32,000 bases of DNA, from positions 30,001-62,000 of the forward strand of contig JAEOSH010000005.1 of the NCBI GenBank assembly GCA_016840465.1, in the 5' to 3' direction. The notes under the pieces are model-generated. The model made no database searches, had not been told where the DNA came from, and worked only from the letters and a program-made list of their open reading frames with translations. Source of the stretch: Candidatus Baldrarchaeum yapensis. GTDB taxonomy: Archaea; Asgardarchaeota; Baldrarchaeia; Baldrarchaeales; Baldrarchaeaceae. How positions within the stretch are numbered: the stretch's first letter is position 1; each line of letters starts with the position of its first letter. The translations under genes were made by a program, and so were the position numbers. Positions 1 to 32,000 of this stretch are shown in pieces.

Positions 1-1
1 G

Positions 2-577
2 ATAGTCGAGCAACCAAATGAGTTCTATAAGGCGTTAGCGAGAGGGGTCGAGTATGCAGCATCGAAGTATGGAGGCCTAGAGTTCGCACTTGCTTTTGGC
101 GGCAATGAGATGCCGGGGTATCACACGGGGCTCGCATGTTACGTTGGATATCTAACCGGGGCGCGGCATAGTCACCTCGACTCGGCGGGCTATAGTCTGG
201 ATCAGAAGATGCTCTCAATGGAAAAGAGGCTAAGTCCCGAGGAGATAGGGAAGAGACTCTTTGAAGAGGAAAGTTGGAGGCAGATACTCTCGAGCTTAGT
301 GGTGTGCTTCTTTGCAAGGGGGATCTACAAACCCGATATTGTTATCAAATGTCTCAAAGTGATGGGATATGATTTCGACGAGAACAGATTAATGGCGTTG
401 GGCCGGAAAATTCTTCGCCTCAAGCATAAATTCAAATCTGACGAAGGATTCGATCCGAAAAAACTAAGAATTCCGAAGAGGATCCTTGAAACTGAAAGTC
501 CACATGGAGTGCTCAGCGAGCAGGATATAAGAACGGCAGTGAATGCTTATTTTGAGGAACTTTACAAGGAACAGTGA
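2..577 (+). CDS. Aldehyde:ferredoxin oxidoreductase (tungsten AOR/WOR family), C-terminal part; 5' truncated by the window edge
   Basis: Frame is open from base 2 (IVEQPNEFYKALARGVEYAASKYGG...NEMPGYHTG...GARHSHLD...SLVVCFFAR...GRKILRLKHKFKSDEGF...LRIPKRILE). This matches the AOR C-terminal domain pattern (CxF motif, final RxF/LPxRxxE segment). Confidence 0.85.
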   Translation: MVEQPNEFYKALARGVEYAASKYGGLEFALAFGGNEMPGYHTGLACYVGYLTGARHSHLDSAGYSLDQKMLSMEKRLSPEEIGKRLFEEESWRQILSSLVVCFFARGIYKPDIVIKCLKVMGYDFDENRLMALGRKILRLKHKFKSDEGFDPKKLRIPKRILETESPHGVLSEQDIRTAVNAYFEELYKEQ

Positions 578-595
578 ATTTCCGTCAACATATTC

Positions 596-1987
596 TCACA
601 CATAATCTTTTTTAGCACCCTCCTTTAGTGCATTCAACAATCTTAAGATCTTATTTACAACATCTATCGCATCTTTTCCTAATATTATCGTCATGGGCTC
701 CTTTCCCCAATCCCCCCTGTGATATATAACGTCCGGAACCTGGCCCAACGCCTTTATCGCAACATCTGCTCCCCATATCGTGGATCTCCCTTCAATTTTC
801 TTAACTTCAGGTGGTTCCTTGCTTCTGTCATAGAAAGAAACCTTCCAGCCTAACTCTTTGCAAACGTTAATGATTTCTTCTGAGTACTTTATGTTCATTG
901 CTGCACGCACATTCGGGTCATACTTCATGGCTACGAGTACGTAATTTGCCACATGTCTCGAAGCTCCAAATGTGGGACATGCCGTCACCACAATTCTCTC
1001 GCCAGCTCTTACGATCCTGCCGGGTATACCGGCAACATCCATCGCACCCATGCAGTGTTCCACTGCCATCACAAGATTTGATCCCACCTCCGGTATTAAT
1101 TCGAAAAGACCATCGGCTCTTTCCAAGATCCTAATAGCCGCATCGATATTTTGTAGCACCAGTGCCCGTTCCGCCTCTCTATAAACGAATGCCATCGGAT
1201 CTACCGGACCTATGCCTCCTCCTACATCTAACCCGTATTTTATTGCAATTGTAACGATGTCTTTCGCTATCCTCACAGCCTTCGGTATCTCTCTTCCTTT
1301 TGCCAGTTCTGCAGCAATCGCTGCTGAAAAAACACAGCCCGTTCCATGGGTATTCTTCGTATCTATACGCTCACTCACATAATACCTAAATCTGCCATCG
1401 AAGTATAAAATATCGGTAACGACATTACCCCCTAAGTGACCTCCTTTTACAACAGCTGCTTTTGCACCCATGTCAACTATCGCTTTCGCTGCCTTCTCGG
1501 CATCCTCACTGCTCTTTATTCTCATCCCTGTTATTTTTTCGGCCTCAGGAACATTGGGCGTAACCACAGTAGCGATAGGAATCAGTCTTTTTACGAGTTT
1601 TTCAAAAGCTTCTTCCCTTATCAGCAGAGTACCACTCTTAGCACGAATGATGGGATCGACAACAAGTGGGATTTTCATAGCTTCAATGGCATCGGCAACT
1701 ACATCTATTATCTCGGAAGTGTACAGCATACCCGTCTTTGCCGCTTGAACGCTAAGATCGTTCAATATCGCATCTAACTGTTGTTTAACAATGTCCGGTG
1801 GAAGAGCATATACTTCGTGGACCCCCCTCGTATTCTGTGCGGTAATAGCAGTAATTACTGATGCGCCATAAACCCTTAACGCTGCAAACGTCTTTAGATC
1901 CGCTTGTATACCCGCGCCCCCGCTGGAGTCCGATCCAGCTATTGTGAGTGCGCAGGGAAACCTTTTTCCCTTCGAAATACTCACCAT
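596..1987 (-). CDS. thiD: Bifunctional hydroxymethylpyrimidine/phosphomethylpyrimidine kinase fused to ThiN thiamine-phosphate synthase (ThiDN)
   Basis: N-terminal [50 protein letters not shown]-terminal ThiN domain LIPEVGSNL...IPGRI...FGASRHVA...AAMNIKY...[24 protein letters not shown] lies 6 nt before the ATG. Confidence 0.95.
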
Positions 1988-2039
1988 TTTATGATCACCT
2001 GATTCCTTCTACACCGAAAGTACTCACGTGGTGCTTTAA

Positions 2040-3197
2040 ATGGTACACCCCAAAATACCAATTGCCCAGCAAATGCTCAGGGAGATGGGTATAGACCTGT
2101 GGATGATCGTTTGTTCCGAGGCTTCCGACGTGCACAGCCCCTACCTCCTTGGTGTCACATGTTACTCGCGTCATGCAATAATAATACCCAGCACCGGAAA
2201 AAGCAGTGTGATAATTCACCAAATGGAGGGGCCCATGGTAGAACGCCAGGGAACAGTCGATGAGGTCGTAACGTATAGGTCAACGAGAGAGTTCGTTGAT
2301 AAATTGAAGGAAGTAGTGCTGTCAATATCCGAAAAGCCAAAAATAGCGCTGAATTTTGTAGAAAACCTATACGAAGAGGGCGGTGACCCCATTAATACAA
2401 TTACATATGGAGATGTCCTCGCACTACAGAAACTCTTCCCTGGGGCCACATTCGTTTCCGCAAAGGAGATATTAGAAAAATTGACATTAACAAAAAGTGC
2501 GGAAGAAATAAGATTACACGAGAAAGCAATAGAAATAACTCTAAAAGCTATGAAGGCAGCAATAGAATTCATAAAATCCGGGGTTTCTGAATGTGAAGTC
2601 GCCGCTGAGGCAGAATATGTTATGAGAAAGGAGGGGGCAGGAACGGCTTTTTCCACAATAGTTGCCAGTGGACCAAATAGCGCTGATCCACATCATGAAA
2701 CAAGCGAACGAAAAATAGGACGCGATGACGTTGTAATATTAGACATGGGGGCAAAATATAAGCTCATGGCTGCGGATATTACATGGACTGTGTTTGTTGG
2801 AAAAAATCCGCCAAAGGATCTAGAGAAAATTTACCGTATTGTTTTAGACGCAAAAAGAGAGGCAACTAATGCCCTTAGACCTGGTATTAAGGGGTGGGAA
2901 GTGGATAAGGCGGCGAGAGACGTAATTTACGGTAACGGTTTCTCGGATGAACATTTCAGCCATGGGACTGGTCATCCATTGGGTTTAGTCGTACATGGAT
3001 TAGGACCTGCGCTAACAAAGAAGGAGTGGTCTAAGAGAGCTGAGTTGGAGTTAGTACCTACAATGATAGTTACAATAGAACCAGGAATCTATATTAGGGG
3101 AAAATACGGTGTCCGATTGGAAGATGATGTTTTAATAACCGAGGATGGGAGAAGGATTCTCAGCAAAACGCCAGATAGCCTGTTAACGATCACTTAA
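2040..3197 (+). CDS. M24-family Xaa-Pro aminopeptidase/dipeptidase
   Basis: Metal ligands intact: ILDMG, ADITWT, HGTGHPLGLVVH, TIEPGIY, VRLEDDV. Creatinase-like N-terminal domain. Confidence 0.93.
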   Translation: MVHPKIPIAQQMLREMGIDLWMIVCSEASDVHSPYLLGVTCYSRHAIIIPSTGKSSVIIHQMEGPMVERQGTVDEVVTYRSTREFVDKLKEVVLSISEKPKIALNFVENLYEEGGDPINTITYGDVLALQKLFPGATFVSAKEILEKLTLTKSAEEIRLHEKAIEITLKAMKAAIEFIKSGVSECEVAAEAEYVMRKEGAGTAFSTIVASGPNSADPHHETSERKIGRDDVVILDMGAKYKLMAADITWTVFVGKNPPKDLEKIYRIVLDAKREATNALRPGIKGWEVDKAARDVIYGNGFSDEHFSHGTGHPLGLVVHGLGPALTKKEWSKRAELELVPTMIVTIEPGIYIRGKYGVRLEDDVLITEDGRRILSKTPDSLLTIT

Positions 3198-3295
3198 TAC
3201 ATTAATATCAGATCCGCTGCATACAATACCCGTTTAAGTAACTTATCATACTTTATATTCAATTTTATGCTTTTTGGCCAAGTTTTTTGCTTTAA

Positions 3296-3317
3296 ACAAA
3301 AAAATGTTAATAAATAC
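3296..3317 (+). promoter_or_regulatory. Putative BRE/TATA promoter of the BMP-ABC operon
   Basis: A-run followed by TTAATAAATA about 65 nt upstream of the SBP start, in a 180-nt AT-rich gap. Confidence 0.35.
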
Positions 3318-3378
3318 TGTCGTATTACGTCACTTTTTTAAGTGTATGTGTTGAAGGATCGTTTGAGGATGAGTAGAG

Positions 3379-4851
3379 GTGCCCAAGATGAAAAAGGTGC
3401 TTAATAGAAGCATAGCGCTAAGTTTTGCATTCTATGTGCTATTGCTGTTCCCCATTGTCATCGCAGCTGCCTCCGCGGGCACCGCTTACGCGACAAAAAT
3501 CAGTAACGTTCAGATTCCTGCAAACTACGAGCAGATGGTATTAATGCAAAGAGCAAAAGTATACTCCGAAATTGTGACGTTAACACAGTTTTCAACAATT
3601 AGGGCCGGATTCATATATGTAGGTCCAATTGGAGACTATGGATGGACCCACGCTCATGATAGAGGAAGAAAGATAGTTGATGATAAATATAACTGGTTAG
3701 AAACAGTGTACGTAGAAAGCGTTAGTGAAGATAAATGTTATGATGTAATTAGGCAATTAGTCGAAGTTAACAAATGTAATGTTATATTTACAACGAGTTT
3801 TGGATTCATGGACCCAACACTTGAAGCGGCTAAGTACTACTACGATGAACTGGGTTGGAGAAATGTGACGTTCTTCCACTGCTCCGGTTTTAAGAACTAC
3901 ACTAATATGGGTAATTACTTTGCAGAGTTTTATCAAATCTACTACTTGAATGGTCTGATGGCAGGTGCATTGACAAAAACCGGCAAAGCCGGCTATGTGG
4001 CGGCACACTTAATTCCCGAGGTAATACGACATATAAACGCGTTTGCACTTGGCTTTAAAGAGGTCGCGATGCAACGCGGTTTTAAGAATCCAACCGTCTA
4101 TGTGATGAAAATAGGGAAGTGGTACGATCCGGATAAGGCTAGAGAGTTAGCGAAAATACTCGTTGAGGAGTATGGATGTGATGTCCTCGCGTTTACTGAG
4201 GACTCTCCAGCTGTTATACAGTATTGTCAGAAACTCTTTGAAGAAACAGGAAAACTCGTATACACATTCGCTCACTACAGTCCGATGCTAAAATATGGGC
4301 CAAATGTTACTGTAAGTGGACAACTTGCGCACTGGGAGGTTATATACGAGGACATATTGGTTAAGATACATGAAGGGAAACTAACGCCCAATAACATAAG
4401 CAATCTACCTCCATTCTACTACTGGTGGAGGCTTGGAGAGGGCGCAGTGGAGCTTGGATGTGACTATGGTGTTATGATAAACCCCATCTTCTTGGACGAT
4501 TTGAAGAGCATAACTGTCAAAGATAAATTGACGAATGAAACCGTATCAGCGTATGAATTGATAATGCGAAGATTAAATGCTATGAACAAGACAAAACCCG
4601 ACTTTGATCCGTTTACTGGTCCAATAAAGGCCGCGAACGGAACAATAGTGATAAAGGAGGGTGAAGTGCTACCTGAGAAGGATCTATGGGCATTATACTT
4701 TGGTATGAATTGGTTTGTTGAGGGAGTTGTCGTAATTGAGGAGAAGCCAGCGCCGTTTGCATGGGAGTGGTGGATGATAGCGCTAATAGCCGTGGCAGTA
4801 ATCGTGGTGGTAATAGTACTGGTGTCGCTTGCCAGAAGAAGGAGGCCTTAA
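3379..4851 (+). CDS. BMP-family ABC transporter substrate-binding protein (nucleoside/purine type), with N-terminal signal and C-terminal TM anchor
   Basis: AGFIYVGPIGDYGWTHAHDRGR, VIFTTSFGFMD, FFHCSG, YLNGLMAGALTKTGKAGYVAA, IRHINAFALG, WYDP. Hydrophobic C-tail ends RRRRP. Start is GTG 3379 or ATG 3388. Confidence 0.92.
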   Translation: MPKMKKVLNRSIALSFAFYVLLLFPIVIAAASAGTAYATKISNVQIPANYEQMVLMQRAKVYSEIVTLTQFSTIRAGFIYVGPIGDYGWTHAHDRGRKIVDDKYNWLETVYVESVSEDKCYDVIRQLVEVNKCNVIFTTSFGFMDPTLEAAKYYYDELGWRNVTFFHCSGFKNYTNMGNYFAEFYQIYYLNGLMAGALTKTGKAGYVAAHLIPEVIRHINAFALGFKEVAMQRGFKNPTVYVMKIGKWYDPDKARELAKILVEEYGCDVLAFTEDSPAVIQYCQKLFEETGKLVYTFAHYSPMLKYGPNVTVSGQLAHWEVIYEDILVKIHEGKLTPNNISNLPPFYYWWRLGEGAVELGCDYGVMINPIFLDDLKSITVKDKLTNETVSAYELIMRRLNAMNKTKPDFDPFTGPIKAANGTIVIKEGEVLPEKDLWALYFGMNWFVEGVVVIEEKPAPFAWEWWMIALIAVAVIVVVIVLVSLARRRRP

Positions 4852-4932
4852 AAATGCCATTTTCAACTATCTTCCATATTTTTCATTTATTTTTGTGTTT
4901 TTATGTTCATCAATTGCTTGAGGTGATATCTC

Positions 4933-6516
4933 ATGTGTGAGAATTATGAGGTTGCTGTTCTTATGAAGAATATTACGAAGAGGTTCCACAACATCGTTGC
5001 GAACGATCGTATTACCTTTGACGTGAAGGTTGGAGAGATCCACGCACTCCTTGGAGAGAACGGCGCCGGAAAGACCACGCTCATGAATATCCTATTCGGG
5101 CACTATCGGCCCGATGAGGGCGAAATTTACGTTTATGGAAGAAAAGTGAAGATTTCCTGCCCACGTGATGCGATCAAGCTGGGCATTATGATGATCCATC
5201 AGCATCCACTCCTAGTGGAGAATCTTTCTGTACTGGAGAACATAGCGTTATTGTATGGTATACATGATTCACTAGGGTTGTTGCTTTCACCTAGGAAGTT
5301 GAGAGATAAGTTGACCGATATGATAGAGAAATACAATTTGAAGATAGATTTAGATGCTAAAGTCTGGCAATTATCTGCAAGCCAGAAGCAACAAGTTGAA
5401 CTCTTGAAGGCGTTAGTATACGATTCCAAAATATTGATACTTGACGAGCCAACTTCTATATTGACTCCAATTGAGAAGGAGTGGTTATTTTCGTTTATAC
5501 GGAAAATGAAGAGGGATGGTAAGTCGGTTATTTTCATAACACACAAGTTAGAAGAGGCCATCTCTATAAGTGATAGAATAACCGTCTTGCGCAGGGGTAG
5601 GGTTGTTGGCACTTTAAATTCCTCCGAAACTAGTGTCCAAGAGTTAGCAAGACTCATGATAGGAGAGGAGGGTTTGCGCAACGAGCGAATCGTATCCATT
5701 CAGAAAAGAGCGGATGGTGATCTGGATAATAAGCGTATCGTTCTCGAAGTCTCAGATCTCTCGGTATTAGACGATAGGGGATCGCCAGCCGTACGCGGTG
5801 TCTCCTTTGAAGTCTACGAGGGTGAAATATTTGGTATTATCGGTGTGTCAGGTAATGGCCAGACAGAATTAGTAGAAGCCATAACAGGTCTAAGAAAAGT
5901 GCAAAAGGGACGTATAAGGATTGATAGTCAGGACGTGACAAATAGAGGACCAAGGTATATTCAATCGTTAGGTGTTGCACATATACCGGAGCACAGAATT
6001 AAGCACGGAATAGTTTCCGAGTTGAGTGTTGCTGAAAACCTCGTGTTAAAAGTTTATAGGAAGCCTCCCTTCTGTAAAGGCCCGTATCTTAATTCAAAAG
6101 AGATATCACGGTGGGCTCGTGAACTCATATCCGAGTTTTCGATAGTGACTCCGAATGAAAAGATTCCCGTTGGACAACTTTCGGGTGGTAACATTCAGAG
6201 AGTTATCGTTGCGAGAGAGGTTTCTATGAAGCCAAAGTTACTAATCGCGGCATACCCCACGCACGGATTGGACATCGCTGCCACGAGATTTGTTAGGGAA
6301 ATTCTAAAGTCGGAGAAAGATAGAGGATGCGCCGTTCTTCTAGTTTCGAACGATATTGATGAGGTCCTCGAGCTGTGTGATAGGATCGCTGTGATGTATG
6401 AGGGAAGGATACTGAAAATTATAAGTGCTGAGGAGGCAACGAAAGAGAAAATAGGACTACTGATGAGTGGAGTTGATACGATTGAAGGTGCTCAGATCGA
6501 TCAACATTACCATTAG
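4933..6516 (+). CDS. ABC transporter ATP-binding protein (two NBDs, CUT2 sugar/nucleoside type)
   Basis: Walker A GENGAGKT, LILDEPT, VIFITHKL in NBD1. NBD2 has a degenerate Walker A (GVSGNGQTEL) and LSGGNIQR. SD GAGGTGAT precedes the ATG. Confidence 0.95.
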   Translation: MCENYEVAVLMKNITKRFHNIVANDRITFDVKVGEIHALLGENGAGKTTLMNILFGHYRPDEGEIYVYGRKVKISCPRDAIKLGIMMIHQHPLLVENLSVLENIALLYGIHDSLGLLLSPRKLRDKLTDMIEKYNLKIDLDAKVWQLSASQKQQVELLKALVYDSKILILDEPTSILTPIEKEWLFSFIRKMKRDGKSVIFITHKLEEAISISDRITVLRRGRVVGTLNSSETSVQELARLMIGEEGLRNERIVSIQKRADGDLDNKRIVLEVSDLSVLDDRGSPAVRGVSFEVYEGEIFGIIGVSGNGQTELVEAITGLRKVQKGRIRIDSQDVTNRGPRYIQSLGVAHIPEHRIKHGIVSELSVAENLVLKVYRKPPFCKGPYLNSKEISRWARELISEFSIVTPNEKIPVGQLSGGNIQRVIVAREVSMKPKLLIAAYPTHGLDIAATRFVREILKSEKDRGCAVLLVSNDIDEVLELCDRIAVMYEGRILKIISAEEATKEKIGLLMSGVDTIEGAQIDQHYH

Positions 6517-7579
6517 AAGGAGGGAACATGTACCTAGGATATTTGAGCTTTTGATCCCAGTGTGCTCCGCGGTTGTCGGCTTGGTCGTGTGCGCGCTGAT
6601 ATTTCTCTTGCAGGGAATAGATCCTATATATGCTTATTCCGAGATCTACCGTTACTCTTTGGGAGGGCCGATACAAGTATCCAATGTAATTAGGGTTATG
6701 ATTCCGTTAATACTCTGTGCAACGGGATTGATACTCGTGTTCCGTGCTGGAGTTTGGAACATAGGGGCTGAGGGACAAATACTAATAGGAGCCATTGTTG
6801 CAACCGGGGTGGCTCTCTTCGTACTCCAGGGCAATACTAACAGTGCACTTTTTATATTCTCCATGATAACTCTCGGATTCATATTTGGGGGGCTCTGGGC
6901 TCTTATTCCTGCGATTTTAAAGGCAAAGCTTGACGTAAATGAAATAATCACAACGCTGATGATGAACTATATAGCTGCTTATATACTTCAGTATCTAGTA
7001 TACGGTCCGTGGAAGGGAAAAAAGACGTTTGGTTTTCCGATCACTGATGAAATACCACCTCAAGCACATTTTCCATTAATTCCGGGGACATTAATTCACA
7101 TTCCTACATTGATACTCGCTATTTGCTCGATTGTGTTTGTATTCTTCGTGATGACACAAACGACCCTCGGTTACGAGATAAAGGTTTTTGGATCAAACCC
7201 GGATGCCGCGAAGTATGCTGGTATAAGCAAAACGAAAGTGATATTGATAACTATGTTCATAAGTGGTGGACTTGCAGGGGTTGCGGGAGCAGGGGAGATC
7301 GGAGGTGTGCATCATCGGTTAATATATAACCCATGGAGTATTTCTGCAAACTATGGGTTTACTGCGATCATAGTTGCGTTTCTCGCAAGACTAAATCCCA
7401 TAGGTATCATCCCCGCAGCGTTTCTGATGGCAATATTGATAGTTGGAACAAGAGCTTTGCAAATAACATTTAACTTGCCAGTAGGTGTGATTAATGTCTT
7501 TAATGGGAGTATTTTGATAACGATGGTGAGTATGGAGTTTTTCAGACATTATAGGATCGTAATAAGAAGATCCGAGTGA
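6467..7579 (+). CDS. ABC transporter permease (nucleoside type, subunit 1)
   Basis: WNIGAEGQ, NEIITTLMMNY, LGYEIKVFGSNPDAAKYAGI, GFTAIIVAFLARLNP; many TM segments. Overlaps the ATPase 3' end by 50 nt; the start is uncertain. Confidence 0.92.
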   Translation: MELIRLKVLRSINITIRRREHVPRIFELLIPVCSAVVGLVVCALIFLLQGIDPIYAYSEIYRYSLGGPIQVSNVIRVMIPLILCATGLILVFRAGVWNIGAEGQILIGAIVATGVALFVLQGNTNSALFIFSMITLGFIFGGLWALIPAILKAKLDVNEIITTLMMNYIAAYILQYLVYGPWKGKKTFGFPITDEIPPQAHFPLIPGTLIHIPTLILAICSIVFVFFVMTQTTLGYEIKVFGSNPDAAKYAGISKTKVILITMFISGGLAGVAGAGEIGGVHHRLIYNPWSISANYGFTAIIVAFLARLNPIGIIPAAFLMAILIVGTRALQITFNLPVGVINVFNGSILITMVSMEFFRHYRIVIRRSE

Positions 7580-7591
7580 GGTGAGCGTCAC

Positions 7592-8527
7592 ATGAGCATT
7601 GAGGCGACTATTGTCTCCATATTAAGGTCAATAATTTACATATCGACACCAATACTGTTAGCGACACTTGGGGAGATATATGCGGAACGTTCCGGAGTAT
7701 TGAATCTAGGAATCGAGGGTATTATGAGTATGGGAGCGGTTTGCGCGTTCATAATTACCTTTACTACTGGAAATCCCCTCTTAGGGGTGCTCATATCGCT
7801 GATTGTGGGGGCTATTCTTGCATTTATTCATGCATTCGTATCAGCATCTTTGAATGCAAATCAGGTGGTGTCGGGACTTGCATTGGCAATGTTCGGTCTA
7901 GGGTTGAGTAGCACCATTGGGCAGAGATATGTCGGAGAGGTTTTAAGAAATTATTTAAAGCCCGTGCCAGTACCCGTGCTGTCCCAAATACCAATAATAG
8001 GTCCAGCATTTTTCGTTCAAGACATTATTGTCTACATGTCTTATGTGCTCGTTGTGGTTTTATGGTTTATTCTATTTAAAACCCGTTGGGGACTCTATAT
8101 CAGAGCGGTTGGTGAGAACCCCTATACGGCTGACGCCATGGGAGTGAACGTGATTTTTGTAAGGTACGTTTGCGTGATTCTAGGAGGAGCGCTTGCGGGA
8201 CTCGGTGGAGCATATATTACATTAGCATATATGCCGACGTGGATAGAGGGAATAACCATGGGGAAAGGATGGATTGCAATCGCACTTGTAATTCTTGCAA
8301 TGTGGGATCCGTTAAAGGGATTCCTAGCAACGTATTTCTTCTGTGGCGTGATGGTGGTTGCGATAAGGGTACAGGTTTTTGGCGCCAACCCCTACATAAT
8401 AAACTCGATACCCTATATAGCGACAATAATTGTAATGATACTAGGAGCCAGCGAGACTCTCAGAAGGCGCATTGGCGCGCCTGCTGCACTATGTAAACCA
8501 TTCATAAGGGAAGAAAGAGCCTTATAA
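7592..8527 (+). CDS. ABC transporter permease (nucleoside type, subunit 2)
   Basis: LGEIYAERSGVLNLGIEGIM, NQVVSGLA, IRAVGENPYTADAMGVNV, GKGWIAIALV. SD GAGGTGA. Confidence 0.95.
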   Translation: MSIEATIVSILRSIIYISTPILLATLGEIYAERSGVLNLGIEGIMSMGAVCAFIITFTTGNPLLGVLISLIVGAILAFIHAFVSASLNANQVVSGLALAMFGLGLSSTIGQRYVGEVLRNYLKPVPVPVLSQIPIIGPAFFVQDIIVYMSYVLVVVLWFILFKTRWGLYIRAVGENPYTADAMGVNVIFVRYVCVILGGALAGLGGAYITLAYMPTWIEGITMGKGWIAIALVILAMWDPLKGFLATYFFCGVMVVAIRVQVFGANPYIINSIPYIATIIVMILGASETLRRRIGAPAALCKPFIREERAL

Positions 8528-8550
8528 ACTATTGTACAGGGAGAAGGCAT

Positions 8551-9375
8551 TCAAAAGGATTGCACTGTTAGATTTATGATCTTATGAACGTTGCTTGACC
8601 CTAAACCTATTTCCTCAGCGATTCTTATGTATCTTATATCTGACAGTGTTTTATGTGCGAGAGAGGGTGATACCCCTTGTAGTAAATGGAATCCTAAGGA
8701 GTCAAGCGCCACAGGATCAGTACCTGCAATCATGTATCCAAGTTTTGCTTCGTTTCCGCCATGTCTTCTCTCTTGGGCTCGTATTAATGTTCTGATGCAA
8801 TCTACTATGAACAAATTTGTTTTTATAATGGCATTTATCTCTGCAATAGCGGAGTGTATGTCTTTTCGCCCAGTATGCGTGTCTATTCTATCTTGAGCGG
8901 AAAAGTAACCATATTGGTTCTTTAAAGCGGCGGTGAGTCCGACAACCATATGAACTTTCAGCACCGGCAATGAGATTACAAAGTCATGTTTTAGAGGGAC
9001 GATGGATAGCGTCAGTTCAGTGCCACGTGGTCCAGTGAATTTGCGCATCTCGTGCGCGTATAAGTTTAGCAGGCGTATTCCAAACTCCTTGCAAACATGG
9101 CTCAGTGGATGTTCGGATATTATCTTGTTACTGTCACCGGCGTCCACGGCTGGCCCATCACCGACCGTGAACTCCACTCCCAAGTCCTCTAGAAATGTTA
9201 AAACTGCCCTGAGGGTGTCAGGATGAGTAGTCGTCGGATAGGGTTCCCACGAAACGAGATTTACTTTTACGAAAACCCTGTTTGTCCTTTCGATTTCATC
9301 TTTGAAGTTTTCCAAGAATTTAAGTACAAATTCTTCTCTATTTTCGGTTTTTGCTGCATATACGATTCCCTTCAT
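8551..9375 (-). CDS. DUF362 domain protein (putative Fe-S/oxidoreductase)
   Basis: VFVKVNL...TTTHP...VGDG, ISLPVLKVH, LTAALKNQYG, AGTDPVALD. The ATG at 9375 follows SD GGTGAT; the ORF extends to GTG 9384. Confidence 0.85.
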   Translation of the reverse strand: MKGIVYAAKTENREEFVLKFLENFKDEIERTNRVFVKVNLVSWEPYPTTTHPDTLRAVLTFLEDLGVEFTVGDGPAVDAGDSNKIISEHPLSHVCKEFGIRLLNLYAHEMRKFTGPRGTELTLSIVPLKHDFVISLPVLKVHMVVGLTAALKNQYGYFSAQDRIDTHTGRKDIHSAIAEINAIIKTNLFIVDCIRTLIRAQERRHGGNEAKLGYMIAGTDPVALDSLGFHLLQGVSPSLAHKTLSDIRYIRIAEEIGLGSSNVHKIINLTVQSF

Positions 9376-9412
9376 TAACATCACCAGTTTAGATGGTAAT
9401 GCATAAACCCCT

Positions 9413-9424
9413 AAGTATATACTT
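9413..9424. promoter_or_regulatory. Palindromic TATA element AAGTATATACTT, probably shared by the divergent promoters
   Basis: Perfect 12-bp palindrome about 40 nt from both divergent start codons (9375 minus, 9467 plus). Confidence 0.5.
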
Positions 9425-9466
9425 TTTTTGGGTTAACTTGTAGACCGAGGTCGAGTGGTGGGGTAT

Positions 9467-9754
9467 ATGAGTAGGGAGGTAATAGAGTGGTTATTTCGGA
9501 TAATCGGCGTGCCCGAGAAAAGCGATTTTGTCAAGGATTTTGTATTTAAGGAGTTGTCTAGAGTTTTTGGATTAAGAGGTTCTGAAAGTGATTGTACACC
9601 TCTGAGAATGATATTAGAGGATGCCCTAAAGGACGAAGAGCGAAGGAGGAAGATCGTGGAGTACGTAAGGGCACTCATACGTGAGGCGGAGGATCTGGAG
9701 TCCCTTTATCGAGAGAGTGAAAGAAAAACGGAAGAAATAGAAATATATGTTTGA
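9467..9754 (+). CDS. Small acidic helical hypothetical protein ending in IYV
   Basis: Fills the gap between DUF362 and the flavin reductase. Glu/Arg-rich composition typical of real genes here; GG-rich SD-like sequence upstream. Confidence 0.7.
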   Translation: MSREVIEWLFRIIGVPEKSDFVKDFVFKELSRVFGLRGSESDCTPLRMILEDALKDEERRRKIVEYVRALIREAEDLESLYRESERKTEEIEIYV

Positions 9755-9760
9755 TTTCGA

Positions 9761-10315
9761 TCACGGGTGATAAGTTTCGTTGCTATTGGTTGTATACTCC
9801 GAATTTCCAACATAATATACTAATTTTACCGATCTTATATCGTAAGTTCTGGAGAACTGTGATTTATTGGCTCTTGCTGCTATAACCCTCCCTAAGAGCA
9901 TCACGTGGTCTCCTGTTTCGACTTCTTTTATGAGTTGGCACTCGAGGTGTGCAATGCATTCTTTAATTGAAGGAGCCTTTACCTTTAATGACGAGATGGG
10001 AGTTAGTCCTGCTTCTTTGAACTTATCGATTTCTCTACCCGAGACAGATCCGCATAAGTCTACCTTTTGCAACAGGTCGATTGTTGGAACGTTTACCACA
10101 AACTCTCCGCTTTCTTTTATCAGCTGATATGTATACCTCTCTGGAGCTATGAAAATCGCAACGCAGGGCGGATTCCAGCTTGCAATGGAGATCCACGATA
10201 CGGTCATCACGTTAATGTTTCCTTCTTTTCCGCGCGCTGTGACGAGCACTGTTAAGCGTGGATGAAGGAGTTTCCAAATATCATTCACGTGTACTTCAGC
10301 TTTTTCATCGTTCAT
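9761..10315 (-). CDS. Flavin reductase-like family protein (flavoredoxin / DIM6-NTAB type)
   Basis: LHPRLTVLVT, NVMTVSW, SGEFVVNVP, CGSVSGREIDKF, IKECIAHLEC, GDHVMLLGRV. SD GGAGG. Confidence 0.9.
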   Translation of the reverse strand: MNDEKAEVHVNDIWKLLHPRLTVLVTARGKEGNINVMTVSWISIASWNPPCVAIFIAPERYTYQLIKESGEFVVNVPTIDLLQKVDLCGSVSGREIDKFKEAGLTPISSLKVKAPSIKECIAHLECQLIKEVETGDHVMLLGRVIAARANKSQFSRTYDIRSVKLVYYVGNSEYTTNSNETYHP

Positions 10316-10373
10316 AGTTTTGCTTCCTCCAATCTGTCCATCGTGTTGTCCGGTTTCACCGATACAGATAAAA

Positions 10374-11945
10374 TCATTTTAGAACTTTAAGCATGCCTTT
10401 ACTCCTTAGTATGTGAACCCTCCATGTTGGTGCCACATATCTCGGGTGACTTGCCTTAACTGTGTCAATCCTTCTCTTAGAGGTGTTTATCGGCCACTTC
10501 TTTGGCTCATCTGGGTTCTTATACGCTATCTCCGCAATTTCCCTCATTCTTGCAGCGTACTTTTCAATATTTTCCTTTGTTTCGGTATCAGTAAACTCTA
10601 TTTGTAATGCTTCACGAACTATTAGCGGAAAGTATATCGTTGGGGCGTAAAAGCCCGCATCCAGCAGACCCTTTGCAATATCCTCTGCGGTTACGTCTGT
10701 ATCCTTAGCCATGGGCTCGGCGCTGATTGCCACCTCATGCTTGTAGTATCGATTAGGGCCGTAAGGCAAAGAGTAGCCCTTAACGCCCCTTATCAGTTTA
10801 AGGAAGTAGTTCGTGTTCAAAACGCTCAACTCGGTTACCTCTTTTAGGCCTTGAGGACCAAGAGCGAGTATATACGTGAATCCCCACAGTAATGGAGCCA
10901 CGTTTCCGAAAAAGGATCTGAGCATGCCTATGGAGTAAGAACCTGGGCGTTTCAAGTAATATCTTTTATTTTTGTCGTCGTATTCCACAATAAATCCCGG
11001 AAGAAGGTCTGAGAGTTTAATGCCCTTTTCGGGGTCAACTTCCCTATCCTTAACACAGATAGGCCCCGCACCAGGACCTCCGCCGCCATGAGGCGCGCTG
11101 AAGGTCTTATGAATGTTAATATGTGCGATGTCAAACCCCATATCTCCGGGCCTTGCATACCCCATGATCCCGTTCAGGTTTGCGCCATCATAATACAGTA
11201 ATCCGTCGACCTCATGTACTATTTCGGCTATTTCAAGTATATGCTCCTCGAAGAGACCGAGCGTGCTGGGATTTGTTAGCATCAAGCCAGCTGTTTTTTC
11301 CGATACAGCCGCCTTTAGCGCTTCGATGTCAATATTTCCGTCAGGAGTTGACTTTATAGTCACTACTTTAAATCCTCCCATAACTGCGCTTGCGGGGTTT
11401 GTTCCATGCGCAGAATCGGGAATTACTATTTCCTTTTTCTTATCAAGCTGATCCCTCAGTTCATGGTACTTTCTTATTATTAGAACTCCTGCCAATTCCC
11501 CATGTGCACCCGCCGCCGGATGAAGCGTACAAGCATCCATACCTACAATGTTTGCCAACCATTTTTGCAATAGATAAAGGGCTTCGAGCAGTCCTTGGAC
11601 GGTCCTTTCATCCTGTAGCGGATGTAAATTGGATATTCTGCTATCATTTGCAATTTCAAATGCTATCTTTGGGTTATACTTCATAGTGCACGATCCCAGT
11701 GGTATTGGTCCGTTATCAACTCCATATGCCATTTGGGAGAGGTTTATGAAGTGCCTTACGACCTCTACCTCTGAGACTTCCGGTAAGGCCGGATCCTCGG
11801 ATCTCCTTATTTTATCAGGAATCCTTATTTCTCCAACTTCTCTCTTGATTTCCTCCTCAACATCGGGTACGAGGAACCCTATCCTCCCAGGGGCCCCTAA
11901 TTCATATATTATCGGTTCATCCCATTTCGCTTGCCGAAAAGTCAC
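10374..11945 (-). CDS. gcvPB: Glycine dehydrogenase (decarboxylating) P-protein subunit 2
   Basis: PLGSCTMKYNP, PAAGAHGE, PDSAHGTNPASA, LMLTNPSTLG, YDGANLN, PLP-lysine motif HKTFSAPHGGGGPG, PTIYFP. Confidence 0.97.
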   Translation of the reverse strand: MTFRQAKWDEPIIYELGAPGRIGFLVPDVEEEIKREVGEIRIPDKIRRSEDPALPEVSEVEVVRHFINLSQMAYGVDNGPIPLGSCTMKYNPKIAFEIANDSRISNLHPLQDERTVQGLLEALYLLQKWLANIVGMDACTLHPAAGAHGELAGVLIIRKYHELRDQLDKKKEIVIPDSAHGTNPASAVMGGFKVVTIKSTPDGNIDIEALKAAVSEKTAGLMLTNPSTLGLFEEHILEIAEIVHEVDGLLYYDGANLNGIMGYARPGDMGFDIAHINIHKTFSAPHGGGGPGAGPICVKDREVDPEKGIKLSDLLPGFIVEYDDKNKRYYLKRPGSYSIGMLRSFFGNVAPLLWGFTYILALGPQGLKEVTELSVLNTNYFLKLIRGVKGYSLPYGPNRYYKHEVAISAEPMAKDTDVTAEDIAKGLLDAGFYAPTIYFPLIVREALQIEFTDTETKENIEKYAARMREIAEIAYKNPDEPKKWPINTSKRRIDTVKASHPRYVAPTWRVHILRSKGMLKVLK

Positions 11946-11961
11946 GTATATGCCCTCCTTT

Positions 11962-13374
11962 TCATTTTGATTTCAAAATTTCATTAATGGAGGAAACCAG
12001 AAGGTCTATGTCCTCCTTACTATGTAATTCCGTTACACAAAATAGTGCCACTTCTCCGAGTTCCGGGAACCATTCTTTAATGTATAATCCGCCATGTATA
12101 TTTCTTTCCAGCAGTTTTTCGTGTACTTCCGGGTACTTAACACCTGCACTGCTGAAATCCACGGTAAATTCTTTGAAGATTTCACTTTTGAATACCGGAG
12201 CCTTAATGCCCTCGATTTCATTTAGCTTCTTGGCAGCATAATGCGATCGATACATTATCAGTCGTCCTAGTTTTTTGAAGCCATGCTTACCCAAGAGTGC
12301 CATGTACACTGCAGCACCCAGAGCACAAAGCATCTCATTTGTGCAGATGTTTGATGTTGCTTTTTCCCTCCTTATATGTTGTTCTCTTGTTTGAAGAATC
12401 ATTGCAAATCCTCTCTCTTTTCCATCTACTGTTGTTGTGAGTCCTATTATTCTGCCTGGCATTTGTCTAACGAGCCTGAGATCCCATCTAGTGGCGAAAA
12501 TTCCCAGATATGGTCCTCCAAAGTTTAGACCTAAGCCCAAGGGTTGACCCTCTCCCACTGCTATGTCGGCGCCCAACTTTCCTGGTGCTTCGAGTACCCC
12601 TAAACTTATCGGATCGACCCCCATTATGAATAAAGCGTCGTATTCGTGGGAAATTTCCCCAATTGCCTTCGCATTTTCCTCAATGAAACCGAGGAACGAG
12701 GGATTCTCTATATATACTGCCGCGACATCCCTTTTTGAGAGCTTTTCTTGGAGATCTTCAAGATCCATGAGGCCTGTTTCCTTATCATATTTTACTTCCT
12801 CGACCTTGATATCTTTTGGCAAAGTGTACGTTTTTACCACAGATTTATGAAAGGGGTTCATTGTTGATGGTACTAGTATCTTATTTTTCCCCTTCTGGAC
12901 TCTAACCGACATAAGGAATGCTTCGGCGACAGCAGAGGCCCAATCGTACATAGAGGAATTTACTACTTCCATCTCTAATAGATCTGCAATCATGCTCTGA
13001 TATTCGAAGAGCGCTTGCATCAACCCCTGCGACATTTCGGGTTGATATGGAGTGTATGCCGTATAGAACTCTGCGCGCGACATTATGTATTTTACTACCG
13101 TGGGAACATAATGGGGCCATGCTCCGCCTCCCAAGAACGGTGGTGGACTTGTAAATACCTTATTTTTGCTCAGTAATTTCTCTACGTATCGCCTAACTTC
13201 AATTTCGGAAAGAGGTCTCTTAAGTCCTATCTCAAGGGAATTCCAGTCGCCTCTGAACCTCGCACTTTCAGGAATGTCTGAGAAGAGTTCCTCGATGTTC
13301 TTGATACCGATCGCCTTTAAGATCTCCCTCTTTATCTCTTTCGGAGAATTAGGTAACCAAGGGTGTGTGACCAA
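11962..13374 (-). CDS. gcvPA: Glycine dehydrogenase P-protein subunit 1
   Basis: HPWLPN, FLGGG, EFYTAYTPYQPEMSQG, NSSMYD, GGPYLG, LQTREQHIRREKATSNICTNE. Probable TTG start at 13374; the ORF is open to GTG 13389. Confidence 0.97.
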   Translation of the reverse strand: MVTHPWLPNSPKEIKREILKAIGIKNIEELFSDIPESARFRGDWNSLEIGLKRPLSEIEVRRYVEKLLSKNKVFTSPPPFLGGGAWPHYVPTVVKYIMSRAEFYTAYTPYQPEMSQGLMQALFEYQSMIADLLEMEVVNSSMYDWASAVAEAFLMSVRVQKGKNKILVPSTMNPFHKSVVKTYTLPKDIKVEEVKYDKETGLMDLEDLQEKLSKRDVAAVYIENPSFLGFIEENAKAIGEISHEYDALFIMGVDPISLGVLEAPGKLGADIAVGEGQPLGLGLNFGGPYLGIFATRWDLRLVRQMPGRIIGLTTTVDGKERGFAMILQTREQHIRREKATSNICTNEMLCALGAAVYMALLGKHGFKKLGRLIMYRSHYAAKKLNEIEGIKAPVFKSEIFKEFTVDFSSAGVKYPEVHEKLLERNIHGGLYIKEWFPELGEVALFCVTELHSKEDIDLLVSSINEILKSK

Positions 13375-13536
13375 AAATATCGACCCCACTTGATATTTTC
13401 TGCATTTTCTTTATTTAAAGAGTTCATTTCGGCGATTCGGGCAATATATGTTTTTATTCCGGACAAAATGATAAGATGTTTCGCCTATCTATTAATTGAG
13501 CACCATGAATGTACGAAATTTGGAGGTCGATGTTCG

Positions 13537-14688
13537 ATGTTCGCGAAAAGTACGAAAGGTGTGAATAGAATCCCGCTATGGGAGTTCCATGTCAGAGAGT
13601 TAGGTGCGGATATGGGAGAGTTTGCCGGATGGGAAGTTCCAATGATGTATACAGGTGCGTTGCAAGAACATATGATTGTAAGAACTGACGCGGGAGTATT
13701 CGATGTTTCTCATATGGGGAGAATCAGAGTATCGGGGCCCGATGCCGAACCCTTTCTCCAACGTATTTTCACGAAAAATATTGCGAAAACAAAAGAATAT
13801 CATTTGAGCGGCCCCACCTTGGTACTTAATGCATATGCTCGCGTTAAGGACGACGAGATGCCGTATAAAGTTTCTGATGAAGAGTGGCTGGTAGTCGTTA
13901 ATGCTCTCTACAGGGACAAGATGCTGAAGTACTATGAAAATGTAATAAAGACGCATAATTTCGATGTGAGAGTGGAAGATCTCACGTCTAAGTATGCAAT
14001 GATCGCAATTCAGGGACCTAGATCCGCGGAAATTTTAGAGAAAATATGTGGTGATTGGATTCATGATCTTCGTGCATTACAGTTTAGAATTGGCGAATCG
14101 GTTAGTGAACATGATGCATTTTTGATCAGCAGGAGTGGTTGGACAGGAGAGGATGGCTTTGAGATATGGGCAGAGCCTAAAAACATGGTAGACATTTATC
14201 GAGCGTTATTAAAGGCGGGGGTTAAGCCTGTGGGGATCATATGCAGGGACATGCTTAGGATAGAGATGGGATACGTACTAGGCGAACACGAATACGGAGA
14301 AGATCCGTTAAGATTCCCACCGGCGAATTCCTTGAGATACGGACTTGGTGCAATTGACTGGAACAAGCGTGGATTCGTGGGAGAAGAGGCATTAAGAGCG
14401 TATAGACGCGAGGGAGTTAGATGGGTTAGAGTGGGCATTAAAATGAGGAGAAAACATGCGAGAGCAGTTATAAGGCAAGGATACAAACTCTACGTTGAGG
14501 ATCAGGTCATCGGATGGATGACGAGCGGCACATATTCGCCTTATCTGAAAACTGCTATTGGTCAAGCGTATGTCGATGTGAGATATGCCATTTTTGGCGA
14601 TATCGTCGAGGTTGAAATACGCGGAAAGAGATATGAAGGTAAAATAGTAGAATTTCCACTTGTACGCGGGAGGCCCGTGGTTAGGTGA
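13537..14688 (+). CDS. gcvT: Aminomethyltransferase, glycine cleavage T-protein
   Basis: EFAGWEVP, GVFDVSHMG, IAIQGP, SRSGWTGEDGFE, RDMLRIEMG, TSGTYSP. The ATG at 13537 follows SD GGAGGTCGA; the upstream ORF extension overlaps gcvPA and its promoter. Confidence 0.96.
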   Translation: MFAKSTKGVNRIPLWEFHVRELGADMGEFAGWEVPMMYTGALQEHMIVRTDAGVFDVSHMGRIRVSGPDAEPFLQRIFTKNIAKTKEYHLSGPTLVLNAYARVKDDEMPYKVSDEEWLVVVNALYRDKMLKYYENVIKTHNFDVRVEDLTSKYAMIAIQGPRSAEILEKICGDWIHDLRALQFRIGESVSEHDAFLISRSGWTGEDGFEIWAEPKNMVDIYRALLKAGVKPVGIICRDMLRIEMGYVLGEHEYGEDPLRFPPANSLRYGLGAIDWNKRGFVGEEALRAYRREGVRWVRVGIKMRRKHARAVIRQGYKLYVEDQVIGWMTSGTYSPYLKTAIGQAYVDVRYAIFGDIVEVEIRGKRYEGKIVEFPLVRGRPVVR

Positions 14689-14724
14689 CCCTACTTCTAA
14701 TACAAACTTCCGTGGTGTTCTCAA

Positions 14725-15150
14725 ATGAGCGAGGTGGAGTTCGAAGTAGAGGGAAAGAAGTATGTTGTGAGGACTGATTTGAGGTACACAGAGACTGAGG
14801 AATGGGCAAAGAAGGAGGAGGATAATAGAGTTAGGGAAGGAATAACAGATTATGCGCAAAAGGAGTTAAGAGATATTGTGGGCATAGAACTGCCGGAAGT
14901 GGGCACTGAAGTGAAGAAGGGAGATTCTATAGGGTCGATAGAGTCAGTAAAGGCGGTATCCGATCTCTATGCGGCCGTTTCTGGAAGGATTGTCGAGGTT
15001 AATGAAAGGCTACTGGAGGAGCCCGAGCTTTTAAACAAGGATCCTTATGGTGATGGATGGATCGTTATCATCGAAATGTCTGATCCCAACGAGTACGAGC
15101 AACTTCTAACACCGGAGGCATATATCGAAAAGCATAAGGAGTCAAAGTAA
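14725..15150 (+). CDS. gcvH: Glycine cleavage H-protein (lipoyl carrier)
   Basis: YTETEEW, GITDYAQKELRDIVGIELPEVG, lipoyl-lysine motif IESVKAVSD, LLNKDPYGDGW. Confidence 0.96.
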   Translation: MSEVEFEVEGKKYVVRTDLRYTETEEWAKKEEDNRVREGITDYAQKELRDIVGIELPEVGTEVKKGDSIGSIESVKAVSDLYAAVSGRIVEVNERLLEEPELLNKDPYGDGWIVIIEMSDPNEYEQLLTPEAYIEKHKESK

Positions 15151-15174
15151 CCGCCCTGCTAATTTTATTTTTAT

Positions 15175-16290
15175 TTAAACGACCTTCATGATTAAATCTT
15201 CATGATAGTCCACAATGACTTTAGTGTAGCCTCTGAGCATTTCATCTACTTGGGGATCCCCGGTGTCGACTCTTAAGACATCAAGATTTTTTATCTTTGA
15301 TTTCGTCGCAACGACCACTATGTTTTCTTTTCCGACCTTTTTTATCACATCAGGGGAAATTTGCTGATTACCCCTGCCGAAAATAAATCCCTGTCCTCCA
15401 ATGGGTGTGACTATTATTTTTACTTTTTGGAATTTCTCCAATAGACGGAGTATTCCCTTTTCATCTAGGTCCTCTCCAACAACCTTTCCGTTAAAAATTG
15501 CATCGACCCCCAGTAATGTTTTTTTGATTCCTAACTCGTCTGCAATCGCCTTAATAGTCGTTCCAGCACCTAGAATGTATAAGGTGTCTGGCTCCATTTC
15601 TTCAACTATCCTCTTCGCAATGGCCTTCTTGTTCTCCTCTTCTTCATAAGATTCCGCACTTGGTTCCTTACTTGCCTGCATAAGTCCGGCAAGTACTGGT
15701 ATTCTGAGGTAACCATAAAGCCTCACTTTGAGCTCGTTCCTACGATAAGCATCCTCGTCTATATCGAGAACCTCAGCAAATGTTTCGTTAGTTCTTCCCT
15801 CTGCAAATGCCTTCACGACTCTAGCAGCCGCTCTTGGAGATACCGCAAAAACTGCGCTATACATTTTAACTCCCGAGGGTACCCCCAGCGCCAATTGCTT
15901 TTGGTTTACAGCATCCACAATATCTCGTGCGGTGCCATCGCCTCCGACAAAGACCAAAAGATCCACGCCCAATTTCATCATTTCTCTTGAAATTCTCTTT
16001 GTGTCATCGGCTGTTGTCATTTTTGACTCTAAAGAACCGACAATTTCCACGAGATCTTCCTTATGATGCGTTTTCATAACGATATCTTCACCCATGGGTC
16101 CTGGCGCTGCATATAAATTTACACGCAGGTTTAACGAGTTTAGGAATTCCAGTGCTCTTGCTGGGGCCACGGGCTTTGCTCCCTTTTTGATAGCAATGCG
16201 ATACATGTCGCCATCAGTTCCTTTTAACCCGACTCTTCCTCCCATTCCGGCGATAGGATTTATTAGAAATCCGAGGTTTATTTTTCTCAT
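15175..16290 (-). CDS. ATP-NAD kinase family protein (predicted polyphosphate/ATP-dependent NAD kinase-like)
   Basis: GFLINPIAGMGGRVGLKGTD, FVGGDGTARD, GVPSGVKMYS, LGAGTT, TPIGGQGFIFGRGNQQ. Confidence 0.9.
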   Translation of the reverse strand: MRKINLGFLINPIAGMGGRVGLKGTDGDMYRIAIKKGAKPVAPARALEFLNSLNLRVNLYAAPGPMGEDIVMKTHHKEDLVEIVGSLESKMTTADDTKRISREMMKLGVDLLVFVGGDGTARDIVDAVNQKQLALGVPSGVKMYSAVFAVSPRAAARVVKAFAEGRTNETFAEVLDIDEDAYRRNELKVRLYGYLRIPVLAGLMQASKEPSAESYEEEENKKAIAKRIVEEMEPDTLYILGAGTTIKAIADELGIKKTLLGVDAIFNGKVVGEDLDEKGILRLLEKFQKVKIIVTPIGGQGFIFGRGNQQISPDVIKKVGKENIVVVATKSKIKNLDVLRVDTGDPQVDEMLRGYTKVIVDYHEDLIMKVV

Positions 16291-16453
16291 TTTTTACACC
16301 ATTGGTTCCGAACTTTTGAGGTTATCAGTGATTTTGGCATGAGCGAAGGCACTTCACTCCATGTATCGGGTTACATTTGTTTGCGTGAGTGTAAAAAGTA
16401 ATCTTAAATTGACATTGGGTACGTGCATAATGTGCTGGTGGGAGGTGATAGCT

Positions 16454-17134
16454 ATGAAAATCATAGCGCTAACGGACATTCATGGTCATATTGATCCTAT
16501 CAAGAGAATCTTAAAAGAAATTAAGAAGCATATGCCCGATTTGGTGCTTATTTGTGGCGATTTGACACATTTTGGCCCGCTGAACGTTGCTCGAAAAGTC
16601 TTAAGCATGTTTACGAAAGAGGGCTGGAGAACATTATTTGTTCCTGGAAACTGCGATCCTAGAGAGTTGCTATTGCTAAAAGAGGTCGAGGGAGCGATAA
16701 ATATTCATGGCACTTTCTATGATATTGAAGAGTTCTCAGTGATAGGTTTTGGGGGAGGAACTTTCTTTCGTGGAATGACGCCTATAGAGTTCGGCGAGGA
16801 TGAGTTCGAATCCGGACTTAAGCCGAATTTCGACAACGCAAAAGAGAGAAATCGCGAAATCATACTATGCACGCATGCTCCGCCACGTAACACGAGAATA
16901 GACTACACCCTCTCGGGCACGCATGCTGGTAGTGATATCATAAGAAGGCTTGTTCTCGAATATGAGCCTCTAATAGCTTTCCACGGACATATACACGAGG
17001 CGCGGGGGGTTGATGTTATCGGCAAGACTCCATGCATAAATATGGGTCCGGCGTACAGGGGCTACTTTGCAGTGGCTGACGTGAAGAGAGGGGCCGTCGA
17101 TTATGAGCTTATAGAACTCGGAAAAACGGGTTGA
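16454..17134 (+). CDS. Calcineurin-like metallophosphoesterase (Icc-related)
   Basis: DIHG, GDLT, GNCD, THAPP, HGHIHE. Perfect SD GGAGGTGAT at 16441-16449 selects the ATG at 16454. Confidence 0.92.
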   Translation: MKIIALTDIHGHIDPIKRILKEIKKHMPDLVLICGDLTHFGPLNVARKVLSMFTKEGWRTLFVPGNCDPRELLLLKEVEGAINIHGTFYDIEEFSVIGFGGGTFFRGMTPIEFGEDEFESGLKPNFDNAKERNREIILCTHAPPRNTRIDYTLSGTHAGSDIIRRLVLEYEPLIAFHGHIHEARGVDVIGKTPCINMGPAYRGYFAVADVKRGAVDYELIELGKTG

Positions 17135-17163
17135 GTCTCCTATGCCTTATTGATTCCTTCACT

Positions 17164-17182
17164 AATTATCGAACCGATAATT
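17164..17182. promoter_or_regulatory. Inverted repeat AATTATCG-AAC-CGATAATT abutting the TATA box (TTTTAAAA 17181-17188); candidate operator
   Basis: Perfect 8-bp arms with a 3-nt spacer, 55 nt upstream of the ECF S-component start. Confidence 0.6.
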
Positions 17183-17236
17183 TTAAAATGGTAGTGCTTG
17201 ATGGCTTGATAACCTTTTAGAGGGTAGGGATGATTT

Positions 17237-17800
17237 ATGGAAAAGCTAACATCAAAGAGTATCGCAATGGTTGGTGTAATGGCCGCACTAAGCAACGTAT
17301 TGAGTTTTATATATGTGCCACTTGCCCCAGGGGTCAACTTATACTTCCTAGTGCAAGTTCCGTACTTCATAGCGGCAATGACTCTTGGACCCCTTGCAGG
17401 CGCGTTGGCGGGACTTCTCGGAACGCTGACGATGGCATATACCGTTTATATTAGTAAGGGGATAGGTGGAGTCTTCATACCTGTTGGTAATGCGATTCTT
17501 GCGGGTGTAACCGGGTTTATCGCAGAAAAAGTAAAGATTTTTGATAGATTGGAGAGAGGAGAGTTCTTTTGGCCAGTTGCATGTGCGGCAGTTGGGGAGT
17601 TTGCGGAGGCGCCATACATCTTTGTGACGTTGCTTGTGACATTTGTGTTCATGGTGGGGATGGAACTCGGTGTTGCAATGAACATAATTTTCATAATTAT
17701 GGGTAAAGCTATGATCGAGGTTTTGCTGTCCTCCTTCATAGTTGCGGTTTTGCTCGGGAATCCCAGCGTCAGGACCATGCTTCAAGCCTTCAGAAGATGA
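17237..17800 (+). CDS. ECF transporter S component (substrate unknown)
   Basis: 187 aa, about 5-6 TM helices. N-terminal SIAMVGVMAALSNVL; LGPLAGALAGLLG AxxxA-type motif. Confidence 0.85.
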   Translation: MEKLTSKSIAMVGVMAALSNVLSFIYVPLAPGVNLYFLVQVPYFIAAMTLGPLAGALAGLLGTLTMAYTVYISKGIGGVFIPVGNAILAGVTGFIAEKVKIFDRLERGEFFWPVACAAVGEFAEAPYIFVTLLVTFVFMVGMELGVAMNIIFIIMGKAMIEVLLSSFIVAVLLGNPSVRTMLQAFRR

Positions 17801-17829
17801 CATGAGTCGTTTTATGAACCTTTCACATC

Positions 17830-18285
17830 TTAGGATACTTGGAGTTCCATAACGATGTATTTTTCCTTAAACCCAAATTTTAGATATACATCATGTATCA
17901 GCACGCCTCGCCGCGAATTTGCAACAATTCTTTTTACTCCTCTACTCTTTAGGTGATTTATTGCACTTTCTATTAGGCGTTCCTCTACACCTTTTCCTCT
18001 CCACTCCTTAGTGACTATGACGTTGCTTATATGGCCAATTGGCTCCCCTCCACGCTCGTATATGACCCGAGTGAATGCCGTTCCAATGACCTTCCCACCA
18101 ACTTCCGCTACAAATAATCCTTTCGGGTCTTCTTTGAGGCGGGCCATCAAGCCGAGTTTGAAGACTTCTTCGTTAAACTTCGTTGATGCTATTTCACAGA
18201 GTTCTAGCATTAGTTTTTTTACGGCTTCATAATCCTTTTCCTCGTAATTTCTGATTACAATTTCGTGCGACAATTCCCTCACCAT
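17830..18285 (-). CDS. GNAT-family N-acetyltransferase
   Basis: IRNYEEKD, LFVAEVGGKVIG, motif A VIVTKEWRGKGV, VYLKFGF. Confidence 0.9.
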   Translation of the reverse strand: MVRELSHEIVIRNYEEKDYEAVKKLMLELCEIASTKFNEEVFKLGLMARLKEDPKGLFVAEVGGKVIGTAFTRVIYERGGEPIGHISNVIVTKEWRGKGVEERLIESAINHLKSRGVKRIVANSRRGVLIHDVYLKFGFKEKYIVMELQVS

Positions 18286-18482
18286 GTTTAATTACGCGAC
18301 TGCGGATTTAACGTTAGCACTTAGGATATAATGTTCTTATAATTGTTAATCCATCTATTCATCATATTTTAAGAGTTTGTTCCTCTTAATTGGAAAATTA
18401 TCCGGCAAATTCTCCTTTTAATTAGTGTGAGTCAGTATTTTCATTAAGTTGTTTGAGAAAAAGCGAGATTCTTAGTAAATAC

Positions 18483-19586
18483 TTATTTCATGCCGTATCT
18501 TCTTTTTACCTCCCTGACCACTCGCGATACTCTTTTTAGCAATTCAATTGCGGCTATTGGCGGATATGCCCTAAGACCACATTCCGGACCTGCGAATATC
18601 ACTCTTTCCTCTCCAAACTTTCTGATATAATCAAGTAATCTGTTTTTCATGAGTTTTTCGTCCTCACACCAAATATCGACATCTATTTTTCCCTTCCTTG
18701 CATTACTCCACGCTTTAGCGACCTTCTCTTTGTCACCAAGTTTTTCTAGGAGCAGGTTGTCGATATCTGTCCTAGCAATCGGTGCCTTCAAAAATTTATC
18801 GTATTTTTCGAGATCTTTTTTCTCAATGTGCGCATCGGTATGTGCCTCTATTACATCTAAGCTTCTCACATCCCAGATAATGTCAGGACTTGCATGGATA
18901 TGTATAGCACTGAAAACTCCATGAGATTTCGCGGGATGCATTACTCTTTCAAGGTTTTTCACTATAAGATCTCTCGTGTCTTCGTTTTCTAAATTTAAAG
19001 GCGGGGGTGAGAAAAGGAAACTTGGTTCGTCAAAGGTGACGACCACAGTTTTAGCGTACTTTGTGTTGATGATGGCGTTTTTTGCAATGACCGCTAATGA
19101 GCGCGAGATATCTTCCATGACGTGCAGGGTTCCGATAGCAAGAGATAGTTCGACAGGGCCCGTTATACAAACCTTAAACTCTATACGCCGAATTCCACAG
19201 CGTTCACAGATGTTTTTTGCATATAGCCTTATAGCCTCAACTTCCGCGATCTTTCCTTCATCAACAAGCGATATTTTATCTAGTACTTCATATTTCCCCC
19301 TATCTGCTCTCCTAATACCTTTAAACTTCTGTAAGAATTGGGATATCATATCTCTTAGCTGTGCGTAGCATGGAACCTCAATATCCGCAATTATTTTATT
19401 AATGAAATGCTCATTGTGTTTCTTTATGAAGTATAATGCTTGTTCTGGGAGCTCTCTACGCAACAGATATACCAGTGATGGTGTTTTTTCTAGAAGAACC
19501 GCGCCTTCGTTGTAAACATCGATTTTTATGTCCATGTGAGGGAGACTACCTACATCCAAACTTTTAAGAGAGAAGTCTTGAGTCAT
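18483..19586 (-). CDS. Cobalamin-independent methionine synthase (MetE C-terminal/CIMS-like) family protein with atypical metal site
   Basis: DVGSLP, CITGP, TFDEP, IHIHA, FAGPECGLR. ATG 19586 is preferred because a TATA-like TTTTTAAA sits just 5' of the alternative ATG 19616. Confidence 0.75.
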   Translation of the reverse strand: MTQDFSLKSLDVGSLPHMDIKIDVYNEGAVLLEKTPSLVYLLRRELPEQALYFIKKHNEHFINKIIADIEVPCYAQLRDMISQFLQKFKGIRRADRGKYEVLDKISLVDEGKIAEVEAIRLYAKNICERCGIRRIEFKVCITGPVELSLAIGTLHVMEDISRSLAVIAKNAIINTKYAKTVVVTFDEPSFLFSPPPLNLENEDTRDLIVKNLERVMHPAKSHGVFSAIHIHASPDIIWDVRSLDVIEAHTDAHIEKKDLEKYDKFLKAPIARTDIDNLLLEKLGDKEKVAKAWSNARKGKIDVDIWCEDEKLMKNRLLDYIRKFGEERVIFAGPECGLRAYPPIAAIELLKRVSRVVREVKRRYGMK

Positions 19587-19803
19587 GCTTGCCCCCAAAT
19601 GAAGAAGGACTTTCATATGTTTAAAAAAGTAAATTCAACTGTTTGGTGTTAGCGTACCACCAATATTGCCGTTTCATAATATTGTTCAGAAAAAAAGAAT
19701 TAATCATGTTAATTGTCGAATTTTGAGAACGAATAAAGTTAAAATTCTTCAGTGAAAGTAGTATGAAATGTACACAGGATGCTATGATGAGAGGGTGACT
19801 CTC

Positions 19804-22377
19804 GTGCGTAGGGAACTCATAGGGCTAGTTGTTTCCTTTGCAATTCTAGTGCTCTTATTGTTCCCATATCCAGTGGCACTATCGCCCTTCTCCCTCTATA
19901 GTCTTGTAGACCCTATGTCAGGAGTATGGATCAATGCGTTGACAGCAAAGGTACCAGCAGAGGAAAAGATCGTACTTCCGGGAATCGATCATGAAGTCAT
20001 TGTTGTCTTTGATAAGTATGGTGTTCCTCACTTCTTTGCAGAATCAGAGAAAGACTTAGCATACGCAATTGGCTACATACATGCACGGGACAGATTATGG
20101 CAAATGGATTTTCTTAGGCGTGTTGTCGAGGGGCGGTTAACAGAGATATTTGGTAATATCAGCGGCGTGTACGAGAGCGATCTGCTCTTTAGGATTGTTG
20201 GATTGAAAAGGGGAGCATATGAATGCGAGAAACTTCTCAAAGAGAAGTTCCCTGACCTTTATGAACTACTTGAGGCGTATTCGGAGGGTGTTAATAGGGC
20301 AATAGAAGATATGAAACTTTCAAAGACATTACCCATAGAGTTTAAGCTGTTGAGATACGAACCGGAGCCCTGGACACCCCTGAACTCCTTAGAAATTGGA
20401 AGAATCATTGGTTGGGGATTAACTGGCACATTTGCAGATCTTTACTTATATTTGATTCTACAGAAATTCGGAATTAACGATACCCTTCAACTGATGCCCA
20501 TTGACAGGTACAAGGAAGTATACATTGTCAAGCCAGGCTATAAGGTTACATTAGGAAACGTAACAAAGCCTAAGGCAATTTCAAATATGGAATTGCATCT
20601 CCCCGATTTTGACGAGAAAGCCGTAGAGGAATTGCTCGAATGGAAGAGGAAGACGGACATATGGTTTTTACCGATAAAAGAAGCTTTTGCCTCAAACAAC
20701 TGGGTAATCAGCGGGTTCTACACAAATACTGGGAAACCTCTACTGTGTAACGACCCTCACCTTTCCCTAACGGTTCCTCCTGTGTGGTATGAGGTACATT
20801 ATGTTGTTAAGAGCGGCGATGAGATCTTTAACGTCAGAGGCGTCACATTCCCAGGAATTCCGATAGTCATAATTGGCAGTAATCAATACGTCGGCTGGGG
20901 CTTCACGAATGTAATGGCCGATCAGATAGATTTCTATTATTATGTGTGGAAGAACGATACTCACTACTGGTATAAGGATGCGTGGCATAAAATAAGGCAA
21001 GTAAAGGAAGTTTTCCGAATAAAAACTGATGCAGGATTCGTAGAGAAAGTTATATACATAAACTTCACCGTTCATGGGCCTTTACTCGAGATGAAAATCG
21101 ATGGAAAGAGGTACAGGTTTGCAGTCCGCTGGATGGGACAAAACGCAACGACAGAGGCATATGCTTTGTGGAAATACGCTCATGCACATGATATCTACGA
21201 GTTTCTCAGTTATACTAACTACTTCCAGATGCCCCCGCAGAACCACGTATTCGCTGACATATATGGAAATATAGGCTGGAGAGCGTGCGGAAGGTATCCG
21301 AATAGAACCTTCCCCAATGGAACAAATGCTGTACAGTTTAATCCGCTAATTCCACGTCTTCCAATTAACGGAAGCGATCCTAACGTGATAGAATGGAATG
21401 ATAGCGATTGGATAGAGCCCTGGGAGGCGCCCCAGTTAATAAATCCGCCATGGGGCTATATAGTAACTGCAAACAATAAGGCGGCAAATGTAAGCGATTA
21501 CCCGTATATCTACGACATTGCATGGACATGGGCGGACTATTACAGGGCATCACGCATTCAAGAGTTGATAAACGAAACTATTAATGAAAAGGGATATGTA
21601 ACCATAGAGGATATGATGCGGATACAAAATGATGTACTTCTCGTGCTTGCACGGTCTCTCAAAGAATTCTTGGCCGATGTTGCTGGAAGATACGGCTACG
21701 AGAATATAAAGAACTTGATTGAGAACTGGGACTGCAGGATGACTATAAATTCAACTGCAGCAACTATCTTCGTTGTATGGTATGATTACTACAAGAATTT
21801 TACGTTCTCCGACGAGTTCAGAGAGAAATTTGAGAGCAAAGATCTACAGAATCTATGGATGGAGTTGCCTGACAACACATTGGAACACTTCACATTAACA
21901 AACAAGTCTTGGAAGTGGTTCAATGATGTTGGTACAAAGGAGAGAGAAAATGCCACTACTATTGCTGGAAAGGCTCTAAAAGCTGCTATTGAGTATCTAA
22001 AGAAATACTTTGGAACAGATGATATTAATGAATGGAAGTTTGGGAAGTTGCATAAATTAAATGCACAACATGCCATGGGATCGACGCTTAAATGGTTAAA
22101 CTATCCGAATTGGGAAGCGCTTGGGTGGAGCAATTGTGTTAATAATATAGGCAGAAATGCTGACCATGGACCCTCATGGAGAGAAATTTTAGACTTTTCA
22201 GATCTTAATAACAGTCGTTGCATAATTCCTGGAGGGCAGTCTGGTAATCCCTTCAGCGAACACTATTACGATCAGTTAAGGATGTGGCTTGATGGAGAGT
22301 ACAAGAAAATGAGTTTCCCAGCGACTCCAGAGGAGGTCGAAGATGCCGAGTCGATAATTCATTTCGTTCCGGGGTGA
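19804..22377 (+). CDS. Penicillin acylase family (S45 Ntn-hydrolase), membrane-anchored
   Basis: DKYGVPHFFA, GYIHARDRLWQMD, nucleophile ASNNW (Ser codon 20692), LCNDPHL, WGFTN, TVHGP, ANNK, GPSWR, IPGGQSGNPFSEHYYDQ. N-terminal TM. GTG 19804 follows SD GAGGGTGA; the ORF is open from 19768. Confidence 0.95.
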   Translation: MRRELIGLVVSFAILVLLLFPYPVALSPFSLYSLVDPMSGVWINALTAKVPAEEKIVLPGIDHEVIVVFDKYGVPHFFAESEKDLAYAIGYIHARDRLWQMDFLRRVVEGRLTEIFGNISGVYESDLLFRIVGLKRGAYECEKLLKEKFPDLYELLEAYSEGVNRAIEDMKLSKTLPIEFKLLRYEPEPWTPLNSLEIGRIIGWGLTGTFADLYLYLILQKFGINDTLQLMPIDRYKEVYIVKPGYKVTLGNVTKPKAISNMELHLPDFDEKAVEELLEWKRKTDIWFLPIKEAFASNNWVISGFYTNTGKPLLCNDPHLSLTVPPVWYEVHYVVKSGDEIFNVRGVTFPGIPIVIIGSNQYVGWGFTNVMADQIDFYYYVWKNDTHYWYKDAWHKIRQVKEVFRIKTDAGFVEKVIYINFTVHGPLLEMKIDGKRYRFAVRWMGQNATTEAYALWKYAHAHDIYEFLSYTNYFQMPPQNHVFADIYGNIGWRACGRYPNRTFPNGTNAVQFNPLIPRLPINGSDPNVIEWNDSDWIEPWEAPQLINPPWGYIVTANNKAANVSDYPYIYDIAWTWADYYRASRIQELINETINEKGYVTIEDMMRIQNDVLLVLARSLKEFLADVAGRYGYENIKNLIENWDCRMTINSTAATIFVVWYDYYKNFTFSDEFREKFESKDLQNLWMELPDNTLEHFTLTNKSWKWFNDVGTKERENATTIAGKALKAAIEYLKKYFGTDDINEWKFGKLHKLNAQHAMGSTLKWLNYPNWEALGWSNCVNNIGRNADHGPSWREILDFSDLNNSRCIIPGGQSGNPFSEHYYDQLRMWLDGEYKKMSFPATPEEVEDAESIIHFVPG

Positions 22378-22381
22378 TCGC

Positions 22382-22738
22382 ATGAAGAGGTACGGGTTTC
22401 TGGCATGCTTTCTAATAACACTAATCTTAGCGGTATTGCTTGAACTCACAAGGATATGGGTACTCTTAATAGTAGCAGGGGTCATTGGAGGCTTCCTTTC
22501 AAAGAGTTTCCTAAGAGCAGTATTTGCCGGCTGCCTTGGAGTATTAGTATGCTGGCTCCTATATATTGCAGTGTTCTATACGCTTAATCCGTATGGTATG
22601 AGCATCGCGTTGAGCGTCTTTTCACTATTCTTAGGACTTATGGTGGTACTTGGCGCAGTGCTTGGCGCGCTTAGCGCATCGCTGGGGTATTTCTTATCAC
22701 AGGTGCTCATGCCGTCAGAGAAGGGGTCAGGGAAGTGA
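22382..22738 (+). CDS. Small membrane protein (about 4 TM), probably co-transcribed with the acylase
   Basis: Starts 4 nt after the acylase stop; Gly-rich hydrophobic segments. Confidence 0.75.
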   Translation: MKRYGFLACFLITLILAVLLELTRIWVLLIVAGVIGGFLSKSFLRAVFAGCLGVLVCWLLYIAVFYTLNPYGMSIALSVFSLFLGLMVVLGAVLGALSASLGYFLSQVLMPSEKGSGK

Positions 22739-22746
22739 TACGAGAA

Positions 22747-23175
22747 TTACTCGACTTTTATCCTAACTCTTTTTCTTTTCTTTGAAGAATCTTCTTTCTC
22801 TTTAACCTCTCGTATAATGAAGGATGATTGAGACTCTTCCTCTTTGATCGCTGGTATGCGGGACTCTTCTTTGGCTATTTCCCTTATGAGACTCGGTTCT
22901 GTGGACTCCTCGTCGAGTCCTATTATTTTTGCATCAGGGTATTTGTTCTTTATTTCCCTACGTAATGCTTCCTTATCGACGTTACCATATGTCTGTACCC
23001 TTACTATTGGTCGTCCCGTTTCGTCATACGTTACCGAGATGGAGTATCCTCCTCCCATTGTCTCCATATCTGGGAACTCTTCAAACATAGATTCCATCCG
23101 TTCAAATATTTCGTCAAATAATCCAAATATGTCAAATGGGCTTCTTCTTTTCCGCCCTCTTGATCTTCTACTCAT
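22747..23175 (-). CDS. Hsp20-N-terminus-like protein lacking the alpha-crystallin domain
   Basis: RRSPFDIFGLFDEIFERME, GYSISVTYDETGRPIVRVQTYGNV and C-terminal IKVE recall crenarchaeal Hsp20 termini. SD GAGGTG. Confidence 0.7.
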   Translation of the reverse strand: MSRRSRGRKRRSPFDIFGLFDEIFERMESMFEEFPDMETMGGGYSISVTYDETGRPIVRVQTYGNVDKEALRREIKNKYPDAKIIGLDEESTEPSLIREIAKEESRIPAIKEEESQSSFIIREVKEKEDSSKKRKRVRIKVE

Positions 23176-23240
23176 AAGGTTGCACCTCAGTTCTCATGTA
23201 AAAGTCTCAGGTAAAACCCTTACGGCAGTGGCGCTTAAGC

Positions 23241-23296
23241 GGCTCAGACGTCGCAGGCTTCCTCATCGATCAGGCTAGCAATCCCTCATCATTGCC
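23241..23296 (-). ncRNA. C/D-box 2'-O-methylation guide sRNA (sRNA-A)
   Basis: Minus strand reads GGCA-[C ATGATGA]-GGGATTGCTAGC(12)-[D' CTGA]-TCG-[C' ATGAGGA]-AGCCTGCGACGT(12)-[D CTGA]-GCC. Terminal GGC/GCC stem; intergenic. Confidence 0.88.
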
Positions 23297-23579
23297 ATAA
23301 TAGGTCTAACACTTATTCTTGACTCCCGTAAGTGAATATTTTTTACGGTGGATATCGAAGATGCATTAGGAGGATGCACATGAGGGACTTCTTTCTAGAG
23401 GTCTGATACTACTGCAACAAAATGTTTAAAAGATTCTTAATGTTAGTACCCCGAAGAGAGGGATCAAGATGAGGGTCTACCTTCCACGCTGATATGTGGA
23501 ATACTTGTAGTTTCTCTCGTTTTCTGCATGAAATAGTGGGTACTGTATTAAGACGTCTGGAGGTGATCGTTCTTGGAGC

Positions 23580-24518
23580 GTGATCAAGTTCCAGTGTGGA
23601 GTGGCCGTGAAAAGGTCAAAGTTTGGAGAAAGTAAGGAGCTACTTATGAGGAAGACCTTTGAAGTTTTGAATCTGGCACTTCGATCGGGACTCGATTATC
23701 TGTGCTTCGATTATGAGTGGAAGAAATATAATCTAACATGTGAGGATCTCGCTACCATCCTTGAAGAAATTGACAGCAATGATGGAAAACTCACAGTTAT
23801 CTTCACAGTTGCTTCTCGTGCAAATGAGTTCCTCATCGAAGGATCCGGTAAGGCAAATGTAGATTCCTTATTACAATTACTAGATTCGTATCCGGATCTA
23901 CTAGCTCTGAACTTGGTGGCTGGGAATCCGGCATACTTATCAGAGGAGGAAAGAGGTCGGTCTGGATCGAGGACTCTTTACATACTTGGCGCTTATGTTG
24001 CCAGTCACGCTCCTACAAATGCAAAAATTCTCGTGGGTACAGAAAACGTACTTAAAACTGCCGTGAAACTGGCAGCGGAATTCGGATACATACCGTTTCA
24101 TTTGTTTTCAGACAAATTGTCCACCGAGTTGAACTATACGTTCAGTAGAACTAGTGGGGTTAGTGCATGTTATGTCCCCTATTCTTGTGTGCTTTCGGAA
24201 AGAGAAGTTGCATTGAAGATATGGAGGTATGTTTTACGGAGAAGTAGCGCATGGGAGATGCTTAGATCACAAAATATAGACCCGAAGATTTTAGTGACTG
24301 CGTTTGAGAACGGTAAACATGAGAAACTGAGTGACCATGCATGGAATGCATTTGTGTCAGTAATGAGATACTTTGTGATATATGGCGACGACCGGGCATT
24401 TGATCGAGAACTAGGGGATTACATCAGCAGTGGCATGCGCCTAGTAATAGGGTTACCGTTAGGGGATTTCGAGAAGGAAGTGCCTCAACTTGCGAGAATC
24501 ATGAGGCGAGAGTCATAA
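23580..24518 (+). CDS. Divergent luciferase-like (LLM/Mer-like) TIM-barrel oxidoreductase-like protein
   Basis: C-terminal half parallels Mer as recalled (KILVGTENVLKTA; SACYVPYS; EMLRSQNIDP; FVIYGDD...YISSGMRLVIGLPLG). SD GGAGGTGAT at 23559-23567; the start could also be ATG 23646. Confidence 0.55.
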   Translation: MIKFQCGVAVKRSKFGESKELLMRKTFEVLNLALRSGLDYLCFDYEWKKYNLTCEDLATILEEIDSNDGKLTVIFTVASRANEFLIEGSGKANVDSLLQLLDSYPDLLALNLVAGNPAYLSEEERGRSGSRTLYILGAYVASHAPTNAKILVGTENVLKTAVKLAAEFGYIPFHLFSDKLSTELNYTFSRTSGVSACYVPYSCVLSEREVALKIWRYVLRRSSAWEMLRSQNIDPKILVTAFENGKHEKLSDHAWNAFVSVMRYFVIYGDDRAFDRELGDYISSGMRLVIGLPLGDFEKEVPQLARIMRRES

Positions 24519-24890
24519 ACGAAGTCTTTTTATTTCTCCATTCACTTTGGGAATTCTTATTTCCAATATGCCGTTTCTAAAAGTTGCCTTGGCGGATTTT
24601 ATGTTACCCGGTGGTGGTATTTCTATCATTTTCCTTAGAGTTCCACGGACGAAAACATATAAGCGGTGACCTTCGCCCCTGATATCTATATCTTCCTTCC
24701 GTGCGTCGAGAATTTGTATTATCACAACAATTTCATCGTCCATTTCGAGTAATTCGTATAACTCATTATCGCTTCTTTCTTTAACGCTATCTGCGTGTTC
24801 CACGGGATTTTCATCGATACCCAGCATTGTGAGTATCGAGTTAAATAATTTTAAGAACTCATCGAATATGTCATGCCTTTTCTTTCCCAT
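24513..24890 (-). CDS. Small heat-shock protein (Hsp20/alpha-crystallin domain)
   Basis: KKRHDIFDEF, ELLEMDDEIVVIIQI..ARKEDIDI, SAKATFRNGILEIRIPK. Confidence 0.85.
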   Translation of the reverse strand: MGKKRHDIFDEFLKLFNSILTMLGIDENPVEHADSVKERSDNELYELLEMDDEIVVIIQILDARKEDIDIRGEGHRLYVFVRGTLRKMIEIPPPGNIKSAKATFRNGILEIRIPKVNGEIKRLRL

Positions 24891-24998
24891 TAACAACACC
24901 TTAAGAGGTTATTATTCGATATGCACAAAAACTTTTTGTTTCTCAATGCAAAAAAGGAGTTTTTGCCATTATATTGGTGTTTTGTAATACCTAATACT

Positions 24999-26567
24999 TC
25001 AAATGCCTAATTCTTGCCTTATTTTCTGCACAATTCTTCCTTCCCTTATAAGGTTCGATACGACCTCAAGATCTCGTGATAATGACCTATCGTCCTCCAA
25101 TGCACTGACATGTCTTCTTATCTCTTCATAAGCTATCTTTGTACCACTCCCTAATAGTTCCTTGCCTCCTCTCAGATCGATTCCCTGCGTTGCTGCTATC
25201 ATTTCAAGAGCTATTATGTAGCGTGTGTTACTTATTATTTGAGCAGTTCTTCGCGCTGAAACCAGCCCCATGCTAACAACGTCCTGATTTTCGGCATTAG
25301 TGGGTATGGACTTTATGCTTATCGGGCATGCAAGGCCCTGATTTTCAGCAACCAACGAAGTTGCTACGTACTGCACACCCATGAACCCACATCTAAGCCC
25401 CGGGTTTGATGAGACTAAGAATGGCGGTAAACCTCTATTTGTCATTTCATTCAAGAGAATAGCAAGTCGTCTTTCGGATAATAGGCCAACCTCCGTCGCG
25501 GCTATTGCTGCAAAATCCATGGCCATGGATATGTGTTGCCCATGAAAGTTTCCACCGTGGTACACCTTTTCGTTGTCTGCATCGATCAGTGGGTTGTCCG
25601 ATGCTGAGTTCAGTTCTGTCTCCACAATGCTCCTTACGAATTTTAGTGCATCAAGTGAGGCTCCTAGCACCTGCGGTGTACATCTGAGGCTATATACGTC
25701 TTGGAATTTCTCCTCCATCTTCTCGACTGATCCCTTTACTTCCTTTATGAAATCTTCGTACCTCCTGACGAGTTTACTTCCATCGAGGAGAGTTTTTATG
25801 TACCTTGCGATTTCCCTTTGTCCCTCATGAGGTCTGACATTATGTATGAAATCCTCAAACGGATCAATGAACCCCCTCATAGCCTCTATTGTTAATGCCG
25901 CAGCAATGGCCGCATTCTTTATTAACATCTCGAGGTCATAAACCACAAGCGCTGCGATTCCTGTCATTGCAGATGTTCCGTTGATCAGAGCAAGCCCTTC
26001 CTTATAGCTTAATTTTAGTGGCTTTAAATTCTCGTTTTTCATAGCTTCTGCTGCTTTTACTATTTTCCCACGATATTCGACAAACCCTTCTCCCATCATT
26101 GTTAGAGCCATATGCGCTAATTGCGTGAGGTCCCCACTCGCTCCAACCGATCCTATCTCGGGAATTACTGGATGGATTTTCCTGTTAAGCATTTCAATTA
26201 AGAGTTTCAGGACCTCCGGCCTGACACCGGAATGCCCCATAGCAAGAACGTTGGCGCGTACAAGCATCATTGCTCTTACATATTCTGTGGGAAGAGGATT
26301 CCCCACTCCGGATGCGTGACTCCTTATTAAATTCTCTTGCAGAACTTCGGCATCCTCAGCCGGTATCACGCAGCTTATCATCGGTCCGAATCCTGTGGTT
26401 ATTCCGTACACTATTTTCCCTTCATCAACGAATTTCCTAACAGTCTTCCGGCATTTCTCAACTCTCTTCAACGCCTCATCGGAAAGCATTACATTTGCGT
26501 GGTTCCTTGCAACTGCAACTACGCGCTCTATCGTTAAACTCTTACCATCCACTACCACGGCGCTCAA
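24999..26567 (-). CDS. MIO-dependent aromatic amino acid ammonia-lyase/aminomutase (HAL/PAL/TAL/TAM superfamily; TAM/TAL-like motifs)
   Basis: YGITTGFG, ENLIRSHASG, MIO triad GASGD, GLALINGT, YSLRCTPQV, DNPL, GGNFHGQ, NQDVVSMG. The TTG at 26567 follows SD GGTGAT; the ORF is open to 26576. Confidence 0.93.
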   Translation of the reverse strand: MSAVVVDGKSLTIERVVAVARNHANVMLSDEALKRVEKCRKTVRKFVDEGKIVYGITTGFGPMISCVIPAEDAEVLQENLIRSHASGVGNPLPTEYVRAMMLVRANVLAMGHSGVRPEVLKLLIEMLNRKIHPVIPEIGSVGASGDLTQLAHMALTMMGEGFVEYRGKIVKAAEAMKNENLKPLKLSYKEGLALINGTSAMTGIAALVVYDLEMLIKNAAIAAALTIEAMRGFIDPFEDFIHNVRPHEGQREIARYIKTLLDGSKLVRRYEDFIKEVKGSVEKMEEKFQDVYSLRCTPQVLGASLDALKFVRSIVETELNSASDNPLIDADNEKVYHGGNFHGQHISMAMDFAAIAATEVGLLSERRLAILLNEMTNRGLPPFLVSSNPGLRCGFMGVQYVATSLVAENQGLACPISIKSIPTNAENQDVVSMGLVSARRTAQIISNTRYIIALEMIAATQGIDLRGGKELLGSGTKIAYEEIRRHVSALEDDRSLSRDLEVVSNLIREGRIVQKIRQELGI

Positions 26568-26587
26568 TCCCATCACCGATCCACAAG

Positions 26588-26610
26588 TACTTAGAGTGAT
26601 AAACTAAGTA
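26588..26610. promoter_or_regulatory. Inverted repeat TACTTAG-N9-CTAAGTA upstream of the MIO-enzyme gene; candidate operator
   Basis: Perfect 7-bp arms. The spacer reads TTTATCACT on the minus strand (TATA-like). Confidence 0.5.
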
Positions 26611-26722
26611 AACATGATGGGCACAGTACATGATATGCCCAGCACCTCCATACACGTAGCCGACATTGGTCCCCAACGTGGATGGAACCGCTGAAGTTCG
26701 ACTGCTGGAGGATAAACTGGAG

Positions 26723-27367
26723 ATGAGAAAAAGTCGAGAGGATCTGATAAATGTAATCCTTGTCCTAACGGAGAATATGAGGATAAAGGAGTTGGTTGAT
26801 GCTCGTCTAAGAGAATTTAAGGCAATGAAAGAAAAAAGTTCGCAGGACTGGTTCATTGAGTTGTGTTTTTGTATATTGACCGCAAATTCGTCGGCAGAGG
26901 CTGGAATACGTGCTCAATGGATGATAGGAGATGGGTTTCTGCATCTCCCCAAAGAACAGTTAAAACAGCTTATTAAGCGCGCAGGGTGTAGGTTTTACAG
27001 AAGAAAAGCTGAGTATATAGTGGTTGCACGCAAGTATGCAGATATTCTCAAACAGGAAGTTACATCTTACGATAATGAGACCGATGCTCGGGATTGGCTC
27101 GTCAAAACATTTAAAGGAATCGGCTATAAGGAGGGCAGTCACTTTCTTCGAAACGTTGGTTACGATAACGTTGCAATTCTCGATAGGCATATTCTTTCCA
27201 TTCTCACAGAGTTCTCGCTAATAGATAGTATACCAAAACACATGACTAGGAGAAGGTACTTTGAGATAGAGCGCGTGTTCATAAATTTAGCTGATAATAT
27301 CGGGATTTCACCCGCCGCACTCGACCTTTACTTGTGGTATCTAAAAACAGGCAAGATTCTTAAGTGA
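26723..27367 (+). CDS. ogg: 8-oxoguanine DNA glycosylase / N-glycosylase-DNA lyase (archaeal Ogg2 type)
   Basis: ELCFCILTANSSA, RFYRRKAEYIV, HhH KGIGYKEGSHFLRNVG, catalytic AILDRHIL, C-terminal LDLYLWYLKTGKILK. The ATG at 26723 follows GGAGG. Confidence 0.93.
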   Translation: MRKSREDLINVILVLTENMRIKELVDARLREFKAMKEKSSQDWFIELCFCILTANSSAEAGIRAQWMIGDGFLHLPKEQLKQLIKRAGCRFYRRKAEYIVVARKYADILKQEVTSYDNETDARDWLVKTFKGIGYKEGSHFLRNVGYDNVAILDRHILSILTEFSLIDSIPKHMTRRRYFEIERVFINLADNIGISPAALDLYLWYLKTGKILK

Positions 27368-27371
27368 AGAT

Positions 27372-27433
27372 GTATCAGTTGACTGTTTACTCGTCATCCA
27401 GCGCATGTCAGCAAAGGGTGTGCTCATCATCGT
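27372..27433 (-). ncRNA. C/D-box 2'-O-methylation guide sRNA (sRNA-B)
   Basis: Minus strand reads [C ATGATGA]-GCACACCCTTTG(12)-[D' CTGA]-CATGCGCTGG-[C' ATGACGA]-GTAAACAGTCAA(12)-[D CTGA]. The D guide is antisense to the conserved LSU rRNA motif GACUGUUUA. Confidence 0.9.
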
Positions 27434-27533
27434 GTCTAGAATACTCTTAAACGGTAATAAATGTTTTCCTCCGTGAGCCAGTATCAAAAGATTATTTTAG
27501 TGGAAAGGGTGAAGTGATGAGGGCGTGGCGCCG

Positions 27534-28211
27534 ATGAGGTGCCCTTACTGCGGTAACGAAATTAGTTATCCGAACGCGAGATTCTGCCCGTATTGCGGGA
27601 GAAGTCTGCCGGGGGATACTGCGGGAACGGTGGTTCAATCAGCTATTCAAATAACTCCCGGAGGGTTACTTGATCCCCGTAGATCCTTTTACATCATCCA
27701 TGAGAAGTATTGGGACATGGGATGGGGCGATATTTACGACGAGTATGGACGCATAATAGGAAAAATGGAAAGAAAAATATTATCGCTTCGTGGGGAGATA
27801 AGACTTGAGGAGTTGGACGGGCGTGTAGTTGGTAAAGTTGTGCGGAAGATTATTGCAATAAGGCCTACTTACGACTTATTGGATCCCCAAGGAAGGCTAC
27901 TGGCCCGCATGAGGAGGAAGTTATTGGCTATACTCAGGCCGGTGCTCTGGCTCGAGGATAGAAATGGGAATAAACTGTTGAAGGCACAGGGAGACTTCTT
28001 AGGCTTTAATTTCAAAATTTATGATGTTGCAGGAAGGTTAATCGCCGAAGTTAACAAATTAGACGCGTTCAAGGATTTATTTCTTGGAGGAACGATATTT
28101 GATTTCAGCGATAAATACGCGCTAAGAATATATGACCCACGGGTCAGTCGGCTCTTACTGCTGGGGTTTGTTATAGCAATAGATAATGCAGTTCATGACG
28201 TCAGAAAATAA
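27534..28211 (+). CDS. Zinc-ribbon + LURP-one/Tubby-C2 (scramblase-like) domain protein
   Basis: CPYC...ARFCPYCG zinc ribbon, then repeated beta units (DIYDEYGRIIGKMERK; GDFLGFNFKIYD..GRLIAEV) and terminal helix LLLLGFVIAID. Start is ATG 27534 or GTG 27525. Confidence 0.8.
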   Translation: MRCPYCGNEISYPNARFCPYCGRSLPGDTAGTVVQSAIQITPGGLLDPRRSFYIIHEKYWDMGWGDIYDEYGRIIGKMERKILSLRGEIRLEELDGRVVGKVVRKIIAIRPTYDLLDPQGRLLARMRRKLLAILRPVLWLEDRNGNKLLKAQGDFLGFNFKIYDVAGRLIAEVNKLDAFKDLFLGGTIFDFSDKYALRIYDPRVSRLLLLGFVIAIDNAVHDVRK

Positions 28212-28238
28212 CACTACTTGCTATGGAGAGTTGATCAC

Positions 28239-29798
28239 ATGGTATTAGATGTTCATGAAATAACAAAAGCCGCTGAAAAAGACTACGAGAGAGCCTGGAT
28301 AGAATATTCAGAAAAGATCCCAAGGGGATCTACTGGTTTTAAGTTGAAGAATAAAGCAAAGCGACATCCGGTTTTTGAAATCATACAGAAATTTAGGGAG
28401 ATATTACTAGAGATGGGATTTGAGGAGATAATATTGCCAGTAATAGTTGAGGAGGGGATTGTTTACCGGGAGTATGGGCCCGAGGCTCCAGTGATTCTTG
28501 ATAGAATTTTTTATCTGGCAACACTCCCGCGCCCGGACATAGGGATAAGTCGGGAAAAAGTTAATAAGATCAGGGAGATAGTGCCCGGGTTTGATAGGGA
28601 GGAGGAGTTAAAGAGAATATTCAGAGAATACAAGAGAGGGGGAATAGAGGCTGATGAGTTAATAGAGTATATGGTTAAGGATCTTGGAATACGGCAGGAA
28701 CAAGCGACGAAGATAATAGATGAAGTTTTTCCGGAGTTGAAAGAGTTAAAACCTATTCCCACAAAGTTGACCTTAAGGAGCCATATGACGGCACTATGGT
28801 TTCCTGTGCTGGAAGCAATGCAGTATCGTGAACCCCTACCCATTCAACTCTTCACCATAGGAGAGAAGTTTAGAAGAGAGCAAAGACTCGACGAGACTCA
28901 CCTATACTCCTCCTATACCGCGTCGTTGGTAATAATGAATGACGAATTGGGTCTTGAAGATGGAAAAAATGTATGTCGCGAGATAGTCAATCGACTTGGC
29001 TTTTCGGAGGTAGAATTTAGACTCAAAGATGTTACATCGAAGTATTATGCCGCAGGAACAGAATTTGAGGTCTTTGTCAGGCATCCCAAAACGGGAGAAT
29101 GGATAGAGATTGGAGATGGCGGAATGTATAGCCCCGTTTCTCTTGCAATGTTCAACATAGAGTATCCGGTTTTTAATGTCGGATTCGGAATAGAGAGAAT
29201 TGCGATGATAATAACGGGAGAAACTGATGTCAGAAGGCTGGTGTATCCATACTTTTACACGGAACCTCAGTTCTCACCGGAAGATTTGGCATCTATGCTC
29301 TCATTTATAAAATCACCGAAAACCAGAGAGGGCGAGATGCTTGCAAACGCAATAGTGGATGCCGCAGTAAGGCATGCTGATGAAAAAAGTCCAGCTGAGG
29401 TAGTTGCATGGAGGGGGAGAATCTTGGGAAAAAGGGTGACAGTTACGATATGGGAGAGAGATCCTGGGGTCAAATTGCTGGGGCCCGCTGCACTTAATGA
29501 GGTATGGATTGTAAATGATACAATTATAGGAGTTCCGCCTTCACAAAGACCTGAGAATGGTTACTATACGGGAATAAGATATATAGATGGAATTGCTAAA
29601 AGAGCCGCCGCAGAGGCGGAAGAGATCGTAAGGAGAGGAGAAAAGGAGTTTTCCATGAGGGTAAGGATTGTCAGAGGACTTTCTGATATAAATTTAAAGT
29701 TGCAAAAGGCGGCATTACATTACATAACATCTAAGGGCAGTAAGATAGATATAAGAGGGCCTGTGTTCGTAGGAATAACCGTAAAAGTTGATGATTGA
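28239..29798 (+). CDS. sepS: O-phosphoseryl-tRNA(Cys) synthetase (SepRS)
   Basis: HPVFEIIQKFRE..LEMGFEE, VYREYGPEAPVILDRIFYLATLPRPDIG, LRSHMT, FRREQ, WIEIGDGGMYSP, NVGFGIERIAM, LLGPAALN. Confidence 0.93.
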   Translation: MVLDVHEITKAAEKDYERAWIEYSEKIPRGSTGFKLKNKAKRHPVFEIIQKFREILLEMGFEEIILPVIVEEGIVYREYGPEAPVILDRIFYLATLPRPDIGISREKVNKIREIVPGFDREEELKRIFREYKRGGIEADELIEYMVKDLGIRQEQATKIIDEVFPELKELKPIPTKLTLRSHMTALWFPVLEAMQYREPLPIQLFTIGEKFRREQRLDETHLYSSYTASLVIMNDELGLEDGKNVCREIVNRLGFSEVEFRLKDVTSKYYAAGTEFEVFVRHPKTGEWIEIGDGGMYSPVSLAMFNIEYPVFNVGFGIERIAMIITGETDVRRLVYPYFYTEPQFSPEDLASMLSFIKSPKTREGEMLANAIVDAAVRHADEKSPAEVVAWRGRILGKRVTVTIWERDPGVKLLGPAALNEVWIVNDTIIGVPPSQRPENGYYTGIRYIDGIAKRAAAEAEEIVRRGEKEFSMRVRIVRGLSDINLKLQKAALHYITSKGSKIDIRGPVFVGITVKVDD

Positions 29799-29933
29799 GC
29801 CTCTTTCCGAAACTTAGGACTTCATAACTGTTATTTTTAAAGTCACGATTTATTACTCAGAACAAATATTTTATTGTGAGAGGTTAGATAAGGCGATGGG
29901 GCGCGTATGACTACGAGTGGGCAGGGATGAGAG

Positions 29934-30449
29934 ATGCAAGTAATGCCGATAGAGGAAATTCTGAAGATACTACTGGAGAGGTACAATAAAAATCCACGCG
30001 GATGGTCCATCCTCATCGATCCGCAAGGTAACATAATAGTAATAGGCCCAAACACAGCATACAGGCTTAAAGTGATCCCGCTTGGTCCTGGAAAGTTCAC
30101 GGGAGTTGGAGTAGCAATAGAGGAAATCGATGAAATAAGGAGTTTATTAAGGGGAGTACCGTCGTTTGGTATTCGCCCATTGACCCCAAAACACCTGAAA
30201 GTGATAGAAAAAGAACTCATCAAGAAGGGAACAATTTCATGGGAAACTCTCAGAAAACTGACGAAGACGGAGCCTGTACCCCTTAATAAGGCCATCGGGG
30301 ACTGGGCATTAATAGGTCCGGAACTTCACACAACACGACCACTGAGCGAAATAATAAAGGGGCAAAAAGAACTTGAAATGCTGTTACAAAGAGAAGCGGA
30401 TAAACTCTTTAGGGAGAGATTTCCTCATAGGGCGATGGCATATATATGA
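29934..30449 (+). CDS. Archaeal hypothetical protein (171 aa)
   Basis: Clean ORF with typical composition, own SD-like and TATA-like upstream sequence, convergent on the ARH gene. Confidence 0.75.
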   Translation: MQVMPIEEILKILLERYNKNPRGWSILIDPQGNIIVIGPNTAYRLKVIPLGPGKFTGVGVAIEEIDEIRSLLRGVPSFGIRPLTPKHLKVIEKELIKKGTISWETLRKLTKTEPVPLNKAIGDWALIGPELHTTRPLSEIIKGQKELEMLLQREADKLFRERFPHRAMAYI

Positions 30450-30457
30450 ATAATAAT

Positions 30458-31408
30458 TCACTTTGATTTTGTTTTCAGTTCCCATAGCTTTTCTCCAAGT
30501 GATTTTAGGTATTCGTAGTTTTCTAACTTTTCTAACCATCTTTGCGGGATCGCCTCAACACCATGGTACGCACCACTTATAGCTCCCGTCATCGCGCCAA
30601 TTGTATCAGCATCTCCGCCTAGGGATACCGCGTACACAACTGCGTCTTCAAAGCTTGACCAATGAAGTAGGAAAGAATATATTGCAGATGGAACCGATGT
30701 GAAGGATTCATATCCATTCCCTAACTCTTTAACAACCACATACTTATCGTTAATACCTTCTGCAAGCATCCTTCCGATCTTTTTCACTTTTTCCCTGAAA
30801 ACATCGCTTTCGCATACTAAAAGTAAATTGTCCACAAAATCTTCAACGTCTAACCGCTTTCTTGGGTCTTTTCTTACGGCAAGTGCAATTGCGGTGGCCT
30901 GTATAAGGGCACCCTCTATTCCTAGGGGATGCATGTGAGTAACGCGACTAGCATCGTATACTGCCCTTTTCAACTCTTCAAAATCATCATAGTAAAACAC
31001 CGCAACAGGAGCTATTCTCATCGCAGCGCCATTTCCATAAGATCCTTTACCATTGAAAATACTCTTGCTTGCTTCATCCCATGGAATGCCTTTCTCAATC
31101 AATCTGAATACCATGGTGGTACTAATGCCGTATCCGCGCCTCGGGTCATAATTATGCATGAAGACCTTTATTAAGTGATCTGGGTCTACTCGACCTTTTT
31201 CAATGATCGTTTCCGCAATACCTATTGCCATTTCCGTATCGTCGGTATACGAGCCTTCGGGTAGGAAGCCGGTCATCATTTCTCGTACTTCTCCGAAAAC
31301 CTCTTCTATCTTTGATGGGCTCCAGCCTTCAACCGGCATGCCAAGCGCATCACCGATAGCCGTGCCGAGAATTGATCCTATAAATTTTGACTTTAACGAG
31401 ATGGACAC
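30458..31408 (-). CDS. ADP-ribosylglycohydrolase (DraG/ARH family)
   Basis: GTAIGDALGMPVE, YTDDTEMA, GNGAAMRIAP, THMHP, GGDADTIGAMTGAISGAYHG. Confidence 0.95.
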   Translation of the reverse strand: MSISLKSKFIGSILGTAIGDALGMPVEGWSPSKIEEVFGEVREMMTGFLPEGSYTDDTEMAIGIAETIIEKGRVDPDHLIKVFMHNYDPRRGYGISTTMVFRLIEKGIPWDEASKSIFNGKGSYGNGAAMRIAPVAVFYYDDFEELKRAVYDASRVTHMHPLGIEGALIQATAIALAVRKDPRKRLDVEDFVDNLLLVCESDVFREKVKKIGRMLAEGINDKYVVVKELGNGYESFTSVPSAIYSFLLHWSSFEDAVVYAVSLGGDADTIGAMTGAISGAYHGVEAIPQRWLEKLENYEYLKSLGEKLWELKTKSK

Positions 31409-31418
31409 TTCAGGACAC

Positions 31419-32000
31419 CTATTTCTTTTTTCTCTTTCTCACATACGCGAAAACGGAAAGTGCTGCTCTTGCACCGTCACCAACGGCGCCGGATATTTGA
31501 AATATAGCATTAGATGTACAATCTCCCGCAGCGAAGACTCCCTCTATACTTGTCATTTGATTTTCGTCAACGATTATTCTTCCTCTTCCATCCAGTTTTA
31601 CGCCAGCCCTTCTAGCAAGTTCAGTTGTTGGAACAGATCCCAACGCTAAAAACACCCCATCAACATCTAAAATTGTTCTTCTCCCACTTCTGATATCTTC
31701 TATCTCTATACCGGATATTTTTTGATCTCCGAGTATTTTTAACACTTTATATCCCTCTAGAATTTCCACTTTCATTTCTTGCATGCGTGTTTTTAGCGTT
31801 TCCTCACATGTCAATTCTTCCTCGTGAGAAATTAGATATACCTTACTTGCCAGTCCGGCAAGTAATAAGGCGTCTTCTGCCGCCTCGTCACCCGATCCAA
31901 TAACTGCAACCTTTTTCCCCCTGAAAAAGAAGCCATCACATATGGCACAATAGGATAACCCCCTACCTAGGAATCTTTCCTCATCCGGTATCACGGATTT
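31419..32000 (-). CDS. trxB: Thioredoxin-disulfide reductase, C-terminal part; 5' end lies beyond the window
   Basis: GRGLSYCAICDG (CxxC), KKVAVIGSGDEA, DGVFLALG, GVFAAGDC. The frame is open to the window edge. Confidence 0.9.
   Translation of the reverse strand, partial: KSVIPDEERFLGRGLSYCAICDGFFFRGKKVAVIGSGDEAAEDALLLAGLASKVYLISHEEELTCEETLKTRMQEMKVEILEGYKVLKILGDQKISGIEIEDIRSGRRTILDVDGVFLALGSVPTTELARRAGVKLDGRGRIIVDENQMTSIEGVFAAGDCTSNAIFQISGAVGDGARAALSVFAYVRKRKKK

Follow-up and report, generated by a model that had tools for sequence, protein, structure and literature searches.

A box C/D sRNA gene of Candidatus Baldrarchaeum yapensis with two guides predicted to target domain V of 23S rRNA

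An RNA gene of 56 nt was located on the minus strand (23296-23241) of the window, that is, the whole 32,000-nucleotide stretch of contig JAEOSH010000005.1 that was analysed. Judged by its sequence, it is a canonical box C/D sRNA, previously unannotated and of an ordinary kind for archaea. Very probably it is a dual-guide sRNA that directs 2'-O-methylation of the host 23S rRNA at the equivalents of E. coli C2461 and G2389. By the rules known for this family (PMC1635284, PMC7994747), L7Ae would bind the C/D K-turn and the C'/D' K-loop and recruit Nop5-fibrillarin. Both guides would then pair with nascent 23S, at two sites of domain V that are separated by 71 nt, and fibrillarin would 2'-O-methylate the nucleotide opposite guide position 5, namely C2461 for the D guide and G2389 for the D' guide. 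Holding both strands may also aid the folding of this 23S region. Expression and RNP assembly, like the methylations and the folding role, would follow from the same family rules; the boxes, the complementarity to host 23S rRNA, the conservation and the three protein genes were observed directly. Genes for fibrillarin, Nop5 and an L7Ae-family protein are present in the host and in four relatives (5 of 5 genomes of the order). The sRNA leaves the methylation mechanism itself unchanged; what it would add for Baldrarchaeia is a guide family restricted to one order, together with two predicted methylation sites in domain V.

The gene, its boxes and the host genome

The host assembly (Ca. Baldrarchaeum yapensis) consists of 2,267,786 bases in 100 contigs with 45.95% GC, and both 16S and 23S genes are present. 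The sRNA locus was identical in six other assemblies and was spanned intact by single contigs from three metagenome runs, which may be the source of the host DNA. The features of the gene, in the order of transcription, are as follows.

23241-23296, minus: box C/D sRNA gene, dual guide, 56 nt (box pattern, E-value matches to C/D families, orthologues)
23294-23296, minus: terminal stem, 5' strand, GGC (invariant across 6 sequences, without covariation)
23286-23292, minus: box C, AUGAUGA; AUGAUGU in the sister genus (sequence, alignment)
23274-23285, minus: D' guide, 12 nt; pairs with 23S 2386-2396, predicted N+5 target G2389 (C59:3643); in the host alone, also 12/12 with nt 22-33 of SRP RNA
23270-23273, minus: box D', CUGA; CCGA or CCAA in the sister genus (sequence, alignment)
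23267-23269, minus: K-loop linker, UCG, 3 nt; a short stem-loop instead in the sister genus (sequence, alignment)
23260-23266, minus: box C', AUGAGGA; degenerate and G-rich in the sister genus (sequence, alignment)
23248-23259, minus: D guide, 12 nt; pairs with 23S 2458-2467, predicted N+5 target C2461 (C59:3714), helix 89
23244-23247, minus: box D, CUGA (sequence, alignment)
23241-23243, minus: terminal stem, 3' strand, GCC (alignment)

Boxes C, D', C' and D follow one another in this order, and their GA dinucleotides can form a K-turn and a K-loop. The length of 56 nt and the two 12-nt guides agree with those of archaeal box C/D sRNAs (~50-70 nt, guides ~10-13 nt). All four boxes claimed in the earlier note were confirmed on the minus strand at 23296-23241, and so was its terminal stem, a 3-bp GGC/GCC stem with a single A between the GGC strand and box C. 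The strict four-box pattern was found 2 times in the 2.27-Mb host genome versus 0, 0 and 0 times in three order-3 Markov genomes, and the relaxed pattern 5 times versus 0, 1 and 0. Since the counts lie above those of the Markov controls, the pattern is more than chance.

When the sRNA was searched against Rfam, no family was matched at its gathering score. The top 8 entries of the E-value list were all archaeal C/D families, the best being sR1 (41.1 bits, E 2.5e-09, cut-off 45), and these matches are driven by the boxes. The sRNA thus resembles sR1 (RF01152) and snoPyro_CD (RF00095) in the end-to-end box layout, with 41.1 and 33.7 bits, respectively. However, both scores are below the gathering score of 45 and the guides differ; since these families are defined by their guides, the sRNA does not belong to them. 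The MFE fold was no better than that of shuffled sequences (z -0.04), as expected of a protein-shaped RNA. No covariation was seen in the terminal stem, which never varies in the 6 sequences.

Roughly ten further credible C/D genes were counted in a census of the host genome. A second dual-guide C/D sRNA lies within the window at 27372-27433 on the minus strand (C1 ~57430), and both of its guides match 23S sites less than 40 nt apart. Further unannotated C/D candidates with rRNA complementarity were noted at C9:10783, C38:23482, C51:14529, C56:27513, C64:27717, C68:39171, C69:2185, C74:17499 and C32:27013.

Targets of the two guides

Targets were scanned in the host 23S rRNA and in the assembled part of the 16S rRNA, of which ~700 nt at the 5' end are unassembled, and a Watson-Crick (WC) pair was required at N+5. 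A search for 16S in the four sister genomes (G001-G004) found none. Other C/D RNAs of the host genome match the same rRNA contig, C59, with pair scores of 11.5-13, which indicates that C59 carries the cognate rRNA. The host 23S match at C59:1031-4195 covers 3165 nt versus a 2987-position model, and an AT-richer insert near C59:1790-1880 is possibly an intron or an expansion; the 23S of G001, from the sister genus, likewise has an insert, of ~580 nt.

The best rRNA site for each guide fell in host 23S domain V, at C59:3710-3721 for the D guide and at C59:3639-3650 for the D' guide. The D guide forms a 10-nt duplex at C59:3711-3720 with 9 WC pairs and 1 G:U (U:G at guide position 8), and its N+5 nucleotide is C3714 of C59, equivalent to E. 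coli C2461 in helix 89. The D' guide forms an 11-nt duplex at C59:3640-3650 with 9 WC pairs and 2 G:U (positions 7 and 12), and its N+5 nucleotide is G3643 of C59, equivalent to E. coli G2389, which lies next to helix 88 on its 5' side, at a distance of five nucleotides from C2394 of the E site. The earlier note had already placed the D guide on the helix-89 strand just 3' of the peptidyl-transferase UAACA and had named the C of GUC*GC as its N+5 nucleotide; this assignment, to C2461, holds, but the target letters given there were wrong: the target is not CGUCGCAGGC but CGUCGCGGGC, which is found in the host and in G001 and gives one conserved G:U, the U:G wobble at position 8. For the D' guide it had suggested the entry of 16S helix 39; in that pairing guide positions 3 and 9 are mismatched and the energy is only -11.9 kcal/mol, and the guide fits 23S around G2389 instead. 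Both guides are indeed 12 nt long, but they are not the exact complements that had been announced, and neither has 9 uninterrupted WC pairs in host rRNA.

Taken singly, each guide match is weak: shuffled guides matched as well in 2061 and 856 of 20,000 cases (10% and 4%). The support comes from the pair. The two 23S sites are 71 nt apart, and only 1 of 20,000 shuffled guide pairs had both sites within 100 nt. The longest continuous WC runs in the host are 6 and 5 for the two guides, short of the at least 9 continuous WC pairs of the strict single-guide rule of Lui 2018, which the G001 orthologue reaches with 11. This rule serves target prediction and is relaxed for families and double guides (Lui 2018, PMC6009581); the double-guide score by the scheme of the same study (PMC6009581) is, by our own arithmetic, 39 versus a threshold of 32 for sites within 100 nt. 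The rule of Dennis 2015 (PMC4644070) asks for a WC pair at N+5 with at most 1 mismatch and tolerates two G:U, and both guides pair with their cognate rRNA in this way. The earlier note had named the absence of perfect pairing of 9 nt or more as grounds for giving up the assignment; such pairing is literally absent, but this bar is too strict, since Dennis 2015 allow two G:U. Mismatches at positions 3-5 cut activity and more distant ones did not (PMC1635284). The host wobbles, which occupy positions 7, 8 and 12, avoid this stretch and are therefore plausibly tolerated.

The D' duplex with 23S has an energy of -16.7 kcal/mol versus -21.6 for a perfect guide. Baldrarchaeia are hyperthermophiles by prediction (10.1101/2023.03.07.531504), where a weaker D' duplex matters, and this counts against the dual-methylation model. 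The GC content of the host 23S is 65%. It could be that only the D guide methylates, at C2461, while the D' guide pairs with 2386-2396 as an anchor or chaperone, or drifts, without efficient methylation. Second guides without methylation have been described (PMC4644070, PMC6009581), and the two G:U pairs of the weaker host duplex, the degenerate D'/C' boxes of the sister genus and the CCAA of G002 fit such a loss. Nevertheless, the N+5 pair of the D' guide is a WC C-G pair, positions 2-6 are all WC, the D'/C' boxes are canonical in the host, and both changes in the D' guide relative to the sister guide retain pairing as wobbles, so that we regard methylation by the D guide alone as rather unlikely.

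The D' guide may also, or mainly, target the Alu domain of the SRP RNA in the host, where it would methylate G26 in the loop of the Alu loop-loop pairing; we consider this very unlikely. It pairs with SRP RNA nt 22-33 over 12 of 12 positions (10 WC and 2 G:U) at -21.3 kcal/mol versus -16.7 with 23S, and shuffled guides did as well in only 3 of 5000 cases against the SRP RNA alone and in 45 of 10,000 (0.45%) against a pool of tRNA, SRP and 5S RNAs. However, with ~20 guides in the genome, we estimate that ~0.1 such coincidence is expected. Moreover, the pairing is not conserved: with the SRP RNAs of their own genomes, the sister-genus guides reach a score of only 6. Of the two guide changes specific to the host species, just one favours SRP, and the site lies within a stable hairpin. 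The match is thus probably a coincidence. If it were true, one sRNA would modify both the ribosome and the SRP, for which no archaeal C/D precedent was found in the literature searched, and it is the only reading of this sRNA that would surprise a specialist. The SRP RNA gene itself is at C56:88422-88740 on the minus strand (locus L055; RF01857, 183 bits), and ARAGORN mis-calls it as a tRNA-Ala(agc) with a 390-nt intron.

Still more doubtful is a tRNA target for the D guide, which can pair over 10 bp with 2 G:U with the variable loop and T-stem (GUCGCGGGUU) of many tRNAs, ~10 in number, and would methylate the C near position 48. In Pyrobaculum, a guide directed to the T-stem of 16 tRNA families has been described (PMC6009581), but sRNAs that target tRNA rarely are dual guides (PMC6009581). 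The tRNA score of 9 was reached in 1762 of 10,000 shuffles (18%), and position 2 of the guide is an invariant G that pairs with 23S but is mismatched to the tRNAs. Elsewhere in the genome the guides have perfect 10-11-nt matches; these are not within stable RNAs and were put down to chance. The D guide of the C74 candidate points to 23S C2457 (C59:3710), four nucleotides from the D target of the present sRNA, with only 8 pairs.

Conservation and comparison with known guides

Orthologues were found in 3 of 4 genomes of the sister genus, which belongs to a sister family within the order (G001, G002 and G004), and in the metagenome contigs L045-L047, the sequence from L046 being the same as that of G002. 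They keep both guides while their flanks diverge. No variation is seen across the 6 sequences in the stem, the core of box C, box D or positions 2-12 of the D guide, although the five relatives are close kin and not independent of one another. The sister-genus D' guide differs at two positions, where the host wobbles become WC pairs. In G001, the D' guide makes 11/11 continuous WC pairs with G001's own 23S, which is the strongest independent support for G2389 as a target; the D guide of G001 gains a pair at position 1 with the same 23S. G002 has CCAA as its D' box and a change at guide position 2; decay of the D' arm may therefore be under way in some lineages.

The sister-genus orthologues (L035:74-139, L012:1502-1566, L005:163-229, L045:37-102 and L047:4728-4793) have a stem-closed, degenerate D'/C' region. 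Where the host has its canonical K-loop, they have a short stem-loop between CCGA or CCAA and a G-rich C', with the same two guides. In their degenerate C'/D' and internal stem they are like many snoRNAs. One guide pair on a canonical K-loop in the host versus a degenerate stem-closed C'/D' in the sister family could serve as a small natural test of snoRNA-like asymmetry. The exact D-guide pattern gave 0 homologues in 395 other Asgard genomes, and a covariance model run on 151 genomes gave only two weak matches, of which the one inspected had no boxes. Homologues outside the order were not found among the genomes searched, and the family thus appears confined to it. At L006:1504-1555 (G033, from another Asgard family), a canonical C/D sRNA with unrelated guides was matched only via the common boxes.

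With 56 nt, four near-consensus boxes, 12-nt guides, a K-loop and an intergenic position, the sRNA resembles the archaeal dual-guide C/D sRNAs (PMC4644070, PMC6009581, PMC7994747); dual guides with targets within 100 nt make up 45% of Pyrobaculum sRNAs (PMC6009581). Its two predicted sites set it apart from the seven-species list of Dennis 2015, since neither C2735 (= E. coli 2461) nor G2664 (= 2389) was found by a text search of the supplement (PMC4644070). The same study predicts guides to immediately neighbouring positions in both regions: the D guide of Methanopyrus kandleri sR17 to 23S G2733 (= E. coli 2459), I. hospitalis sR132 to U2734 (= 2460), M. kandleri sR38 to G2736 (= 2462) and I. 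hospitalis sR86 to A2663 (= 2388) (PMC4644070). M. kandleri sR17 and the host D guide have the guide core CCUGCGAC in common. In contrast, the host sRNA differs from all four in its N+5 register and in its unrelated partner guides. The simpler reading is that the likeness reflects convergence or guide shuffling, not orthology.

Guide position 8 (23255) carries a U opposite the universal G2464 that is invariant in the six sequences. The same U stands opposite G2464 in M. kandleri sR17, and a C stands there in sR38; G2464 is G in 7 of 7 archaea aligned by Dennis 2015 (PMC4644070).

The predicted chemistry is that of eukaryotic C/D snoRNAs near the peptidyl-transferase centre. To our knowledge, the equivalent of neither C2461 nor G2389 is a known 2'-O-methylation site in yeast. 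C2461 corresponds to yeast 25S position 2830 (by offset from 2457 = 2826, PMC11121408).

The neighbouring gene and the intergenic region

The sRNA sits in a 404-nt spacer between the divergent ORFs 22747-23175 (minus) and 23580-24518 (plus). The following features belong to its surroundings.

22747-23175, minus: gene for a protein of 142 aa from a small, uncharacterised family of archaea; N-terminal arm Hsp20-like by eye, no Hsp20 domain
23183-23188, minus: SD-like GAGGUG, outside the sRNA, complementary to the 16S 3' end
23212-23216, minus: TATA-like TTTTA, 41 nt before the ATG (sequence, by eye)

The earlier note had called the product of 22747-23175 sHsp-like. This could not be upheld, as no alpha-crystallin (HSP20) domain was detected in the 142-aa protein with Pfam HSP20 or NCBIfam Hsp20 at E 0.1, and no similarity was found to the Hsp20-like gene at 24513-24899. 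A low-confidence model of the protein has a core of ~45 residues (beta-beta-alpha-beta), and a fold search for the protein gave a best Z of 4.3. A related-locus search with the protein found no relative. Members of the family are 98-151 aa long, with named matches from Bathyarchaeia and Hodarchaeota, a conserved YSISVTY...GxxD...YPxAKI core and a C-terminal IxxE tail.

The gap of 65 nt from the sRNA end to the ATG at 23175 on the same strand was confirmed. Given this arrangement, it was proposed that the sRNA belongs to the 5' leader of the mRNA from 22747-23175, which it would regulate via L7Ae-bound K-turns, or needs that mRNA for its processing, a link that we regard as quite improbable. 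The stretch from the sRNA to the ORF contains no terminator-like hairpin, many C/D sRNAs of archaea are processed out of longer transcripts (PMC7994747), and L7Ae regulates some mRNAs via leader K-turns (PMC5539422). However, the sRNA and the gene are unlinked in relatives. The orthologous sRNAs precede cdc48 by 330-400 nt and are divergent from an HTH gene; a search of G001-G004 with the host protein as query did not recover the 142-aa gene, and four homologues of it have no C/D RNA upstream. Furthermore, the L7Ae switch already described acts by direct masking of the SD (PMC5539422), with the K-turn overlapping or adjacent to the SD as in the l7ae 5'-UTR, whereas here the SD is at 23188-23183, at least 53 nt from the K-turns, and the sRNA ends at 23241. 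A TATA-like box also intervenes between the sRNA and the ORF; this TTTTA is possibly the downstream gene's own promoter. Therefore, the sRNA is probably not tied to its neighbour, and nothing supports a regulatory link; simple co-transcription of the two is possible and would be ordinary.

By eye, AT-rich boxes similar to TTTTA were seen 36-47 nt upstream of the four homologues, and an EM promoter motif model gave no positional peak. On the other side of the sRNA, an AT-rich BRE/TATA-like box at 23419-23432 of the window is readable on both strands. With the sRNA ~130 nt and the 23580 ORF ~150 nt downstream of it, the box is possibly a promoter shared by both.

Follow-up and report, generated by a model that had tools for sequence, protein, structure and literature searches.

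An intact MIO-family gene on the Baldrarchaeum contig

The window, by which we mean the whole 32,000-nt stretch of DNA analysed here, carries on its minus strand a gene of the MIO family at 24999..26573, which encodes 524 amino acids from an ATG at 26573 (ORF listing and translation). A GTG at 26576 on the same strand offers an alternative start (ORF 24999..26576), with the ATG the more likely of the two. An earlier reading made from the letters alone (the sequence-only reading) had placed the gene at 24999-26567 and stated no strand; the locus is correct, and the end at 26567 lies 6-9 nt inside the likely start. The reading frame runs without interruption, and the motifs quoted in that reading (GFGPMI, LQENLIRSH, ELNSASDNP, NFHGQ, GLPPFLVSSNPGLRCGFMGVQYVATSLVAEN and NQDVVSMG) are all found in the translation. 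Since the Pfam profile PF00221 matches the protein with an E-value of 6.4e-194 over 465 of its 466 positions, the family assignment is not due to chance, and this match, together with the Ala-Ser-Gly triad, bears out the proposal of a MIO enzyme in an archaeon. The protein was modelled with AlphaFold2 (pLDDT 89.8, pTM 0.91), and a fold search with the model returned the tyrosine 2,3-aminomutase (TAM) SgTAM at the top (TM 0.93), followed by AdmH, the tyrosine ammonia-lyase (TAL) RsTAL and the histidine ammonia-lyases (HALs), in that order.

Past the stop codon, the intergenic spacer (24900..24998, minus strand) contains an oligo-T run (CCTTTTTT) and an A/T-rich stretch, and the next gene downstream is sHSP-like (24513-24899). 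Because the oligo-T run and the A/T-rich spacer intervene, we judged a shared operon with the sHSP-like gene unlikely; no other operon partner was found at the locus, and the arrangement of the sequence suggests that the MIO gene may be a separate, monocistronic transcription unit. Its GC content, GC3 and codon usage are in line with those of the neighbouring genes, which rules out both contamination and recent horizontal transfer.

A complete catalytic set with a Gln-type pocket

According to the alignments, the general catalytic set of MIO enzymes is complete in the protein (ASG, Y56, N198, Q291, Y294, R297 and F343; HAL residue numbers throughout are those of the P. putida enzyme, read off the alignment with 1gkm). 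Ala145-Ser146-Gly147 (26133..26141; this and all following residue coordinates are on the minus strand), the precursor of the MIO electrophile, is invariant across the alignment of nearest homologues. Tyr56 (26406..26408), the inner-loop catalytic base, aligns with P. putida HAL Tyr53 and SgTAM Tyr63, and Gln291, Tyr294 and Arg297 (25683..25703), corresponding to HAL Gln277, Tyr280 and Arg283 and responsible for carboxylate and amine binding, are all conserved.

We then focused on the positions at which the functional classes differ. In the motif NAENQDVVSM (25269..25298), HAL Glu414 is replaced by Gln430, Ser410 by Asn426 and His416 by Val432; the substitution of NQDVVSM for HAL QEDHVSM had already been noted in the sequence-only reading, and its register is right, with Q413-E414-D415-H416 corresponding to N429-Q430-D431-V432. 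Glu occupies position 414 in all 110 canonical HALs that we aligned. In the HALs tested this residue is essential: GkHAL E411D has no activity, and mutants of the P. putida enzyme are slowed 1,000- to 20,930-fold (PMC11432326). Across nine alignment columns that split the 110 canonical HALs from 59 TAL/TAM sequences, the protein shows the TAL/TAM state in seven, neither state in two and the HAL state in none; two of the nine columns had also served to define the groups, and the seven independent ones divide into five, two and zero, respectively.

Further residues that line the pocket are more varied in their affinities. Pro64 of the Pro64-Met65 pair (26379..26384) lies at the position of SgTAM Glu71, where all TAM-clade sequences of our tree have Glu and the TAL anchors have Pro. 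The Ser85-His86 “selectivity switch” pair (26316..26321) is present as in HALs, but it does not discriminate HALs, since SgTAM and the FlxA-type TALs carry Ser-His too. Within Met398-Gly399-Val400-Gln401-Tyr402 (25368..25382), Gly399 takes the place of an Ile in HALs and Tyr402 that of SgTAM Tyr415. His86 and Tyr402 are thereby the equivalents of SgTAM His93 and Tyr415, which we take to be the phenol-binding pair of that enzyme. The roles of SgTAM His93, Tyr415 and Glu71 are reportedly owed to work by Christianson et al. in 2007 and by Cooke and Bruner in 2010, the latter being also the reported basis for the functional weight of Glu71. The alignment thus shows TAL-type pocket features in Asn429-Gln430 (NQD for HAL QED) and the polar His86 and Tyr402; the Ser-His pair and Met398, being also HAL features, count against a TAL. 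We consider the assignment to a Gln-type (non-HAL) active-site class well supported, and the best explanation for the gene product is a functional, stand-alone MIO enzyme of this class, with its activity predicted.

Profile scores and nearest relatives

The protein had been expected to receive an automatic annotation as HAL, and our searches confirm this: the HutH models are its top NCBIfam matches, with 607 bits for NF006871 (cut-off 524) and 593 bits for TIGR01225 (cut-off 539), and its nearest Gln-signature homologues bear the name histidine ammonia-lyase at NCBI and JGI. However, the HutH models are a weak test, since SgcC4 (SgTAM), a proven TAM, also passes NF006871 with 525.3 bits against the cut-off of 524. 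On the TAM model TIGR03832 (cut-off 501), the protein scores 538 bits, compared with 593 for a PGAP-named Nitrospirota TAM and 1023 for SgcC4 itself; that the HutH scores are higher than this value counts against a TAL. The model of the AdmH-type Phe aminomutases, TIGR04475, gives the same 538 bits as the TAM model. The curated TAL models were not matched at equivalog level (FlxA NF053541, 517 vs 700; BagA NF041222, 385 vs 1000), and an FlxA-equivalog TAL reaches 809 bits on NF053541. In a sequence search of the PDB, SgTAM (424 bits) scored above P. putida HAL (341 bits), an order that was reversed for a canonical Asgard HAL (318 vs 408).

The nearest database homologues are only 52-54% identical, and no enzyme of the grade to which the protein belongs has been characterised, a further point against a TAL. 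Among the matches listed in a scan of genome contigs with the clade alignment, which relied on generic motifs, we saw almost only canonical HALs, and among those listed in a metagenome scan for NNQD[IV]VSMG mostly His-Leu-type TAL-like genes, together with at least four loci of the clade at 52% identity. The HAL label of the MIO gene is likely a mis-annotation.

Phylogenetic position between HALs and TALs/TAMs

We inferred an IQ-TREE tree of 83 sequences, including four hutU-linked HutH anchors, and a second tree of 52 taxa. All Glu-type sequences, the four anchors among them, split from the Gln-type clan that holds the MIO protein with a UFBoot value of 97. In the 83-taxon ML tree the sister of the protein is the TAL clade, comprising pyp-type and FlxA-type TALs; this sister group changes between the two trees, and the place of the protein inside the grade is unstable. 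Forcing it into the SgTAM/SgcC4 clade worsens the likelihood by 107 lnL units (p-AU 0.006), and the TAM clade without it has UFBoot values of 95-99. A constraint that makes it the sister of all Glu-type (HAL) sequences costs 31 lnL units and is not rejected by the AU test (p-AU 0.14-0.15); this result and the unstable placement count against a TAL. The phylogeny therefore separates two expectations of the sequence-only reading, as the position outside the HALs is recovered in the ML tree and membership in the TAM clade is rejected. Judged from its sequence, the protein forms a long branch of its own within a grade of uncharacterised enzymes that falls between HALs and TALs/TAMs, and we regard it as a member of an uncharacterised branch and not a new kind of enzyme.

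Genomic context

The host genome is 96% complete and yielded no PF01175 match for urocanase and no HutI above the cut-off (best 49 bits vs 298), so that the complete hut pathway named in the sequence-only reading as a ground for refutation was not found elsewhere in the genome. Nor did the window contain hutU, hutI, hutG or an NRPS, as that reading had observed; it lacks adenylation, carrier-protein or condensation genes, and the genome has no PF00668 match for an NRPS condensation domain. Among 40 related genomes, 19 have a homologue, and 18 of these also encode a urocanase, often a few kb away; the related genomes that lack a homologue have no urocanase either. All 30 of the best Asgard loci that we checked are Glu-type, and a canonical HAL is present in 273 of 400 Asgard genomes. 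The host genome also encodes a reverse gyrase, from which we take the organism to be a thermophile.

The contig of the MIO gene further encodes an enoate-reductase-type protein with Oxidored_FMN and Pyr_redox_2 domains (OYE/FadH-type), a 2-hydroxyacyl-CoA dehydratase pair, a 2-oxoacid:ferredoxin oxidoreductase and a class I aminotransferase. The enoate reductase (644 amino acids; contig C1, 15.4-17.3 kb beyond the end of the window) is encoded 21 kb from the MIO gene and showed no specific link to it, which counts against the TAL assignment. At no fewer than four loci of the relatives with 52-54% identity, the genes of a GlcD-like FAD oxidase and of a CCG Fe-S protein adjoin that of the MIO enzyme, and genes close by encode an acyl-CoA dehydrogenase, an ADP-forming CoA ligase and a protein that binds B12. 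In the host genome the orthologous GlcD-like/CCG pair (66% and 51% identity) is located on contig C56 by a nitroreductase and not by the MIO gene, and the other neighbours are not homologous; we therefore do not count this linkage as evidence on the MIO protein.

A candidate tyrosine ammonia-lyase

Given an active site that fits the tyrosine-acting relatives and a genome without a histidine-degradation pathway, we propose that the protein may be a thermophilic tyrosine ammonia-lyase that converts tyrosine to p-coumarate, a proposal to which we give about an even chance. Ala145-Ser146-Gly147 would cyclise to the MIO electrophile; the carboxylate of L-tyrosine would be held by Arg297 and its phenol hydroxyl by His86 and Tyr402; the inner-loop Tyr56 would take the β-proton; and ammonia would depart to leave trans-p-coumarate. 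Where peptides or amino acids are fermented, such an enzyme could set free ammonia together with an acid of the cinnamate type, which the OYE/FadH-type enoate reductase of the same contig might then reduce. Tyrosine as substrate, the lyase outcome and the physiological role are thus all predicted from the comparisons above.

Of the two products suggested for tyrosine in the sequence-only reading, coumarate fits the data better than β-tyrosine. SgTAM is indeed the best solved relative both by sequence and by fold, its His93/Tyr415 pair is kept, and TIGR03832 is passed; even so, a tyrosine 2,3-aminomutase making β-tyrosine seems to us quite improbable. Placement with SgcC4 and the PGAP-named TAMs is rejected, the combination of Pro64 for Glu71 and Met398 for Ala is unlike all TAM-clade members of the tree, SgcC4 scores nearly twice as high on the same model, and the NRPS, adenylation and carrier-protein context of the SgcC4 locus is absent around the MIO gene, in a genome that itself lacks an NRPS condensation domain. 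The balance between mutase and lyase activity has been described as set by temperature and inner-loop flexibility (review, PMC9002059), and a thermophilic setting would favour elimination. A divergent HAL that works without Glu414 and whose urocanate serves outside the Hut pathway, such as in the role of an electron acceptor, is in our view just as hard to credit. It would account for the top rank of the HutH models, for the HAL-like Ser85-His86 and Met398 and for the p-AU value of the sister placement, and canonical HALs are common in Asgard genomes; it would, however, have to dispense with a residue that proved essential in the HALs tested (PMC11432326), with the HAL state at every discriminating column, and with the urocanase and HutI that the host lacks, whereas nearly all related genomes with a homologue possess a urocanase.

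A lyase acting on phenylalanine, L-DOPA, another substituted tyrosine or a substrate new to the family is unlikely as well, if somewhat easier to conceive. The long lone branch sits within a wholly uncharacterised grade, the AdmH-type and TAM models score alike, and a pocket that combines Ser-His with Met-Gly-Val-x-Tyr is unlike that of every function-assigned anchor in the alignment. Yet the distal polar His86 and Tyr402 are better suited to a ring with a para-hydroxyl than to one without substituents, and both function-assigned groups in the alignment that combine Ser-His with Gln, namely SgcC4 and the FlxA-equivalog TALs, act on tyrosine. FjTAL presumably groups with the latter. The enzyme itself is tyrosine-specific (PMC11436776).

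The broader implications concern both annotation and metabolism. MIO enzymes of a whole grade, archaeal and uncultured, that have Gln where HALs have the catalytic Glu score above the HutH equivalog cut-off and carry the name histidine ammonia-lyase; metabolic reconstructions of Asgard archaea, Woesearchaeota and Syntropharchaeia may therefore wrongly infer histidine catabolism. A characterised member of this intermediate grade would reveal where tyrosine and histidine specificity parted, and a TAL whose source organism has a reverse gyrase would be a candidate for a thermostable catalyst in p-coumarate production; the literature searched contained no report on a TAL in archaea. What use an anaerobic Asgard archaeon would make of p-coumarate is a modest question. 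As a long shot, the enzyme could be where a reductive, lyase-first route of fermenting aromatic amino acids begins in this thermophilic Asgard archaeon: tyrosine, or a different aromatic amino acid, would lose its ammonia with no redox step, and the resulting aryl-acrylate would serve as an electron sink via the enoate reductase. Alternatively, and just as much a long shot, the grade could have a substrate specificity new to MIO enzymes.

Comparison with known systems

With HutH (P. putida 1gkm; T. acidophilum 7tqr; TIGR01225) the protein shares the fold, the MIO triad, Ser-His, the Met382 equivalent and the equivalents of Tyr53, Asn195, Gln277, Tyr280, Arg283 and Phe329, and it is 48-49% identical to the canonical HALs of Asgard archaea. 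It differs from HutH in the changes of Glu414 to Gln, His416 to Val, Ser410 to Asn, Ile383 to Gly and Gln198 to Ser, in a host genome without hutU and hutI, and in its position outside the Glu-type clan of the ML tree.

The sequence-only reading had described the protein as closely following the SgcC4/CmdF-type aminomutases, a description that does not survive the rejected clade membership, the Pro64/Met398 residues and the gap in TIGR03832 scores. SgcC4/SgTAM (Streptomyces globisporus, PDB 2ohy) nevertheless resembles it at 44% identity and in overall fold, and the two agree in the complete set of catalytic residues, MIO triad included, in Ser-His at the switch, in Gln where HALs have Glu414 and in Tyr415 or its equivalent. 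In contrast to the SgcC4 locus, which carries AMP-binding, PCP and condensation genes, the MIO gene has no enediyne or NRPS neighbourhood, and it probably encodes a lyase and not, like SgTAM, a mutase.

The bacterial TALs, at just 40-42% identity, share Pro at the Glu71 position and Gly399 with the protein. The pyp-pcl-linked TALs of the RsTAL type (PDB 2o6y) also have the identical ENQDV motif but differ in having His-Leu as the switch pair and Val in place of Tyr402, whereas the flexirubin FlxA/FjTAL type (NF053541) has the Ser-His switch but Gln398 and Phe402; unlike both, the MIO gene stands without PYP, coumarate-CoA ligase or pigment-cluster context. The nearest sequences are metagenome proteins with the pattern PM..SH..MGxY..NNQD (Woesearchaeota NQU79624.1, Syntropharchaeia MHC1582678.1 and others). 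The protein forms no stable grouping with any one of their lineages; they have the same active-site signature and are likewise annotated as HAL, with NNQD where the Baldrarchaeum protein has ENQD.

A single-copy MIO gene with an intact catalytic centre

The gene for the MIO enzyme under study, P0001, occupies the one long open frame at its site in the window (24999..26576, minus strand), and probably starts with the ATG at 26573, for a translation of 524 aa. This translation contains all the motifs quoted in the sequence-only reading, whose observation is confirmed, and matches the family of aromatic amino-acid lyases over the whole Pfam profile (PF00221, E 6.4e-194). The MIO precursor triad Ala145-Ser146-Gly147 is intact, and the general catalytic residues (Tyr56, Asn198, Gln291, Tyr294, Arg297, and Phe343) are all kept. 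The AlphaFold2 model is confident (pLDDT 89.8, pTM 0.91); its fold matches are led by SgTAM, the SgcC4 tyrosine 2,3-aminomutase (TAM) of Streptomyces globisporus (TM 0.93), followed by AdmH, the tyrosine ammonia-lyase (TAL) RsTAL, and histidine ammonia-lyases (HALs).

Contig C1, which contains the window, belongs to a 96% complete assembly of 2.27 Mb, and the genome encodes an archaeal tRNA-splicing endonuclease as well as reverse gyrase. The P0001 gene resembles its neighbors in GC, GC3, and codon usage and is therefore resident DNA, not contamination. It is the only PF00221 gene of the genome and stands alone in the window. Upstream lies a divergent Ogg-type DNA glycosylase gene and downstream, past an oligo-T run and an A/T-rich spacer, a small sHSP-like gene (24513-24899, minus), whose product gave no Pfam match at E 1e-3. 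A DUF7388 gene (23580-24518, plus) converges with the latter, and the 3′ ends of the two overlap by 6 nt. The remaining genes of the window serve housekeeping and amino-acid/peptide catabolism; among them are those for the glycine cleavage system, an M24 peptidase, a penicillin-amidase-family protein, an AOR fragment, and an ABC transporter. A gene cluster follows 6-21 kb beyond the window end (G000:C1:68088-80613; L269:6088-18613). It comprises two HGD-D (2-hydroxyacyl-CoA dehydratase) subunits, a DUF362 + Fer4 protein, a 2-oxoacid:ferredoxin oxidoreductase subunit, a 644-aa Oxidored_FMN (OYE) + Pyr_redox_2 protein of enoate reductase/FadH architecture, and, divergent from the gene for the latter, a class I aminotransferase. 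The cluster fits reductive amino-acid fermentation, and the gene content of the contig fits a peptide-fermenting lifestyle in which a lyase product could be reduced, with no specific tie of these genes to the MIO gene.

Annotation as histidine ammonia-lyase

The expectation that P0001 would be auto-annotated as HAL proved correct: the NCBIfam HutH models rank first, with scores (607 and 593 bits) that exceed the respective cut-offs, and the nearest database proteins sharing its active-site signature carry the name histidine ammonia-lyase (NCBI, JGI). These models leak, since SgcC4, a proven aminomutase, passes the HAL subfamily model NF006871 (525.3 bits versus a cut-off of 524). The sampled archaeal proteins with Gln at the position of Pseudomonas putida HAL Glu414 (Gln-type, as opposed to Glu-type) all pass both NF006871 and TIGR01225 at 590-640 bits. 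The two models thus look like a systematic source of HAL over-annotation.

Active site and phylogeny

With P. putida HAL numbering taken from the alignment of 1gkm with a canonical Asgard HAL, N429-Q430-D431-V432 of P0001 align with Q413-E414-D415-H416. The HALs tested cannot do without Glu414: the E411D variant of GkHAL lacks activity, and P. putida HAL mutants of the corresponding active-site residues, including Glu414, are 1,000- to 20,930-fold slower (PMC11432326). In a 277-sequence alignment, nine columns part 110 canonical HALs from 59 TAL/TAM sequences; in seven of them (S201, L303, H339, T405, N426, Q430, and V432) P0001 shows the TAL/TAM residue, in two neither residue, and in none the HAL residue. 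Restricted to the seven independent columns, the other two having served to define the groups, the count is five, two, and zero. The Ser85-His86 pair is common to HAL, SgTAM, and FlxA-type TALs and is therefore not discriminating.

Trees were built with FastTree (277 sequences) and IQ-TREE (83 sequences; LG+G4, 1000 UFBoot) and agree on the main points. The HutH anchors were four genes inside hut operons (Enterobacter, Haloferax volcanii, Thermus, and Peptoclostridium), the TAL anchors one TAL from a pyp-pcl-tal operon and a FlxA equivalog from Dyadobacter (809 bits, NF053541), and the TAM anchors SgcC4 from plasmid SGLP1, with its NRPS-type neighbors, and a second Streptomyces TAM. One clan holds all Glu-type sequences, namely the canonical QEDH HALs, every HutH anchor among them, and an "NFEDF" type common in Bathyarchaeia; UFBoot 97 supports its separation from every Gln-type sequence. 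P0001 belongs to the Gln-type clan, where it forms a long branch of its own within a grade of metagenomic "PM..SH..MGxY..NNQD" lineages that are uncharacterised. Its sister in the 83-taxon tree is the TAL clade (His-Leu-type and FlxA-type); deep branches are short, and which group comes out as its exact sister depends on the sampling. Taken together, the tree favors, without proving, a placement away from HALs.

The NFEDFVSM subfamily (P0021, P0026-P0042, and others; locus L003) makes up 62 of the 277 sequences, from Bathyarchaeota/Bathyarchaeia where a source is named. Annotated as HAL, it forms its own well-supported clade beside the canonical HALs and keeps Glu414, with Phe for both Gln413 and His416.

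The hut pathway in the genome and its relatives

A genome search for hutU and hutI, proposed in the sequence-only reading, returned no urocanase and no HutI above cut-off in the 96% complete genome. Homologues of P0001 occur in 19 of 40 related genomes, Glu-type at the loci inspected; 18 of these 19 encode urocanase, often a few kb away, and none of the relatives in this sample that lack a homologue does. The sample's four genomes of the same order are without any homologue. From these counts, the source genome is the one of 41 with an MIO gene but without urocanase, and its gene is of the other active-site class. A survey of 400 Asgard genomes gave a homologue in 273, with at most about 52% identity to P0001, and the best 30 loci are all Glu-type.

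In several Asgard genomes the homologue lies inside a 619-635-aa open frame (G014:C36:78447-80153, G024:C28:2898-4625, G023:C3:79199-81022, and G033:C23:7627-9390), where inserts of ~80-100 residues break the match to P0001 into two or three segments. Two adjacent, divergently transcribed paralogues, one QEDHVSM and the other QEDFVSM, occur at locus L091 (G007:C38:147048-150240) and in many genomes of Asgard family f5; a motif scan showed no recognisable LQxxL-SH region in the QEDFVSM one. On Klebsiella pneumoniae plasmid pKPC-5501 (L221:3908-5440), an "aromatic amino acid ammonia-lyase" lies within a hut cluster with hutU, hutC, HutD, formimidoylglutamate deiminase, and an ABC transporter. 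Ser-His and QEDH are retained in it, but the positions of HAL Asn195, Tyr280, and Phe329 are taken by Gly, Leu, and Gly; this HutH paralogue may lack catalysis or act differently.

Metagenome loci of the 52% homologue clades show a recurrent neighborhood. At L096:3002-8147, L105:3947-9295, L112:3-3900, and L158:4882-9188, among the matches listed, the MIO gene directly adjoins genes for a GlcD-like FAD oxidase (FAD_binding_4 + FAD-oxidase_C) and a CCG/Fer4_8 Fe-S protein (4/4 loci); in L158 the three are co-directional, with a 46-bp gap. Three of the four loci are syntenic and probably closely related, and therefore count as about two independent observations. An acyl-CoA dehydrogenase, a B12-binding_2 protein, and an ADP-forming CoA ligase are also encoded near these MIO genes. 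The Baldrarchaeum orthologues of the FAD oxidase and CCG protein (66% and 51% identity) lie on another contig (G000:C56:17696-21860; L268:7696-11860), unlinked to the MIO gene, in an apparent operon ordered nitroreductase, 225-aa protein without Pfam match, FAD oxidase, CCG protein; the genome has at least eight CCG-type paralogues.

Lyase or mutase

A HAL that dispenses with the glutamate would agree with the HutH scores, and forcing P0001 to be sister to the Glu-type clade (52 taxa) costs 31 lnL units without rejection (p-AU 0.14-0.15). Nevertheless, the claim that P0001 is not HutH is well supported by Gln430 in place of Glu414, the absence of HAL residues at the nine columns, and the missing urocanase and HutI, so we hold a Glu-less HAL to be improbable. 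The kinship with SgcC4/CmdF-type aminomutases that the sequence-only reading proposed is not supported. P0001 does pass the TAM equivalog TIGR03832 (538 bits versus a cut-off of 501), and its best fold match is SgTAM. Forced inside the SgTAM clade on the 52 taxa, however, it is rejected (delta lnL 107, p-AU 0.006), and SgcC4-type TAM membership is therefore excluded by the tree.

Throughout the TAM clade of the tree, the residue aligned with SgTAM Glu71 (3kdy alignment) is Glu and that at the GF-A-G position is Ala. The former is Pro in P0001 and the TAL anchors; the latter is Met in P0001 and the pyp-linked TAL anchor, and Gln in the FlxA-type anchor. A biosynthetic context for a beta-amino acid is absent around the gene, and no NRPS condensation domain was found across the genome. 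The mutase/lyase balance is set by temperature and inner-loop flexibility (review, PMC9002059). Given the lack of the TAM-clade Glu/Ala, the lack of a beta-amino-acid context, and the thermophilic host, lyase activity is favored, and an aminomutase appears improbable. Another aromatic substrate would suit the long lone branch in uncharacterised company in the tree; we consider it rather unlikely. The most likely reading, to which we give about an even chance, is that P0001 is a stand-alone, thermophilic tyrosine ammonia-lyase, as predicted from these features.

P0001 adds an uncharacterised new member to a well-known enzyme family; it is of value chiefly for correcting an annotation and as a target for biochemistry. 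Its His86 and Tyr402 match SgTAM His93 and Tyr415, which Christianson et al. are said to have described in 2007 as binding the phenol OH.

Follow-up and report, generated by a model that had tools for sequence, protein, structure and literature searches.

A probable dual-guide box C/D sRNA predicted to target two sites in domain IV of the 23S rRNA of Candidatus Baldrarchaeum yapensis

Dual-guide box C/D sRNAs were reportedly described in archaea by Omer et al. in 2000. A terminal stem is common among archaeal C/D sRNAs and is not obligatory, as many of them lack one. The Asgard archaea are the closest known relatives of eukaryotes, and our literature search found no C/D sRNA catalogue for this group. 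Archaeal dual-guide C/D sRNAs carry four boxes and two 12-nt guides and follow the N+5 rule (PMC4644070; PMC6009581), and the locus described here is like them in these three respects. It also resembles them in its box-to-box length of 56 nt, in its closely spaced sites within one rRNA domain and in a probable TATA-like promoter of its own. Unlike the dual guides compared, it has no terminal stem and has a 10-nt D'-C' spacer. The mechanism of the C/D RNP as it is known is unchanged by this finding. The sRNA is an ordinary representative of an RNA family that is very well known, from a lineage that has been little studied. All positions below, unless another contig or rRNA is named, refer to the window, the whole 32,000-nt stretch of DNA that was analysed.

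A search of Rfam at gathering score gave no match for the sRNA. Below this threshold, 27374-27434 aligned end to end with archaeal C/D families, and the best of these was sR11 (25.3 bits, E 0.0056). The sRNA is not a member of that family (RF01150, gathering score 39), nor of sR4 (RF01125), for which it scored 19.3 bits against a gathering score of 50 and only the C-D' half aligned. The sR11 consensus D guide and the host D guide have AACAGUC in common, in the same register to box D, and the host D' guide is similar to the consensus D' guide of sR4, GCACAUUCUUUU. These likenesses suggest that in other archaea the same two rRNA sites may each be served by an sRNA of their own; unlike sR11 and sR4, the host carries both guides on one RNA. 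No guide with ACAGUC was present among the 489 sRNAs of seven species in PMC4644070, and full-text literature searching with the strings of guides and targets brought up unrelated papers only. The Pyrobaculum sR21 guide, which ends in CACCCUUUG-CUGA, is a candidate look-alike. Methanopyrus sR30, with a guide ending in CCCUUUG, was considered as the same guide and dropped, since it is assigned to 16S in the paper.

The sRNA is complete and lies on the minus strand at 27375-27430 (Table 1). We consider it very probably a genuine dual-guide box C/D sRNA, the class proposed in the initial annotation, and this is borne out by four boxes, two guides and the pairing with 23S rRNA given below. The boxes and the guide lengths were read directly from the DNA. 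Both guides are exactly 12 nt, as had been claimed, and the box-to-box length is 56 nt. The description of the boxes as canonical slightly overstated the case: the C' box is UGACGA, one deviation from the consensus UGAUGA. The spacer between D' and C' is long: of the five other sRNAs in the host genome that fit the strict pattern, four have a spacer of only 3-5 nt. The strict four-box pattern matched the 2.27-Mb genome 6 times and none of 10 block-shuffled genomes, so the architecture of the sRNA is not a chance match.

Table 1. Features of the sRNA locus, with positions in the window.
Feature	Sequence or description	Position	Strand	Basis
Probable archaeal promoter	purine-rich BRE-like GGAAAAC, then TATA-like ATTTATTA	27455..27469	-	read from sequence, inferred
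Box C	AUGAUGA	27424..27430	-	sequence and strict-pattern match
D' guide	GCACACCCUUUG, 12 nt	27412..27423	-	sequence; pairing scan against host 23S
Box D'	CUGA	27408..27411	-	sequence
D'-C' spacer	10 nt	27398..27407	-	sequence
Box C'	AUGACGA, C replacing fifth-position U	27391..27397	-	sequence and strict-pattern match
D guide	GUAAACAGUCAA, 12 nt	27379..27390	-	sequence; pairing scan against host 23S
Box D	CUGA	27375..27378	-	sequence
Five-U run	downstream of box D, within the 3' end of the convergent ogg ORF	27343..27347	-	sequence

The element is located in a 157-nt gap between two plus-strand ORFs. The upstream ORF, at 26666-27367 (+), is an Ogg glycosylase gene (Pfam Ogg-HhH, 217 bits), and the minus-strand sRNA converges with it, as first described; the end of box D is 8 nt from the last base of the ogg stop codon. 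No terminal stem was found next to boxes C and D, where the flanks CACG and UACA do not pair. The sRNA showed no stable fold of its own and no competing secondary structure (folding z-score -0.33, from a program that cannot model k-turns). Weak folding is expected, since the guides must stay single-stranded. The DNA occurs in hydrothermal-vent and sediment metagenomes, and none of the public runs listed as containing it is an RNA run. Metagenome contigs from four runs were identical across the sRNA and are hence uninformative on constraint.

The TATA-like element ends 24 nt upstream of box C, at the distance expected. Of the five other strict-pattern C/D sRNAs of the genome, three also have an A/T-rich box, which ends 23-26 nt upstream of box C. 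This arrangement fits a transcript that would start just upstream of box C. The U-run downstream of box D is a possible archaeal terminator, from which a precursor might be trimmed back to box D. A scan for sigma-70 promoters and intrinsic terminators returned nothing; such a scan does not apply to archaea. The protein machinery is encoded in the host genome, which has an adjacent pair of Nop5 (258 bits) and fibrillarin (349.9 bits) genes as well as two L7Ae-family genes (108.6 and 84 bits).

The host assembly contains a full 23S gene of 3165 nt (contig C59:1031-4195; 2883 bits to RF02540), in which target sites were located by a pairing-aware scan. Each guide had one outstanding 23S site. The complementarity to host 23S that the initial annotation had expected was found for both guides, at 10 Watson-Crick pairs each. 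Positions 2-11 of the D guide form 10 uninterrupted Watson-Crick pairs with LSU 2014-2023 (target UGACUGUUUA), and its N+5 nucleotide pairs with C2017 (G:C2017, Watson-Crick). Positions 2-11 of the D' guide likewise form 10 uninterrupted Watson-Crick pairs with LSU 2051-2060 (target AAAGGGUGUG(U)), position 1 adds a G:U wobble with U2061, and the N+5 nucleotide pairs with G2054 (C:G2054, Watson-Crick). Complementarity and register were thus observed directly, and the register is the same for both guides: the box-adjacent nucleotide is unpaired and the N+5 pair is Watson-Crick. In an alignment of the host 23S with E. coli rrlH, gapless over the target region, C2017 corresponds to E. coli C1774 and G2054 to E. 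coli G1811.

These positions agreed with the initial annotation for the D guide and departed from it for the spacing of the two sites. A D target near E. coli 1773-1780 had been predicted, and the host site aligns with E. coli 1771-1780; the N+5 register had been placed on the C of GAC, which is C2017. For the D' guide, a target CAAAGGGUGUG(C/U) had been proposed. A 23S target does exist and 11 of the 12 nt were right, and the host reads GAAAGGGUGUGU. The two targets had been described as adjacent, with the D' target directly 5' of the D target and the methylations 10 nt apart. The order is reversed, as the D target lies 5' of the D' target on 23S; 27 unpaired nt separate the duplexes at 2014-2023 and 2051-2061, and the predicted sites are 37 nt apart in domain IV. 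The continuous string CAAAGGGUGUGUGACUGUUUAC that followed from the earlier arrangement is absent from the host 23S, and exact genome searches for either predicted target 11-mer returned the sRNA gene itself only.

From the sequence, C2017 opens a short CUGU/GUAG helix, and G2054 is a 3' partner in a CCC-GAAA-GGG tetraloop stem, in the pair that closes the GAAA tetraloop. We take the CUGU/GUAG helix to be helix 65 and the GAAA-tetraloop hairpin to be helix 66, after the E. coli secondary structure. The SNORD31 site of human LSU (LSU-3606; PMC5027482) presumably falls in the same general region, judged by its offset, and no equivalence is claimed. A 10-bp core anywhere in rRNA was reached by 0.3% of random 12-mers from the host genome, and shuffles of the two guides reached such a core at 0.7% and 0.03%. 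Given the 0.3% rate and two matches 37 nt apart, the 23S pairing is far beyond chance. Most rRNA dual guides aim at sites within 100 nt of each other (PMC7994747), and the 37-nt distance fits this published rule (PMC7994747; PMC4644070).

The contig that carries the 23S gene comes from a MAG of 100 contigs, and its mis-binning is in principle possible. The 16S on this contig is only partly assembled (model positions 706-1467). The host 23S has 3165 nt compared with 2987 positions in the archaeal model, and its G+C content is 65% compared with 46% for the genome. The length and G+C content of the gene suggest possible insertions or expansion segments and a thermophilic lifestyle.

The D guide was searched for in 400 genomes of the phylum with a pattern made of a C/C' box, AACAGUC in register and a D/D' box. 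Eight matches were obtained (loci L090-L097), in four of the seven genomes of family f31 and four of the five of family f16. Seven of these were exact, and the one in genome G306 had a single mismatch, in a box (CCGA). The remaining one-mismatch matches had no sRNA context and were as frequent as in the reversed-pattern control. In an alignment of the eight sRNAs, the boxes and guide positions 2-11 were invariant and positions 1 and 12 varied; these are the two positions that are unpaired in the host. The comparison provides a natural example of selection on exactly the 10 paired guide positions.

The guide core of f31 and f16 differs from that of the host at one position (UAAACAGUCG in f31/f16 versus UAAACAGUCA in the host), with the N+5 nucleotide unchanged. 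The difference is matched in the target: host guide position 11 is an A opposite U2014, and the f31/f16 guide has a G where their 23S has a C (A:U to G:C). For genome G303, sRNA and 23S come from the same genome, which makes this a same-genome test of covariation. Conservation and covariation of the D guide are therein directly observed. The arrangement of the guides differs between the lineages. The f31/f16 sRNAs carry the D-type guide in the C/D' slot, whereas in the host it occupies the C'/D slot and is partnered with the G2054 guide. Their partner D guides are family-specific and unlike the partner guide of the host; the f31 partner matches 23S about 190 nt further downstream with 10 pairs, and the f16 partner about 165 nt further downstream with 10 pairs and 2 G:U. 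The same guide can thus be moved between slots with a new partner, as already described in Crenarchaeota.

Closer relatives were represented in the collection by only four same-order genomes, the others being related at phylum level. The D guide was not found in the four sister-family MAGs (82-91% complete), though one has an identical target, and a looser D-guide pattern gave no excess over the reversed-pattern control in the same four genomes. A D'-type guide was present in this sister family, f2, in which three of the four genomes contain the box-plus-guide pattern UGAUGA-CCGCACCCUUUU-CAGA. The guide is in the C'/D slot and pairs with LSU 2050-2060 in the same register, with N+5 at G2054. 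Its partner guide pairs with LSU 2082-2090. An alternative 10-bp match for the f2 guide was found at host LSU 586-595; the neighbouring partner site is tentatively taken as favouring G2054. In the only 23S available for f2, both target sites read exactly as in the host.

The f2 sRNA (L127:186-271, L128:1441-1526 and L129:1441-1526) has a GGGG/CCCC terminal stem, a non-canonical D box (CAGA) and a degenerate D' box (CUGC). With a D'-C' spacer of about 25-30 nt, its internal loop is much longer than is usual among archaeal C/D sRNAs.

The orthologous guides that the initial annotation had suggested searching for in other archaea were found in part, as the D-guide core in f31 and f16 and a similar D'-type guide in f2; the whole two-guide sRNA of the host was found in no other genome searched. 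BLAST of the 75-nt sRNA against 40 relatives gave chance-level short matches only and no homologous sRNA. One 15-nt exact match, in genome G001 (L011), was rejected as chance: it had no boxes and no synteny with the window genes. A search of genome contigs with the Ogg protein recovered distant homologues only (at most 53% identity, including Promethearchaeota MAGs) and no syntenic locus, and an exact-protein look-up was empty.

In its composition, the host sRNA appears to bring two older guide modules together in a new combination. Re-pairing of guides has already been described for crenarchaeal sRNAs (PMC4644070; PMC7994747). We tentatively propose a lineage-specific event of this kind, as a possibility that falls short of probable, in which a module for the C1774 site (as in f31/f16) and a module for the G1811 site (as in f2) were joined so as to bracket the helix 65/66 junction in one RNP. 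If this were true, several small-genome lineages of the phylum would share Cm at the C1774 equivalent as a conserved mark, one that has no counterpart in the seven-species reference set of archaeal guides. Exchange of modules between C/D' and C'/D slots would also be directly traceable in these genomes.

The complementarity and register observed lead us to predict that the sRNA directs Cm2017 and Gm2054 in domain IV of 23S. An independently transcribed RNA of about 56-62 nt, the expression of which we infer from the sequence, would form a box C/D RNP together with L7Ae, Nop5 and fibrillarin. Binding of the D guide to 2014-2023 would bring C2017, the first pair of helix 65, into the fibrillarin active site for 2'-O-methylation, and G2054 would be 2'-O-methylated likewise when the D' guide is bound to 2051-2061. 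On the rRNA, the targets follow one another antiparallel to and collinear with the guides of the sRNA, so that one sRNP could hold both sites. Both might be held simultaneously, and the 27 nt between them, which comprise the loop of helix 65 and the tetraloop hairpin's 5' strand, would then loop out. In the bound state, helix 65 and the tetraloop stem would each have one of their strands sequestered by the sRNP, and it would therefore probably act on nascent, unfolded pre-rRNA; it may also help to order the folding of the helix 65/66 junction. Two specific, testable 2'-O-methylations follow, and the sRNA would be one well-supported entry for the still unwritten methylation-guide catalogue of Asgard archaea.

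A folding effect of this kind could also be the main function. The sRNA would then form a real C/D sRNP that serves mainly as an rRNA-folding chaperone and clamps nascent 23S on both sides of the helix 65/66 region; at one or both sites, methylation would be absent or incidental. The guides would sequester strands of helices that form later (C2017-U2020 of helix 65 and G2054-G2056 of the tetraloop stem), and the partnering of guides varies by lineage, so local tethering may be what is selected. Such a role has been proposed for dual guides in the literature (PMC4644070). However, the exact N+5 register is found in the host, in f31/f16 and in f2, as expected if the methylated nucleotide matters, and both N+5 pairs are Watson-Crick. 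We regard a mainly chaperone role as unlikely; the chaperone reading is itself compatible with guided methylation of C2017 and G2054.

In another reading, the main role of the sRNA would be antisense regulation of the mRNA of the convergent ogg gene, or action on some other RNA (tRNA or mRNA), with the 23S matches secondary. If the primary transcript extended as far as the U-run (27343-27347), it would be antisense to about 25 nt at the end of ogg, and the 10-nt target cores recur elsewhere in the genome, three times for D' and twice for D. These extra occurrences do not exceed our chance estimate for a 10-mer, which is roughly 4 per guide over 2 x 2.27 Mb. Relatives with the same guide show no link to ogg and their loci are unrelated, and tblastn with the flanking proteins was empty at the one relative locus tested (L011, where the guide match is itself probably chance). 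Conservation follows the rRNA target and not the neighbouring gene, and we hold this explanation to be very improbable.

That short boxes merely came together by chance in an intergenic spacer, with no functional RNA, would agree with the shortness of the boxes, the lack of a terminal stem and the Rfam result at gathering score, but is barely credible in view of the empty searches of ten shuffled genomes, the matches of both guides to 23S, each with a chance of 0.3% and lying within 37 nt of one another, and a guide core that is conserved and covaries with its target across families.

A second complete C/D sRNA was observed in the window at 23244-23292 on the minus strand, composed of AUGAUGA, 12 nt, CUGA, a UCGA spacer, UGAGGA, 12 nt and CUGA. 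Its best rRNA matches were weaker, at 9 Watson-Crick and 2 G:U pairs, with LSU 2609 and position 126 of the partial 16S. Four more strict-pattern C/D sRNAs are present in the host genome (G000), all on the minus strand, at C58:7132-7182, C69:2137-2185, C72:4256-4309 and C74:17453-17499, and several of these have 10-11-bp matches to 23S. The C72 sRNA has a 10-nt D'-C' spacer and a UGACGA C' box, both as in the sRNA at 27375-27430.

Among the neighbouring genes, the ORF downstream of the gap that holds the sRNA (27525-28211, +) encodes an N-terminal zinc ribbon and a LURP-one-related domain (LOR, PF04525; 35.9 bits). The LOR family, which is related to the tubby/scramblase fold, is best known in plants. 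The flanking gene at 24999-26576 (-) encodes an aromatic amino-acid ammonia-lyase (PF00221, 645 bits), and the one at 28218-29798 (+) a tRNA synthetase of class II whose core is of the PheRS-alpha type (PF01409, 159.5 bits).
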